Made by a program: the position numbers and the translations under genes | In this document: positions 1 through 64,000 of the stretch, in pieces | How the letters are laid out: each line of letters opens with the position of its first letter | Position numbering within the stretch: the first letter of the stretch is position 1 | The notes under the pieces: generated by a model | Seen by the model: only the letters and a program-made list of their open reading frames with translations | Databases searched by the model: none | Told to the model about the DNA's origin: nothing | Source: Chloroflexota bacterium | GTDB taxonomy: Bacteria > Chloroflexota > UBA11872 | DNA length: 64,000 nt | Direction: 5' to 3' | Assembly (NCBI GenBank): GCA_965207185.1 | Contig: OZ242271.1 | Coordinates: 1,102,904 to 1,166,903, forward strand

Positions 1-505
1 GGGCTACGTGGACAAGCTGCTGCTGTCGCCGGTGAACCGCTTTTCGATCCTGCTGGGCACGCTGCTGATCGGCGGCACCAGGGCCATGGCGCAAGTCGTG
101 GCGATCATCCTGGTGGCCGCGGCCATCGGGGTGCGTTTCGAAGGTGGATTCCTCGGCATCCTGGGCATCATCGTGGGCGCCACGCTGCTGGGCGTGGCGA
201 TGGGCTGCGTGGGCCTGATCGTGGCCATGCGCACCCGCAGCGTGCAGGTGACGGTCAACAGCTGGCTGCTCTTCATGCCGCTGGCGTTTCTGACCTCGGC
301 CTTCATGCCGCGCGACTTGCTGACCGGCTGGTTCCAGGTGGCCGTGGGCCTGAACCCCATCGAGTACATCATGGTGGCCGTGCGCGCCGTGATCATCGAA
401 GGCTGGGTCTGGGACAGCATCCTGCCGGGTATCTGGGTCTTGCTGGCCACGACTGCGGTCCTAGTGGGTGCGGCGACCTACGAGTACCGGCGGGCGACGA
501 ATTGA
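1..505 (+). CDS. ABC-2 type transporter permease (5'-truncated by window edge)
   Basis: The frame is open from the window start (GYVDKLLLSPV). It is multi-TM, and 'FLTSAFMP...LNPIEY' is typical of ABC-2 membrane domains. Confidence 0.85.
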   Translation, partial: GYVDKLLLSPVNRFSILLGTLLIGGTRAMAQVVAIILVAAAIGVRFEGGFLGILGIIVGATLLGVAMGCVGLIVAMRTRSVQVTVNSWLLFMPLAFLTSAFMPRDLLTGWFQVAVGLNPIEYIMVAVRAVIIEGWVWDSILPGIWVLLATTAVLVGAATYEYRRATN

Positions 506-561
506 GGATTTGCCCTCGATATCCGAGTCTCAGGGACCGACTCTGGCCGGAGACTGAACCT

Positions 562-888
562 TCAGGCACTCAGCAGACGCCGTTGGAGCAATGTCCGCAT
601 GTCGCGTCGCCCATCAGCGACGAGATAAACGTCTACGGTTCGATCCGTCACTCGGTAGACGATGCGGTAGGGCTTGAAGAAGATCTCCCGATACTCGCGA
701 ATCCCGACGTCCAATAGTTCCTTTGGAAAACCACCTCGGTGTGGGTACTCGGACAGGCCGCTCAACGTCTGTTCGATCTGCTCGAGCACATGCTCTGCTG
801 CGGCTGGTGAGCGGTACCGGCGGATGTAGTCGCAGATGTCTTCCAAATCGCGCACCGCGTCATCGGTCAATTGAACCCCGAAGGACAT
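562..888 (-). CDS. Type II TA toxin, RelE/ParE family
   Basis: 'VQLTDDAVRDLEDICDYI...LSEYPHRG...YRIVYRV...VADGRRD' is the ParE signature. It overlaps the antitoxin stop by 1 nt. Confidence 0.9.
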   Translation of the reverse strand: MSFGVQLTDDAVRDLEDICDYIRRYRSPAAAEHVLEQIEQTLSGLSEYPHRGGFPKELLDVGIREYREIFFKPYRIVYRVTDRTVDVYLVADGRRDMRTLLQRRLLSA

Positions 889-1163
889 CAGCCCGTCGTT
901 AGTCGCTCACGCAGTCTGGCCATGACATCGGCGGCAGGCTGCACTCGACCCGCGGCGATCTGCCGGTTGCCCAAGGCCAGAATCTTGAGAAGCGCCAGCG
1001 TCTCCTGCGTTTCCTCATAGGCGTCAATGTCCTGTAGGACCGCCTTGGCCTCGCCGTTCTGTGTAATGACCAGCGGCTCCGGCTGTTCGTCAAGCGTTCG
1101 AATAATCTCGGCGGCATGGGCCTTGACGTAGCTGATCGGCCTGATCCGAGCTGAAAGTCTCAC
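888..1163 (-). CDS. Type II TA antitoxin, Phd/YefM family
   Basis: 'IRPISYVKAHAAEII...PLVITQNGEAKAVLQDI' is the Phd/YefM pattern. GTG at 1163 lies 6 nt after AGGAGG. Confidence 0.9.
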   Translation of the reverse strand: MRLSARIRPISYVKAHAAEIIRTLDEQPEPLVITQNGEAKAVLQDIDAYEETQETLALLKILALGNRQIAAGRVQPAADVMARLRERLTTG

Positions 1164-1282
1164 GTGCAACCTCCTATTTTCGGACTAAATATAGACCATC
1201 AATAGGTCGAAGGAGCCCGCATGGGCCTAAGCTCGACCAGGGTGCGAGCCGTCACCAGGCGTCGAACGCTCGAAGTGAAGCG

Positions 1283-2452
1283 CTACACCCCACCCAAGCG
1301 CACGATCTGGGTTTGGCCGCTGTCGGAGGCGCGGCGCGCCGCCCAGGCGGTTTCGTGCATCCAGAGGGCGTCGTCCGCGCTGACGGGTGGTTCGCCGTTG
1401 CCCAGGCAGGCCTGGAAGAACTCGTGCTTGAACTGGTCGAACCCGCCGCTCACGCCGATATCGGTGAAGCTGAGCCGGCGTTGCGGCGCCGTGATCCCGG
1501 TGCCTTCGCGCGTGAACCATTCGAAGCCGTCGTCGGCTTCCGGGCTGAATCGTAGCCAGCCGCGGCTGCCCCAGATTTGCAGGCCGTCGTGCTTCTGGGA
1601 CGACGGTGTCATGAACCCGCCGCTGAAAGTGCCGACCATGCCGTTGTCGAACCGCAGGCTAATGGCGTAGGCGTCCTCGGCGTTGATCGGTTCGCCGCCC
1701 ACGTTGTCGGCGAATCCCGCCACCTGGCGCACGTTGGCGCCGGTGATGTAGCGCATCAGGTCCAGGTAGTGGCAGCCCAGGAAAATCAGGTGCCCGCCGC
1801 CGCGGTCGCGGTCGTACATCCAGCCGTCGGCCAGTTCTTCCCACAGCCAGGTGCGCGGGTGTTCGGCCACGTAGTGCACCTGCATGCCGAACAGCCGCCC
1901 CAGCGCGCCGCTCTGCACCACCTGGCGGGCTTCGCGGACGGCGGCCAGGCCGCGCATGTTGAAGGCGACGCAGAGGTGGGCGGACGAGCGGTTGGCCACT
2001 TCGACAACGCGACGGTAGTCCTCAATGCGTCCGCAGGCGGGCTTCTCGTGAAACACGTGAACGCCGGCTTCCAGGCAGTCGATCAGCACCGGCGGCATCT
2101 TGCGCGGCTCCATGGTCACCAGCACCGCGTCCGGCTTGTATTCGTCCAGCAGCTGGCGATGGTCGGTGAAGCTGGCGACCAGCTTGTCGCCCAGGATGGC
2201 CGCGGTATTGACCTCGCGTCCGTACTTGGTCCAGCCCGGCGGCGGCCCGGAGCCCGGCTCGTGCGCGCGAGCCTGCCAGTGCGGATCGGGCGAGGATCCG
2301 GTGATGGGTCGAAAGACGCCGGCGACCTGCCCCGTGGCGTCCGCAACGGCGACCTCGCCGACTTCGGGATGCTCGGCGCAAACCTTGATCAGGCCGTCCA
2401 GGTGCCAGCCGGCGGGCTCGGCAATCAGGCCAACGCGGAGCGTGTCAGACAT
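1283..2452 (-). CDS. Gfo/Idh/MocA family oxidoreductase
   Basis: 'AGVHVFHEKP', 'GALGRL', 'GGGHLIFLGCHYLDL' motifs. Confidence 0.88.
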   Translation of the reverse strand: MSDTLRVGLIAEPAGWHLDGLIKVCAEHPEVGEVAVADATGQVAGVFRPITGSSPDPHWQARAHEPGSGPPPGWTKYGREVNTAAILGDKLVASFTDHRQLLDEYKPDAVLVTMEPRKMPPVLIDCLEAGVHVFHEKPACGRIEDYRRVVEVANRSSAHLCVAFNMRGLAAVREARQVVQSGALGRLFGMQVHYVAEHPRTWLWEELADGWMYDRDRGGGHLIFLGCHYLDLMRYITGANVRQVAGFADNVGGEPINAEDAYAISLRFDNGMVGTFSGGFMTPSSQKHDGLQIWGSRGWLRFSPEADDGFEWFTREGTGITAPQRRLSFTDIGVSGGFDQFKHEFFQACLGNGEPPVSADDALWMHETAWAARRASDSGQTQIVRLGGV

Positions 2453-2528
2453 AGTGGAATCTCAGGTGTGGCGGTGAGCCCGGATTGTAGGTTGTCGGAA
2501 GCGGCCGCCGCTTGCGGCGAACCCTCGT

Positions 2529-3872
2529 CTACTGCGAGGCGGCGACCCGTGACCTGCCCCGGCGCCGGTTGCGACGACGCGGCCTTTCAGGCTCACCGTT
2601 GGCCGCCGGAGTCCGCTCGCGGTCTACCGGCGGCCGGCTGGCGCCGCGACTGGCGCTCAGACTCTCGCCGGGCAGCACCTTGAATCCGCCCGCGCCGACT
2701 GTGGCGGCGGCGGCAAGGTCGCGGGCACTATGGCCATTGGTTGCGCCGTTCTCGCCCTGGATGTCGCGCCAGGTGCGTCGGACCAGCTTGCCGCCCAAGG
2801 CACGTTCGATGGCACTCAAGGCGCCCAGGTCCGCGCCGCTGACCAGTGTGATCGAGCGGCCGAGGCCGCCCATGCGTCCCGTTCGTCCGGTGCGGTGGGT
2901 GAAGAGGTTCGGGTCGTCGGGCACGTCGTAGTTGATCACTTGTCCCAGGCCGGCGATGTCCAGCCCGCGCGCGGCCACGTTGGTGGCTACCAGCACGTCA
3001 ATGTGTGAACTGCGCAGACGTTCGATCACGCGGCTGCGTGCGTTCTGCGCCATGGCGCCCTGGATCGAGTCGACCCGTATGCCCGTGCTCTTTAGCCGCG
3101 CGCCCAACCGCCGCACCTGGTGGCGGGTTCGACCGAAGACGATCGTGGGCGTGCCGCGAGTCTCGTCCAGGATGTGCTGCACCGCTGCCAGGCGCTCGAC
3201 CTCCGGCACGATCCAGACTTCGTGGTCGATGTCGGGCCGGTCCTCGGGATCCGTGTCCAGTTCGATCCACTTCGGATTGCTGAGCTGGCGCTTGGCAATG
3301 CGCTGAACCCACTCGGGAACGGTGGCCGAGAATAGCGAGGTCTGCCGGTCAGCCGGTGTATGGCGCAGGATGGCTTCCACCTGAGGCGCCATGCCGATGT
3401 CGAACATGAGGTCGGCTTCATCCAGAACCACAACGTTGATGGACTGGGTGCCGAAGCTGCCGCTCTCGATCAGGTCCAGCGCCCGGCCCGGCGTGGCCAC
3501 CACGATCTGCGCGCCGGCGTCCAGCGCCTTGCGCTGCGGACCGTAGCTGACGCCCCCCAGGATTCGAACCACGCGCGCGCCCAGGCGGGCGGCCAGCGGC
3601 TCGGTCACGGACGCGATCTGCTCCACTAGTTCACGCGTGGGTCCCAATACAAGGGCCTGCTGCTCACGGCGACCGGCATCAATGCGATCCAGCAGCGGTA
3701 GCACGTAGGCCAGCGTCTTGCCGGAACCGGTGCGGGCCTGGCCCACGACGTCACGTCCGTCCAGCAGGAGGGGGATGCAGGCGTCTTGAATGGGTGTGGG
3801 ATCGGTTATGGATTCAGATGCAAGGTCGTCGGCGAGGTCTTGGCGAACTCCGAGGTCAATGAAACTAGCGAT
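2529..3872 (-). CDS. DEAD-box RNA helicase (probable ATC start at 3872; ORF track extends to 3965)
   Basis: Q motif (F..LG...PTPIQ), Walker A ARTGSGKT, PTRELV, DEAD, SAT, HRTGRTGR and a basic C-terminal tail. Confidence 0.93.
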   Translation of the reverse strand: MASFIDLGVRQDLADDLASESITDPTPIQDACIPLLLDGRDVVGQARTGSGKTLAYVLPLLDRIDAGRREQQALVLGPTRELVEQIASVTEPLAARLGARVVRILGGVSYGPQRKALDAGAQIVVATPGRALDLIESGSFGTQSINVVVLDEADLMFDIGMAPQVEAILRHTPADRQTSLFSATVPEWVQRIAKRQLSNPKWIELDTDPEDRPDIDHEVWIVPEVERLAAVQHILDETRGTPTIVFGRTRHQVRRLGARLKSTGIRVDSIQGAMAQNARSRVIERLRSSHIDVLVATNVAARGLDIAGLGQVINYDVPDDPNLFTHRTGRTGRMGGLGRSITLVSGADLGALSAIERALGGKLVRRTWRDIQGENGATNGHSARDLAAAATVGAGGFKVLPGESLSASRGASRPPVDRERTPAANGEPERPRRRNRRRGRSRVAASQ

Positions 3873-4060
3873 GGGGAATGCTCCCTGGATCAGGCACGCA
3901 AGCTCAACATAGCGATAGGCGCGCAGTTTCCGATGTTCGCGCGCACTCGTTTTTCTTCTGCGCACGATGACTGGTTATGTTTCAACCATACCCTAAAGCC
4001 GACGCCCCTGGGCCGGTTTAGATAAAGGGACTCAAGCAACGGCCAACGGATTGCTAACCG

Positions 4061-4954
4061 CTACCCCTCGTCCGTCCAGACTTCCTGGAGGGCGAACCAG
4101 CTGGGGTAGGCCCGCCGGATCAGGACGGTCAACGCGTCGGCCATGCGCTGTACGCCAATGGCAACGCCCTCGGCGTTGGGTTTGAGATCCGCGAGTTCGA
4201 CCTCGTCCAGGAACTCGACAAAGACCGTGCCGTCGGGCTGGCGTTCGATGGCCGTTGGCAGCAACGGCGCGCCGTTGCGCAGGGCCAGCCAGACCGGACC
4301 GACCGGCAGGCGGGCCGACCGGCCGCACAGCTGCACGTCCACCCCCGGTCCCGCCACCGCCCGGTCGGCGACGAGCCCAATGATGTCGCCTTGCCGCAGG
4401 GCACGGAGCAAGGGACGGGCCGCGTTCATCGGGTCGTAAAGCCGCGTGCCGGCGCCGCGCCTGACCCGATTCGTCAGCAGGCCCAGCCACGGCGGCTCCA
4501 CCGACTCGCCGGCGCTGTGGAAGGCGCCGTAGCGGCGGGCGCATTCCGAGGCGGCCAGGTCCCAATTCCCTGCGTGGATGCCAAACAGCACCACGCCGTT
4601 TCCCTGCCGCTTGGCCTGCCGCAACGTCGTCTCGTCAACCACCAGCCGGCGTCGGCGTCCCCACAGGTCGGGCCAGTGCATGGTGAAGAATTCAGCCAGG
4701 TACTGCCCATACGCCGCGTAAACGCCCTCGGCCAGCGACTCGATCTGCGACTCCGGCGCATCGGCTCCGACCACCACGCGCAAATTCGCGCGCAGCCGGT
4801 CGGCGCGGGCGCCCGCGCGGCGATAGGCCAACCGGCCAATCCGCCCGGCCCCGGCGTCGATTAATCCCGCCGGAATCAGCGCCACCAGGCCAGTCGCCAG
4901 CAGCGCCAGACCGTAGAGCGTTCTGTCCCGAAGCGATTGCACGCGGTCAATCAT
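4061..4954 (-). CDS. Lysophospholipid/lipid acyltransferase (HtrB/LpxL-PatA-like family)
   Basis: H-x4-D motif 'HAGNWD', 'LVADR', 'PVGPVWLALRNGAPLLP', C-terminal 'PSWF...W'. Confidence 0.8.
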   Translation of the reverse strand: MIDRVQSLRDRTLYGLALLATGLVALIPAGLIDAGAGRIGRLAYRRAGARADRLRANLRVVVGADAPESQIESLAEGVYAAYGQYLAEFFTMHWPDLWGRRRRLVVDETTLRQAKRQGNGVVLFGIHAGNWDLAASECARRYGAFHSAGESVEPPWLGLLTNRVRRGAGTRLYDPMNAARPLLRALRQGDIIGLVADRAVAGPGVDVQLCGRSARLPVGPVWLALRNGAPLLPTAIERQPDGTVFVEFLDEVELADLKPNAEGVAIGVQRMADALTVLIRRAYPSWFALQEVWTDEG

Positions 4955-5042
4955 CGGCGGGATTCTGCTCGGCCGCAGACCAATGTTCGCCGTCCCCGCA
5001 GGTTCCGAAGGTTGGGCCTTCCGATTCCCGAGTGCCGGGCAA

Positions 5043-5468
5043 CTACGACCAGGCGGCGAGCAAACCGGTCATCAGCACTACGCCGACGAGGTGGTAGGCG
5101 TTGTTGAAGGCCCACAGGCGCACGCCGCGCCCAGCGAACAGGTATACGCCCAGGCTGGTCGTGGCGATCACGCCGACCAGGAGCCAGATGCCCAGCACCA
5201 CGCCGTCTCCGAATCCGGCCGCGCCGGTCATCTTGACCAGCAGCGCCAGGACGTAGGACTGCACCAGGGCGCTCAGCAGCATCAGGCCCATCAAGGGTCC
5301 CTGCCCGTCACCTCCCTCGCGAATCTCTTCCGCGGTCATGCCGATCAGCCGCAGCCAGATGTCACCCAGCCCAAACTTTGGGGCGTACCACCACATGCCA
5401 AGCACCATGGGGATCAGCGCCGCCACGATGACGGCTACGTAGTTGAGTTCGCCAGTCCAGAGCGTCAT
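5043..5468 (-). CDS. DUF1761-like 4-TM membrane protein
   Basis: 'NYVAVIVAAL...LGMWWY...GDIW' and 'NNAYHLV' pattern. ATG at 5468 follows GGAGG. Confidence 0.75.
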   Translation of the reverse strand: MTLWTGELNYVAVIVAALIPMVLGMWWYAPKFGLGDIWLRLIGMTAEEIREGGDGQGPLMGLMLLSALVQSYVLALLVKMTGAAGFGDGVVLGIWLLVGVIATTSLGVYLFAGRGVRLWAFNNAYHLVGVVLMTGLLAAWS

Positions 5469-5725
5469 GTCGATCTGCCTTTCCTCCCACGCGGTGGGCG
5501 CGCTGCTGGTCAAGGTTTAGTCCGCACCCAAGCCAGGCGTCAAGCGGCGACGGCGCTTGCCTCCTCTTGGGCGGTCGCAATTGGCACAAGAGCGCGACCC
5601 AGCACACGGCCTTAGTATCCTGTCGACCAGTCCGACGCGTGCTCAGGCGGCGTGCGGACGCGACGTAGATTCACCACGAGCCGCAGCTAACGGGCGGGGC
5701 GCAGCTCTTCCCGAAAGGTCGTGGT

Positions 5726-7108
5726 GTGGAGCCTCGCTGGCTGACATCCATCGTTGTGCGTTGGTGGTGGGTGCTGCTGCTCGGCCTGGCCGCCGGCGGT
5801 TCCGCGGCCTGGGGCGTCTCCAAGCTGGTCAGCCCTACCTACCGCGCCGCGGCCACCATCGTCGTCAACCAGTCGGCCGCGCCTGGGACGGTCACCTATA
5901 GCGACGCGCTCCTAAGCCAGCAACTCGTCAAGACCTATGCCCGCATGGCCACGCAGCGGGTTGTGCTGGAGCAAGTCGCCCAGGACCTCCAGCTGGCCAT
6001 CGATCTCAGTGATCTGGATGACCTGGTTGCCGGCCTGGCCATCGCGCAAACCCAACTGCTGGAGATCCGGGCCGAGACCCCGGATCCAGCATTTGCGCGC
6101 GACCTGGCAAACGCAGTTGCCCAAGTATTCATCGAACAGCAGCAACCATTCCTCCCGACCGGACGCGGCGACCAGACCCTGCGGATCGCGCAGCCGGCGA
6201 CCCTGCCAAAGTTCCCCATCGCGCCGCGCGTAATCCTCAACACACTGATCGGCGCCTTCGCAGGCCTGCTGGCCGCCGCGGCAATCGCGGCCTTCCTCGA
6301 ATACCGCGACGACACCATCAAGTCCCCGGACGACCTCCAGCACCTGGGGCTCGCTTCGCTCGGCGTCGTCGGCATGCTGACGAAGGCCCGGAACGGCCCG
6401 CCGGCGGCTGGCCGTCTGTCGCCACCCGACGCGGAGGCGTACCGGAAGATCCGAACCGGCATCGACCTCTGGGGTCTGCAACAACCCATGCGCCTGCTGG
6501 TCACCAGCGCCAGTCAGGCCGAAGGTAAATCCACGACCGCGGCCAATCTCGCCGTCGCCTTCGGGCAGACCGATCGGCGGGTAATTCTGGTAGACGCCGA
6601 CCTGCGGCGACCGCATCTGCACCGGCTGTTCGACCTGCGGAACACCCGCGGCCTCACCAGTCTGCTGGTGAATCATGAGGCCGACGCCTCGGCCGCGCCG
6701 CGCCCGACTGCCTTCAAGAACGTCTCGCTGGTGCCGGCCGGCGCCTCGCCGGCGAACGCCGCCGAACTCCTGGCCTCCCCACGAATGCGCGACGTCCTCC
6801 GGGAACTCTCGGGCTTGGGCGACCTCGTCATCGTGGACAGCCCGCCGGTACTCGGCGTGTCGGACCCGGTCATCCTGGCGTCCGCCGGCGGCGCCGCGCT
6901 GCTGGTCGCCCAGGCCGGCGTGACGCGGCCTCAGCGTCTGCTGCGGGCGCGCGACGCGTTGCTGAGCGCCAACGTCGTGCTCCTGGGCGCGGTGATCAAC
7001 GGCGCGCAGCCGCGCATAACCGCGGAGTACTACGGGGACTACACGTACGGCGAAAGCGGGCGCGTGTCGACCGGCGCCGCGGCCATGGATCCGTCGGAGC
7101 GTGCCTGA
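5726..7108 (+). CDS. Polysaccharide co-polymerase / BY tyrosine kinase fusion (CpsC-CpsD/Wzc-like)
   Basis: N-terminal Wzz-like region with 2 TMs, Walker A 'EGKSTT', 'DADLRRP', 'IVDSPP', C-terminal Tyr cluster 'EYYGDYTY'. Confidence 0.9.
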   Translation: MEPRWLTSIVVRWWWVLLLGLAAGGSAAWGVSKLVSPTYRAAATIVVNQSAAPGTVTYSDALLSQQLVKTYARMATQRVVLEQVAQDLQLAIDLSDLDDLVAGLAIAQTQLLEIRAETPDPAFARDLANAVAQVFIEQQQPFLPTGRGDQTLRIAQPATLPKFPIAPRVILNTLIGAFAGLLAAAAIAAFLEYRDDTIKSPDDLQHLGLASLGVVGMLTKARNGPPAAGRLSPPDAEAYRKIRTGIDLWGLQQPMRLLVTSASQAEGKSTTAANLAVAFGQTDRRVILVDADLRRPHLHRLFDLRNTRGLTSLLVNHEADASAAPRPTAFKNVSLVPAGASPANAAELLASPRMRDVLRELSGLGDLVIVDSPPVLGVSDPVILASAGGAALLVAQAGVTRPQRLLRARDALLSANVVLLGAVINGAQPRITAEYYGDYTYGESGRVSTGAAAMDPSERA

Positions 7109-8258
7109 GTCCCGGACACCACGCGCGAAAGTCGCACCGGCCCTGGCCTTGCTGCTGGCGGGCGCGCTCCTCGGCTTCACGGCTCGCTGTGGACTCTCCG
7201 CCTTGTTCGTCAATGCCGGAAACCTGGCCGTGCTACATGGGGCGCACCAATTGGCCGCTTCCTCGTTCGAGGCGGCGGCCGCTGTCGACCCGGGGAGCGA
7301 CGCCGCCAGCAACTTCCGGCTGTCGCAAGCGCTGGTTCGCAGCGACTACGACACGGCGGCCGACGAATTGGTGGAGCTCCGCTCGCTCGGGGGTAGGCCG
7401 CGTGGCGCTGCCGGCGCCTCGAGCGTCCTGCTGCACCTGGAAGCGATCCTGGCCCGGAGGACTGGCGACTCAGCGCGCGCGCTGGCGCTCATTCGCGAGT
7501 CGGTCGCACGGGCCGGCGTCAATGCGCCGGACGCCGCGCTGCGGCTCGTGGACGAGCTGTCGCAGGAGGCGTCCGCCCGGCCCTACGAGCACGCGGCGGC
7601 GACGGTTGTGCTTCCGGTCGACAAACGCCGCGACAGCTGCGGCGATGGCCGACGCCTGGCCTCGGTTCGGCTCTGGCGCAACGACATTGCCGCGGGCGGG
7701 ACCGTTCGCGCGGAGCTGCACTGGCGGGACGCCGCCGGCCGCCCCACCGGAAGCGAATCGCGACGCGTCCGCAACCTGGTACCCAACGGCGTGTTCACCT
7801 GGGGCGCGACCAGTGAAAGCCTGCCGCTGGGCTACGCACCCCATCCGCTGCCGCCGGCCGAAGCGAACACCCCGTCCGGTGACGTGTACCTCGGGTTCGC
7901 GGACCTGGACGGCCGGCCGGTGTCAGCCCTGGTCATGGACAACCTGAACGGGCCGTTGCGGACATCTCGTCTGCGCAGCGAGTGGATTCCGGCGGCGCCC
8001 GGCGCCTGTTACCTGTTCGCCAGCGAGGTCTGGGTCGGCGGCGGCCAGCCGCACTTTGGGGTCTATCTACGCGCGCCGGGGCGGGCCGACAGCGCGGTCT
8101 TCGGTCTGCAGGGAGGCCTGGCCGATGGCTGGTGGCGCCAAGCGCGGTTGATGCGGCTTCCAGCCGACCTGAACTCAGTACAAGTCTTTTTCTGGAACCT
8201 CCGCAGTACTGGAGCGACGGCGTTCTCGATGGCGTTTGTCGCACGGATCGATGGCTGA
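7101..8258 (+). CDS. Hypothetical membrane-anchored protein (TPR-like helices plus possible carbohydrate-binding beta domain)
   Basis: Overlaps both neighbours. It has an N-terminal TM, an Ala-rich helical part, and 'RNLVPNGVF' resembling the start of CBM4/9-type domains. Confidence 0.6.
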   Translation: MPESRTPRAKVAPALALLLAGALLGFTARCGLSALFVNAGNLAVLHGAHQLAASSFEAAAAVDPGSDAASNFRLSQALVRSDYDTAADELVELRSLGGRPRGAAGASSVLLHLEAILARRTGDSARALALIRESVARAGVNAPDAALRLVDELSQEASARPYEHAAATVVLPVDKRRDSCGDGRRLASVRLWRNDIAAGGTVRAELHWRDAAGRPTGSESRRVRNLVPNGVFTWGATSESLPLGYAPHPLPPAEANTPSGDVYLGFADLDGRPVSALVMDNLNGPLRTSRLRSEWIPAAPGACYLFASEVWVGGGQPHFGVYLRAPGRADSAVFGLQGGLADGWWRQARLMRLPADLNSVQVFFWNLRSTGATAFSMAFVARIDG

Positions 8259-9186
8259 CGCCGACCGCGGTCGCAATCCGCTGGTCTCGTTCGTTGTGCC
8301 CGCCTACAACGAGGCCCACCGCGTCCCGGCCATCCTCGACTCGATACGCAGGCAGACGCACCCGCACTGTCAGCTCGTATTCGTGGACGACGGATCAGTC
8401 GACGGCACGCTTGACCGTGTGACTCGTTTGGCCGAGACCCTTCCCTTCCGCGCGGCGCGCCATCCGTTCCCGCGTGGCGTCGCCGCCGCCCGCAACAGCG
8501 GGGCGCAGATTGCGGCGGGCGAGATCCTGGTGTTCCTGGACGCCGACCTGACGCTGCCTGGTGACTTTGCGGCTCGCATCCGTGAGCACTACGTCGCCGG
8601 GGCCGACTACGTGCTGGTCGGATCGCGGGTGGCCGACCGCACGCGGGCAGCGTCGCGCTACCTGCAGAGCGAACATGAACTGGCCATGTCTGAGCCCGAG
8701 CCACAGCGCAGTTCGCAAGCATTCTCGGTTCGCGCGCAGGTATTCCAGGCGCTGGGCGCGTTTCGGGAGGACTTGCCGCGGGGCGACGACTCCGAGTTCG
8801 GTGAACGCGTGATGGCGGCCGGCCTTCGGCGAGTCGAGGACCTGACCATCGAAGTCCTGCACGACCGCCCGCAAACCTGGGGCGCATTCCTGGCCCTGCA
8901 GCGCCGCCGCGGACGAAACTTCGCCTACACCCGCCGCAACCGGCTGGGCCACGGCGTGGCTCACCTGCTGGCGGCGGCGCTGGCGCGAACGTTGCTGACA
9001 GGCGTGGAGATCGCCACGCTCGCGACTCCGCTGCACCGAGCCGGTAGCCTGGCCGCCCGTTCGCCGCGCGGACGTGCCGACCTCGCCAGCTTCGTACTGC
9101 TGGACGCCTCCGCTCGCGCAGCTCGAGCCGTGGGCGTGTGGCAGGGCGTACGCGAGGTTCTGACCGGTACCTACAGCCCGCGCTGA
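8251..9186 (+). CDS. Glycosyltransferase family 2
   Basis: 'VSFVVPAYNE', 'VDDGSVD', 'AARNSG', 'FLDAD', 'GDDSEF'. Confidence 0.92.
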   Translation: MADADRGRNPLVSFVVPAYNEAHRVPAILDSIRRQTHPHCQLVFVDDGSVDGTLDRVTRLAETLPFRAARHPFPRGVAAARNSGAQIAAGEILVFLDADLTLPGDFAARIREHYVAGADYVLVGSRVADRTRAASRYLQSEHELAMSEPEPQRSSQAFSVRAQVFQALGAFREDLPRGDDSEFGERVMAAGLRRVEDLTIEVLHDRPQTWGAFLALQRRRGRNFAYTRRNRLGHGVAHLLAAALARTLLTGVEIATLATPLHRAGSLAARSPRGRADLASFVLLDASARAARAVGVWQGVREVLTGTYSPR

Positions 9187-10688
9187 GTGCGAGCGCCACC
9201 CAGGAACTGCGTCGCGTAGGTGACCAGCATCAGCAATCCAAGGCCGACGACCAGCGACCGGATGGCCTGCACGTACACCGGGACGATCTCGGCGTTCACA
9301 AAGATGATTCGCCAGAACAGCGCCAGGTAAAGCACCGCGCCCACCACGGTTGCGTCCCGGCGGTCGACTAGCCAGCCGTACAGCAGGCGGTAGAGCAATC
9401 CGAGCGCCAGGCTTCCCATCACCACGCCCGCCAGACCGTGGCGAAGGAACAGATCGCCCGTATGTGTGATGCCGAACGACGTCCGATTGCCCTCCACGCC
9501 TCGAAACGCGCTGCTGACCTGCGGCGAAAACGGCGCCGGCTTGTCCGGCCAGACCGCGCGCGGGATGAACGCAAAGGCGGGAATCAGCGCCAGGTCGACG
9601 CCCGTGACCTCCAGTTCCACCGCGTCGCCGTACGCCAGGATCGACGCGACGGTTTCGCCCGACGTGTGCCGGTTTACCAGCGTCCGTAGCGAGGCATGGA
9701 GGAACTCGCCCGGGCCCGCCGCGACCAGTTCGCCGGCCAGCGCCGCCGGGGCCGTCGTCATGCTTGTGAGATCGGTCGGCCGCTCCAGAACTCCCTGGTG
9801 GATCCGGTCTCGATAAAGCGTCACGGTGCCGAACATCACGATTACCACCACCGCCGCCGCGAGCACGAACCGCAAGCCGCCAAGTCGTCCAACCCGGTAG
9901 TTGCAAATGCCCGCCAGCCCCACCAGCAGAAACGCGAAGACGTGCTTGGCTCCAAAGGCAACCGTGAAGACCGCCTCGATCGGCGCGATCACCGCAACCA
10001 CTGCCGCGACAACGCCGAGCCGCAGCCGATCACGGCGCAGCGCATACGCGCCGGCCAGCAGCACCGCGAACTGGCTGAAGCCGCCGAGCTGGAGCAGGAC
10101 GTTGAAGTCGTCGGTCAGGCGTTCCTGTAAATCGAGGCTGGCAAACGTGGCCCCGCGGTCGAGCAACAGGACGCTGCGGGCAATAACGCCCACCACATAG
10201 ATGAGGCCCAGGACCACCCACGGCGCGCGCTCCGGCAAGACCAGGGGAATCACCGGCACCCGCCGAACGGCTCGCCGCCACCACGGCGCGTAGTAGCCCA
10301 CGTAGATCAGCCCCAGCGCCAACGTGGCCAGCGCCACCGCCGACCCCCGCGTGTCGTCGATGTTCACGAAGACGAACGGTTCCGCCAGTTCGCTGCCGGC
10401 TTCGACCAACAGCGTCCGCATGCCAAAGTCGAGAAAGAAAAACAGCCCGATCGGCACGATCGGCTGGAACAGATCGCCGCGCCTGATCAACGCATGCACG
10501 GCGGGCGCCAGGGCCATCGCCGACAGCCCCAGCGCCAGAACCGGAACCGCAACTTCGTCGGGAACCAGGCGAACGGTAAGCGCGACGGCCGCCCCCGCCG
10601 CAGCTGCGCTCAGCGTGCCCAGAAGGGCGACGACCAGCCGACCTGAGTCGCTCCGGTTTCGAATCAGCGCGCGGCGCGACTCAACCAC
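9171..10688 (-). CDS. Wzy-like polysaccharide polymerase / O-antigen ligase-type membrane protein
   Basis: About 11-12 hydrophobic segments with an external loop. 'FIPRAVWPDKP' and 'GDLFLRHG' are typical of Wzy-like proteins, and it sits in a glycan gene context. Confidence 0.7.
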   Translation of the reverse strand: MVESRRALIRNRSDSGRLVVALLGTLSAAAAGAAVALTVRLVPDEVAVPVLALGLSAMALAPAVHALIRRGDLFQPIVPIGLFFFLDFGMRTLLVEAGSELAEPFVFVNIDDTRGSAVALATLALGLIYVGYYAPWWRRAVRRVPVIPLVLPERAPWVVLGLIYVVGVIARSVLLLDRGATFASLDLQERLTDDFNVLLQLGGFSQFAVLLAGAYALRRDRLRLGVVAAVVAVIAPIEAVFTVAFGAKHVFAFLLVGLAGICNYRVGRLGGLRFVLAAAVVVIVMFGTVTLYRDRIHQGVLERPTDLTSMTTAPAALAGELVAAGPGEFLHASLRTLVNRHTSGETVASILAYGDAVELEVTGVDLALIPAFAFIPRAVWPDKPAPFSPQVSSAFRGVEGNRTSFGITHTGDLFLRHGLAGVVMGSLALGLLYRLLYGWLVDRRDATVVGAVLYLALFWRIIFVNAEIVPVYVQAIRSLVVGLGLLMLVTYATQFLGGARTQRGL

Positions 10689-10729
10689 ATCCGCCCGGCT
10701 CGGAACCTGCAGGGCGTCCTCCTGCCGCG

Positions 10730-11743
10730 CTAGGCCATTCGCTCCACTTGCGCGCGCGTGATCTCGTGCCGCAGCGGTTCACCCGCGAAGTGGCGGGCGA
10801 TTTCGTCCACCATCCGGCCCATCTGCCGCGCCCGCGTTTCCAGCGTGAAGCCCGCAATATGCGGTGTAAGCACCGCGTTGGGCAGGTCCCGGAACGGTGA
10901 ATCGGCCGGCAACGGCTCCTCGTCGAAGACGTCCAGCACCGCGTCAATCCGTCCGGCGGCCAGGGCATTGAGCAAGGCGTCCTGGTCCACCAGCCAGGCG
11001 CGTGCGCAGTTGACGAACAGCGCGCCCGGCTTCATCAGGTCCAGTTCCCGCCGTCCGATCATGTGGTGAGTTTCGGGAAGAATCGGCGCGTGCAGGGTCA
11101 CCACGTCGCTGCTGCGCATCAGGGTGTCCAGGTCCGCCGGTTGCACGCCCATTTCGGCGGCTTCCTGCTCGTCCACAAACGGGTCGTACAGCACGACATC
11201 GGGTGTAAAAGCCCGTACCAGCGGGATCACGCGCCGCCCCACCATGCTGGCGGCCACCACGCCGACTCGCCGCTCGGCCAGCAGCCCGCCGATGTTGGAG
11301 CCGCCGCTGCTTTGTTTCCAGCCACCGGCTCTGACTGTTTCCTGGTGGCCGATAAAGCCGCGCAGGCCCAGCAGGATGGTGCCGATGGTGTACTCCGCCA
11401 CGGCCTCGGCGATCACGTCGGCCGCGTGGGTCACGCGAATACCGCCGTCCCAGGCCGCCTCGTCCACGTAGGGCCGGACAGAACCGGCGGCGTGCGCCAC
11501 GATTTCCAGGTTGGGAGCGGCGGCCAGTGCCTCCAGGTCCAGCGTGGGGCTGCCCCAGCTGGTGATGACGGCTCGCACGTCCGGGTCCAGGTGCTCCATC
11601 AGGTCATCCTGGGTCCAGGGTTCGTCACCGTCGTTGCTGACCACGTGCGCGGCCAGCGATTTGAGCCGGGCTTCGTCTTCAGGCTTCAACGTCACTTCGC
11701 GTAGCGGCCGATGCACGGTCACCACGATCGTTCCAGTAGCCAT
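10730..11743 (-). CDS. D-isomer-specific 2-hydroxyacid dehydrogenase
   Basis: 'AVAEY', 'DVVTLHAP', 'FVNCAR', 'LDVFDEEP', 'LTPHIAG'. ATG at 11743 follows GGAGGAGG. Confidence 0.9.
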   Translation of the reverse strand: MATGTIVVTVHRPLREVTLKPEDEARLKSLAAHVVSNDGDEPWTQDDLMEHLDPDVRAVITSWGSPTLDLEALAAAPNLEIVAHAAGSVRPYVDEAAWDGGIRVTHAADVIAEAVAEYTIGTILLGLRGFIGHQETVRAGGWKQSSGGSNIGGLLAERRVGVVAASMVGRRVIPLVRAFTPDVVLYDPFVDEQEAAEMGVQPADLDTLMRSSDVVTLHAPILPETHHMIGRRELDLMKPGALFVNCARAWLVDQDALLNALAAGRIDAVLDVFDEEPLPADSPFRDLPNAVLTPHIAGFTLETRARQMGRMVDEIARHFAGEPLRHEITRAQVERMA

Positions 11744-11805
11744 GGGGCGGTGTTCACCTCCTCCGCATGGAGTCGCGAAACATACCGCGCGGGCCCCGGT
11801 GGCGC

Positions 11806-12975
11806 TCATGCGGTTGCCGCGACCGTGGCATAGATGTCCGCCAACTCGCGCGCGGTTCGGTCCCAGCGAAAGCGTTGAACCAGCGCCAGCCCGCGAGCCT
11901 GGGCCGTCTGTCGGGCCGCCTCGTCTTGCAGGAGCCGCGCCGTCGCGGCCGCGAGACCGCGCGTATCCGTGGCGGGCGCTTGCAGGGCGGCCGGACCGGC
12001 GGTTTCGCGGAACGCCGGGCAATCCGAGGTGACAGCGGGTGTTCCACAGGCCATGGCCTCCAGGGCCGGCCAGCCAAAGCCTTCCCAGTGCGACGGCGCC
12101 AGCAGGACCTGGCAGTTCGCGTAGAGCGCGGGCAGGTCGGGCTCGGGGACGTAGCCGGTCTCGAAGATCCAGGGTTCCAGTCCCAGGCTGCGCGCCAACT
12201 GTTGCTGGTCCGTGGTCAGGCGATGGCCCGCCTTGACGAAGCCACAGTCGATCCCGTGCGTTTGGCGTAGGGCATGGACGACTCGCAGTGCCCCCTCAAT
12301 GTTCTTATAGGCATCGGCGCCCCCGACGTGCAGCACCAACGGGATGTGCGGCAGCCGAAGGCGTTCGCGCAGTCCGGCCGTCCGTTCGGCCGTCGGCGCC
12401 CGAAAGTGGTCCGCGACACCGCTATGCACCACCTGCAGCCGCGCCGGATCGCAGTCCAGGTAGCGCCGTACATCGCTGGCCGTGGCCTCGCTGACACAGA
12501 TGACGCGGGCGGCGCGCGAAAGATGACCAACCGCGTAGCGGAAGGCCGTCAAGGCTATGCGGGACGTCCGCGCGCCCGGAATCCGGCCGTCGGCCATGCG
12601 CAGCAGCATCAGGTCGTGGCAGGTCACTACCGCGCGCCGCGCATCCAGCGACCGCAGTAGGTGGGCGTAGGAGTGGTCGATCACGTGATGCACGGTCGCC
12701 GATTCGCCGGACACGCGGCGCGGGTAGTCCGCGTAGCGCACCCGGTACTTGCCCACGCCCTCGGCCAGGCGGCCGAACGGGCTGTCGTCGTGCTCCGGCC
12801 ACGGGGGCGGGGTAACGGTGCGGACGTCCAGCGGCGGATCCAGGTACCGCAGCGCCCGCTCCAGCGTCCGGCCATAGCGGTCCATGGAGGGCCGGCAGTC
12901 GCTGGGATTGACGAGATAGAGGTTGACGCGCGGCCGCGCGCTCGCAGCGTCATCCGGCGGGCGCCGAGCGCTCAT
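11806..12975 (-). CDS. Glycosyltransferase family 4
   Basis: 'VTCHDL', 'VSEAT', 'YKNIE', 'PSHWEGFGWPALEAMACG' (E-x7-E). Confidence 0.92.
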   Translation of the reverse strand: MSARRPPDDAASARPRVNLYLVNPSDCRPSMDRYGRTLERALRYLDPPLDVRTVTPPPWPEHDDSPFGRLAEGVGKYRVRYADYPRRVSGESATVHHVIDHSYAHLLRSLDARRAVVTCHDLMLLRMADGRIPGARTSRIALTAFRYAVGHLSRAARVICVSEATASDVRRYLDCDPARLQVVHSGVADHFRAPTAERTAGLRERLRLPHIPLVLHVGGADAYKNIEGALRVVHALRQTHGIDCGFVKAGHRLTTDQQQLARSLGLEPWIFETGYVPEPDLPALYANCQVLLAPSHWEGFGWPALEAMACGTPAVTSDCPAFRETAGPAALQAPATDTRGLAAATARLLQDEAARQTAQARGLALVQRFRWDRTARELADIYATVAATA

Positions 12976-13604
12976 GGCTTGCGAACCAGGACTTCCCAGC
13001 TGGTCGCCCAGAGCTGATCCAGCACCGGGAGCCGCAGCAACCAGGACGCAGTCCGGATCAGCCCGAGCCGAGCTACCAGCGGCAGCGGACCCATGCGATC
13101 CACACGCAAGACTTCAAACCCGGCGTCCAGGAACAGCAGCCGAATCGCGGCGCGGGTGAAGCCGCGCCGGTGCGTGTAGTCGTTCCAGACCACCCGCGGG
13201 CGCGCCATTGGTACCGACGCCAGCGCCAGCCCGCCCGGCCGCAGCACCGCGTGCATCTCGCGCACGGTGTCCCAGGGATGGTCCAGGTGTTCCAGCACGT
13301 CCCTGGCGACCACGGCATCGAACCGGTCGCGCGGGAAGGGCATTCGACGTCCCGTCCCGGCGTCCCAGGCCAGGACATCGCCATATCGGCCGGCGAGTTT
13401 GAGCGCGCCGTGATCGTGGTCCACCCCAATCACACGCACGCCGCTCGGTGCGACGTGCGCGAGGCCACCCGCTCCGCAGCCGAGGTCCAATACCAGCGAG
13501 ACGGATCCGAGGCGGCGAAAGTAGCCGCGCGCAAGGGCGGGTGGGAGTTGGACGCCCCTGTAGTACGCGCGCTTGTGAATGGGATGCACTCGGCGGCCGG
13601 TCAT
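12972..13604 (-). CDS. Class I SAM-dependent methyltransferase
   Basis: 'VLDLGCGAG', 'FDAVVARDVLEHL', 'LRPGG'. 4-nt overlaps with both GT4 genes. Confidence 0.9.
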   Translation of the reverse strand: MTGRRVHPIHKRAYYRGVQLPPALARGYFRRLGSVSLVLDLGCGAGGLAHVAPSGVRVIGVDHDHGALKLAGRYGDVLAWDAGTGRRMPFPRDRFDAVVARDVLEHLDHPWDTVREMHAVLRPGGLALASVPMARPRVVWNDYTHRRGFTRAAIRLLFLDAGFEVLRVDRMGPLPLVARLGLIRTASWLLRLPVLDQLWATSWEVLVRKP

Positions 13605-14758
13605 GGATCCAAAAACCGTTCGGTCGGGGCGCGGCTGTGCTCAAGGCACGACGCCAGCCGCCGAGCCACGCGGGCATGCGTGTAGTGGCGCTGGACCCGG
13701 ACACGACCCCGCCGGGCCAGCCGGGCGCGTAGAGCGGGGTTCTCGATCAGGCGTCGCAGGGCCGCTCGCAGCTGCGCAATATCGCGCTCGGGCACCACGA
13801 TGCCGGCGTTTCCAATCACCTGAGGAATCTCGCCCGAATCCGTCCCTACCACCGGGCAGCCCGCCGCCATGGCTTCGATCAGAACGTGTCCGAACTGCTC
13901 GGCCCAGTCCGCGGTGGCATAGGACGGCAGAACCAGGACATCCAGGGCCGTCAGGAGCGCGCCCACCCGTTGATGATCCGCGTCGCCCACGAGCCGCAGG
14001 CGGTCGGACAGGCCTGCTTTTCCAAGGCGCAATTCAAGCGCATCGGCCAGCGGTCCCCGGCCGATCACCAGCAAGGTCCACTTCAGATGCCCCAGTCCGG
14101 TCAGCGCTTCCGCCAGGTCCAGCACCCCCTTTTCGGGGATCAGCCGCCCGGCAAAGCCGACGACAACGCCGGATAGCCCCAGTTCGCGTCGCACCCGCGC
14201 TCGCGTCTGGTCCGGCCGATCCGGCAGATCGACGCCAACCTGTGGAATGCGATGGATCGGGTGGCTGAAGCCTGATGCGCTCAGTTGGTCGCCGGCCGCT
14301 CGATTCCCGGCGAATGCCACTCGCGCCGCGCGCAGTGCACCACGCTCCAGAGTGCGCAGCGGCAGCGCCCGTCGGCGGTTCGTGCCCCAGGTGAAGAACG
14401 TGAATGGCGGCCGTCCGGGTAGCAGCCGGGCCAGCCAGCGGCCCTGCAGGGCCAGCAGCGTGTGCGGCTCCTGTTCCACCAGCACCACGTCCGGCCGGAA
14501 GCGCCGCGCCGCTGGGACGAGCCGTGGATCGATGTGAAAGGACAGCGTCCCTCGGCCGCGGAACACGGCCCGCGCCACCTGCAAATCGACGCGTCGATGC
14601 CCCGGCGGCTCGGGCTTCACGAAGCCGAAATGTGGATCCCGCCAACCGTTCGGGACCACCAGGAGCACCGCGTGCCGCGGCGACAGGTCGGCGAAGGCTT
14701 CCCATTTCCGCTGGTTGTAGCGGCGCAGGTAGGTATGACTGACCACCAACACGCGCAC
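13601..14758 (-). CDS. Glycosyltransferase family 4
   Basis: 'GFAGRLIPEKG', 'LPS...WAEQFGHVLIEAMAAG'. Confidence 0.92.
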   Translation of the reverse strand: MRVLVVSHTYLRRYNQRKWEAFADLSPRHAVLLVVPNGWRDPHFGFVKPEPPGHRRVDLQVARAVFRGRGTLSFHIDPRLVPAARRFRPDVVLVEQEPHTLLALQGRWLARLLPGRPPFTFFTWGTNRRRALPLRTLERGALRAARVAFAGNRAAGDQLSASGFSHPIHRIPQVGVDLPDRPDQTRARVRRELGLSGVVVGFAGRLIPEKGVLDLAEALTGLGHLKWTLLVIGRGPLADALELRLGKAGLSDRLRLVGDADHQRVGALLTALDVLVLPSYATADWAEQFGHVLIEAMAAGCPVVGTDSGEIPQVIGNAGIVVPERDIAQLRAALRRLIENPALRARLARRGRVRVQRHYTHARVARRLASCLEHSRAPTERFLDP

Positions 14759-15023
14759 CCGTCGTCACCCTTCCCTACGCCGGGTGGCAGTGCGTGAACC
14801 TGGCCGGGACCGGCGCGCTCGAGACACTTTGACTGCTGCGTCTCGACCCGCCGTGGGAAAATACGCGCGCGTAGCGCGCCCCGCCGCGCAGCGCCCATAC
14901 GGTAGCGGTCTTGTGCCCGTCCTGTCTCCGATCGATCGTCGGAGACTCTGGGCCGGCAGGGCTGGCAGAGCGCGCCCGGGCCGGAATCATCGCGGGAGAC
15001 CCTGAACGACCGGCTGGCCAGCC

Positions 15024-17237
<2,214 letters not shown>

Positions 17238-17302
17238 CGCACGGCATCCGTCATTCGTGCGAAGCTCAGGACGGACATCCCGCCGCCCCGGTTGACGACC
17301 TA

Positions 17303-18157
17303 ATGACCGACCTGCTGGAAGACGAATTCGGCGACATCATCGGCAAGGCCCGGTTTGGACTTGGCCTCTCGGCGGACGAAGTCGCCGGGCAGGTCGGGAT
17401 CTCGACCGACGACCTCAAGGTGCTGGAAGACTGCGTGCGCAGCCCGACCAAAACCGAGAGCGACGCCCTGGCGGCGGTGCTGAACCTGCACCCGGAACGC
17501 CTGCTGGCCGTTGCCCAGGACGCCTACGTGCCGGAGCCGGTGCCGCTGGACCATGGCGGCGTGCGCATCCGCGTCATCCCCTTTCCGCCCATGCGCGTCT
17601 ATCAGTACGTCGTTGGCGATGTTGAATCCGGGCAGGCCGTGGTCGTCGATCCCGGCGCGGTACCGGACCAGATTCTGGGCACGCTGGCCGACGAGCAGTG
17701 GACGGCGGCGGCGATTCTCGTCACGCATGCCGACGCCGACCACATCGACGCGCTACCGGCGATTCACGAGGCGCTGAACGTCCCCATCTGGGTCCATCCG
17801 AACGAACAACCCCGGATGCCCGCGCTCAACGGGGCGGACATTCGCAATTACGACCACGGCCAGCGATTTCAGGCCGGCCCCTTCGCCGTCGAGGCCCGCC
17901 GGACGCCGGGCCATGCGCCTGGACACTCCTCGCTCGTTTTGCGCGATCTGGTCCTGGTGGGCGACGCCATGTTCGCCGGCTCCCTGGGGCGCACTTCGCT
18001 CGGGCCGGCGTACTACGCCGAGCACTTGGCGGCCGTGCGCTCGCAGATTCTTTCGCTGCCCCCGGTCACGCGGTTGTTTGCCGGACATGGACCTCCAACC
18101 ACGGTCGGCCAGGAGTTGCGGCACAACCCATTTTTTGGGGCCGTGAGCAGCGAATAG
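17303..18157 (+). CDS. XRE-type HTH fused to MBL-fold metallo-hydrolase (glyoxalase II-like)
   Basis: N-terminal HTH (ARFGLGLSADEVAGQVGIS), then 'VVDPG', 'THADADH', 'TPGHAPG', 'GDAMF', 'GHGP...NPF'. Confidence 0.82.
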   Translation: MTDLLEDEFGDIIGKARFGLGLSADEVAGQVGISTDDLKVLEDCVRSPTKTESDALAAVLNLHPERLLAVAQDAYVPEPVPLDHGGVRIRVIPFPPMRVYQYVVGDVESGQAVVVDPGAVPDQILGTLADEQWTAAAILVTHADADHIDALPAIHEALNVPIWVHPNEQPRMPALNGADIRNYDHGQRFQAGPFAVEARRTPGHAPGHSSLVLRDLVLVGDAMFAGSLGRTSLGPAYYAEHLAAVRSQILSLPPVTRLFAGHGPPTTVGQELRHNPFFGAVSSE

Positions 18158-18230
18158 CCGAACCTCCCCTAAATAGGCGAGAATAGGGGGAGAGCTTCAG
18201 CGACGGAATGCCTGCGACTACGAGCCGCTC

Positions 18231-19034
18231 ATGTTTGCATTCGACATCTCAACTCGCTTCGCAGGCTCCAGCCTGCTGTTCAGGTCGATGTCCCTTGGCG
18301 ACGCCCTGAAGGCGCTGGCGCAAACCGAACTCGCGTACGTGGACCTCTGGGCCACGCCGGGTGTGCTGGAGCACGTGGATCCCCTGAGTGATTCCCCGGC
18401 CGAGGTGCAGGCGCGAGTCGAGGACAACAATCTTCGACCCTCGTCAATCTCGGCCTACGCCACCTTCGGTAACGACCTGGTCGCGCGGCTGGAGTTCGCC
18501 GCCGCCATTGGCGCCCCACTGGTGATCGGGACCGCGCCGGTGCGTGAGTACGAACGCCGCGAGGCTGCCGACGACGTGCGCGCGCTCGGTCGCGCCGCGC
18601 AGGATCTGGGCGTCACCCTGGCCCTGGCCAACCAGGTCGGAACCTGGCTGGACGAACCCTCCGAAATCGCCAGCTTCCTCGACGATGTCGGGCACCCGCG
18701 CGTGCAATTGAGCCTCACGCCGCCGCACGTGCGCTTGGCCGGTACCACCCTGCGGGCCGTGGCCGACGCCGCCGACGGCCGCGTGGGACATACCTGCCTC
18801 TGGAGCGTCAGCCCGGCCATGCGCGACGCGGACAACCTGGGCCCGGCCGAAGACCAGGCGCCGGGTCACGGTACGGTCGATTTCCGCGCGCTCACGTCCA
18901 TGCTGGACGAGCGCAACTACTTCGGCATGTTCACGTTCGTTTGGGGCAGCACCGAGGATGTGCCTGCCCACGAAACCGTCGCAGCAATCGGCGCCGCCCG
19001 CGCGCATGTGCTGGACGTTTCCACCCCATCCTGA
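18231..19034 (+). CDS. Xylose-isomerase-like TIM barrel protein (metal ligands appear degenerate)
   Basis: Sugar-phosphate isomerase/epimerase layout ('AQDLGVTLAL', 'PGHGTVDF', 'YFGMFT'). Confidence 0.7.
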   Translation: MFAFDISTRFAGSSLLFRSMSLGDALKALAQTELAYVDLWATPGVLEHVDPLSDSPAEVQARVEDNNLRPSSISAYATFGNDLVARLEFAAAIGAPLVIGTAPVREYERREAADDVRALGRAAQDLGVTLALANQVGTWLDEPSEIASFLDDVGHPRVQLSLTPPHVRLAGTTLRAVADAADGRVGHTCLWSVSPAMRDADNLGPAEDQAPGHGTVDFRALTSMLDERNYFGMFTFVWGSTEDVPAHETVAAIGAARAHVLDVSTPS

Positions 19035-19079
19035 GTGCGCCACAACGTGCCGCAGGACACAAGGGCGAGTTGACCCTCG

Positions 19080-19088
19080 TGCTACGCT
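19080..19088 (+). promoter_or_regulatory. Extended -10 promoter (TGcTACGCT) of cox operon
   Basis: Matches TGnTAnnnT. Similar TGCTA-nnnT elements occur at 36905-36913 (before RraA) and 41390-41398 (before the epimerase). Confidence 0.5.
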
Positions 19089-19105
19089 TACCGCCGCTCA
19101 CGAGA

Positions 19106-19123
19106 TTGTGAAATGGTGCACAA
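19106..19123. promoter_or_regulatory. Rex operator
   Basis: TTGTGAA-ATGG-TGCACAA against consensus TTGTGAA-N4-TTCACAA (1 mismatch). It lies just downstream of the putative -10 of a respiratory oxidase operon. Confidence 0.8.
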
Positions 19124-19192
19124 AGCCCGCCGAATCGTGACTCTCGCTAACGCGGACGAGAGCCGTCCCGCGCAAGGGCAGCGCATCTACCT

Positions 19193-20206
19193 TTGACCCA
19201 CCGCCGTCGCCTCTACACCGCGCTCGTGGCCATGGCGCTTGCCGTGGCCGCGCTGGGCATGGCCGCGTGCGGCGCCACGCCGCAGACCACCCTCGAACCG
19301 ACCACCGAAGCGGCCCGAACCGCGCGCGATCTATTGATGTTCGTCTTCTGGGCCATGGTGGTCACCTTCGTGCTCGTGGAAGGCGCGCTGCTGTACGTCC
19401 TCATCCGTTTTCGACGGCGCAGCGGTGACGGGATTCCGCCCCAGACTCACGGCAACACCCCCCTCGAAATCGGCTGGACCATCGCGCCGGCCATCCTCGT
19501 CGTGATCATCGTGGTCCTCACCGTTCCCGCCATCTTCTCCAACGCCCGCGCCGCCAGCCCCGACGCCCTCCAGGTTCGGGCCATCGGCCACCAGTGGTGG
19601 TTCGAATTCCAATACCCCGACCTCGGGGTTGTGACTGCCAACGAGTTGCACCTGCCCGTGGACCGTGACGTCGAGATCCAACTCGAGAGCAACGACGTGC
19701 TGCACAGCTTCTGGGTCCCCAGCCTGCGCGGAAAGCTGGACATGGTGCCGGGCCGGGCGAACCGCTTCACGATCAGGCCTGAGGTCACCGGCACCTTCCC
19801 CGGTCAGTGCGCCGAGTTCTGCGGAACCGCCCACGCGCTCATGAAGTTCCACGTGGTTGTGGAAACGCAGGCTGACTTCGACGCCTGGGTCCAGAACGAA
19901 CTGTCGGACAGCCTGACGCCGGCCAGCGATCTGGCCAGGAGTGGCCAGGAAGCGCTCACCCTTGGCGGCTGCGTAGCCTGCCACACCATTCGCGGCACGG
20001 ACTCGGCGGGCGTCCTGGGGCCGGATCTGACCCACATGGGCAGCCGCCAGCACATCGCCGCCGGAATCCTGGAAAACACGCCGGAGAACATGCGCCTCTG
20101 GCTCAGCGATCCGCAGGGCGTCAAGCCGGGCAATACGATGGTGATTCCCGAATTGACCACCGACCAGCTTGACGCCTTGGTGGCCTACCTCGAGGGCCTA
20201 AAATAG
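19193..20206 (+). CDS. ctaC: Cytochrome c oxidase subunit II with fused cytochrome c (caa3 type)
   Basis: Lipobox 'MAAC', CuA 'HSFW...CAEFCGTAHALM', heme c 'CVACH'. Confidence 0.95.
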   Translation: MTHRRRLYTALVAMALAVAALGMAACGATPQTTLEPTTEAARTARDLLMFVFWAMVVTFVLVEGALLYVLIRFRRRSGDGIPPQTHGNTPLEIGWTIAPAILVVIIVVLTVPAIFSNARAASPDALQVRAIGHQWWFEFQYPDLGVVTANELHLPVDRDVEIQLESNDVLHSFWVPSLRGKLDMVPGRANRFTIRPEVTGTFPGQCAEFCGTAHALMKFHVVVETQADFDAWVQNELSDSLTPASDLARSGQEALTLGGCVACHTIRGTDSAGVLGPDLTHMGSRQHIAAGILENTPENMRLWLSDPQGVKPGNTMVIPELTTDQLDALVAYLEGLK

Positions 20207-20252
20207 GCATGCGCGCGACGATGCGCCCAGGCGCCAACCGGAGGGTGATCCC

Positions 20253-22085
20253 ATGGCGACGGTAACGGCAACCGCCCCGGACACCCGCACATATGCCGGT
20301 ACCGCCTGGAGTTGGATCACCACGGTCGATCACAAGCGGATCGCCGTGCTCTACCTGGTCACCTCCCTCGCCTTCTTCATGCTTGGTGGGCTCGAGGCGC
20401 TGATCATGCGTCTGCAGCTGGCGACGCCCGAGGCCAACGTCGTGTCGGCCGAACGGTTCACCGAGCTCTTCACCATGCACGGCACCACCATGGTGTTCCT
20501 GGCGCTGATGCCGCTCAGCGCCGCCTTCTTCAATCTGCTGGTCCCGCTGATGATCGGCGCTCGCGACGTGGCCTTCCCGCGCCTGAACGCCCTCAGCTAC
20601 TGGATCTACCTGTTCGGCGGCATCTTCATGAACATCAGCTTCGTGGCCGGCGGCGCGCCAAACGCCGGCTGGTTCGGCTACGCGCCGCTCACCGACACAG
20701 CCTTCGAAGCCACCCACGCCATCGACTTCTGGGCCTTCGGCCTCCAGATCCTGGGCGTCTCTTCCATCCTCGCCTCCATCAACTTCATCGTCACCATCAT
20801 CAACATGCGCGCGCCGGGCATGACCCTGAATCGCATGCCCATGTTCGTGTGGATGAGCATGATCACGGCCTTCCTGATCATCTTCGCTTTCCCGGCCATC
20901 ACCATCGGCCTGGTGCTGCTCCTTTTCGACCGCTACATAGAAACCAGCTTTTTCATTCCCGAGGGCGGCGGCGATCCGGTCCTCTGGCAGCACCTGTTCT
21001 GGGTCTTCGGTCACCCCGAGGTCTACATCCTCATCCTGCCGGCCATGGGCATCGTCTCCGAGATCCTGCCCACCTACTCGCGCAAGCCGCTCTTTGGCTA
21101 CGCGGTCGTGGCCTACTCCGGCGCGGCCATCGCGCTGCTCGGCTTCGGCGTCTGGACGCACCACATGTTCACGGTGGGCCTGGGCCCCATCGCCGACACC
21201 GCCTTCGCGATCTCCACCATGGCCATCGCCGTTCCGACCGGCGTGAAGATCTTCAACTGGATCGCCACGCTCTACGGCGGCTCCATCAGCTTCAAATCGC
21301 CCATGTTGTTCGCCGTGGGCATGGTGTCCATGTTCATCATCGGTGGGCTCAGCGGCGTCATGCTGGGGTCGCCGCCCATCGACTCACAGGTACAGGACAC
21401 CTACTTCGTCGTCGCCCACCTGCACTACGTGCTGTTCGGCGGCACGGTGTTCGGCTTGTTCGGGGGCATTTACCACTGGTTCCCCAAGTTCACCGGGCGC
21501 TTCATGCACGACGGCTGGGGCAAGGTGCACTGGCTGCTGATGCTGATCGGGTTCAACCTGACGTTCCTGCCGCAGCACATGCTGGGTATCGACGGCATGC
21601 CGCGCCGCGTCCACACCTACGCCGCGGAGATGGGCTTCGACCTCTGGAACATGATGTCCACCGTCGGCTCGCTCTTGATCGGGTTCTCGTTCCTGATCTT
21701 CATCATCAACGCCTTGCGCTCGATCCGCCACGGCGAACCGTCCGGCAGCGACCCGTGGGACGGCGGCACCCTCGAATGGACAATCCCCTCGCCGCCGCCC
21801 GTCTACAACTTTGCTGAGATTCCGGTCGTCGATGGCCGCTACCCCGCCTGGGACCTCAAGCGCGGCGGCGGCCACACCGGCGCCGTGGCCACGGCACCCG
21901 AGGCTGACACCGAAGCTGATGAGCCCGACATCCACATGCCCAACCCGTCCTACTGGCCGATCATCATGGCGGCCGGCATGGTGCTTGCCGCCTGCGGCCT
22001 GATCTTCCACCAGGCCTTCATCCTCTTGGGCGCGATCCTCTTCGTCATCTCGCTGTTGGGCTGGATCGAGGAACCCGCCGCATGA
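20253..22085 (+). CDS. ctaD: Cytochrome c oxidase subunit I (A1 type)
   Basis: 'TVDHKRI', 'GHPEVY', 'WTHHM', 'AHLHY', 'GMPRR'. Confidence 0.98.
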   Translation: MATVTATAPDTRTYAGTAWSWITTVDHKRIAVLYLVTSLAFFMLGGLEALIMRLQLATPEANVVSAERFTELFTMHGTTMVFLALMPLSAAFFNLLVPLMIGARDVAFPRLNALSYWIYLFGGIFMNISFVAGGAPNAGWFGYAPLTDTAFEATHAIDFWAFGLQILGVSSILASINFIVTIINMRAPGMTLNRMPMFVWMSMITAFLIIFAFPAITIGLVLLLFDRYIETSFFIPEGGGDPVLWQHLFWVFGHPEVYILILPAMGIVSEILPTYSRKPLFGYAVVAYSGAAIALLGFGVWTHHMFTVGLGPIADTAFAISTMAIAVPTGVKIFNWIATLYGGSISFKSPMLFAVGMVSMFIIGGLSGVMLGSPPIDSQVQDTYFVVAHLHYVLFGGTVFGLFGGIYHWFPKFTGRFMHDGWGKVHWLLMLIGFNLTFLPQHMLGIDGMPRRVHTYAAEMGFDLWNMMSTVGSLLIGFSFLIFIINALRSIRHGEPSGSDPWDGGTLEWTIPSPPPVYNFAEIPVVDGRYPAWDLKRGGGHTGAVATAPEADTEADEPDIHMPNPSYWPIIMAAGMVLAACGLIFHQAFILLGAILFVISLLGWIEEPAA

Positions 22086-22678
22086 CCACCGACGCGCACG
22101 CCCACCACGAAGAGCACCACAGCTCCACCGGCCTCGACAACCGCAAGCTCGGCATGTGGGCCTTCCTGGGCTCGGAAACGATGTTCTTCGGCAGCCTGAT
22201 CCTGGTCATGCTGATCAACAAGCACAACACGCTGGGCGGCCCGGGTCAGGAAGTTCTGGATCTCGTCCTGACCTCATTCACCACCTTCGTGCTGCTCACC
22301 AGCAGTCTCGCCATGGTGTTGTCGTTGGCCGCCTTCCGGAACGGCTCGCTGCTCTGGGGCCGCATCTGGCTGGGACTGGTGATGTTGATGGGGCTGATCT
22401 TCCTCGGCGGGCAGGTCTATGAGTTCACCGAGTTTGTGACCCACAAGAACCTCACGCCGTCCACCAACCTCTTCGGCGCATCCTTCTACACCCTGGTCGG
22501 TTTCCACGGCGCGCACGTGGCCATCGGGGTCGTCTGGCTGGGCACCGCCTTGCTCTACAGCTTCCGCGGCCGCTTTCAGCCCGGTGGCGACATGTGGGGC
22601 ATCGAACTGGTCGGGCTGTACTGGCACTTCGTGGACCTGGTCTGGGTCGCGATCTTCACGCTGATCTACCTGATCTGA
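22082..22678 (+). CDS. ctaE: Cytochrome c oxidase subunit III
   Basis: 'FLGSETMFF', 'GFHGAHV', 'LYWHFVDLVW'. Confidence 0.96.
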   Translation: MTTDAHAHHEEHHSSTGLDNRKLGMWAFLGSETMFFGSLILVMLINKHNTLGGPGQEVLDLVLTSFTTFVLLTSSLAMVLSLAAFRNGSLLWGRIWLGLVMLMGLIFLGGQVYEFTEFVTHKNLTPSTNLFGASFYTLVGFHGAHVAIGVVWLGTALLYSFRGRFQPGGDMWGIELVGLYWHFVDLVWVAIFTLIYLI

Positions 22679-23031
22679 TGAGCGACTCGCACACCGCGCA
22701 CGCCGACCACGGCGGGGACACGGCGCACGACGCCGAGCATTATCGCCACGGCTACGCCAAGTACGTAATCGTCGGCGTAATCCTCACCGTCATTACCATC
22801 GTGGAGATCATGATTCCCAGCATCCCGGCCGTCGCCGACGCCTTCACCAGGCCCGGGGTTGTGGCCTCCCTGCTGATCCTCTCCTTCGCCAAGGGCGCGG
22901 GCGTGGTCGCCTACTACATGCACCTGCGGGACGACAATCGTCTGTTCACCGCCCTGTTCATGTTTCCCTTCTTCATCGCCTCCATGATCGTGCTGATCCT
23001 TTTCCTCTTCTTCTCCCTGACGGGCGGCTAG
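22678..23031 (+). CDS. ctaF: Cytochrome c oxidase subunit IV family
   Basis: TGATG coupling to ctaE, His-rich N-terminus, 'LTVITIVE...K...YYMHL'. Confidence 0.85.
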   Translation: MSDSHTAHADHGGDTAHDAEHYRHGYAKYVIVGVILTVITIVEIMIPSIPAVADAFTRPGVVASLLILSFAKGAGVVAYYMHLRDDNRLFTALFMFPFFIASMIVLILFLFFSLTGG

Positions 23032-23120
23032 GCTGGAAGGTAGGAGCTAGCGGGCGCTGCCGAAACAGTGGCATGCGCACAGCTGCGATCGGCGGACACG
23101 GCAGGTCAGGAAGCGTTTGA

Positions 23121-23912
23121 GTGACCTTTTACCTCATCCCTGAAATCACGCTCGGTGTCGTGGTGTTGGTCGGCGCCTACGCCTACGCGGTCAGTCCCTG
23201 GAACCCCGACCGGCCGGGACGGGTCGAGCCGTGGCGCATCAGCTTCTTTGTCATCGGGGCGGCAGTCTTCTTCGCCGCCCTGCACCCGCCCATCGACAAC
23301 CTCAGCGCCGAGTTTTTCAGCATCCACATGGTCCAGCACATGATGGTGACCTTTTTGGCGCCGCCCCTGCTGTTGCTGGGCATCCCGGCCTGGATGGTGA
23401 CGCCTCTGCTGCGCCGGCCCATGGTGCGCGTGGCCTTCCGCTGGATCACCCAGCCGCTGGTTGCCGGGCTCATCGGCGTGTCGGTGTTCTGGGGCTGGCA
23501 CCTGCCGACGCTCTACGAGGGTGCGCTGAACGACCGGATCATGCACGACACCGCCCACGTCACCATGGTCGGCTCCGCGTTGCTGATGTGGTGGCCCGTC
23601 GTCAGCCGGGTGCCCGCCGCCCCCGCGGCCAGCGTGCCCATCCAGATGTTCTACCTGTTCCTGCTGACCCTGCCCTCGGGCCTGCTGAGTTCGCTCTTCG
23701 TATTTGCCGGCGAGCCGCTCTACCCGGCCTACCTGCTGGCCGCCGACCCCGGCAGGCTGTCGGCGCTTGAGGACCAGCGGATCGGCGGGCTGATCATGAA
23801 GCTGGGCGGTACGGCCCTGCTGTGGACCGTGATTACCGTGAAATTCTTCCGTTGGGTCTCCGAGACGCCAAACGAACGGGAGTTGTTGGGGCGCGCGCCG
23901 AGACGGAGCTAG
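23121..23912 (+). CDS. ctaG: caa3-type oxidase assembly factor CtaG
   Basis: 'SIHMVQHM...APPLLLLG', 'WHLP', 'WWP', 'DQRIGGLIM'. Confidence 0.88.
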   Translation: MTFYLIPEITLGVVVLVGAYAYAVSPWNPDRPGRVEPWRISFFVIGAAVFFAALHPPIDNLSAEFFSIHMVQHMMVTFLAPPLLLLGIPAWMVTPLLRRPMVRVAFRWITQPLVAGLIGVSVFWGWHLPTLYEGALNDRIMHDTAHVTMVGSALLMWWPVVSRVPAAPAASVPIQMFYLFLLTLPSGLLSSLFVFAGEPLYPAYLLAADPGRLSALEDQRIGGLIMKLGGTALLWTVITVKFFRWVSETPNERELLGRAPRRS

Positions 23913-24349
23913 CTTCCCGGGCCGGCCACGATGCTCGCCCGCGCGCCGCGCACCGCATGGCCCGGCGTGGGGTCCAGCGCTTCGTAAGTCCCCGGCTCGA
24001 TGTCGGCTTCCAGGTAGCCCGTCTGTCCCGGCCCGATCCGCGGTGAGTTGACCACGCCGCCGGGAAGTCGAACCTCCAGGCTATGGGTGTACGCGCCAAT
24101 GTTCGTAATCGCGAACCGAACTCGCGGCGCGTTCGTCCGAATCACGGCCGGCAGGATCGCGAAATCTCCAATCTGAACCCCCAATTCCTCGCAACTCGGC
24201 GGCGTGCAGGTCGTCTGCGGCGCCGTCACCGGGTCGGGGGTTGGATTCTCAATGACGGTCTGCATCGCGCCAACTTCACAGGCGGCCAGCACAACGGCGG
24301 CGGCAACCAGCACGATCAGGCGCAGGGCATGCGGGCGGACTCGGGACAT
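23909..24349 (-). CDS. Cupredoxin-like lipoprotein with non-canonical ligand loop
   Basis: Lipobox 'LAAC', 'F.ITNIG...HSL', 'IGPGQT', 'PGTYE..D..PGH...GA'. Confidence 0.75.
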   Translation of the reverse strand: MSRVRPHALRLIVLVAAAVVLAACEVGAMQTVIENPTPDPVTAPQTTCTPPSCEELGVQIGDFAILPAVIRTNAPRVRFAITNIGAYTHSLEVRLPGGVVNSPRIGPGQTGYLEADIEPGTYEALDPTPGHAVRGARASIVAGPGS

Positions 24350-24505
24350 GCGAAAACAACGATCCGTGGCGATTCGGGGTTACGGCAGAGCTTAGGGAAG
24401 CCCCCCACCACGCCGCAACACATTGAAATCCAGCCGTTCGCAATCAAGCTTCGATTGATCGCACCCGCAGCCGGCGCCGCTATGTCACCTGCAAACGGCG
24501 CGTGT

Positions 24506-24721
24506 TCACGTCCACAGCCTGTCAACGGCGACCAGCACGGTTCCGAGCGCTGCAAGCGCCACGACAAGGCGTACGGTCAGACGCGTCTCAAGCGCGTGTA
24601 GGTCAGCCTTCGTGGCGTAGTGCTGCAAGGTCCGATCAAACTCATTGCGCAACTCGCCCCGCTCGTGTTGCAGTTCGCGCCGCAGGTCTTCCAAGGTGAG
24701 CGGCTTTGTGTCTGCGGCCAT
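24506..24721 (-). CDS. Small coiled-coil protein with C-terminal TM (ATKADL; DUF1640/CCDC90-like)
   Basis: 71 aa. Shares DRTLQHYATKADL with 24915-25112, with only synonymous nucleotide differences. Confidence 0.75.
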   Translation of the reverse strand: MAADTKPLTLEDLRRELQHERGELRNEFDRTLQHYATKADLHALETRLTVRLVVALAALGTVLVAVDRLWT

Positions 24722-24734
24722 GGCGTCAATCCCC

Positions 24735-24755
24735 ATTCCCGCCCGGAAACCGCCC
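24735..24755. repeat. 21-bp direct repeat, copy 1 (ATTCCCGCCCGGAAACCGCCC)
   Basis: Identical to 25126-25146, at the same offset upstream of the ATG. Confidence 0.9.
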
Positions 24756-24914
24756 CGATGTCTTTGACTCTTGCAGCCAGTCTCGCGGCTCGCAACGCGA
24801 GCCAACGACTTCGGTCCAGTCGCGCGAACGTCACGCAAACGGCTTGAGACGACGACCGTCGCGGCCTCGACGATGCGAAATGTCATCTCACTCACATCCG
24901 CAGGCGACGGTGGA

Positions 24915-25112
24915 TCATGCCAACAACGCCACAGCGAGTGTCACGAGCGTTCCGATCACATTGACCAGGATGAGAACCAGGACACCGGCGAACCACTTGA
25001 CCATTTCGGCCTTGAGATTCGCCAGGTCAGCCTTGGTTGCGTAGTGCTGGAGCGTTCGGTCCAGCTCGGCGCGCAGGTGACCGCGAGTCAGCGGCCCGGT
25101 ATCCGCGGTCAT
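24915..25112 (-). CDS. Small coiled-coil protein with C-terminal TM (paralog of 24506-24721)
   Basis: 65 aa, 'YATKADLANLKAEMVKWFAG' followed by a hydrophobic tail. Confidence 0.75.
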   Translation of the reverse strand: MTADTGPLTRGHLRAELDRTLQHYATKADLANLKAEMVKWFAGVLVLILVNVIGTLVTLAVALLA

Positions 25113-25125
25113 AGTCTCAAGCCCA

Positions 25126-25146
25126 ATTCCCGCCCGGAAACCGCCC
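25126..25146. repeat. 21-bp direct repeat, copy 2
   Basis: Identical to 24735-24755. Confidence 0.9.
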
Positions 25147-25550
25147 AATCTCCTCGGTGATTCTATCTTCAGACGCCGCTCGCCAGAAGATTAGTCCGCA
25201 GCGGAGTCGCCCGGACCATTCTCAAGTGAACTCCCCTGCAACTGCGTCGTCAGATCGGCGTATACTCAAACAAGCAGTGACTTGCGCACCGCTGAGTCGG
25301 ACGATGCCACGCGCGGGCGTTCTCGGCACAAGCGCCTACCGCTTCGACAGGCGAACCATCCCTGTCCTCTTTGCAGACGCAGCCGCGCGACATCAGGCCG
25401 TCGGGGAACGCGCAGCCCGCGCGGCGGGTTCGTGTGTGCCCTGAGCGATGGTGTCCGACGGGGATAAGGGTTAGATTCGGGGAGCGCCAGGCAATGGACG
25501 CGTCGCGAGCGCGTCCGCAATTGCCGCAGCAGGGGGATGGTGAATGATCC

Positions 25551-26666
25551 GTGGCAGTTGAAGTCGCACTGCATCTGAACGAGGAAACACTCGAAAACGC
25601 TCTGGCCGAGCTTGTGGCCCTGGGCTCGGACCCGGGCTACCTCAATAAGTCAGAGCTCAAGAAGGTCCTGCCCGACGAGACCCACATCACGAAAGAAGTC
25701 GAGACCTGGTTCCGCATGCAGCTGGCCGAGGAAGAAATCGAGCTGCGCGACGAGGAACCGGAAGACACCGAAGGCAACGACGCCTCCAAGGTCACGACCA
25801 TCCAGTCGCGCCGCGAGCGCGACCTGGAGCTCGAGTCCGCCAGCCAGGACACGGTTCGTAGCTACCTCAACGAGATCGGCCGCATCTCGCTGCTCACGGC
25901 CAAGGAAGAGGTCGACCTGGCGCAGCGCATCGAGCGCGGTCAGGAGAGGGCCCGCCAGCACCTCATCACGGCCAACCTGCGCCTGGTGGTCAGCGTCGCC
26001 AAGAAATACACCGGCCACGGCATCCCGCTGCTGGACCTTGTCCAGGAAGGCAACGCCGGCCTCATGCGCGCCGCCGAAAAGTTCGACTGGCGTCGCGGCT
26101 ACAAGTTCAGCACCTACGCCACCTGGTGGATTCGCCAGGCGGTCACCCGGGCCATCGCCGAACAGAGCCGCACCATCCGCCTGCCGGTGCATGTGCACGA
26201 GAAGCTCACCAAGTCTTACCGCGTCCAGCGCGACTTGCAGCTGCGCCTGGGACGCGAGCCGACGGACGACGAAATCGCCCACGAGATGGAGATGAGCGAG
26301 GAGCAGATCGGCGAACTCAAGCTCGCCGCCCGCCTGCCCATTTCGCTCGAAACCCCCATCGGCGAAGACGGCGACACCGAAATCGGGCACCTGATTCCGG
26401 ACGACGACGCTGTGGAGCCGGTCGAGGCCGCCACCTCCCAGATGCTCTCCGAGCACCTCGAAGGCGTCCTCGAAATGCTCGACCCCCGCGAGCAGAAGAT
26501 CCTGCGCATGCGGCACGGGCTGGACGACGACACCCCGCGTACCCTCGACCAGGTCGGCCAGGAATTCGGCCTGACCCGTGAGCGCATTCGCCAGATCGAG
26601 TCCCAGGCCCTCCGCCGCCTCCGCCACCCCCGCCTCGCCCGCAAGCTCAAGGACTTCCTGACCTAG
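25551..26666 (+). CDS. rpoD: RNA polymerase sigma-70 factor, RpoD/SigA group
   Basis: Region 1.2 '[11 protein letters not shown]', 2.x '[12 protein letters not shown]...[15 protein letters not shown]', 4.2 'TRERIRQIE'. It could be a group-2 paralog. Confidence 0.88.
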
Positions 26667-26691
26667 ACGTCAGCACGATCGCCTGACGCAA

Positions 26692-26724
26692 CAAGCCCCG
26701 CCGGCCAGTCGCCGACGGGGCTTG
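26692..26724. terminator. Hairpin between convergent rpoD and groEL, probable bidirectional terminator
   Basis: CAAGCCCCG...CGGGGCTTG 9-bp stem plus an inner CGGC/GCCG stem. Confidence 0.75.
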
Positions 26725-26746
26725 AGTGTTTCTCGAGGAGTGAGAG

Positions 26747-28486
<1,740 letters not shown>

Positions 28487-28657
28487 TCAAATTGGAAGGG
28501 CGGTGCGCGCCCAGCGGCGCGCGGCGGCGCGCCGAAATTCGGCCCGCAATTGTAACGCAGCAACGCCTGGAATTGGGCGCGGAAATGACGCTCACTGGTC
28601 TGGCGGTAGCGGACGCCACTCCGAGAGTTCAGCCGATCAAGCAGTTGCGCAACGCCC

Positions 28658-29383
28658 TCACACCACCCCGTAAGGCGCGGCGCCGAAGGTCTCGTTGTAG
28701 ATGTCGCTGAGCGAACGACCGTTGAAAGACCAGTGCGGGCACGGTGCCGGGGTGTAGGTGACGTTAAGCGCGACTCTCGTTGCCTGAGACAACGAGGTCT
28801 CCGCATTTCGAAACCGCACCCTCTTCGCACTCACGACTTCGGCTCGTTCGTCGTTGTTGGTGCAAACGAGCTCCGCGCCGATCGGAATGTCCATCTGCGT
28901 GAAATCCAGGGGTGGTCGCTTTCGACGGTCGAGTCGTTTCTCAGCGTCCAGCGACTGAGCATCGATGTGCCGGTCACCCTCGGCCCTTACGCTGGGCGAT
29001 ACATCCTCTCCGCCGAGTAGCTCCAGAATGGCCTGCGCCTGCCCGATCTCAATTTCGAAGAACTCGCGATTCGGGTTGACCCTGTATGGCTCAAACGCAG
29101 TGTGCAGCGCTGCTTCCACTTTCTGATAGTCATCGACGCTGCGAGCCACTTCGCATCGGAATGGCACCGGCACACCGGTCGAATACAGTTCTCTGAGTCG
29201 CTGCGCAACGTCGTCGCGTCGCGTCTTGCCGATTTTTACCATCTGCGGCATCGCGGGATTCGTTAGCACATACACGATTCCGGTTTGGCCTGACGATTCG
29301 ACCTCAGGCGCATCGCCTAAGGCAGCACCCTCAGAAGTCTCATTGGGCAATGCCGACTCTTGTGATTCTCCGTTTAGGCTCAA
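28658..29383 (-). CDS. GIY-YIG nuclease family protein (T5orf172-like)
   Basis: 'GIVYVLTNPAMPQMVKIGKT...RLRELYSTGVP.PF...E..LH...RVNPNREFF'. Start is uncertain. Confidence 0.85.
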   Translation of the reverse strand: MSLNGESQESALPNETSEGAALGDAPEVESSGQTGIVYVLTNPAMPQMVKIGKTRRDDVAQRLRELYSTGVPVPFRCEVARSVDDYQKVEAALHTAFEPYRVNPNREFFEIEIGQAQAILELLGGEDVSPSVRAEGDRHIDAQSLDAEKRLDRRKRPPLDFTQMDIPIGAELVCTNNDERAEVVSAKRVRFRNAETSLSQATRVALNVTYTPAPCPHWSFNGRSLSDIYNETFGAAPYGVV

Positions 29384-29441
29384 GCTGACTCAGCTAACCC
29401 AAGCAGTGCTCCACGATGCCTCTCGGAGCGTGCCCGCTGCG

Positions 29442-29717
29442 CTAGCGCCCTTTCCAATACGGATTCGGCGACCAGTAGCGTCGGTTCTTGATGCCCAGCG
29501 CAAACGTGGCTTCGGTGCTGAACTGGATCGAATGTTGGAGCCGCGTCAGCGCGTCCTCGCGGGTTGCGGCGCCCATGGCGCGGTAGTCGCGCCCGTCAAT
29601 GACGGCGTTGGCGTTCCAGCCAGACATGCCCTCCCAGACGCTGACTTCAACTTCAACGTCGTCAAACTCAATGTACGTGACCTCGCGGTCGTCGGTCGCG
29701 GTCGGATCGGATGACAC
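29442..29717 (-). CDS. Hypothetical 91-aa protein
   Basis: Protein-like 3' part of track ORF 29442..30440. GTG at 29717, with TATAAT at 29751-29756 upstream. Confidence 0.6.
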   Translation of the reverse strand: MSSDPTATDDREVTYIEFDDVEVEVSVWEGMSGWNANAVIDGRDYRAMGAATREDALTRLQHSIQFSTEATFALGIKNRRYWSPNPYWKGR

Positions 29718-29750
29718 GGCAGTCCAAGAGGGTGGCGGATTGGTGGCGCA

Positions 29751-29756
29751 ATTATA
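29751..29756 (-). promoter_or_regulatory. Consensus -10 element TATAAT
   Basis: Perfect hexamer in a high-GC intergenic region, divergent from moeA. Confidence 0.55.
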
Positions 29757-29831
29757 CGGGCGGACCGGGCGTGGACCGGGGACGGTGGCGAGCGTGACAA
29801 TGCAGGGAAGCCGATTTGGGCCGACTGCCGC

Positions 29832-31070
29832 ATGACAATGGACATCTTCTTCCAGATCGTGACGCCGGACGATGCGCTGGCGCGCTTGTTCGACTACGTG
29901 CCGGCCACACCGCGCCGCGAGCGCCTCGGGCTGGACGTCGCCCTGGGTCGAGTCACCGCCGCGCCGCTCACGTCGCCCGAAGACAGCCCCGCGTTTGCCC
30001 GCTCGGCCATGGACGGCTACGCGGTACGCGCCGCCGACACCTACGGCGCATCCGAAGGCCTGCCGGCGTTCCTGGCCGTGGATGGCGAGGTCCCGATGGG
30101 CGCCGCGGCCGAACGTCCCGTGCAATCGGGAACAGCCCATCTGATCCACACCGGCGGCATGCTGCCGCCCCGCGCCGATGCCGTGGTGATGGTGGAGTAC
30201 ACCCAACCGGTGGACGAGACTTCCATCGAAGTCTTGCGCCCCGCAGCCCCCGGTCAGCACGTCATCCAGGCCGGCGAAGATCTGGCCGCCGGCGACGCGC
30301 TGCTGCCGGCCGGTCACCAACTGCGCGCGCAGGATCTGGGCGTACTGGCCGCTCTCGGCATCACGGAAATTGAGGCGGCCGTGCGCCCCCTCGTCGGCGT
30401 GCTCTCGTCCGGCGACGAGATCGTGCCCGCGGACGCCCAACCCGCCCCCGGCCAGGTTCGCGACGTCAATGCCACCACGCTGGCCGCCCTGGCCCGCCAG
30501 GCCGGCGCCCAGGTACGCGAGTTCGGCGTCGCGCCAGACAACCGCGCGGAACTGGACCGGCTCGCCCGCACCGCGCTGGACACGTGCGACCTGGTCACCA
30601 TTTCAGCCGGCAGCTCGGTCAGCACCCGCGACATGACCGCCGACGTGATCGGCAGCCTGGGCCATCCCGGCGTGCTGGCCCACGGCATCGCCGTCAAACC
30701 CGGCAAACCCACCATCGTCGCTGTGGCCGGCGGTAAGCCCGTCTTCGGCCTCCCCGGCAACCCCGTATCCGCCATGGTCGTTTTCGGCCTCGTGGTCGTA
30801 CCGACCATTCGACGCCTGCTCGGCGCAGGTCCGGCCGACGACCCAGCGCACCGCCGGGCGCGCCTGTCGCGCAGCCTCGCTTCCCAGACCGGACGCATCG
30901 ACTTCGTGCCCGCGGCGCTGCAAGCGCGCGACGGCGAGTGGTGGGCAACACCCGTCCTTGGTCCCTCCAACCTGATCGCCACCCTCGTGCGCGCCTCGGG
31001 TCTCATACGCATTCCGCTGGACGCCGGCGGGCTGGCGGAAGGCGACTGGGTTGACGTCAGAACCTTCTAG
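29832..31070 (+). CDS. moeA: Molybdopterin molybdotransferase MoeA
   Basis: 'SAMDGYAV', 'IHTGG', 'SSGDE', 'KPGKP', 'GLPGNP'. Confidence 0.93.
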   Translation: MTMDIFFQIVTPDDALARLFDYVPATPRRERLGLDVALGRVTAAPLTSPEDSPAFARSAMDGYAVRAADTYGASEGLPAFLAVDGEVPMGAAAERPVQSGTAHLIHTGGMLPPRADAVVMVEYTQPVDETSIEVLRPAAPGQHVIQAGEDLAAGDALLPAGHQLRAQDLGVLAALGITEIEAAVRPLVGVLSSGDEIVPADAQPAPGQVRDVNATTLAALARQAGAQVREFGVAPDNRAELDRLARTALDTCDLVTISAGSSVSTRDMTADVIGSLGHPGVLAHGIAVKPGKPTIVAVAGGKPVFGLPGNPVSAMVVFGLVVVPTIRRLLGAGPADDPAHRRARLSRSLASQTGRIDFVPAALQARDGEWWATPVLGPSNLIATLVRASGLIRIPLDAGGLAEGDWVDVRTF

Positions 31071-33009
31071 CTCCCACCAGCGCGACGTCTACCTCTACGA
31101 CGTGCCCCTCGCCACGGCTCGCGAACGGCTCGCGAAGGCCCTGGCCGAACTCCCCGGCTGGCCGCCCCGCCGAACGCTGCGACTGCCCCTGAACCAGGCC
31201 CTCGGCCACATCACCGCCGCACCCGTCTGGGCGGCCCTTTCCAGCCCGCACTTCCCCGCCGCCGCCATGGACGGTGTGGCGGTTTGCGCCGCCAGCACGG
31301 TGGGCGCCGCGGAAACTTCACCGCGGCGACTGGAGCTCGACTCCGAAGCCATCTGGATCGACACCGGCGACGCCATGCCGCCGGACACCGACGCCGTGAT
31401 CATGATTGAAGACGTTCACGACCGCGGCGACGGCTCGATCGAGATCATCGCCGCCGCCGCACCCTGGCAGTACGTCCGGCCGATGGGCGAGGACATCGTG
31501 GCCTCGGAGCTGGTGCTGCCCCAGGGCCGCCAGCTTGAACCGCGCGATCTCGGCGCCCTGGCCGCCGCCGGTCACGCCGAGGTGGACGTGGTGGCGCCAC
31601 CCCGCGTGGCGGTGATCCCAACCGGCAGCGAACTCGTCCCCGTCGGCAGCAACCCCCGGCCCGGCGAACTGATCGAGTTCAACGGCCTCATGCTCGGGGC
31701 GCTCGCGGAGACCTGGGGGGCGGAGTCGCTGTGCGGCGACATCGTCGCCGACGACTTTCACGCCATCCGCGACGCCACCGAATCCGCCCTCGAATCCGCC
31801 GACATCGTCGTCATCAACGCGGGCTCCTCCGCCGGCCGCGAAGACTACAGTGCTCGCGTCATTGCCGACCTCGGCCGGGTGTTTGTCCATGGCGTGGCCG
31901 TTCGTCCAGGTCATCCCGTGGTCCTCGGCGTCGCCCGCGGCAAACCTGTGCTTGGAATACCCGGTTATCCGGTCTCCGCCGCCCTCACCTTCGAACTCTT
32001 CGTCCGCCCCCTGATCGAGGAATGCCTGGGCCGCTCGGCCCCGCCACGCCGAACGGTCAGGGCCGTCACCCCGCGCCAGCTCGTCTCCCATGCCGGCGAC
32101 GACGAGTTCATCCGCGTTCGCGTAGGACGCGTAGGCGACCGCATCGTCGCCGCCCCGCTGGAGCGAGCCGCCGGCGTCATCATGTCGCTGGTGCGGGCCG
32201 ACGGCCTGGTCACGGTCCCGCGCTTCTCCGAGGGCATCGCCGCCGGCGCCGAGGTCGAGGTTGAGCTCCTCGGCGAAGCCGAAGCCATCGAGCACACGGC
32301 CGTCGCCATCGGCAGTCACGACCCGGCCTTGGATCTGCTCGCCAGCGAACTATCCCGCCGCTCGCCGCCCATGCGCCTGGCCTCCACCAACGCCGGCAGC
32401 TACGGCGGACTGGTCGCGCTGCGCCGCGGCGAGGCCCACCTGGCCGGTTGCCACCTGCTGGACCCGGCCACCGGCGTCTACAACGAGACCGACGTGCGCC
32501 GCGTCCTCCCCGGTCGAGCAATCACCCTGATTCAGTTCGCCCAGCGCGAGCAGGGCCTGATCTTGCCGAAGGGCAACCCCAAGGCTTTACGCACGCTCCA
32601 CGACCTGACCCGCCCCGATGTGCGTTTTGTGAACCGGCAGCGCGGCGCGGGCACCCGCATGCTCCTGGACCACCTGCTGGCCGCCTTGGGCATCGATGCA
32701 TCGGCCATCGAGGGCTACGACCGCGAGCAGTACACCCACCTGGCCGTGGCCGCGGACGTGGATAGCGGAATGGCCGACGCCGCCCTGGGCATCCGCGCTG
32801 CCGCCCGCGCCCTGGGCACCGACTTCATTCCCATCGGCATGGAGCGCTACGACCTCGTCATCCCCAACGAGCACCTGGACTACCCGCCAATCGCCGCCCT
32901 GCTGGACATCCTGCGCGACCCGGCTTTTGCCCAGGACGTTCTCGCCATGGGCGGCTACGACACGACCCAGATGGGCGAGGCCGTGGCCGAATTCAGCGGA
33001 GACGACTGA
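31051..33009 (+). CDS. moeA: MoeA fused to C-terminal periplasmic-binding-protein (PBP) domain
   Basis: MoeA motifs ('AAMDG', 'PTGSE', 'GIPGYP'), then 'IGSHD...GSYGGL...HLAGCHL...FVNRQRGAGTR...ERYD'. Confidence 0.92.
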   Translation: MTSEPSSSHQRDVYLYDVPLATARERLAKALAELPGWPPRRTLRLPLNQALGHITAAPVWAALSSPHFPAAAMDGVAVCAASTVGAAETSPRRLELDSEAIWIDTGDAMPPDTDAVIMIEDVHDRGDGSIEIIAAAAPWQYVRPMGEDIVASELVLPQGRQLEPRDLGALAAAGHAEVDVVAPPRVAVIPTGSELVPVGSNPRPGELIEFNGLMLGALAETWGAESLCGDIVADDFHAIRDATESALESADIVVINAGSSAGREDYSARVIADLGRVFVHGVAVRPGHPVVLGVARGKPVLGIPGYPVSAALTFELFVRPLIEECLGRSAPPRRTVRAVTPRQLVSHAGDDEFIRVRVGRVGDRIVAAPLERAAGVIMSLVRADGLVTVPRFSEGIAAGAEVEVELLGEAEAIEHTAVAIGSHDPALDLLASELSRRSPPMRLASTNAGSYGGLVALRRGEAHLAGCHLLDPATGVYNETDVRRVLPGRAITLIQFAQREQGLILPKGNPKALRTLHDLTRPDVRFVNRQRGAGTRMLLDHLLAALGIDASAIEGYDREQYTHLAVAADVDSGMADAALGIRAAARALGTDFIPIGMERYDLVIPNEHLDYPPIAALLDILRDPAFAQDVLAMGGYDTTQMGEAVAEFSGDD

Positions 33010-33014
33010 GCCGG

Positions 33015-33458
33015 ATGGCAGTGACCGATCCGCCGTCGCCGCTGACCGCCGACCTTCCGTCGGCCACCGCCGAACGCGCCGCCAGCCGGCGCGGCCTGGG
33101 CCTGCTTGCGGTCACGGCCGCATTCGCCGCCCTCGTCTTCAGCATCATGCTGGCGGGCACGCGAGCGCTGCCTCAGCCCGCCCCGAGCACCACGACGACG
33201 CCTGTCTCGTCGCCCGTTCCTCAAGCCACGGGGACTGTCGCCATCAACACGCTCTCGGCGGACGACCTGGCCGACCGGCTACCGGGGATCGGCCCCGGCT
33301 ACGCCGCCCGCATCGTCCACGCCCGCACGTTCTTCGGGCCCCTGCAATCCGCCGCCGACCTGCGCGCGCTGGGCATTCCCAACGCCACCGTCGAACGCGT
33401 CCTGCCCCTCATCAGCTTTCGTGCGCGGGATCTTCCTGGGATCGGGTTGCGTGCATGA
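33015..33458 (+). CDS. comEA: ComEA-like helix-hairpin-helix DNA receptor
   Basis: TM, Pro/Thr linker, 'INT...DL...LPGIGP..AARI...GP....DL'. Located upstream of comEC. Confidence 0.82.
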   Translation: MAVTDPPSPLTADLPSATAERAASRRGLGLLAVTAAFAALVFSIMLAGTRALPQPAPSTTTTPVSSPVPQATGTVAINTLSADDLADRLPGIGPGYAARIVHARTFFGPLQSAADLRALGIPNATVERVLPLISFRARDLPGIGLRA

Positions 33459-33768
33459 CCAGGAGTGCCACCACCAGCAGCACGACCTCGATCACGATCG
33501 GCAGCAGCGGGCCGACCTCGCGAACCCATGCGATGACGCTGATCGTAATGGCGATGAAGAACAGCCAGAACACCCGGCGCAGGTTGCGCCGCAGCGTCGG
33601 CGTCAGTCGGCGCCCTCGCAGCGCCAGCAGCGCCATCGTGCCAACGAGGAACCCCTCCACGAGGATTGGCGCCGGTCCCGACTGTAGCGACCACACGAAG
33701 ACGATGAGCGTGATGAAGAAGATCGAAAAGATGGCGGCAAAGAATGCGCGTTGGCGGCGGCGGTCCAT
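33412..33768 (-). CDS. Hypothetical 4-TM membrane protein
   Basis: Four clear hydrophobic segments, filling the gap between comEA and comEC. Confidence 0.65.
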   Translation of the reverse strand: MDRRRQRAFFAAIFSIFFITLIVFVWSLQSGPAPILVEGFLVGTMALLALRGRRLTPTLRRNLRRVFWLFFIAITISVIAWVREVGPLLPIVIEVVLLVVALLVMHATRSQEDPAHES

Positions 33769-33816
33769 GGGTTCGCCTGGAGCACTGGCTGACGCGGCAA
33801 ATCATACGGGGCGGGG

Positions 33817-36033
33817 CTGGGGCCAGGCGCCCTGATAGCCGGCGCCACCGGCGCGTTTCTGTTTGGCGTCGCCGCAACCGCCTGGTGGGGCGTGGCTCCG
33901 GCCTGGCTCACAGCCGTGCTGTCCGTGGCGCTGCTCGCGGCCGGCGCAGCCCGCCCAAAACGCCTGGCCGTCCTGCTGATCCCGGCCGCCCTGGTCTTGG
34001 GCCTTGCGCGCACCACTCACCACCAGCAGACCCAGGCGCCCCTGGTGCAAGCGCCGCCGGGCGCCGTACTCCAGCTCGAAGGCGAGGTCGTCGATGTGCA
34101 CCCCGGCGCGCGCCGCACATTGAAGGTCGAGAGAGCGGGTCCAGCCGGAGCGGAGCCGACCCCGGCCGCCGGCCTCGTGGAGTTCTTCGCCCCCGGCGGC
34201 GCGGCCCCGGCCGGCGCCCGAATTGCCGTGATCGGAGCGTTCGAACCAGCCCGGCCACGAGATTCGCCGCAGCTTCGAAAAACCGCCGAGACCTTCGCCG
34301 GACGCATCCAAACCCAACAGGTCCGCATCCTCTCGCCGCCGCCCGACGCCAAACCACCCTGGCTCACCCGCCTGCGTGATCACATCGACCGCAGCGTCCG
34401 CGGCGTCCTGCCGGAGCCGCACGGAGCCCTGTTGTCAGCCATCCTGGTTGGCAAACGCTCCAGCCTGCCCGGCGATCTGCGCGACGACTTCCTGGCGTCC
34501 GGCCTGATCCACGTCGTCGCCATCTCCGGCTTCAATATCACCCTGGTCGCCCTGGCCGTGCGCCGGATGGCCGGCTGGCTGATCGGCCGCTACAGCGTCC
34601 TGCTGGCCATGCTCGCCCTGCCCCTCTACGCCGCCCTGGCGGGCGGCGAACCCAGCGTCGTGCGAGCCACCCTGATGGGCGAACTGATCCTCTTCGCCTG
34701 GCTGCTCGGGCGCGATACCGACGCACTCACCGCCCTGGCAGTGGCCGCACTGGCGATAGTTCTCGTCGACCCCTCCGCCCTGGCCGACGTCGGCTTCCAG
34801 CTGTCATTCGCTGGGACGCTGGGTTTGGTCGTCATCGCACCGGGACTTTCCGAATGGCTCACCGGTCGCGCCCGCCTGCCGCGCCTGGCTGCCGAGCCCC
34901 TGGCGGTCACCGCCACCGCCAGCCTGATGGTCACGCCGATTATCGCCCACACCTTCGAGCGCCTGCAGCTGGCCGCCATCCCCGCCAACCTGCTGGCCCT
35001 GGCCGCGCCGGTCTGGATCATGGTCACGGGCGCGCCCGTGGCCGTGTGGGCGGCCGCCGGTTGGCCGTTTGGCGACGTGTTTGCCTGGTCCGCCTGGGTT
35101 CCGTTGGAATACTTGATTCAGGCCGCCCGCCTGGCCGCTGAATTGCCGGGCGCCTCCGTCCCGATCCCGGGCTTCAGCCTCGGACACGCCGCCGCCGTCT
35201 ACGCGGCTATCGGCCTGCTGATCGCGCTGGGCGGCAGGCAGCCCTGGCGAATCCCACAGGTCCGAACTCGCCGCGTCAGATCCCTCGCTGTCGGACTGGG
35301 CGTTGCGGCGTTCGCACTCCCGCCACTGCTGGCCGTCGTCGTCGCACCGCGCCTGTTCCAGGATTCGGCGACCCGCATCACCCTCGACTTCGCCGGCGAC
35401 ACCCCCACGATCTACGCGCGGAAAGCCGAAACAAGCCTCGTCGTCGCGGGCGATCGTCTGCGCCCGTACGTGCTCGACGCCGCTCTGCCCGCCTGGGACC
35501 CGACGATTGACCTGCTGGCCATGCCTCGCGGCGACGGCCGCGCCAGCGCCACGGCCCTGGGCCTTCTGACGGAGCGGAGCGTGGACTTCGCAGCGGCCCC
35601 ACGCTTTCACGGTCTCGGCGCGGCCCTTGTCTCTCGCGAAGGCGCCCGCCGTGCGCCGGTTGAGGCCACGGGCACGGCGTCCAGCGACGGCCTGACCGTA
35701 CGGTTTCTGGACGGCGAGTCCGGTCCGTGGACCCGCCTTGCAGCCCCGGACCTCACAGCCTTGGTTGCGCCTCCTGGTGCGGGCCATCCACCAGCCGGTG
35801 CCTTTGCCGACGTGCTGGTGCTCACTCGCGGCAGCACGCTCGGTCCCTCCGACTTCGATGCCCTGGGAGCGGCCGGCATCCGCCTTCTGCTGGTCCCCCA
35901 CCCAACCAGCGCAAAGGTTGCGGCCGTCGCGATTGATCCCAGCGGACAACCGGGAACTCGCGAGGTGGTCGAGGGCTCGGTCGTGTCGATTCGAGCGAAT
36001 CTCGGCGACCTGGAGGTCCTGCAGCCAGGCTGA
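33817..36033 (+). CDS. comEC: ComEC/Rec2 competence channel (start uncertain: CTG 33817 or GTG 33892)
   Basis: 'SGLIHVVAISGFN', 'PSVVRA', 'DVGFQLSF', 'PANLLA'. The C-terminal MBL-like domain lacks HxHxDH. Confidence 0.9.
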   Translation: MGPGALIAGATGAFLFGVAATAWWGVAPAWLTAVLSVALLAAGAARPKRLAVLLIPAALVLGLARTTHHQQTQAPLVQAPPGAVLQLEGEVVDVHPGARRTLKVERAGPAGAEPTPAAGLVEFFAPGGAAPAGARIAVIGAFEPARPRDSPQLRKTAETFAGRIQTQQVRILSPPPDAKPPWLTRLRDHIDRSVRGVLPEPHGALLSAILVGKRSSLPGDLRDDFLASGLIHVVAISGFNITLVALAVRRMAGWLIGRYSVLLAMLALPLYAALAGGEPSVVRATLMGELILFAWLLGRDTDALTALAVAALAIVLVDPSALADVGFQLSFAGTLGLVVIAPGLSEWLTGRARLPRLAAEPLAVTATASLMVTPIIAHTFERLQLAAIPANLLALAAPVWIMVTGAPVAVWAAAGWPFGDVFAWSAWVPLEYLIQAARLAAELPGASVPIPGFSLGHAAAVYAAIGLLIALGGRQPWRIPQVRTRRVRSLAVGLGVAAFALPPLLAVVVAPRLFQDSATRITLDFAGDTPTIYARKAETSLVVAGDRLRPYVLDAALPAWDPTIDLLAMPRGDGRASATALGLLTERSVDFAAAPRFHGLGAALVSREGARRAPVEATGTASSDGLTVRFLDGESGPWTRLAAPDLTALVAPPGAGHPPAGAFADVLVLTRGSTLGPSDFDALGAAGIRLLLVPHPTSAKVAAVAIDPSGQPGTREVVEGSVVSIRANLGDLEVLQPG

Positions 36034-36087
36034 GACATCCTACGGGGTACGATCCTTCGCGATTCGGCCACGGGACGGGACGCACCA

Positions 36088-36885
36088 GTGCATACAGCGG
36101 TTGTCGGCGGCGGAGCGATGGGCGCGGCGATCGTGCGCGGCCTGATCGCGCGTGGCGGGCTCGAGCCGGCCGATCTGACCGTGGCGGAAGTTCTCGCTGA
36201 ACGCCGCTCAGTGCTCGCCGACGACTACGGCGTGACGGTCACCGGCAGCGCGGACGACGCCATTTCGGGCGCAAGCCTCGTCATCCTGGCCGTCAAACCC
36301 CAGAACTTTCAGGACCTCGCCCCCGCGCTCCGTCCAGCCCTCGCCGACGTGGCCCTCGTCATCTCGATCATGGCTGGCGTCACGCTCGAGACCCTGCGCA
36401 CCGGCCTGGGGACCGACCGTGTGGTGCGCGTGATGCCCAACATCGCGGCTCAGGTCGGGCGCGGCGCATCCGTCTGGACCGCCGACCGTGGCGTCGCCGA
36501 CGCCGACCGCAACCGCACCCGCGCGGTGCTGGGGGCCCTGGGGATGGAAGTCGAAATCCAGGACGAGTCGCTGATCGACGTCGCCACCGCCGTCCACGGC
36601 AGCGGTCCCGCCTACGTTTATTTGCTGGCCGAGGCCTGGATCGATGCCGCCGAAGCACAGGGGCTCGACCGCGAGATGGCCACGCAGCTGGTTCGCGAGA
36701 CGATTGCCGGATCGGCGGCGCTCTGGCAGGCCACCGGCAGCCAGCCCGCGGCCCTGCGCCAGGCCGTCACCTCCCCCGGCGGCACCACCGCCGCCGCCCT
36801 CGCGGCCCTCGACGATTTCGACTTCCCGGCCGCCATGCGCGCCGCCATCGTCGCCGCAACCCGACGGGCCAAAGAACTGGCCTAG
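36088..36885 (+). CDS. proC: Pyrroline-5-carboxylate reductase
   Basis: 'GGGAMG', 'LAVKPQ', 'RVMPN', 'GSGPAY', 'VTSPGGTT'. Confidence 0.96.
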   Translation: MHTAVVGGGAMGAAIVRGLIARGGLEPADLTVAEVLAERRSVLADDYGVTVTGSADDAISGASLVILAVKPQNFQDLAPALRPALADVALVISIMAGVTLETLRTGLGTDRVVRVMPNIAAQVGRGASVWTADRGVADADRNRTRAVLGALGMEVEIQDESLIDVATAVHGSGPAYVYLLAEAWIDAAEAQGLDREMATQLVRETIAGSAALWQATGSQPAALRQAVTSPGGTTAAALAALDDFDFPAAMRAAIVAATRRAKELA

Positions 36886-36942
36886 GCACAAAGCCGCGCG
36901 CCTCTGCTAGCGTGCGCTCGAACTGATCCGGAGACCCTGCCC

Positions 36943-37629
36943 ATGCCCGCCACGCTCAGCGACGCTCAACTCGAAGAACTCAAGACCTTCGACTCCGCCA
37001 CCATCGCCAACGCCATTGAGCCCTTCAAGGTTCGCGACCAGACGTTGGGCTACGTGGGCAGCAACGTCCGCGCCCTATTTCCCAACAAGCGGGAGCCAAT
37101 GGTCGGCTACGCCGTCACCGCCAAGGGCGACAGCACCACCTACGCGCGTCGGCGCGACCCCGCCCTGCAGTTCGAACTGTGGGAGGCCCTCCAGCAGTCG
37201 CCCAATCCCTCCGTCGTCGTCATCCAGGACGCCGGCAACAACCCGTCCAAGTCCTGCCATTGCGGCGACGTGATGGGCACGATGATCCGGACGCTCGGCG
37301 GAATCGGTCTGGTAACCGATGGCGGCGTGCGCGACCTGCCGGAAGTCGAGGACCTCGGCCTCCACTACTTCGCGCGCGGCCCCGTGGTTGCGCACGGCAC
37401 AGCGGTGATATTCGATGCCGGCGAACCGGTGGTCATCGACGGCGTGCCCATCCAAACCGGCGACCTGCTGCACGGCGACGTGAACGGGCTGGTGATGATT
37501 CCGGCTGAAATCGCCGGCGAGGTGGCCGACGCCGCCCGCGAGGTCATCGCCGATGAAACCCGACGCAAGGAGTTCGCGGCCTCGCCCGACTTCACGCTCG
37601 AGGGTTATCGCAAACTGCTCGGCTTGTAG
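36943..37629 (+). CDS. RraA family protein (HMG/CHA aldolase-like)
   Basis: 'MVGYAVT', 'GDVM', 'TDGGVRD', 'GDLLHGDVNG'. Confidence 0.85.
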   Translation: MPATLSDAQLEELKTFDSATIANAIEPFKVRDQTLGYVGSNVRALFPNKREPMVGYAVTAKGDSTTYARRRDPALQFELWEALQQSPNPSVVVIQDAGNNPSKSCHCGDVMGTMIRTLGGIGLVTDGGVRDLPEVEDLGLHYFARGPVVAHGTAVIFDAGEPVVIDGVPIQTGDLLHGDVNGLVMIPAEIAGEVADAAREVIADETRRKEFAASPDFTLEGYRKLLGL

Positions 37630-37714
37630 CGCCGCGGCAAACCCGCCGTGGCGCCTGCTGAGAGCCTTCCGGCACGGGCGCTGGCGGAGCCGTGGGCTCT
37701 GCCCGGGCGTTAGC

Positions 37715-38860
37715 ATGCGGGTTGCCGTGGACGCCGTGGCGGCGGGCACCGGATTGCTGCCCGGCGCCGGACCGCTGCGCCACACCACCGTCAACCTCGT
37801 CGCCGCGCTGGCCGACCTGGCGCCTCGCTCGACCTGGCACGTCTATTGCCCCGCGTTCGCCGTCCTCCACGAGTTGACTGGGCGCCCAAATGTGCGCGTC
37901 CACTCCGTTCGAGCCGCCGCCCGATCACGACCGCTCCGCATCCTCTATCAGCACACCGGTTACGCGTACGCGCTCCGTCGAATTCGCCCGAACGTCACCC
38001 TCCATACCGTCAACGTCGCACCGACCTTCGGTACCAGACCTCGTGTCGTCATGCTGCGGTCCTTGCAGTGCTTCACCCACCCGCGCCAGTTCGGCCTGCT
38101 GCGCCGCCGCTACTTGCAATTCACGCTGCGCCGGTCGCTCCGCGCCGCCGATCGGGTAGTCGCGGGATCCTCGGCGGCGGGAAACGATGCGGTTCGGTTG
38201 CTGGGACTGGATCCGGCCCGTATTCGCGTCGTTCCCCATGGCCTGGCCCCGCATATCGCTAGCGCGCTCGACAGGCCGCCCGCTGCTCGCCAAACCCAGC
38301 GCCCCTACCTATTGGCCGTGTCCACCCTCTACGGACACAAGAACTATCCGCGCCTACTCCAGGCGTTCGCGTCGCTGCGCCGGCGCAACGTCATCGCTCA
38401 CGACCTTCGAATCGTTGGCGCCGACGCCGAGCTCACCGCCGCCGATTTGCGGCGCATGGCCGACGAATTGGGCGTCGGCGAGGCGGTGTCTCTCCTGGGA
38501 CCGGTCCCGCACGACCGTATCGCCCACCACTACCAGCGGGCCGATGCCTTGGTCTACGTCTCCCTGGCCGAGACCTTCGGCCATCCGCCCCTGGAAGCCA
38601 TGGCCTACGGCTGCCCCGTAATCGCCTCCAACGCCACCTCGCTGCCTGAAGTCACCGGCGGCGCGGCCGAGCTTGTCGACCCAACCGACGTGCGAGCCAT
38701 CGCCTCAGCCATCGAACGCGTCGTTACCCAGCCGCGGCGCCGTGCCGAGCTTGTAGCTCGCGGAATAAAGCGCGCCCGCGAGTTCACCTGGCCCCGCGCC
38801 GCCGAACGCCTGCTGGCCGTCCTGCACGAGGTCGCCGAGTCGCCATCAGCCAGTCGCTAG
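37715..38860 (+). CDS. Glycosyltransferase family 4
   Basis: 'HKNY', 'SLAETFGHPPLEAMAYGCPVIAS', 'FTW'. Confidence 0.9.
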   Translation: MRVAVDAVAAGTGLLPGAGPLRHTTVNLVAALADLAPRSTWHVYCPAFAVLHELTGRPNVRVHSVRAAARSRPLRILYQHTGYAYALRRIRPNVTLHTVNVAPTFGTRPRVVMLRSLQCFTHPRQFGLLRRRYLQFTLRRSLRAADRVVAGSSAAGNDAVRLLGLDPARIRVVPHGLAPHIASALDRPPAARQTQRPYLLAVSTLYGHKNYPRLLQAFASLRRRNVIAHDLRIVGADAELTAADLRRMADELGVGEAVSLLGPVPHDRIAHHYQRADALVYVSLAETFGHPPLEAMAYGCPVIASNATSLPEVTGGAAELVDPTDVRAIASAIERVVTQPRRRAELVARGIKRAREFTWPRAAERLLAVLHEVAESPSASR

Positions 38861-38865
38861 CCGGC

Positions 38866-39687
38866 TCAGTAGCCTCGCCGCTCTAACGCCGCGGCCATCC
38901 GCATCGCTGCTTCCACCCGGTTCGGCCCCTTCTTGTTGTAGAAGATCACGAAGCTGGCGGTCTCGGGCCCATGTCGGGCCGTCACCAGGTCAGTCAGTTC
39001 GCCAATCTCTGCGTCCGAGTAAACGTGCTCCGCCCGCAGCGCCCGACGCTCGCGGGCCGAGACCTCACCCGCGCTATCACGCCCCATGAAGCGGTAGTAG
39101 GCCAGCGAGGGCGACGTCAGTTCGTCCACGGGCTCAGGCAACCCGGCGGCCGCCGCGCAGGGCTCGTCGGCGATCACCGCGGCCAGACCGAGTGCCTGCA
39201 GCCGCTCCAGCGTCTCCTCGCGCACCTCGCCCAGCCAGGCCGGGTGTCGGAATTCAATGGCGACCGGATCGTCACCCAGGCCGTCGCGCAGCAAGCCTAG
39301 GTGCTCGTAGGTCTCCAGCTTCGGTCGCACGTTCGCACCGAACTGCACCAGGAAACCCCCAAACTTCCCGGCCTCTCGCAGCGGCTGCACGCCTTTGTAC
39401 TGATTCTTGATGTACTCGGCCGCCAACTCCTGGTCGCGCGGTCGGTTCGCCACCGCCCGGTGCGCCTTCACGACAAACTGGAATCCATCCGGCGTCTGCT
39501 CCGCCCACTGCGCGTACACCGACGGATCAAGCCGCCGGTAGAAACTGGCATTGACCTCAACAACGCTCAACCGCGACGCGTAGTAGGCCAACCGCTCCGC
39601 CGGCTTCGTCCCGCGTGGATAGAACCCCGTGTGGTCCGACCAATTGGCCGTGCCGACATGGATCTGGCGGCCCTGACCCAAGTGCAT
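38866..39687 (-). CDS. DUF72 family protein
   Basis: 'VGTANW', 'VEVNASFY', 'F.FVVKAH', 'AIEFRHPAW', 'YYRF.GR'. Confidence 0.88.
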   Translation of the reverse strand: MHLGQGRQIHVGTANWSDHTGFYPRGTKPAERLAYYASRLSVVEVNASFYRRLDPSVYAQWAEQTPDGFQFVVKAHRAVANRPRDQELAAEYIKNQYKGVQPLREAGKFGGFLVQFGANVRPKLETYEHLGLLRDGLGDDPVAIEFRHPAWLGEVREETLERLQALGLAAVIADEPCAAAAGLPEPVDELTSPSLAYYRFMGRDSAGEVSARERRALRAEHVYSDAEIGELTDLVTARHGPETASFVIFYNKKGPNRVEAAMRMAAALERRGY

Positions 39688-39758
39688 CCCGTTCCTAGTG
39701 CTCCCAGAGACCCTTGTTGACCTCGCAGAGTTCCGGCATCGCCCCGGAAGCAGTAGTC

Positions 39759-40544
39759 CTAGTAGCCGCCACTCACGAGATCGCTTACGTGGCTGCCTAT
39801 AGACCGCCGGGCCGACTCGAGATTCGAATACTGCTTATCAGCGACATCTGAAAAACGGGCCAGTACCCTTCTGTTGATTCTCGTCTGATCCTCAAATATC
39901 GTTACCTGCCAGAATTTCTCTTGCCATTCTCGCCATCGATAGAGGGTTATGGTTGCATCACGACACTTATCATCAGAGGAGATCGCGAAGAATACGACTG
40001 GCCGGTGAGCCGATCCATTCAGTCTGGCATCGACGGGATAGCTTTCATCTGGATCATGTATTGGATGCGAATAGCCGAACTCGATCTCTTCACCAAGGGC
40101 TGCCTCTTCAAGCGTTGTGCGAAAGTCTTCCATGAAAGTAGATCTGACTCGCTCCCTTCGTAGAAAAGACACATCGTTGATTTGAGTAATCGCCTGCAGG
40201 TACGTAAAGAGTGTGTCGCCGAATTTGCCAGGCCTGATATCAATCTCCAGCGCGCCATCGCGATTTGACAGACCTAGCCTGTCGACGACCGAATCAATGA
40301 TCTGACCCCTATTGCCTCTGCGAGGATCTTCGATCTCGTATGACAGATGCATCAACGTGTGTCCCTCATCAGTTAGGCGCCACCGGCTTCCATTTCCTCG
40401 CAGGACTACGACATAATGGTCTCCATCAGCGAAAGTCATCGGCACATGAACCACATATCTGTCCAGTCCAGAGGCCTCAACTTCAACGGCTGAAGCAATT
40501 GACTTTCCGAATTCCTCTGCGATGGCGTCAATATGAGTCGTCAT
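39759..40544 (-). CDS. DUF1828-domain protein with possible C-terminal restriction-endonuclease-like domain
   Basis: 'VHVPMTFADGD...WRLTDEGHTL' matches DUF1828. Visibly lower GC than its flanks. Confidence 0.72.
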   Translation of the reverse strand: MTTHIDAIAEEFGKSIASAVEVEASGLDRYVVHVPMTFADGDHYVVVLRGNGSRWRLTDEGHTLMHLSYEIEDPRRGNRGQIIDSVVDRLGLSNRDGALEIDIRPGKFGDTLFTYLQAITQINDVSFLRRERVRSTFMEDFRTTLEEAALGEEIEFGYSHPIHDPDESYPVDARLNGSAHRPVVFFAISSDDKCRDATITLYRWREWQEKFWQVTIFEDQTRINRRVLARFSDVADKQYSNLESARRSIGSHVSDLVSGGY

Positions 40545-41041
40545 AGGAGTGCCATCTGTCCGGTAGGCGCATACAAGAAATTTGTACGGCGTGCAAACTC
40601 TTCCAAAGCCGACTGAAAGTCTGTGTACCCGTTGGTCGCCTCCGCATAACCGTCGATGGCGTGGCCCGCCTCCTGATAGCGTTCAGTTGCTAAATGCACA
40701 TGAAATACCGTCTGGATGACCGCATTCGAGTCGCCTCTCTCACTCTCAATTCTGTTGGTGTGTCGAGATGCGTGAAGCCCATTGCAGCGCAGTAGACGAT
40801 ATTCGACTCCATCGCGGTCGATGAATGTCAGGATGATCGAAAAATCGAGGCTATTGTGGTTGCTCTGTCGGGTGTCCACCCGATATTCGGCCCCTGAGGT
40901 CGACGTTACCTTGAGTGATCTCCGCTTGTGGCCGACTTCCTGACGACCTCGCGGCTGCAGACGACCGCGCCAATCCTGCGGCACGGGCTTCGGGTCGTTC
41001 AGAAGCCTGTCAATCTCCGCGTCGTCAAGTGTGCGAGCCAT
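40541..41041 (-). CDS. Hypothetical protein, DUF6978-like partner of DUF1828
   Basis: 'LLNDPK', 'DFSIIL', 'LLRCNG..H...HTN', 'FHVHLATERY'. ATGA overlap with the downstream gene. Confidence 0.68.
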   Translation of the reverse strand: MARTLDDAEIDRLLNDPKPVPQDWRGRLQPRGRQEVGHKRRSLKVTSTSGAEYRVDTRQSNHNSLDFSIILTFIDRDGVEYRLLRCNGLHASRHTNRIESERGDSNAVIQTVFHVHLATERYQEAGHAIDGYAEATNGYTDFQSALEEFARRTNFLYAPTGQMALL

Positions 41042-41334
41042 TTGGGCCGAAGGTTACTAGACAGAGGCCCTTCGAGTGACCTCATTCTTCTTGCGGAGCT
41101 GAACGGTCCTGAGACCCAACATGAGCTTCGATGACCGCGCGGAGGAGGTCCCGACGGCGCGAAGGAGGATCGGCCGCCGACCTCCCGCTGTCGGTCTCGT
41201 CGGCCCTGGCGGCAGGGGGATGCTCATGGCCGGGAGCTTGCGGGCGGCGATACGCCGTCCACGGGCAGCGAGGGCTCGGACAGCCGGTTCGCGGGGGTAC
41301 CGCGCCGCCGGAACCTGCCTCACACGGTCGAGTC

Positions 41335-41362
41335 ACACTACCATACAAAAAGCGAACGTCAA
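41335..41362 (-). promoter_or_regulatory. Sigma-70 promoter TTGACG-N16-TAGTGT (with TG extension)
   Basis: Near-consensus elements with an AT-rich spacer, pointing toward the DUF1828 dyad about 290 nt away. Confidence 0.6.
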
Positions 41363-41424
41363 CCGCCGAAGCCACCGCCCCGTCGCCGTTGCTACGATGC
41401 GGCACCAGCTTCAAGGTGAACCCC

Positions 41425-42294
41425 ATGGCCCGTCCCAAGGTTCTCGTCACCGGCGCCGCCGGCTATGTGGCGGCGCAGATGCTGCCCACCCTCCGCGAAC
41501 GCTACGACTGCACCCTCATCGACGTCGCCACCACCGACCGCAACGGGCAGGAAGTTCCCGGTGTGCAGGTCCAGAGCGTGCTGGTCGACGACCTCGACAC
41601 CCTGCGCCCGCTCTTCACCGGCTGTGACGCCGTCATTCACCTGGCCTTCATTCGTCGGACCGAGGACGTCCGCGAGCAGTTCGACGGCGAGATGGACAAC
41701 GTTCGCATGGCCTACAACGTCTTTCGGCTCTCGCTGGAGGAGAACGTGCGCCGGGTGGTGATGGCCAGTTCCAACCACGCCGCCGACTTCTATGAACACC
41801 TGCTGCGCAGCCGCGAGATGGACATGCTGCAAGCCACCAACGACATCCGGCCGCTCTCCGACAACTATTACGGCTGGGCCAAGGAGTCCTACGAGCACCT
41901 GGGCTTCGTCTTCGCCACCGGCACGCTGGGCCGCAAGCTGGAGAACGTGCATATCCGCATCGGCGCCCCGCGCGAGCTCGACCCCACCGAGCTGGCGGGC
42001 GACATCCAGGGCTACCCCGTCCGGCGCAACCTGGGCGCCTACATCAGTCCCCGTGATCTGACTCAGCTCTTCGTGAAGTCCATCGAGACCGAGAACATCG
42101 AGAACGAGTGGGGCATTCCCTGGCAAGTCTTCTACGGCATCTCCGACAACACCCGGTCCTTCTGGGGCCTTGAGAACGCCCGCCGCGTCATCGGCTACGC
42201 GCCGGAGGATGATTCGGAGGTCTCCTGGGCCAAAGACGTGTACGACAACCTCACGTCAAAGGGCGTAATCGGAAGGGTCGGCAAGGCGTCGTGA
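41425..42294 (+). CDS. NAD-dependent epimerase/dehydratase (uronate dehydrogenase-like extended SDR)
   Basis: 'VLVTGAAGYVA', 'ASSNH', YxxxK 'YGWAK', 'YGISDN...GYAPEDDSE'. Confidence 0.85.
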   Translation: MARPKVLVTGAAGYVAAQMLPTLRERYDCTLIDVATTDRNGQEVPGVQVQSVLVDDLDTLRPLFTGCDAVIHLAFIRRTEDVREQFDGEMDNVRMAYNVFRLSLEENVRRVVMASSNHAADFYEHLLRSREMDMLQATNDIRPLSDNYYGWAKESYEHLGFVFATGTLGRKLENVHIRIGAPRELDPTELAGDIQGYPVRRNLGAYISPRDLTQLFVKSIETENIENEWGIPWQVFYGISDNTRSFWGLENARRVIGYAPEDDSEVSWAKDVYDNLTSKGVIGRVGKAS

Positions 42295-43235
42295 GCGGCG
42301 AGAAGACCGTCGAACGCCGCTGGGAACGTTGCCGTCCCCAGCAGATCTGGGACGCCATGGCCGAGTTTCCGTGCGTCTACGTGCCGTCGGGACCGCTGGA
42401 GTGGCACGGCCTACAGAACGCCATCGGCCTCGACGCGGTGAAGTCGACCGCAATCTGCCGGCGGGCCGCCGACCGTACGGGCGGGCTGGTATTCCCCACC
42501 GTCTTCCTCGGTGCGCACGAAGTGCCCATGCCGCTCGGAATGCCCGTGGACCCCGACTTGATCGAGGCCAATGCCCTGATGGTGCTGAACTACCTGGCGC
42601 GCAATGGCGCGCGGGTCGTGATCTGGCTGGGCGGGCACGGCGGCAGCGAGGACTATCTGGCCTATCGCCGCGCCGCGCTCACCGCCATGCGGCAGGCGGA
42701 CCTCCTGGTGATGGCGTCCGTCGACGCGCATCTGCTGACCGACTTCGAGAAGCCAATGGACCATGCGGCCGCCATCGAAACCTCGATCATGATGTACCTC
42801 GAAGCCGACACGGTGGACTTGGCCGCGCTGGATCCGGCGCCCGACCAATGGCCCGAAGGCGTCGGCGGCGACGACCCGCGCACTCACGCCATCCGCGACA
42901 AGGGCGAACACTACGCCGAGGCCCTGATCGACCGTGTGGCAGCCGCTGCCCGTCGTCTGGCGGCCCTGGACGACCCCGTCGAGCGCCGCAAGCACATCCG
43001 CTGCGTGGCGCAGCAGGTGGCCGTGGACGACCTGGTCGTCTATGCGCGCGCCAACCTCGCGTCGGCGCATTCGCCCAACAAGACGCCGGACGACTCCTGG
43101 GACGAACACCTGGAGGCCTATCTCCTGGGCGACTACGACCGCGCCCTCGCGGCTGGAAGCAAGTCGATCGAGGCCGCCCGCCTGACCACAGCCGGCCGCC
43201 GTCCCGCCGGACGCGAGGACGAACGAATCGTCTAA
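42291..43235 (+). CDS. Creatininase family amidohydrolase
   Basis: 'GPLEWHG', 'GHGG', 'DHAAAIETS'. Confidence 0.85.
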   Translation: MSGEKTVERRWERCRPQQIWDAMAEFPCVYVPSGPLEWHGLQNAIGLDAVKSTAICRRAADRTGGLVFPTVFLGAHEVPMPLGMPVDPDLIEANALMVLNYLARNGARVVIWLGGHGGSEDYLAYRRAALTAMRQADLLVMASVDAHLLTDFEKPMDHAAAIETSIMMYLEADTVDLAALDPAPDQWPEGVGGDDPRTHAIRDKGEHYAEALIDRVAAAARRLAALDDPVERRKHIRCVAQQVAVDDLVVYARANLASAHSPNKTPDDSWDEHLEAYLLGDYDRALAAGSKSIEAARLTTAGRRPAGREDERIV

Positions 43236-43405
43236 TTTGGCCCACGCGATGTTTTGGTCAGTTGTAGCAGAGCCGAACCACAAGGCAGATTCGCACGGCC
43301 TCACGCTCCGCTCGGGCTGACGCAGGCCGACTAAGGTCGCATTTGGCGTACGAAGCTGACCGTAATCTACAGGCTACTTGACCCAATCTTCTGGACAGTG
43401 GCTGC

Positions 43406-45448
43406 CTAGAACGGCAAGTCATCAGGAGAAATTGAGTCACCAAGCTCACACTTACTCAACGATGTTGAAGGTGCCCGACGTCTTGGCGAGAGATCGCTGG
43501 GCGGAATCGGTAGGTTATCTGAGCAAGCTTCGCAGCGACCTTTGATGGAATCGACCAACGACGTCTCGGCAATGCTAAATAATGCCGCGTCCCGTGCCAG
43601 GGCACGAGCGAGAGCACTCTCGTAGACACCTGCATGCACGGGGAGGTCCCCGTACCACTCACGGTGTGGATCCAGTGCGCACAGGGCGTCAACGACTCGA
43701 GCATTTTTCTCATATCGGATCAGCGCCAGGGAGAGGGCTGCTTTACTCAACGCGGCCGCGGCGTGCGCGGAAGGACTGTTGATGTAGATCTCGATGCGGC
43801 GATCTAGGTCAGTGAGCGCACATTGATTGCCTGCGTTATCTCCGGCCATCGCTAGGGCAGCAGCGCGTAGAGCGGTATGCGGAACCTTGGTCATACGGAG
43901 GGCAGCTCCACAGAGCGCACATTTTCTCGCAATGGCACTCGCCAAGTGTTCGATAACGACTTCCCTCCTACGCCTATACTCAAACTCGTGTGGCACTGCA
44001 CATCCAACGCACCGCACGAACTGCCTGTCCCAATAACTAATGTCCAAACCACAGTCAACACACTTCCGATCCTCAGCCTTCTCGTCTATGTAGTCTCGGC
44101 TCGACTCGGTATAAGCGGCCAACTCGGCGTATGCCGCAGATATATCTTCGGAGGTTATCCTCCCTTCTAGTACAGAGATATACGAGACTCCCGACTCGTT
44201 TGTCCCGGTAATGGATTGGTCAAATACATCCAAAGTGTGAAGGGCGATGAAGTGGTCAGAATCGACTTTGAAGTGGGAAGGCTTGGTGCTCCTGAATAGC
44301 CCTGATTCGCTAGAGATTGCTGCCAACTCTGCAGAAGCTTGATCGGCGGCATCGAGGGTGTCCAAGCCGCGGCGAACGGACCAAACTAAGGCAGTATCAG
44401 CATCGGCAGGAGTAAGTGGTCCTGATTCCTCGTCGAGTTGGCGCCGAATGACAGACTGATATTCCAGTACTTCGAAGAGTAGATCCGGGTCATCTTGCAC
44501 TGATGATTCACCCGCGACCGGGGCGGACGGTATCTCACCTACTTGTCTGCCGACTCCGCGCGCAGCGAAGGCCGCCGCGGCGAGGGCTTCACGGAGGTCC
44601 ACGAAGGTGTCCGCCCATGCCATTCTGACTTCGGCGATACGCTTTGCGGCACTGTTTGCTGATGCCAGAGCATTGATTAGGTCGGCAGCGCATGCTGCGA
44701 CCCAGTCCGGTTTGGCGTCAGAGTCCGCGTATTCAACGCGGGCGGTGACTCGGCGGTTGATGTCGCCGACAGCGCCGTAGACGGCCTCCAAAGCGTCCGC
44801 CAGTCTGGTAGTCGCTAGTGCGCGACCGACGTCAAAGGATGCTTGCCGAATGTCTCGATGGACGACCTTGCCTATTTGACTGGCCCAAACCGCAAGGTGC
44901 GTGTCACTCAGGCTGCGAACCTCCTTGACCGTCTCGAGTTCAGCGCGAGCGTCGGCCAAGGCCTTCAAGACGGCCTTGCGATCCAGAACCTGCAAAGCCG
45001 CCACATCGTTTATGGCATCCATCGCGGCGGCCAGAGCGCGATCCGCATCGTCCCATGCCTGATCGGCGGTGTGGAGTCGACCGAGGGCCGGGGCAGCAGC
45101 GCGTAGATCGGAATCGCTGAAACTCGGGTTGCCCGCGTCGGAAGCGAGGATTTCAGCGGACCTAGTCGCATCAACGATTCCGACAGCCCGTGCAGCACTG
45201 GGTTCCGCGTTGGCCAGGGCACGAGTTGCGGCATTGCGAAGGTCAGAGGGCGCCGACAAGTCGGGGTCACACCCTTGCCGCCTTGGCGATTCACCTGCCT
45301 CCAGACGTAGCGAGTCGCCGCAGTGCGGACAGGCAGTAGCCGATGGCTCGAAGGTGCGTAGCGAGGCTACACGGGGAGTCTCTTTATCCGCCGTGGATAT
45401 GACCAAATTCAGGTCTTCGCCGCACCGTGGACACGCAGCAGCACCCAT
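43406..45448 (-). CDS. Hypothetical 680-aa protein with multiple CxxC pairs, helical core, C-terminal DDLPF
   Basis: Long ORF in a lower-GC tract with no competing long ORF. It contains CPRC, CPHC, CVDC, CVGC, CALC and CEAC. Confidence 0.7.
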   Translation of the reverse strand: MGAAACPRCGEDLNLVISTADKETPRVASLRTFEPSATACPHCGDSLRLEAGESPRRQGCDPDLSAPSDLRNAATRALANAEPSAARAVGIVDATRSAEILASDAGNPSFSDSDLRAAAPALGRLHTADQAWDDADRALAAAMDAINDVAALQVLDRKAVLKALADARAELETVKEVRSLSDTHLAVWASQIGKVVHRDIRQASFDVGRALATTRLADALEAVYGAVGDINRRVTARVEYADSDAKPDWVAACAADLINALASANSAAKRIAEVRMAWADTFVDLREALAAAAFAARGVGRQVGEIPSAPVAGESSVQDDPDLLFEVLEYQSVIRRQLDEESGPLTPADADTALVWSVRRGLDTLDAADQASAELAAISSESGLFRSTKPSHFKVDSDHFIALHTLDVFDQSITGTNESGVSYISVLEGRITSEDISAAYAELAAYTESSRDYIDEKAEDRKCVDCGLDISYWDRQFVRCVGCAVPHEFEYRRRREVVIEHLASAIARKCALCGAALRMTKVPHTALRAAALAMAGDNAGNQCALTDLDRRIEIYINSPSAHAAAALSKAALSLALIRYEKNARVVDALCALDPHREWYGDLPVHAGVYESALARALARDAALFSIAETSLVDSIKGRCEACSDNLPIPPSDLSPRRRAPSTSLSKCELGDSISPDDLPF

Positions 45449-45869
45449 TAGGTACGTGACTGGGCGTCAGTGAAGTCTGCGCGGCGCGAAACGTAGCAGA
45501 GTTGAGTGGCTCCACACCTCATCAGCGGAGGCGCCGTTCGCTGCGGTTCAAGAAGGACAAGAATGAGTTGCGCCTTGCGGCACTTCCTAAAGCAGAGGGC
45601 GGACAAAGCATCGGACCGCGATTGAGCCAGCGGCAACAGTATGGCAATTTCAGCCGCATGCAGCGGGATGAATCCAACAGGGTCGCCCATGTAGCCGCCG
45701 TCCCACCGGATTCGACGGCGAACGCATCGTCTGATTTTGCCCACAGTCGGGTTCGGTCGAATAAGATAGGGGCGCCCCAAGAGGCGAATCCGCACCGACC
45801 CGGACATTTAGGCCCGCACTAGCCGCGCGCCGCAGCGTCGACACCGACCACAGGAGCCAGACGACCGCC

Positions 45870-47468
45870 ATGGCAAGCGACAAGAACCTCGACGACCTCG
45901 GCCTCACGCACACCGGTGACATCCACTGGAACCTCTCCACCGCAGCCCTCTACGAACACGCGGTGCGAAACGGCGAGGCCGAACTCTGCAGCCACGGCCC
46001 GTTGGTTGCCATGACCACCCCGCACACCGGCCGCTCGCCCAGCGACAAGTGGGTCGTCCAGGACGCCGGGAACGAGGGCGAAGTCTGGTGGGGTCCCAAC
46101 AACCAGCCGTTCGACGAGGCCAAGTTCGAGCCGCTGTTCGCCCGCGCCCGCGCCTTCGCGCAGGGCCGCGACCTGTACGTGCAGGATCTCTACGCTGGCG
46201 CCGACGCCCGCTACCGGCTACCTGTGCGCTTCGTCACGGCGTATGCCTGGCATAGCTTGTTTGTCCGCAGCTTGTTCATTCACCCCACGGCCGAGGAACT
46301 GGAGAATCACGACCCGCAGTTCACGGTTGTGAACCTGGCGCCGTTCCAGGCCGACCCGGCCGTGGACGGCACCGGCTCCGAGACCTTCATCGTCGTCAAC
46401 TTCGCCCGCAAGCTGGTCGTGATCGGCGGGACGCGCTACGCCGGCGAGAACAAGAAGTCCATCTTCACGGTCATGAACTACCTGCTGCCCCAGCAGGGCG
46501 TGCTGCCCATGCACTGCTCGGCCAACGTGGGATCGGACGGCGAGACGGCCCTGTTCTTCGGCCTGTCGGGCACCGGCAAGACCACCCTCTCCATGGACCC
46601 CGCCCGTCCGCTCATCGGCGACGACGAGCACGGCTGGAGCGACGTGGGCATCTTCAATTTCGAGGGCGGCTGCTACGCCAAGACCATCAAGCTCTCGGCC
46701 GAGAACGAGCCCGAGATTTACGCCACCACCCGCCAGTTCGGCACCGTGCTCGAAAACGTGCCGATGGACCCGGACACCCGGCTGGTGGACCTGGACTCCG
46801 AAGAGATCACCGAGAACACCCGCGGCGCCTACCCGCTCACGCAGTTGACCAACGTGGTTCCCGACGGCCTCGGCCGCCACCCGCGGAACGTCGTGTTCCT
46901 GGCTGCCGACGCCTTTGGCGTGCTGCCGCCCATCTCGCGGCTCACGCGCGACCAGGCCATGTACCACTTCCTGCTGGGCTACACCGCCCGCGTGGCCGGC
47001 ACCGAGCGCGGCGTCACCGAGCCTGAAGCCACCTTCAGCGCCTGCTTTGGCGCGCCGTTCCTGCCGCGTCCGCCCAGCGTCTACGCCGAAATGCTGGGCG
47101 AGAAGCTGGACGAACACGGTTCGGCCGTCTGGCTGGTCAACACCGGTTGGACCGGCGGTCCGGCCGGCGAGAGCGACCGCATCTCGCTGCCCTACACCCG
47201 GGCCATCCTCGGCGCCGCCCTCTCAGGCGATCTGGACGACGTGCCCTACGTGACCGACGAGATCTTCGGCCTCCAGGTCCCTACCGCGTGCCCCGGCGTG
47301 CCCGCCGAAGTGCTGGACGCCCGCGGCCAGTGGTCGGACCCGGCCCGCTACGACGCCCAGGCCACCGAACTCGCCGCCCTCATGCACAACGCCTTCAAGC
47401 CCTTCGCCGCCGGCGTCTCAGCCGCCGTCCGCGATGCGGCTCCCCTTGCGGCACGGTCAAGCGCCTAG
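45870..47468 (+). CDS. pckA: Phosphoenolpyruvate carboxykinase (ATP)
   Basis: 'TGRSP', 'YAGENKK', 'MHCSAN', 'GLSGTGKTT', 'LIGDDEHGW', 'NTGW'. Confidence 0.97.
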   Translation: MASDKNLDDLGLTHTGDIHWNLSTAALYEHAVRNGEAELCSHGPLVAMTTPHTGRSPSDKWVVQDAGNEGEVWWGPNNQPFDEAKFEPLFARARAFAQGRDLYVQDLYAGADARYRLPVRFVTAYAWHSLFVRSLFIHPTAEELENHDPQFTVVNLAPFQADPAVDGTGSETFIVVNFARKLVVIGGTRYAGENKKSIFTVMNYLLPQQGVLPMHCSANVGSDGETALFFGLSGTGKTTLSMDPARPLIGDDEHGWSDVGIFNFEGGCYAKTIKLSAENEPEIYATTRQFGTVLENVPMDPDTRLVDLDSEEITENTRGAYPLTQLTNVVPDGLGRHPRNVVFLAADAFGVLPPISRLTRDQAMYHFLLGYTARVAGTERGVTEPEATFSACFGAPFLPRPPSVYAEMLGEKLDEHGSAVWLVNTGWTGGPAGESDRISLPYTRAILGAALSGDLDDVPYVTDEIFGLQVPTACPGVPAEVLDARGQWSDPARYDAQATELAALMHNAFKPFAAGVSAAVRDAAPLAARSSA

Positions 47469-47597
47469 CGCACACACCACGCCGGTCATCCCTGTCGCCG
47501 TTGGAGACCGAGTCCGTGGCGTCGCGTCGCGTAGGATTGAGTCGTCCAAGCGCTTGCCCCTTCCGTGCGGGCATGGCAGCGCCATAGCGGTAAACCG

Positions 47598-48803
47598 ATG
47601 CTCACGCACATAGAGATCGAGGGATTCAAGAGCTTCGGCACGCCTGCCGCTACGGTCGATGTCACACCGTTAACCTTCCTTGTCGGCCCCAACGCCTCCG
47701 GCAAGTCGAACTTCCTGGCCGCGCTCGAGTTCCTCCAAACGGCCGTGAGACACGACGTCGAGACGGCGGTCACTGAGTTCGGCGGCGTTTCGGAGGTATG
47801 GAACAAACGCCTGCGCGAGCAGGACCCGTCCGCTCCGTTACGCATCCGCATCCGTGACGAAGGGTCTGAGGATCTCGGGTCGTACGCGTTCGACAATCAC
47901 CGACTCGACGCCTACGACTACGAGCTGGCTTTAGAAGCGCAGCCCAACGGCGGACAGTTCAAGGTTGAATCAGAGCGCCTGACCGCCGAGATCAGCAATA
48001 GCCAAGGCAAGCAGATCTCATACGAAGTTTATCGGCGTGCAAACACACTGGAAGTTACCAGTGACCTAACTAATCCGAGTTTTAACAGCACGTCTACAAT
48101 GAATATACCCCAGCCTGCTTCTGGACGTTTGATTCCTAACTTATCAATCGATGTGGTTCCGATCATACTACGTGGCAGGATACTGAACTGGAAGTTCTAT
48201 CATATAAACGCCGCCACGGCGCGCCAAGCCTACCGCGAGATCCCCTGGACTGGCCTCGGCCGATCAGGAGAGAATCTGTCGGTCGCTCTCAATCAATGGA
48301 AACGCCAGGACGGAAAGGCGCTTGCAGCGGCGGAGGCGGCCCTACGCGGGATGGTTCCTGGGTTCGCCAGGTTGCACCCTGTCTCCACCGGCGAGAAACT
48401 TTCGTTTCAGGTGGAAGAAGACAACGTCACCGACAGGTTTGATCCTGACTCCGTCTCCGACGGAACCGTGCGCCTGCTTGCGTTGCTCACGATCACATTG
48501 AACATCGCTCCCGGAGAATTGGTTGCGATCGAAGAGCCGGAGAATGGCCTGCACCCGCATCTCATTCCCGAGATCGCGGAGCACTTTAGGTACTGTACGG
48601 ATGAAGGTGCGCAGGTGTTCGCGACCACCCACAATCCGAACTTTCTGGATGAAGTCTCGCCGAACGAAGTCTTTCTGTGTACCAAAGTTGACGGGTTCAC
48701 ACGGTTGGTGCAGGTAGCGTCGCAGCCAGAGGTTGAAGTATTTAGACGTTCGTTTTCGCTTGGCGAGTTGTGGGAACAGGGCGCTATGGGGGGAGTGCCC
48801 TGA
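47598..48803 (+). CDS. ABC-type ATPase (AAA_21/AAA_15-like)
   Basis: 'IEIEGFKSF', Walker A 'GPNASGKSN', signature 'VSDGT', Walker B 'IEEPENGLHP', H-loop 'TTHN', 'LGELW'. Confidence 0.9.
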   Translation: MLTHIEIEGFKSFGTPAATVDVTPLTFLVGPNASGKSNFLAALEFLQTAVRHDVETAVTEFGGVSEVWNKRLREQDPSAPLRIRIRDEGSEDLGSYAFDNHRLDAYDYELALEAQPNGGQFKVESERLTAEISNSQGKQISYEVYRRANTLEVTSDLTNPSFNSTSTMNIPQPASGRLIPNLSIDVVPIILRGRILNWKFYHINAATARQAYREIPWTGLGRSGENLSVALNQWKRQDGKALAAAEAALRGMVPGFARLHPVSTGEKLSFQVEEDNVTDRFDPDSVSDGTVRLLALLTITLNIAPGELVAIEEPENGLHPHLIPEIAEHFRYCTDEGAQVFATTHNPNFLDEVSPNEVFLCTKVDGFTRLVQVASQPEVEVFRRSFSLGELWEQGAMGGVP

Positions 48804-49384
48804 CGATTGGCGTGTGCGTCGAAGGTCGATCAGACTTAGCCTTCTGGGAGACGGTTCTCCACCGCGAGTTCCTTGGCGTGAGATTCGACATCAAGGCGCT
48901 GAAAGGACGCCCGAAGCTGGTGGCGCGAGCCGCCGAGTTGGTCGATGGATTTAGGAGTCTGCACTATCCACTCTCAATCATCCTCGTTGACCGCAACTCG
49001 GATCCCTGCGTAACGGCGACCGTTCAGGCGTTTGACCAAGAAGTCATCGCAGCGGCGCGCACGCCGATCGGCAAGCGGAATGTCTTCGTCTGCGTAGCGG
49101 TTGCCGAACTTGAGTCGTGGTACCTCGCCGACGAAGAAGCCGTACGACACGCCATACCGGGGGCCTCATTCAGCGCGCCGCCAGAGACCGGCCTGGTCGG
49201 TGCCGAGCGCGCAATTCGTCGCCTTTGGCGAGAAACGGGCCACGAGGGACCGCCGGGCGGCGGGAAGCTCGGACTTGCCCGCGCTGTCGCACAACGATTC
49301 GACCCGGAAAGAGCAAAACGTCACTCCGCATCCTTCGCATACTTCTGGAACCGGGTTAAGTCAGCCATCCACGCAGCGTCCTGA
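48800..49384 (+). CDS. DUF4276-like (TOPRIM-like) protein; probable CTG start overlapping the ATPase stop
   Basis: 'CVEGRSD', 'LVDRNSD', 'ELESWYLAD', 'K', 'HSASF'. Confidence 0.78.
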   Translation: MTIGVCVEGRSDLAFWETVLHREFLGVRFDIKALKGRPKLVARAAELVDGFRSLHYPLSIILVDRNSDPCVTATVQAFDQEVIAAARTPIGKRNVFVCVAVAELESWYLADEEAVRHAIPGASFSAPPETGLVGAERAIRRLWRETGHEGPPGGGKLGLARAVAQRFDPERAKRHSASFAYFWNRVKSAIHAAS

Positions 49385-49522
49385 AGCGCGATCGTTGAAG
49401 GACCACCCTCGCGCCTCCCCCGAAAGCGTCTGTCAGCGTGAAGTGTCTCCAACTCCGCGTTTGACAAGCCGTCGCTGGTTGCTTCCAATACTGAGGCTGG
49501 AACCTTTGTGGCAATACACCGA

Positions 49523-50590
49523 ATGACCAACGCTTACCTCGCCTTCATCGGCACCTACACCACAGGCGCCAGCGAGGGCATCTACACGTACCGGTTCGAT
49601 GCGGGCTCGGGCGTGTTGGAGCGTCTAAGCGTTATCGGCGGCATTTCCAATCCGTCGTGGGTGGAGATTTCGCCGTCAGGACGAAACCTCTACGCCGTCG
49701 GCGAGGAATCGCATGGCGTCATCAAGGCCTACGCCATCGACCCAGCCACCGGCGAATTGACCTACCTGAACGAGCAGCTCACGGGCGGCCAGGTTCCCTG
49801 CCACATCAGCGTGGACGCCACCGAGTCTTACGTGCTGCTGGCCAACTACGGCAGCGGCAGCGTGGCCATGTTGCCGATCCAGGCGGACGGAAGCCTGGCC
49901 CCGCTGACCGGCTTCGTTCAACACGAGGGATCCAGCATCCACCCCGTGCGGCAGCTGGGACCGCACGCCCACTCGATCATCCTGGATGCCACCAACCGCC
50001 TGGCCTTCGCCCCGGACCTGGGCATCGACAAGCTGCTGGTCTACGACATTGACCTGGGCAACGGCACGCTGGCGCCCCACCACGTCCCCTGGGTGCGCAC
50101 ACCGGCCGGCGCAGGGCCGCGCCACTTCGACTTCCACCCCAACGGCCAGTTCGCCTACCTCATCAACGAACTGGGTTCGTCGATCTCCGTCCTGCGCTAC
50201 GTCGCCGATCAGGGAGTCTTCGGCGAAATCGAGACCGTCAGCACCCTGCCGGACGACTTCGATGGCGAAAGCACCTGTGCCGACATCCACGTCACGCCCT
50301 CAGGCAAGTTCGTCTACGGCTCCAACCGCGGCCACGACAGCATCGCCATGTTCGCCATCGACCAGGCCACCGGCCGCCTCACCAGCCTGGGCCACGAATC
50401 CACCCGGGGCCAGACCCCGCGCAACTTCGCCATCGACCCCTCGGGAACCTGGCTCCTCGCCGCCAACCAGGACACCAGCACCATCGTCACCTTCCACATC
50501 AACCAACAAACCGGCCACCTCCACCCCACCGGCCACCAAACCCAAATCCCCAACCCCGTCTGCATCAAACTGCTGCCTATCGATCCGTAG
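49523..50590 (+). CDS. pgl: Lactonase family 7-bladed beta-propeller (6-phosphogluconolactonase-like)
   Basis: 'FIGTYT', 'NPSW', 'ANYGSG', 'PHAH', 'GPRH', 'SNRGHDS', 'PRNF', 'ANQ'. Confidence 0.88.
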   Translation: MTNAYLAFIGTYTTGASEGIYTYRFDAGSGVLERLSVIGGISNPSWVEISPSGRNLYAVGEESHGVIKAYAIDPATGELTYLNEQLTGGQVPCHISVDATESYVLLANYGSGSVAMLPIQADGSLAPLTGFVQHEGSSIHPVRQLGPHAHSIILDATNRLAFAPDLGIDKLLVYDIDLGNGTLAPHHVPWVRTPAGAGPRHFDFHPNGQFAYLINELGSSISVLRYVADQGVFGEIETVSTLPDDFDGESTCADIHVTPSGKFVYGSNRGHDSIAMFAIDQATGRLTSLGHESTRGQTPRNFAIDPSGTWLLAANQDTSTIVTFHINQQTGHLHPTGHQTQIPNPVCIKLLPIDP

Positions 50591-50696
50591 TCGGGGCGCG
50601 CCGTCGGCTGCCTGGATCACCGCTTTGTGGCGCTGAACCTTCCGAAGGGCGTGCGGATAGCCGCCCAGGGAAAAGTGGAGCTTGGGACCTCCATGC

Positions 50697-51590
50697 TTAG
50701 GGGATCAGCGCTGGGGCGAGTGGCGCAACGAGATTCATAGCCATGCTGTTGACCATCAGGCCAAGGTTGAACTCGAGCCCTTGCGCGACTGGGATCCCGA
50801 ATCCCCACGCAAACAACCACGGACCGGCCCAGGAATCCCTGCCTATCCAGTCAGGATAGAGGTCAAATGCCGCCACGACTCCTTTCGAGACAAGGATTAT
50901 CGCGATAGTGATCAGGGCCAGCAGCGCTGCGCTGGCAACGCCCACCGTGAAGATCGTGCCCAGCGTTCGACCGTTGCTAAGTCCCATCGTCTGACGGACG
51001 GCCAGGAAAGTTCCGACTAGCACCCAGCCCGAAATCAGCGCACGTAGCGCGGCCGCAATTGGATACACACTGGCGATGCGGGCGCCCACCGTCACGGACT
51101 CAATGTCCGTGATGACGCCCCAAAGGAGCACGACGAAAGCAGGCAACAACAGTCCCAGCACTCCGGGAGCCTGCGCAAACGCAATGGCGCGTGCGACCTG
51201 ACCGAACTCCGGCGCTTCGGCATTGTTGTCCCCGATTCGTGCGCCGGCGCGCCGAAGCCCGAAGGCCCAGAGCGGCCAGGCCGCCACATGCACGATCGCT
51301 ATCACAGTCGCGAGATAAGCAGCCTGAAACACCTCGCCCTCAAAGCTCCCGTACCGCTCAATACCCCAGGCCACGGGAAGGATGTCCCTCGCGGCCACGG
51401 CGGCACCGGTTCCCACCGCTGCGAGAGCCACCACAGTTGTGGCCTGCCGGGTGCTGGCGCCGGGCGCCGCGACTTCCCGGTACACCGTCGGGTCCAGCCG
51501 CAGGGCGCGGAGCATCCGGCTCACGAATCCGTTACCGATAGCTGCCGGCCTCGCTTGCGCGCCGCCTCTGGCCGTCAGTCTGTCATGCAA
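50697..51590 (-). CDS. YIP1-family membrane protein (start uncertain)
   Basis: 'RMLRALRLD..VYREV', 'RAIAFAQAPG', 'AVRQ', multiple TMs. Confidence 0.65.
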   Translation of the reverse strand: MHDRLTARGGAQARPAAIGNGFVSRMLRALRLDPTVYREVAAPGASTRQATTVVALAAVGTGAAVAARDILPVAWGIERYGSFEGEVFQAAYLATVIAIVHVAAWPLWAFGLRRAGARIGDNNAEAPEFGQVARAIAFAQAPGVLGLLLPAFVVLLWGVITDIESVTVGARIASVYPIAAALRALISGWVLVGTFLAVRQTMGLSNGRTLGTIFTVGVASAALLALITIAIILVSKGVVAAFDLYPDWIGRDSWAGPWLFAWGFGIPVAQGLEFNLGLMVNSMAMNLVAPLAPALIP

Positions 51591-51765
51591 GAGCGTGCGC
51601 GGCCATCCCGCCGTGCGTAGCGCTCATTCACGGCACGCGGCCAGTGTTTACGCGGCTCCGCGCCGGGAAGTTGCTCGCCGCCCGCTACGGTTCCGTCCCG
51701 TAGTCGTCCCGAATCCATCGGGCGGCGGGGCCGGTTCTTCCTAGGGAAACCCTTGCGTTACCCTC

Positions 51766-51792
51766 CGTCACTCCCTCGAATGCGGGAATCCA
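51766..51792 (+). repeat. Degenerate CGTC-type REP-like palindrome
   Basis: CGTCACTCCCTCGAATGCGGGAATCCA resembles the CGTCATTCCCGCG-N-GCGGGAATCCA repeat family. Single copy in this window. Confidence 0.55.
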
Positions 51793-51868
51793 GGCGCCGT
51801 CGAACTCTGCACGCGCCCGGATAGGTGCCGGACCTCCTGATCCGAAGCAAGTTGGGCAAGGGTCTCCA

Positions 51869-52906
51869 ATGGACGAAGTGAAAATCTGGGCGCTCGATAG
51901 TGACTCGAACGTCACGCCCTTGGCGTCGAAGGACCAGACGGACACCGAATCCTTGCTGGAGGAGACGCTCGTCAGGAACCCCGACTTGCTGATTCCAGGG
52001 CTGAGGCTCGTTGGCCGGCAGACGCCCACGGACGGCGGGCCGCTCGATCTGCTCGGGGTGGATGAGGACGGCCGGCTGGTCGTGTTCGAGTTGAAGCGCG
52101 GGACGCTGTCGCGGGACGCCGTGGCGCAGATTATCGACTACGCCTCAGATTTGGACGCCAAGAGCGACGTTGCATTGACCGAGCACATCGCCGCCAACTC
52201 CGGCGTGGGCGGCATCGAGCGCATCGAGGACTTCGAGGAGTGGTACGGCGAGAACACCGAAAGCCCGAGCCTCGACGCCCTGAGACCGCTGCGCCTGTTC
52301 CTGATCGGCCTGGGGGCCGACGAGAGGACGGAGCGGATGGTGAAGTTCCTCGCCGAGAACACCGGCATGGATATCTCGTTGCTGACGTTCCACGGCTTTG
52401 CCTACGACGACAAGACCTTCCTTGCCAGGCAGGTGGAAGTGGAAGCAGCCGCAGATCCCGGTCCGCGCCGGTCAACGCGATACCGGAGTACTGAGGAGAG
52501 AAGAGAGCTGCTGAAGAAGAACATAGAGGACTCCAGCATGTCCGAGACCTTCGGCGCCGTGGAGGAGATGTTCGCGACGAATTGGCCCCGGTCCAGCGCT
52601 TATCCGAGAGTGTGGGGACTTAGTATCACGCTCCAGAGACTTGCATATGCACGCATTGACTTTAGGAAGGGAAGCGTGATTGCAGTCTTCTTCCCGCGCG
52701 CCAAAGCCCTGTGCCTGGACGAGTTCCGGCAGCTCCTAGAGGTATTCCGATACGAAACATGGCCGAGGAATCGAGAGCCGTTGAATGACCGGGACACGGA
52801 GATCCATTTCGAGTTCACCGCCGAAGAGTGGGAGCAACACAAGGACCGCCTGTCTGCGCTGACGACAGCGGTGTACGAAGCCTGGGAGAACAGAACCAGC
52901 CAATAG
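51869..52906 (+). CDS. NucS/DUF91-like PD-(D/E)xK endonuclease-domain protein
   Basis: 'E..LE', 'GRQ', 'LDLLGVD...VVFELK', 'QIIDY'. Confidence 0.8.
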   Translation: MDEVKIWALDSDSNVTPLASKDQTDTESLLEETLVRNPDLLIPGLRLVGRQTPTDGGPLDLLGVDEDGRLVVFELKRGTLSRDAVAQIIDYASDLDAKSDVALTEHIAANSGVGGIERIEDFEEWYGENTESPSLDALRPLRLFLIGLGADERTERMVKFLAENTGMDISLLTFHGFAYDDKTFLARQVEVEAAADPGPRRSTRYRSTEERRELLKKNIEDSSMSETFGAVEEMFATNWPRSSAYPRVWGLSITLQRLAYARIDFRKGSVIAVFFPRAKALCLDEFRQLLEVFRYETWPRNREPLNDRDTEIHFEFTAEEWEQHKDRLSALTTAVYEAWENRTSQ

Positions 52907-52938
52907 CAGGCTGCGGCCGCCGCGGATGAGGTAGACGT

Positions 52939-53862
52939 TTAGGTCGCTTCGCCCAGCCTCCGGGCCTGCTCGACGATGTTCACGCCCACCGTTTCGCTCC
53001 ACGCGTCAATCAGGCGGGCATAGAGTTCGCCAGGGTGGCCGTTGCCGACCTGGGTGCCGTTGACCCGGGTTACCGGCAGCAGGCAGTAAGGGGTGCTGCT
53101 GAGGAAGGCCTCGTCGGCGTTGAAGACGTCGTAGAGGGTCAGGTCGGCTTCGCGGACTTCCACGCCCAGGTCCAAGCTCAGGTCGCGAACGGTGGCGAGG
53201 CTCACGCCGGCCAGGCCGGTGCCGGTGCGCGGGGTCAGGATGGCGCCGTCGGACACCAGCATAAAGTTGGCGCCGGTGCCCTCGGCGATGCGTCCCGCGT
53301 TGTCCAGCAGCAGCGTGTAGGCGCCGGGCGCCAGGGCGTTGACTTCCTGCTCGGCCAGCGCCAGGAACATGCGGCTGCGCGTCTTCATGCGCGGGTCCTG
53401 GGTGGCGATGTTGACCTGGCGGATCGAGGGCGTCACGCAGTGCGCGCCTTCCTCGTAGTACGTGCACCAGTACTTGAAACCCAGCTCATGCGTCCACACC
53501 AGCACCGAGGGCCCGGCATCGCCGCGTCCCACGTCCGGAAACTGCGGGTGCGTGCCGCGCGTGATGTTGTGGAAGATCCAGGTGTCGCTGCCGTCTGGCA
53601 GGTCCGGGCTGTTGCGCTCCACGACCTGGAGCGTGACCTCGGTTAACTCCTCAGCCGTCAGGCCCGGGTCCAGGCGGCAGTAGTCGAGCGAGCGGTACAG
53701 CCGGTCGATGTGTTCCTTGAGCTTGAAGGGCTTGCCGCCGAAGGTGCGCGTGGCCTCGTAGACGATCTCGCCGTAGATGATGGCCAGGTCGTTGGGCCAG
53801 TAGCGGGCCTGCTCCAGCGGGACGATTTCACCGTTCGAATAGGCCCAGGTGCTGGCGCTCAT
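52939..53862 (-). CDS. PLP-dependent aminotransferase class IV
   Basis: 'YEATR', 'HIDRLY.S', catalytic Lys 'MKTRSR', 'EGTGANF', 'L.GVS', 'ADEAF'. Confidence 0.9.
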   Translation of the reverse strand: MSASTWAYSNGEIVPLEQARYWPNDLAIIYGEIVYEATRTFGGKPFKLKEHIDRLYRSLDYCRLDPGLTAEELTEVTLQVVERNSPDLPDGSDTWIFHNITRGTHPQFPDVGRGDAGPSVLVWTHELGFKYWCTYYEEGAHCVTPSIRQVNIATQDPRMKTRSRMFLALAEQEVNALAPGAYTLLLDNAGRIAEGTGANFMLVSDGAILTPRTGTGLAGVSLATVRDLSLDLGVEVREADLTLYDVFNADEAFLSSTPYCLLPVTRVNGTQVGNGHPGELYARLIDAWSETVGVNIVEQARRLGEAT

Positions 53863-53924
53863 ATCGAGGAATCCCTACCGGCGACTCGCGCGAAGGAGCC
53901 TAGCACCGGCCGATTTGCGTCCAA

Positions 53925-53940
53925 TGTTTCACGTGAGACA
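53925..53940. promoter_or_regulatory. parS centromere site
   Basis: TGTTTCACGTGAGACA has 1 mismatch from TGTTTCACGTGAAACA. It is intergenic, and the palindrome extends to CAA...TTG (53922-53943). Confidence 0.85.
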
Positions 53941-53955
53941 TTGCGAGCAGCGGAT

Positions 53956-54900
53956 CTACGACAACGGCTTGCGCAGACGCCAAAACACGGCGTTGATGGT
54001 CGCGTCCACCGTGCGGGCGTAGAAGGAATATGGCCCGGCCCCGTAGATCACACCTCCGTCCACGCCCCTATCCCGCAGGTCGGCCAGCGCTCGCTTGAGC
54101 AGCACCGTGCCCACGCCCAGCTTGCGGACCTCCGGCGAGACGCCCATCGGCCCCAGGCGCTCGGGTGCGGCCACATCGGTCACCGCAAAGCCGCAGAACT
54201 CGCCGTCCTTTTCGGCCATCCAGAGGGTCGGCGGGTCCAGCTTCAGGCCGGACGTTGCCAGGTAGGCCCAGCGCCGCCCGACCGGGGCCGTGGCCAGGGC
54301 GCTGGGGTATTCGAACTCGCGCGCCACGTAGTCCCAGGCTTTCTGGAAGTCAGCCATCGTCACCCGACGCACCCGCAGCCCATGGACCTGCTCCAACTCC
54401 GCTTCCTGCTCCGAGGTATCCAGCGGCGTGGTGCGCAGGTCCACGTCCATGTCCATGCCATCGCCCGCGCGCTCGTAGCCCCGCGCCTCCAGGAAGCAAA
54501 GGGCTTCCGTGTAGCGCAGGTCCAGGCCCTGCATAAAGCGGTTGTTGCCGGCGATGATCGCCAGGGACTCTGTTGCGCCCAGACCCGTTAGCCGCTCCTC
54601 GACGTGGTCGAACAGCCGGGTCGCGACACCCCGGCGGCGCATATCCCTCGCGACGGCAAACAGCTTCACCCCGCCGGCCGTCTGCAACTCCTCGCTCGGC
54701 GGCGCCCCGCAGGCCAGGCCGACCAGGCGTTCGCCCTGCCAGACCGTCGGATTCAGGTCCGGGTCGAAATCGGGATCGTCGAGGATGCGGTCCTGGAGAA
54801 TGGCCTCCGAGAAGGGCAGGTGCGCGATCTCGTACCTGCACAGCGCAGCCGCAGCGGGTAGATTTGCCGCTTCCAGGGGCCGAATGTCCAGGTCGGTCAC
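53956..54900 (-). CDS. Tandem GNAT N-acetyltransferase
   Basis: Two motif-A copies: 'AVARDMRRRGVA' and 'GVSPEVRKLGVG'. Confidence 0.88.
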   Translation of the reverse strand: MTDLDIRPLEAANLPAAAALCRYEIAHLPFSEAILQDRILDDPDFDPDLNPTVWQGERLVGLACGAPPSEELQTAGGVKLFAVARDMRRRGVATRLFDHVEERLTGLGATESLAIIAGNNRFMQGLDLRYTEALCFLEARGYERAGDGMDMDVDLRTTPLDTSEQEAELEQVHGLRVRRVTMADFQKAWDYVAREFEYPSALATAPVGRRWAYLATSGLKLDPPTLWMAEKDGEFCGFAVTDVAAPERLGPMGVSPEVRKLGVGTVLLKRALADLRDRGVDGGVIYGAGPYSFYARTVDATINAVFWRLRKPLS

Positions 54901-55799
54901 AGCGCCTCGATCCAGCGGCTCAGCGTCTTGAACTCGCGCTCGGCCAGCGTACGCCCCGCGGGCACGCCGGGTCCCACCTCCGTCTCCACGATCAGATGCC
55001 CGCCATATCCGCGTCGCTTCAACTCCGCCAGGATCGACGGCCAGGGCACATGTCCCTCACCCAGCGCCCGTTTGGCGAACCACCCTGGACCCAGCCGGCG
55101 GCGCGGCGGCTCCATTCGCTCGATCCAGCTGCCGATGTGCTCAAGGTAGAGGCGAAACGGATAGGCGCCAGTCTCGGTGGCGCCGACCAGTGAATGATCC
55201 TTGACGTGCACGTGCAACAGCCGGTCCCACACGGGACCGACGCAGCGAGCCCCAAACGGCGTGGGCGTCTGCATCAGGTTCGCCGGATCGAGAATCAGGC
55301 CCGCGGCCGGGTGATCGACCTCGTCCAGCAGCCGGTTGGCGCCGGCCGCCGATTCAGCCAGCGAGCCGTGGTGCATCTCAACGGCCACCATCACGTCCAG
55401 ATCGGCCGCCGCCTCCGCGCACCAGCGCAGGTGGCGTGCCGCCCGCGCCCAGTGTTCGGACTCAGCCTCCGTGGCAGCCACCCACCCGGGCCAGATCCGC
55501 ACGCTTCGAGCCCCCAGCTCCGCGGCCCACTTCAGAAACCGCTGTGCGGTTTTCCGGGCCTCCACGGCCTCCGCCTCGTCCAGCAGCGCGAAGTTGCCGG
55601 CGTGCGATGCAATGTTGGTGATTTCCAGTCCCTCGAAGAGTCCCTTCAGAAGATCCAGCCGCGCGTCGTCCGAGTCAGGCGCTAGCTGGTGGCGCGTGCC
55701 GCGTAGCTCGACGCTGGCGTAGCCGATCTCCCGCGCCGCGGCGGCAAACTCGGCGGCCGGCTCGTGATCGAACAGCAGCCCCGACAGCGCCACCTGCAT
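54897..55799 (-). CDS. Sugar phosphate isomerase/epimerase (xylose isomerase-like TIM barrel)
   Basis: Intact ligands 'VEMH', 'DPAN', 'HVHVKD', 'LGEG', 'VE'. Confidence 0.88.
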   Translation of the reverse strand: MQVALSGLLFDHEPAAEFAAAAREIGYASVELRGTRHQLAPDSDDARLDLLKGLFEGLEITNIASHAGNFALLDEAEAVEARKTAQRFLKWAAELGARSVRIWPGWVAATEAESEHWARAARHLRWCAEAAADLDVMVAVEMHHGSLAESAAGANRLLDEVDHPAAGLILDPANLMQTPTPFGARCVGPVWDRLLHVHVKDHSLVGATETGAYPFRLYLEHIGSWIERMEPPRRRLGPGWFAKRALGEGHVPWPSILAELKRRGYGGHLIVETEVGPGVPAGRTLAEREFKTLSRWIEAL

Positions 55800-55923
55800 A
55801 CGGCTTCATCCTTTTCCGGCACTCAAGATCCGCCCGCACCGTACGTCATCGCCGATTGGCCGTCGCCGAACCCTCGGCAGGCATACGATTGGGAACCATG
55901 ATGATCCACACGCGCAAGTCAAC

Positions 55924-56706
55924 GTGCACCGACGACGTCTAAGACGCCGGTCAGTCCTGGCCGTGGGCCTGGCGCTCGGCGCCGGCGCGCTGGCCGGCTG
56001 CGGCGACCCGCCGGCACTGGCGCCGCTGCCGTTCGCGGACACGGACCGCGGCAACGTGACCTACCGAACGGCCGACGGCATCCAGGTCGTCGCCACCTTC
56101 ACCCCGCCAGCCACCGCGCCGCCCTGGCCGGCCGTCGTGCTGATGCACCAGTACCAGGGAACACGCGCCCAGTGGGACGACCTGACGCCCGACCTGCTGG
56201 CGGCCGGCCTGGCGGTACTGGCGCCCGATGCGCGCGCCCACGGCGAGAGCCTGCGTCGCGTCCGCGCCGACGGCGGCTACGACATCGAGACGGACCGGGC
56301 CAACACCCTGGACGGCTGGCCCGATGACGTGGTCGCGGCCGTCGCCTGGCTCACGGCGCGCGGCGACATCGACCCGGGTCACATCGGCGTGGGCGGCGCC
56401 AGCGTGGGCGCCAACACGGCCTGGATCGCTTCGGCCGTGCTGCCCGAGGTGCGGCGGGCAGTGGCCGTTAGCGGACGCTTCGAGCCGGGCCGCCTGCTGA
56501 TGGGCGAGGACATCCCCAATTTCCAGCCCCGCAGCGTGCTCTTCCAGACAGATCGCGTAGAGGCCCTTCAGTCCCAGGCCCTCTACAGCCGCACCGCCGA
56601 GCCCCGCCAGGTAAACGTCTACGACACCCCCGGCCACGGCATCGAACTCCTCAAGCATCCCACTCCCCGCCGCGACTTCGTGGCCTGGCTGGCCGAGGGG
56701 ATCTAG
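55924..56706 (+). CDS. Tat-exported alpha/beta hydrolase lipoprotein
   Basis: 'RRRSVL' plus lipobox 'LAGC', 'DARAHGES', nucleophile elbow 'GASVG', C-terminal 'GHG'. Confidence 0.82.
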   Translation: MHRRRLRRRSVLAVGLALGAGALAGCGDPPALAPLPFADTDRGNVTYRTADGIQVVATFTPPATAPPWPAVVLMHQYQGTRAQWDDLTPDLLAAGLAVLAPDARAHGESLRRVRADGGYDIETDRANTLDGWPDDVVAAVAWLTARGDIDPGHIGVGGASVGANTAWIASAVLPEVRRAVAVSGRFEPGRLLMGEDIPNFQPRSVLFQTDRVEALQSQALYSRTAEPRQVNVYDTPGHGIELLKHPTPRRDFVAWLAEGI

Positions 56707-56779
56707 CCAGCCGCAGGCGGGCGCTTAGCGAGGAGCTACCGCAGCCCGCTGGACCCCGTCAGCGAGTTCTCGCTCGCCG

Positions 56780-59386
56780 TTACCCGCAGTCGCTGTAGCC
56801 GCAGGACACACACTTCATGCAGCCTTCCGCGTAGTGGAGTTGGCTGCCGCCGCAGGACGGGCAGGCGCCCACGAAGCCCTGGTCGTGCGCGGCGCCTTCG
56901 ACGTACGTCTCGGCCGCCGGCGCCGAACCGCTGCCGAAAGTCGGCGCGCTCTGCCGAGGCGCCGTCGCGGCCGTGGCCGCGGGTTGCTCGGCCGGGTCGG
57001 GTGTGTACGTGCCCTCGCCCTGCAGGTCCACCATGGGGACGAAGTCGCCGTTCTCGACGTCGATCCGCTTGGCCATGGCCTGCGCGATGCCGTCGCCGCA
57101 CGAGAGCACGCGTTCCGGGCCGAACCCGGCAGGCCGGTGGCAGGTAATCCCACGCAGCGTCTTCTGCACTTCTTCGACCGGCACGCCTGAACGCAGCGCC
57201 AGCGACGCCAGCCGGCCGATGGCCTCGGTTTGCGCGGCGGCGCAGCCGCCAGCCTTGCCCAGCGTGGCAAAGGTCTCGAACGGCAGCCCGCGTTCGTCGT
57301 CGTTGATGGTGACGAACAGCGGACCGCAGCCCGTGCGGATTCGGGTCGTCGTGCCGTGAATCTGGTCGGGCCGTTCGCGTTCGACCGCCGCCACGATCGG
57401 CAGCGGCGTTCGGTCGGCCTTGCCGTTCGAGGCGCCGTTGGCTGCCGGCGTCGGCGTCAGCGTGGGCGCATGCCCGTTGCTGTGACCATTGACGGAGGCG
57501 GCCGCCGGTGCGGGAGCTTGTTCCACGGGCGCCGGGGCCTCGGCCGCCTGCGGCTCGTCGGCTTCGTTGCGGCGCGTCTTGTCGCCGGAGTCGCTGGTGG
57601 TCAGCACCTGGAAGTCTCGGCTGCCGTCGCGGTAGACCGTGACGCCCTTGCAGCCCAGTTCGTAGGCCCGCCAGTAGCCGCGTTCCACGTCCTCGCGGGT
57701 GGCCTCGTGCGGGAAGTTGATGGTCTTGGACACCGCGTTCTCGGTGTTCGCCTGGAAGGCGCTCTGGATGCGGATGTGCCACTCGGGCGACACGTCATGC
57801 GCCGTCACGAAGATGCGCCGGGCCGACTCGGGCACGCCCTTCAGCACTTGCAGGACGTCTGCCGGTGTTTCGTCGGTAATCCGCAGGCTGCCGTGGTTGG
57901 CCTCGATGGCGTCCACCAACTCTTCGCTGAAGAACCCGCGGCGGCGCGCATAAGTCTCGAAAATCGGGTTGACGTAGCGCAGCGTGGTGGCGGCGTTGTC
58001 GTCGCTGTCCCGCATCACGTTCTTCCAGAAGATCAGCGCAAACAGCGGTTCGATGCCGCTGGAGGCGTCCGCAATCATGCTGATCGTGCCGGTCGGCGCG
58101 ATGGTGGTGACGGTGGCGTTGCGCCGCTCGCCGTGGCCCTTGCGGTCCCAGGCCGAGTTGATGAAGTTGGGGAACGCGCCGCGTGCGGCGGCCAGTTCCT
58201 CGGAGGCGCGCCGGCCCTCGTCGTTGATGAACTGCATGACGTCGCCGGCCAGCGCCTCGGCCTCGGGGCTGTCGTAGGGCAGGCCCAGGTGGAACAGCAC
58301 ATCGGCCCAGCCCATGACGCCGAGACCCACGCGGCGGTTGCCGTGCTTGACGATGTCGTCGATTTCCTTCAGCGGGAAGTTGGAGGCTTCGACCATGTCA
58401 TCCAGGAACCGGACGGACAGGTGCACGTCACGCCGCAGGGCGTTCCAGTCGATCCGCGTGCGGTCCTCGGTGAGGTGCCAGTTCAGATTCAGGCTGCCGA
58501 GCACGCAGGCCTCGTAGGGCAGCAGTGGCTGCTCGCCGCAGGGGTTGGTGGTGTCCTGCGGCGCCACGTCCGGCGTGGGGTTGGTGCGCTCCAGCCGGTC
58601 CAGGAAGATCATGCCCGGTTCGCCGTTCAGCCAGGCGCCGTCCACCAGGCGGTCCCAGACGTCGCGGGCGCGCAGTTGCTTCGTCACCTCTTCGGTGCGC
58701 GGGTTGACCAGGTCGTAGTCGGTGTCGTCGCGCACCGCCTGCATGAAGGCGTCGGTGATGCCGACGGAGATGTTGAAGTTGGCGATCCGGCCGTCCTCGG
58801 TCTTGCACTCGATGAAGTCGAGGATGTCCGGATGATCGACGTTAAGGATCCCCATGTTGGCGCCGCGGCGGGTGCCGCCCTGCTTAATCTCGCCGCAGGA
58901 GTAGTCGATCATCGACATGAAGCTGATCGGGCCGCTGGCCACGCCGCCGGAACTGCGCACAAAGTCGCCGCGCGGACGGATACGCGAGAAGTTGAAGCCC
59001 GTGCCGCCGCCGCTCTGGTGAATGATGGCGGCGTGCATGTCGGTGGTCTTGATGCTCAGCAAGTCGTCGTCGATGGGCAATACGAAACAGGCCGCCATCT
59101 GCGCATAGCCCTGCGGCTTGCCCGCGTTCATCAGGCAGGGGCTGTTGGGCACAAAGCGCAGCCCACGCAAGAGGTCGTACATGGAGCCGACGATCTCGTC
59201 GTGGCCGTCGGCGTCCACCCAGCCGCGTTCGCGTTCCACGTCAACGACGCCGCGCACGACGCGACTGAAGAACTCGTCCACGTCCTCAATGGGGTGGTCG
59301 ACGCGGTCCTTCAGGAAGTAGCGCTTGCGCAGCACGGCAAGCGCGTTATCGGAAAGGTTCGGATACGTCGTGCCGCCGTCATGCAT
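56780..59386 (-). CDS. nrdJ: Class II (adenosylcobalamin-dependent) ribonucleotide reductase with TSCPD-like domain and Zn ribbon
   Basis: '[10 protein letters not shown]', 'AACF', 'GGTG', 'RRGANM', 'NPCGEQ', 'TIAPTGT', 'VSKTIN', '[11 protein letters not shown]', C-terminal 'CPSC...EGC..C..CGYS.C'. Confidence 0.96.
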
Positions 59387-59726
59387 AGCGCGTCTTTGAT
59401 GGAACCGAGAACCGATAGCTCGGTCGCCACCCTCCCCACGTGGCTGTCGGGATCTCGACCAGAGACCCATCCTCAGTATTACCACGCTCAAGTTCAGTGC
59501 GGATCTGTCCCAGTCCTTCGCTTACCAGTGCCTCGTGCGCGCCCCAGGTGCTGGCGGAGTCCTGCGGGAACGCCACACCCATCGAAAACTCCGTCTCCGC
59601 GTGCCGCAAGCCAAAGAGCACCAGGTCATACGCGCCCGTGGACGGGATGATCTGGGCGAAATCGATGACGAACTGCCGTCCGTCGCGCGTGCGGTGCAGT
59701 TCGCCAAGCAATCTGATCACCGCCAT
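59379..59726 (-). CDS. Hypothetical 115-aa protein overlapping the nrdJ start
   Basis: ATG with GGAG upstream. Its stop overlaps the nrdJ start by 8 nt (ATGCATGA), and the composition is globular. Confidence 0.72.
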   Translation of the reverse strand: MAVIRLLGELHRTRDGRQFVIDFAQIIPSTGAYDLVLFGLRHAETEFSMGVAFPQDSASTWGAHEALVSEGLGQIRTELERGNTEDGSLVEIPTATWGGWRPSYRFSVPSKTRYA

Positions 59727-59810
59727 ACCCCCACTCCGGGTCGCCCCACCCCAGCGCCGCTGAACGCAAGAACTGGAAGACCAGCGACGATGGCGACTGA
59801 CTGGGCCTAC

Positions 59811-59857
59811 ATACTACATGTAGGTGGGGGAGAATAGTTACATCCCCTATCTTGCAT
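59811..59857. promoter_or_regulatory. Tandem NrdR boxes (59811-59826, 59842-59857)
   Basis: ATACTACATGTAGGTG and ATCCCCTATCTTGCAT against consensus acaCwAtATaTwGtgt, 31 bp apart. A minus-strand TTGACA lies at 59857-59862, upstream of an RNR gene. Confidence 0.78.
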
Positions 59858-60071
59858 GTCAATCGCCGGTTTTCAACGCTTTGGACAACTTGTTCGTCCA
59901 ATGTTCGGTGACACGGCGGACTGCCCCAATCCAGGGCTTGGACACGGTCGAATCGAGTGGGGCCGAACGGTTGAAGCGGAGATCGCGCCGCCTTCAGGCA
60001 TCGATACCCACGTCATCCCCGGCGGTCCACAGCCCATCCACAGGCTGTACAGATGCTGGCCCACCGACGGC

Positions 60072-60716
60072 TTAGCCGGCGGCGGTCTGCAGTTCGGCGA
60101 TGCGGCTGTCGCGCCCGACCACAATCAGCATGTCGCCCTCGATCACGCGCTCGGACAGGCCGGGCGTCACGATCAACTCGTTGCCGCGCTTGATCACCAG
60201 CACGTTGACGTCGAATCGGGCGGCCAGGTTCAGGTTGGCCAGCGACTGCCCCGCAAATGGCGTGCCATCGATCTCGGTAATGCCCAGGTGCGGCAGCAGT
60301 TCAAGATAGTCCAGCATGCCCGGCGTTGAGACGCTCTGGGCCAGGCGCAAGGCCATGTCCCGTTCGGGAAAGACCACGCGGTCCGCGCCCACGCGCTCCA
60401 GGATCAGGCGGTGAACCTCACTGGATGCCTTGGCGAACACGCGCGGCACGTTCAGGTTCTTCAGGTGCGTGGTGATCAGCACGCTGGCCTCAACCTCGGC
60501 CATGGCGACGATGGCGAGATCCACGTCGGTGGCGCCAATCTCGCGTAGCACGGCCTCATTGGTGGCGTCGCCGACGACAGCCTGATCCACCACGTTTGTG
60601 GCCATCTGGACGGCCTGCTCCGAGGTGTCGAGCACGATGACTTCGTGCCCGGACTCCGCCAGCGTGCGGGCCAGGCTGCTTCCAAACCGGCCAAGGCCGG
60701 TCACAAGAATCTGCAT
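60072..60716 (-). CDS. ktrA: K+ uptake regulatory subunit KtrA/TrkA
   Basis: 'GLGRFG', 'GDAT', 'GADRVVFPERDMA', RCK_C domain. Confidence 0.92.
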   Translation of the reverse strand: MQILVTGLGRFGSSLARTLAESGHEVIVLDTSEQAVQMATNVVDQAVVGDATNEAVLREIGATDVDLAIVAMAEVEASVLITTHLKNLNVPRVFAKASSEVHRLILERVGADRVVFPERDMALRLAQSVSTPGMLDYLELLPHLGITEIDGTPFAGQSLANLNLAARFDVNVLVIKRGNELIVTPGLSERVIEGDMLIVVGRDSRIAELQTAAG

Positions 60717-60730
60717 ACGTGCGGACGGGG

Positions 60731-62179
60731 CTAGCCGACCTTGATGGCCTCCTCCGGATAGCGGACCAGCGGTTGATGCTCGCGCGTGACGAGCGCCTGG
60801 GCAAGGGTCAGGGCGCCGAGACGCCCGACGAACATCGTTCCGATCAGCACCAGCTTAGAGGCCACGGTCAGGTCGGCCGTGATTCCCGTGGAGTAGCCGA
60901 CGACGGCAAAGGCGCTCACGGCCTCAAATAGCAGGTTTGACAGTACCGTCTCGGATCCGCGCTCCGCGATGGACATGAGCACCGTGGCCAGCAGCACGGC
61001 GACGCCCGAGAGCCCGAACACGGCCAGCGCCCGCATGACCGAGTGTTGGGCAATCCGCCGGCCGAACGCTTCGGGAAAACGGCGACCGCGAATGTGCGAC
61101 ACCATCGCGATAAAGAGCACGCTGAAGGTGTTGACGGTGATCCCGCCGGTGACGGCGGCCGATGCCCCCCCGATGAACATCAGCACGATCAAGACGATCA
61201 GCGTATCGGTGTGCAGGCGACCCATGTCGATGGTCGAGAATCCGGTGGTGCGCCAGACCGCGTGGTTGAGCGCGGTGTTGGCCCGCAGGCCGAAGTCGTC
61301 GGCTGGCACGGCGCCGCCAAAGTCCGGCGAGAGCACCAGCAACAGCACAAATCCCACAATCAGGAGCGCCGGCATAGCCGTGAGCACGATGCGGGATTCC
61401 AGGCCCAGGCGTCGCCACAATCGCCGGCGCAGTACGTCGAAGATGACCATGAAGCCGATGGCGCCAATGATCGCCAGCGCCGCCAGGATGCCCACCGTCG
61501 TTGGATCGTCGACTAGCCGCGCGAAGCTGACGGAGCCCGGCTCGATGTCGAATCCCGCGTTGGTGAACGCCGAGACGGCGTGAAAGATCGACCACCAGTG
61601 CGGATGGTCCACCGACGAATCGCCGCGGACCCGGAGAAACAGCAGCACCGCCCCCACGCCCTGCAGGAACAGCGTGAAGATCGCGATGCGCCAGAACAGC
61701 CCCTTCAAGCCGCCGGGTTCTCCGCGTCCGATGTGCTGGCCGAACATCAGGCGTTCGCGGGTTGAGGTGCGCCGGCCGGCCAGCGAAAAGATGACGATGG
61801 CGCCCACGATGAAGCCCAAAGCGCCAACTTGGATCAGCGTCAGGATCACGATCTGGCCGAACAGCGACCAATGGTCATGGGTGGATACGACAGTCAACCC
61901 GGTGACGCACACGGCGGAAGTTGCGGTGAACAGGGCCACCAGCAGATCCGGCTCTTGGCCATCGGCCAGCGACAACGGCAGCGCCAGCAGGGCGGTGCCC
62001 AGGAAAATCAGGCTGGCAAAGGCGACGATGAGAATGAGACCCGGCCGAAAAGGGCCGCGACGCGCCAGGGTGGAGTCCACCTGCAGGCTCATGGCCACCC
62101 GCCGCGGCACGCGGACCACGCGGTCGCCGGCGCCAAGGGGGCGTGGGACGCCGGCGGGCCGGTGCGGCGTGTCCGGCAT
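60731..62179 (-). CDS. ktrB: K+ uptake membrane subunit KtrB/TrkH
   Basis: Pore loops 'SAVCVTGL', 'SAFTNAGF', 'RTTGF', 'VGYSTG', and 'MFVGRLG'. Start is approximate. Confidence 0.92.
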   Translation of the reverse strand: MPDTPHRPAGVPRPLGAGDRVVRVPRRVAMSLQVDSTLARRGPFRPGLILIVAFASLIFLGTALLALPLSLADGQEPDLLVALFTATSAVCVTGLTVVSTHDHWSLFGQIVILTLIQVGALGFIVGAIVIFSLAGRRTSTRERLMFGQHIGRGEPGGLKGLFWRIAIFTLFLQGVGAVLLFLRVRGDSSVDHPHWWSIFHAVSAFTNAGFDIEPGSVSFARLVDDPTTVGILAALAIIGAIGFMVIFDVLRRRLWRRLGLESRIVLTAMPALLIVGFVLLLVLSPDFGGAVPADDFGLRANTALNHAVWRTTGFSTIDMGRLHTDTLIVLIVLMFIGGASAAVTGGITVNTFSVLFIAMVSHIRGRRFPEAFGRRIAQHSVMRALAVFGLSGVAVLLATVLMSIAERGSETVLSNLLFEAVSAFAVVGYSTGITADLTVASKLVLIGTMFVGRLGALTLAQALVTREHQPLVRYPEEAIKVG

Positions 62180-62281
62180 CAGGCGCGCCTCGACTGCCGC
62201 CGCACCACGGTCCAGCCGGGCGTGGCTCGCTCCAGTTGCGACAACCTGCACCGCATCACAGCCGCGCAGTGTAGACCCGCG

Positions 62282-62311
62282 TTGACGCTGGGGCGGAGCG
62301 GCCCCTAGGCT
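62282..62311 (+). promoter_or_regulatory. Sigma-70 promoter TTGACG-N18-TAGGCT
   Basis: 30 nt upstream of the ATG at 62342, overlapped by an inverted repeat at 62308-62339. Confidence 0.55.
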
Positions 62312-62341
62312 TCGGCGACTGGCCGCCGGATCCGAAGCCGT

Positions 62342-63373
62342 ATGCCTGAGCCATCCCCCGTACGCGTTGCCATGATCGGTGTGGGCGGTATCGCCTCCAT
62401 GCACCTGGCCAACCTGCTGCGCATGCCGGAAGCCGACGTGGTGGCCCTGGCGGACATCGATCTGGCGCGCATCCCGGACACGCTTCGACGAGCCACCGCC
62501 AGGATGTCACCGCCGATCGAGCCGCCCGCCATCGAGACATTCGACGACGCCGGCCGCATGCTGGCCGCCGTCGCGCCGGACGCCGTGTTCATCACGCTGC
62601 CGCCGTTCGCTCACGGCGAGGTGGAGTACCAGTGCATCGAGGCCGGGGTCCCGATGCTGGTGCAGAAGCCGGTGGGGCTGGACATGCCAACCGTACGCGG
62701 GATCGAGCGCGCCATCGCCGAGCGCGGTCTTATCACGGCGGTGGGCTATCAGACGCGCTACAGCCAGGCCGCCGATACGGCTCGTGAACTGCTGGCGGAC
62801 CGCACCGTGGGCATGGCCATAGGTACCTATCTGGGCGGCATGCCCGGAACGCCTTGGTGGCGGGTGCAGGCGCAATCGGGCGGGCAGGTGGTGGAACAGG
62901 CGACCCACGTGGTCGATCTGCAGCGTTACCTGGTGGGCGAAATTGAGAGCATTCACACGGCCGCCGCAACCCGGTTGATGACCGACGCCCCGAATCTGGA
63001 CATCAACGACGTGTCGGCGGCGACGTTTCAGTTCGCCAACGGCGCTGTCGGAACCTTGCTCAACACCTGTGGCCTCAATGAAGTCCCGGTTGAACGCTGG
63101 GACCACGGCCTGACCATCGTGGCGCGCGACCTCTCCCTGTGGGTGTGGCACGACGGTGGCCGGATCGCGCGGCCGGGCGACGTGCGCGAGTTCTCCAACA
63201 GCACCGACTCGAAGTACCTGCTGGACGAGGCGTTCGTGCGGGCGGTGCGATCAGGCGACGCGTCGAACATCCGTTCGACGTATGCCGATGCCGTGCTCAC
63301 CTTGCAAGCCACGCTGGCCATCGAGGAGTCTGCGCGCACCGTATTGCCCGTGCGTCCAGCCGACCTGGGCTAA
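62342..63373 (+). CDS. Gfo/Idh/MocA family oxidoreductase
   Basis: 'IGVGGIA..H', 'LPPFAH', 'VQKP', 'SGGQVVEQATHVVD'. Confidence 0.9.
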   Translation: MPEPSPVRVAMIGVGGIASMHLANLLRMPEADVVALADIDLARIPDTLRRATARMSPPIEPPAIETFDDAGRMLAAVAPDAVFITLPPFAHGEVEYQCIEAGVPMLVQKPVGLDMPTVRGIERAIAERGLITAVGYQTRYSQAADTARELLADRTVGMAIGTYLGGMPGTPWWRVQAQSGGQVVEQATHVVDLQRYLVGEIESIHTAAATRLMTDAPNLDINDVSAATFQFANGAVGTLLNTCGLNEVPVERWDHGLTIVARDLSLWVWHDGGRIARPGDVREFSNSTDSKYLLDEAFVRAVRSGDASNIRSTYADAVLTLQATLAIEESARTVLPVRPADLG

Positions 63374-63409
63374 CCGAGGCGGTCGCTCGAACGCAGTTCG
63401 GTCGGCCGC

Positions 63410-64000
63410 CTACTCGTAGGCGAAGTTAGCCCGCACCGTGGCGCGGATGCGCAGTTCGCCGGCTTCTACCGGAACCGCGGCTACGGCGGGAGCGGCGGCC
63501 ATTGGCCGTGCCACGGCGAATTCGCTGCGCGCCACCGGCACAAAGATGGTGTCTTCCTGCAGCGAGATCAGGCCGCGCACGCTGCCGCGCAGCGCGTCGG
63601 CCACCGCGCGGGCCTTGTCGGCCGCGTCCAGCGTGGCCAGTCGTAGCGCCTCGGCCTTGGCCGGCCCGTCGTCCTGCAGGGTGAAGCTGATAGAGCGCAC
63701 GCTGTTGGCGCCCGCGCTCAGCGCCGCGTCCAGCACCCTGGAAGTCAACTCGATCTTGTCAATCGTGACCGTGACGGTATTAGCCGAGCGATAGCCCACC
63801 GGATCGGCCGACACGGTGCGCTGTTCAGGCGCGGCCGGCGGGAAGACCGGCGACAGGCTGAGGCCGGTCGTCTGAATCAGGATTTCGCGCTCGTCCGAGC
63901 TCACGTCGCGAATGGCTTCGATGAGCTGTTCGGCCGTTGAGTTGGCCTCGTCGGCCGCTTGTGCGGCAGTCGCAGCCGAGGCCTCGACGCCCAGCGTGAC
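63410..64000 (-). CDS. SIMPL (DUF541) domain protein, 5'-truncated by window edge
   Basis: 'IQT..LSLSP', 'GYRSAN.VTV', 'LDAAL.AGAN', 'A..DA.DKA', 'GE..I.ATV...F'. Confidence 0.85.
   Translation of the reverse strand, partial: VTLGVEASAATAAQAADEANSTAEQLIEAIRDVSSDEREILIQTTGLSLSPVFPPAAPEQRTVSADPVGYRSANTVTVTIDKIELTSRVLDAALSAGANSVRSISFTLQDDGPAKAEALRLATLDAADKARAVADALRGSVRGLISLQEDTIFVPVARSEFAVARPMAAAPAVAAVPVEAGELRIRATVRANFAYE

Follow-up and report, generated by a model that had tools for sequence, protein, structure and literature searches.

Introduction

Copper sites that lack a thiolate at the type-1 position of the cupredoxin fold are known mostly from engineered azurins, with FtrB as a partial and later natural case. 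Structures of the C112D, C112D/M121E and C112D/M121L or I azurins exist in the PDB as Cu(II) forms. Type-zero sites carry a bulky, non-coordinating axial residue (Leu or Ile, and also Phe), and their signature is a short Cu-O bond to a backbone carbonyl, a narrow parallel hyperfine and a weak band near 800 nm. In azurin, the Gly45 carbonyl is described as a copper ligand (PMC12071310). The C112D variants are reported to hold Cu(II), the changes favoring Cu(II) over Cu(I), and C112D/M121E is called type 2 in the title of a reference listed in the same paper (PMC8915257). Reorganization energies are given as 2.1-2.3 eV for C112D (type 2), 0.9-1.1 eV for C112D/M121L (type zero) and 0.82 eV for the wild type (PMC11953277).

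Natural cupredoxin folds without the type-1 ligand set include FtrB (Cup-II) and EfeO's N-terminal domain (Cup-I). FtrB is described as binding copper through Asp and His with micromolar affinity, the Asp being required, and Rubrivivax FtrB, which has an extra His, as not binding copper (PMC11966278). In a 2024 paper, nitrosocyanin was counted as the only natural type-2-like cupredoxin; the same source presents AcoP as a cupredoxin partner of an oxidase in a genome devoid of CoxB maturation chaperones of the Sco/PCuAC type, and auracyanin D as having an axial Gln and a potential of +90 mV (PMC10804444).

Here we describe a predicted cupredoxin lipoprotein with Asp at the type-1 Cys position, encoded in a 64,000-nucleotide stretch of Chloroflexota DNA (the window, to which all coordinates refer). 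In the literature covered, which left most subscription chemistry journals outside its scope, we found no account of this protein family or of a natural two-His/Asp site at the type-1 position. Its sequence leads us to favor, tentatively and with slightly less than even confidence, a thiolate-free, type-2-like Cu(II) site serving to hold or hand off copper.

Results and Discussion

A predicted lipoprotein gene convergent with ctaG

The gene (P0001; 23909..24349, minus strand) is a 146-aa ORF. Its product runs from a hydrophobic leader ending at Cys24 through a Pro/Thr linker and a C48-x4-C53 motif to His89 and a loop of the form D126-x4-H131-x4-A136; ligand sets are written below in the order of residues 89, 126, 131 and 136, H/D/H/A for the window protein. 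The predicted signal peptide (24278..24349, minus strand) closes with the residues LAAC, which we take to be a lipobox with Cys24 as the lipidation site. In one alignment, Cys24 was present in 37 of the 38 genes of the family, and in the 38th gene it lies on a second contig piece. The lipobox-like motif and its conserved Cys predict a membrane-anchored lipoprotein.

The gene converges on ctaG (Caa3_CtaG, PF09678, E 1.4e-52; 23121..23912, plus strand), which here closes the caa3 operon, and the stop codons of the pair share 4 nt (23909-23912), as the initial annotation had reported. Subunits II (CuA plus heme c), I, III and IV of the caa3 oxidase are encoded at 19193..23031 (plus strand), opposite to the cupredoxin gene. 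The divergent neighbor, rpoD (25551..26666, plus strand), keeps its place next to the cupredoxin gene also when the cox operon is located elsewhere. A search of 23700-25700 for promoter- or terminator-like sites gave none. Two small tandem paralogous ORFs (24506-24895 and 24915-25148, minus strand) of ~71-77 aa from their likely starts, 73-77% alike in DNA and each with a hydrophobic C-terminus, separate the cupredoxin gene from rpoD; they gave no Pfam match, and matches to them occurred at 19 of 21 H/D/H/A loci and at none of the Glu- or Gln-axial loci. Oxidase subunit I (20253-22085, plus strand) has a C-terminal extension that weakly matches PF12270 (Cyt_c_ox_IV, E 2.9e-05, under the cut-off).

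A cupredoxin fold with Asp at the thiolate position

A Pfam search with the 146-aa protein itself gave no cupredoxin match, nor did a single-sequence PDB search; of 14 proteins from the extended family, however, 9 matched PF13473. A family profile of 111 relatives matched 78 PDB sequences, the best of them cupredoxin domains, and in the profile alignment 4HCF and the nitrite-reductase N-terminal cupredoxin have their Cys in the D126 column. The AF2 model is all-beta with a mean pLDDT of 94.3, and VIA-align superposed it on 4HCF (Z 12.6, rmsd 2.3, 94 aligned), the EfeO N-domain (Z 12.3), auracyanin A (Z 11.6) and FtrB (Z 11.6). The Atlas score to cupredoxin clusters was 0.95, and leads to unnamed clusters were all under 0.9. 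The cupredoxin superfamily fold proposed in the initial annotation is confidently predicted by model and superposition, with a domain of nine predicted strands over residues 53-142 (23924..24193, minus strand) and the first strand beginning at residue 53.

Both His stand at canonical type-1 positions, His89 upstream in TNIGAYTH (24083..24085) and His131 in the C-terminal loop (23957..23959), and are invariant in 38/38 family genomes. Asp126 (23972..23974) takes the place of the Cys thiolate ligand and Ala136 (23942..23944) that of the axial Met, Gln or Leu (all minus strand). These two assignments, made earlier from the sequence, are borne out by the profile columns: among 186 domains (from the 150 best of 469 representative matches) 149 read H/C/H/M there. 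Because Cys is Asp and Met is Ala, no blue thiolate site is possible.

The C48-x4-C53 pair (24191..24208, minus strand), where strand 1 begins, probably forms a structural disulfide, judging from cupredoxin topology, which would put it at the pole opposite the metal site. The pair is invariant in the alignment, which includes H/C/H/M relatives, so it is older than the Cys-to-Asp swap. The motif had been singled out as an extra feature N-terminal to the domain; it is there, but it is not particular to the swap. A role in compensating for the lost Cys was ruled out, since the motif predates that loss.

Comparison with described systems separates the protein from each of them. With type-1 proteins of PF13473 (Cupredoxin_1; 4HCF, auracyanins) it has in common the fold, the loop spacing and both His, but Asp and Ala stand where these have Cys and Met; its loop reads D-x4-H-x4-A where the rusticyanin-type loop reads C-x4-H-x4-M. 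In terms of sequence positions, the His/Asp/His equatorial set is that of engineered C112D azurins, and the ligand identity of the H/D/H/E orthologues is exactly that of C112D/M121E azurin. The window protein differs from these azurins in being natural, in its scaffold (11-13% identity) and in its axial Ala. The bulky axial residue of type-zero sites (Leu, Ile in 3FPY, 3FQ1) is replaced by Ala in 21 and by Glu in 2 of the 23 Asp genomes, and the type-zero assignment offered in the initial annotation fails on this point.

Like the window protein, FtrB and the EfeO N-terminal domain are cupredoxin folds found in nature that lack the type-1 set. FtrB binds copper via a C-terminal Asp and His and does not keep the His/His/Cys arrangement, whereas the window protein keeps both canonical His and, unlike FtrB, descends recently from Cys orthologues. 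FtrB also has an acidic Fe site (E84, E86, E93) within an ftr operon, whereas the window genome has no FTR1 match and the neighbors of the gene are rpoD and ctaG. AcoP of Acidithiobacillus ferrooxidans is a membrane-anchored, oxidase-associated single-domain cupredoxin from a genome without Sco/PCuAC, a genome trait found here as well; it has a green Cys/Met/His/His site and a demonstrated interaction with the oxidase, whereas the window protein has different ligands and is at most a candidate for such a partnership. The absence of Sco/PCuAC is moreover nearly as true of a sister family that lacks the gene (Sco 1/12, PCuAC 0/12). Auracyanin D and stellacyanin-type proteins, with axial Gln, have the ligand set of 14 H/C/H/Q orthologues, that is, of the likely ancestor and not of the window protein. 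On the features tested, the protein has a cupredoxin fold yet is outside the type-1, engineered type-zero, FtrB/EfeO and AcoP groups.

Conservation and selection at the ligand positions

The gene is single copy in all 38 genomes of one Chloroflexota family. The ligand sets are H/D/H/A in 21 genomes, H/C/H/Q in 14, H/D/H/E in two and H/C/H/E in one. Asp and Ala are conserved in part of the family, with Asp in 23/38 and Ala in 21/38 (Gln in 14 and Glu in 3 at the axial position); Cys is present in 15/38. Among 22 database homologues, 20 (67-97% identity) are H/D/H/A, one is H/C/H/E and one H/C/H/Q. The named sources of the cluster members are Chloroflexota. A metagenome scan gave 4 loci, 2 of them full-length, and added nothing new; in the sister family an orthologue was found in 0/16 genomes. 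Four ligand sets thus survive in single-copy, syntenic orthologues under purifying selection, and this four-step living series makes a natural His/Asp/His site, whether it serves redox, metal handling or neither, directly testable.

The initial annotation had itself raised the prospect that the Asp is a one-off decay, and we took a pseudogene or a sequencing error together with it. The protein itself has no Pfam match, as a decayed copy might. However, the reading frame is intact in 37/38 genomes, the 38th copy being split across two contig ends, and Asp is found in all 13 other members of the 90% cluster among those listed. Over the 21 H/D/H/A genomes, pairwise dN/dS for the domain has a median of 0.059, compared to 0.076 for ctaG, and medians for the gene range from 0.059 to 0.073, indicative of strong purifying selection. 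Among the 23 Asp genomes, synonymous changes were counted at H89 (4), D126 (3) and H131 (4), 11 in total, with 0 amino-acid changes, and both Asp codons are in use at D126. Selection, the unchanged ligands and the 38-genome ligand survey refute decay, whose probability we regard as negligible.

How far this invariance is special to the ligands is limited by the conservation of the domain as a whole: 35 of 87 domain positions (40%) are invariant among Asp genomes, and so are 14 of the 58 that differ between Cys genomes, so that the ligands stand out only moderately.

Asp at the Cys column of other cupredoxins

Asp is the commonest non-Cys residue at the Cys column, with 8 of 186 domains, 6 of them outside the family, and it always precedes Pro; this census is biased, as the query itself has Asp. 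The second His is gone in 5 of the 6 Asp domains outside the family. The recurrence of Asp-Pro in six unrelated domains, most of them lacking the second His, speaks for a structural role. It gives weight to an alternative in which no metal is bound: Asp126 would cap an Asp-Pro turn in place of the Cys as hydrogen-bond acceptor, and the lipoprotein would dock or scaffold through the old surface around His131. We regard this as unlikely, although it is the rival that we take most seriously. The 40% of domain positions that are equally invariant agree with it, as does an axial position devoid of donor ability in 21 genomes. Metal loss of this kind would also have company, as ligand-free cupredoxin-fold lipoproteins of 144-145 aa occur in 6/6 genomes of another family of the class (L111-L116, ~1438-1914). 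Against it, both His are present in 23/23 Asp genomes, across two divergent lineages and through 8 synonymous and 0 amino-acid changes; the Glu-axial Asp form gains a donor instead of losing one; and C112D azurins are reported to retain Cu(II) (PMC8915257). The two Asp lineages that keep both His are ~47% identical, and this retention sets the family apart from the unrelated Asp domains.

The unrelated proteins with Asp at the Cys column are P0070, P0052, P0077, P0080, P0109 and P0049. P0070 has four repeats, of which one, a natural C112D-like domain, reads H/D/H/M among H/C/H/M neighbors, and P0077 and P0109 read H/D/Y. In two distant genomes of the phylum (L058, L059), a canonical H/C/H/M relative is flanked by a second cupredoxin-like gene and by a gene for a large membrane protein.

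History of the ligand swap

Those distant relatives in which C-x4-C recurs are canonical H/C/H/M proteins, and the nearest relatives outside the family are lipoproteins of this kind. H/C/H/Q is the set of the remaining three genera of the family, which branch outside the genus of the window in an outgroup-rooted tree; we infer a type-1 protein with axial Gln as the ancestor of the family. The codons at the axial position go from CAG through GAG/GAA to GCN. This series indicates that Ala arose from Gln/Glu and not directly from Met, so that of the Cys-to-Asp and Met-to-Ala double swap first described, the former stands and the latter does not (codons, 38 genomes).

In species trees from flanking genes and from the unlinked rpoB+rpoC, the genome with Cys/Glu (G019) forms the sister of those with Asp/Glu. 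A single Asp clade was rejected (AU p 0.003 for flanking genes and 5.6e-5 for rpoB+rpoC), and the rejection held (p at most 0.006) with recoded data or with GC-sensitive columns left out; the same treatments rejected low GC alone as what joins G019 with G009. The trees used subsets of the 38 family genomes (13 for flanking genes, 9 for rpoB+rpoC with one outgroup among the 9, 16 for the protein). The tree of the protein itself, with the two ligand columns removed, weakly groups the Asp sequences (82/82) and does not reject the species topology (p 0.36), and because of this grouping two origins of Asp are not proven. Asp was gained either twice, or once with reversion or gene exchange.

Genomic context and the link to the oxidase

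Linkage to the cox genes, raised in the initial annotation, is close in most genomes: ctaG lies within 5 kb of the gene, on the opposite strand, in 37/38 genomes and is unlinked in one. In that genome (G417) the cupredoxin gene stays beside rpoD and CoxB is ~222 kb away. The rpoD gene was near in 35/38 genomes, the remaining 3 having short flanks. Co-orientation with the cox genes was seen in none of the 37 linked genomes, where the gene is always on the opposite strand, and the cupredoxin-ctaG junction tolerates insertions of 1.7-5 kb. In several relatives the junction is occupied by operonic ctaA/ctaB or by unrelated inserts. Since ctaA/ctaB stand between the genes in relatives and are absent at the junction in the window genome, the 4-nt overlap is derived, and it was ruled out as a sign of coupling.

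The ctaA/ctaB of the window genome, genes of heme A/O synthesis, are distant copies (30-36% identity) located elsewhere (G000:C1:2461329-2463001; L027, L028, L029, L030, L031), and G013 keeps a frameshifted ctaA remnant; the operonic pair was possibly replaced by a foreign copy.

Sco and PCuAC were found in 0/21 family genomes (co-occurrence searches took in 21 of the 38 family and 12 of the 16 sister-family genomes). CuA and heme c motifs were intact in all 17 family genomes with a subunit II sequence at hand. The sister family has CoxB in 11/12 genomes, CtaG in 12/12, ActD in 12/12, Sco in 1/12 and PCuAC in 0/12. As it has caa3 and alternative complex III (ACIII) without the cupredoxin gene, the protein would be at most accessory and not indispensable for this type of oxidase, and obligate replacement of Sco/PCuAC by the gene was rejected on the same comparison. 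The tie to the adjacent oxidase that had been suggested is therefore weak: ctaG is the neighbor in 37/38 genomes, but the opposite strand, the insertions at the junction and the caa3 of the sister family without the gene count against it. When a complex of the protein and the CuA plus heme c portion of subunit II was predicted, the score was 0.00, which is no answer and evidence neither way.

In the sister-family genomes (G025-G036; L119-L122), caa3-type CoxB occurs with CtaG and nearly without Sco/PCuAC, and in the 4 loci inspected ctaG was not part of the cox locus.

A candidate type-2-like copper site and its rivals

The reading that we tentatively prefer is that a former blue-copper site, now His89/Asp126/His131 with axial Ala, would hold Cu(II) as a colorless center, and that copper would be held or handed over on the membrane's outer face rather than electrons being carried fast. 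The axial residue may have changed from Gln to Glu to Ala via single-base steps (CAG, GAG, GCG), and Cys to Asp once with reversion, or twice. Both His would have been kept because metal is still bound. Loss of the thiolate would raise the reorganization energy, and the axial Ala may let water or an incoming ligand reach the vacant position, which would suit metal handling more than electron transfer. Since Glu or Ala stands in the natural forms where type-zero azurins have a bulky hydrophobic residue, a type-2-like, open-axial site appears likelier than type zero. If the protein does handle copper, the metal might be passed to the CuA domain of the caa3 oxidase, because the family lacks Sco and PCuAC, although even under that model we consider this less likely than not. 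A CopC-domain protein is encoded in the window genome.

A harder metal (Fe, Mn or Zn) might instead be bound by the two His and one or two carboxylates, for capture or for catalysis at the open axial position. The ligand series shifts steadily from S to O donors, two iron-uptake proteins, EfeO and FtrB, are among the closest folds, a weak NCBIfam EfeO match exists (E 0.00039, far under the cut-off), and azurin M121E is reported to support redox-active Fe (PMC12071310). However, neither an FTR1/EfeU permease (PF03239) nor a multicopper oxidase had a match in the 94%-complete window genome, and iron-uptake genes were not seen adjoining the gene in the loci examined. A Glu cluster like that of FtrB is not evident by eye, a single Glu (E92) following His89. 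We regard a harder metal as quite improbable.

More doubtful still is a natural type-zero-like site, in which thiolate-free copper of low reorganization energy would act as an auracyanin-like shuttle from ACIII to caa3. Several observations fit such a shuttle. No other single-domain cupredoxin was found in the window genome, which has an ACIII-like operon and in which a cytochrome b of the bc type was not found, and Cys-bearing orthologues occupy the same genomic position. Roseiflexus auracyanin is reported to accept electrons from ActE (PMC8552683), C112D/M121L azurin to recover 0.9-1.1 eV (PMC11953277), and FtrB to show reversible redox near 500 mV without Cys (PMC11966278). On the other hand, the axial Ala or Glu is not the Leu/Ile of 3FPY and 3FQ1, and C112D/M121E, the counterpart of the Glu form, is described as type 2 (PMC8915257). 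The caa3 oxidase has its own heme c, and Rhodothermus ActE was postulated to feed caa3 directly (PMC8552683); the sister family without the gene has ActD in 12/12 and CoxB in 11/12 genomes. It is likewise doubtful that selection turned a Gln-axial blue-copper lipoprotein into a sulfur-free redox copper center, possibly twice, within one Chloroflexota genus. If it did, the protein would be a natural counterpart of the engineered type-zero azurin between alternative complex III and caa3, with the steps H/C/H/Q, H/C/H/E, H/D/H/E and H/D/H/A all still extant as syntenic orthologues.

The ACIII-like operon (L126; G000:C1:72000-90000) encodes multiheme c, molybdopterin-like, Fe-S, membrane, ActD and monoheme c subunits, and is directly followed by ccm genes for cytochrome c maturation.
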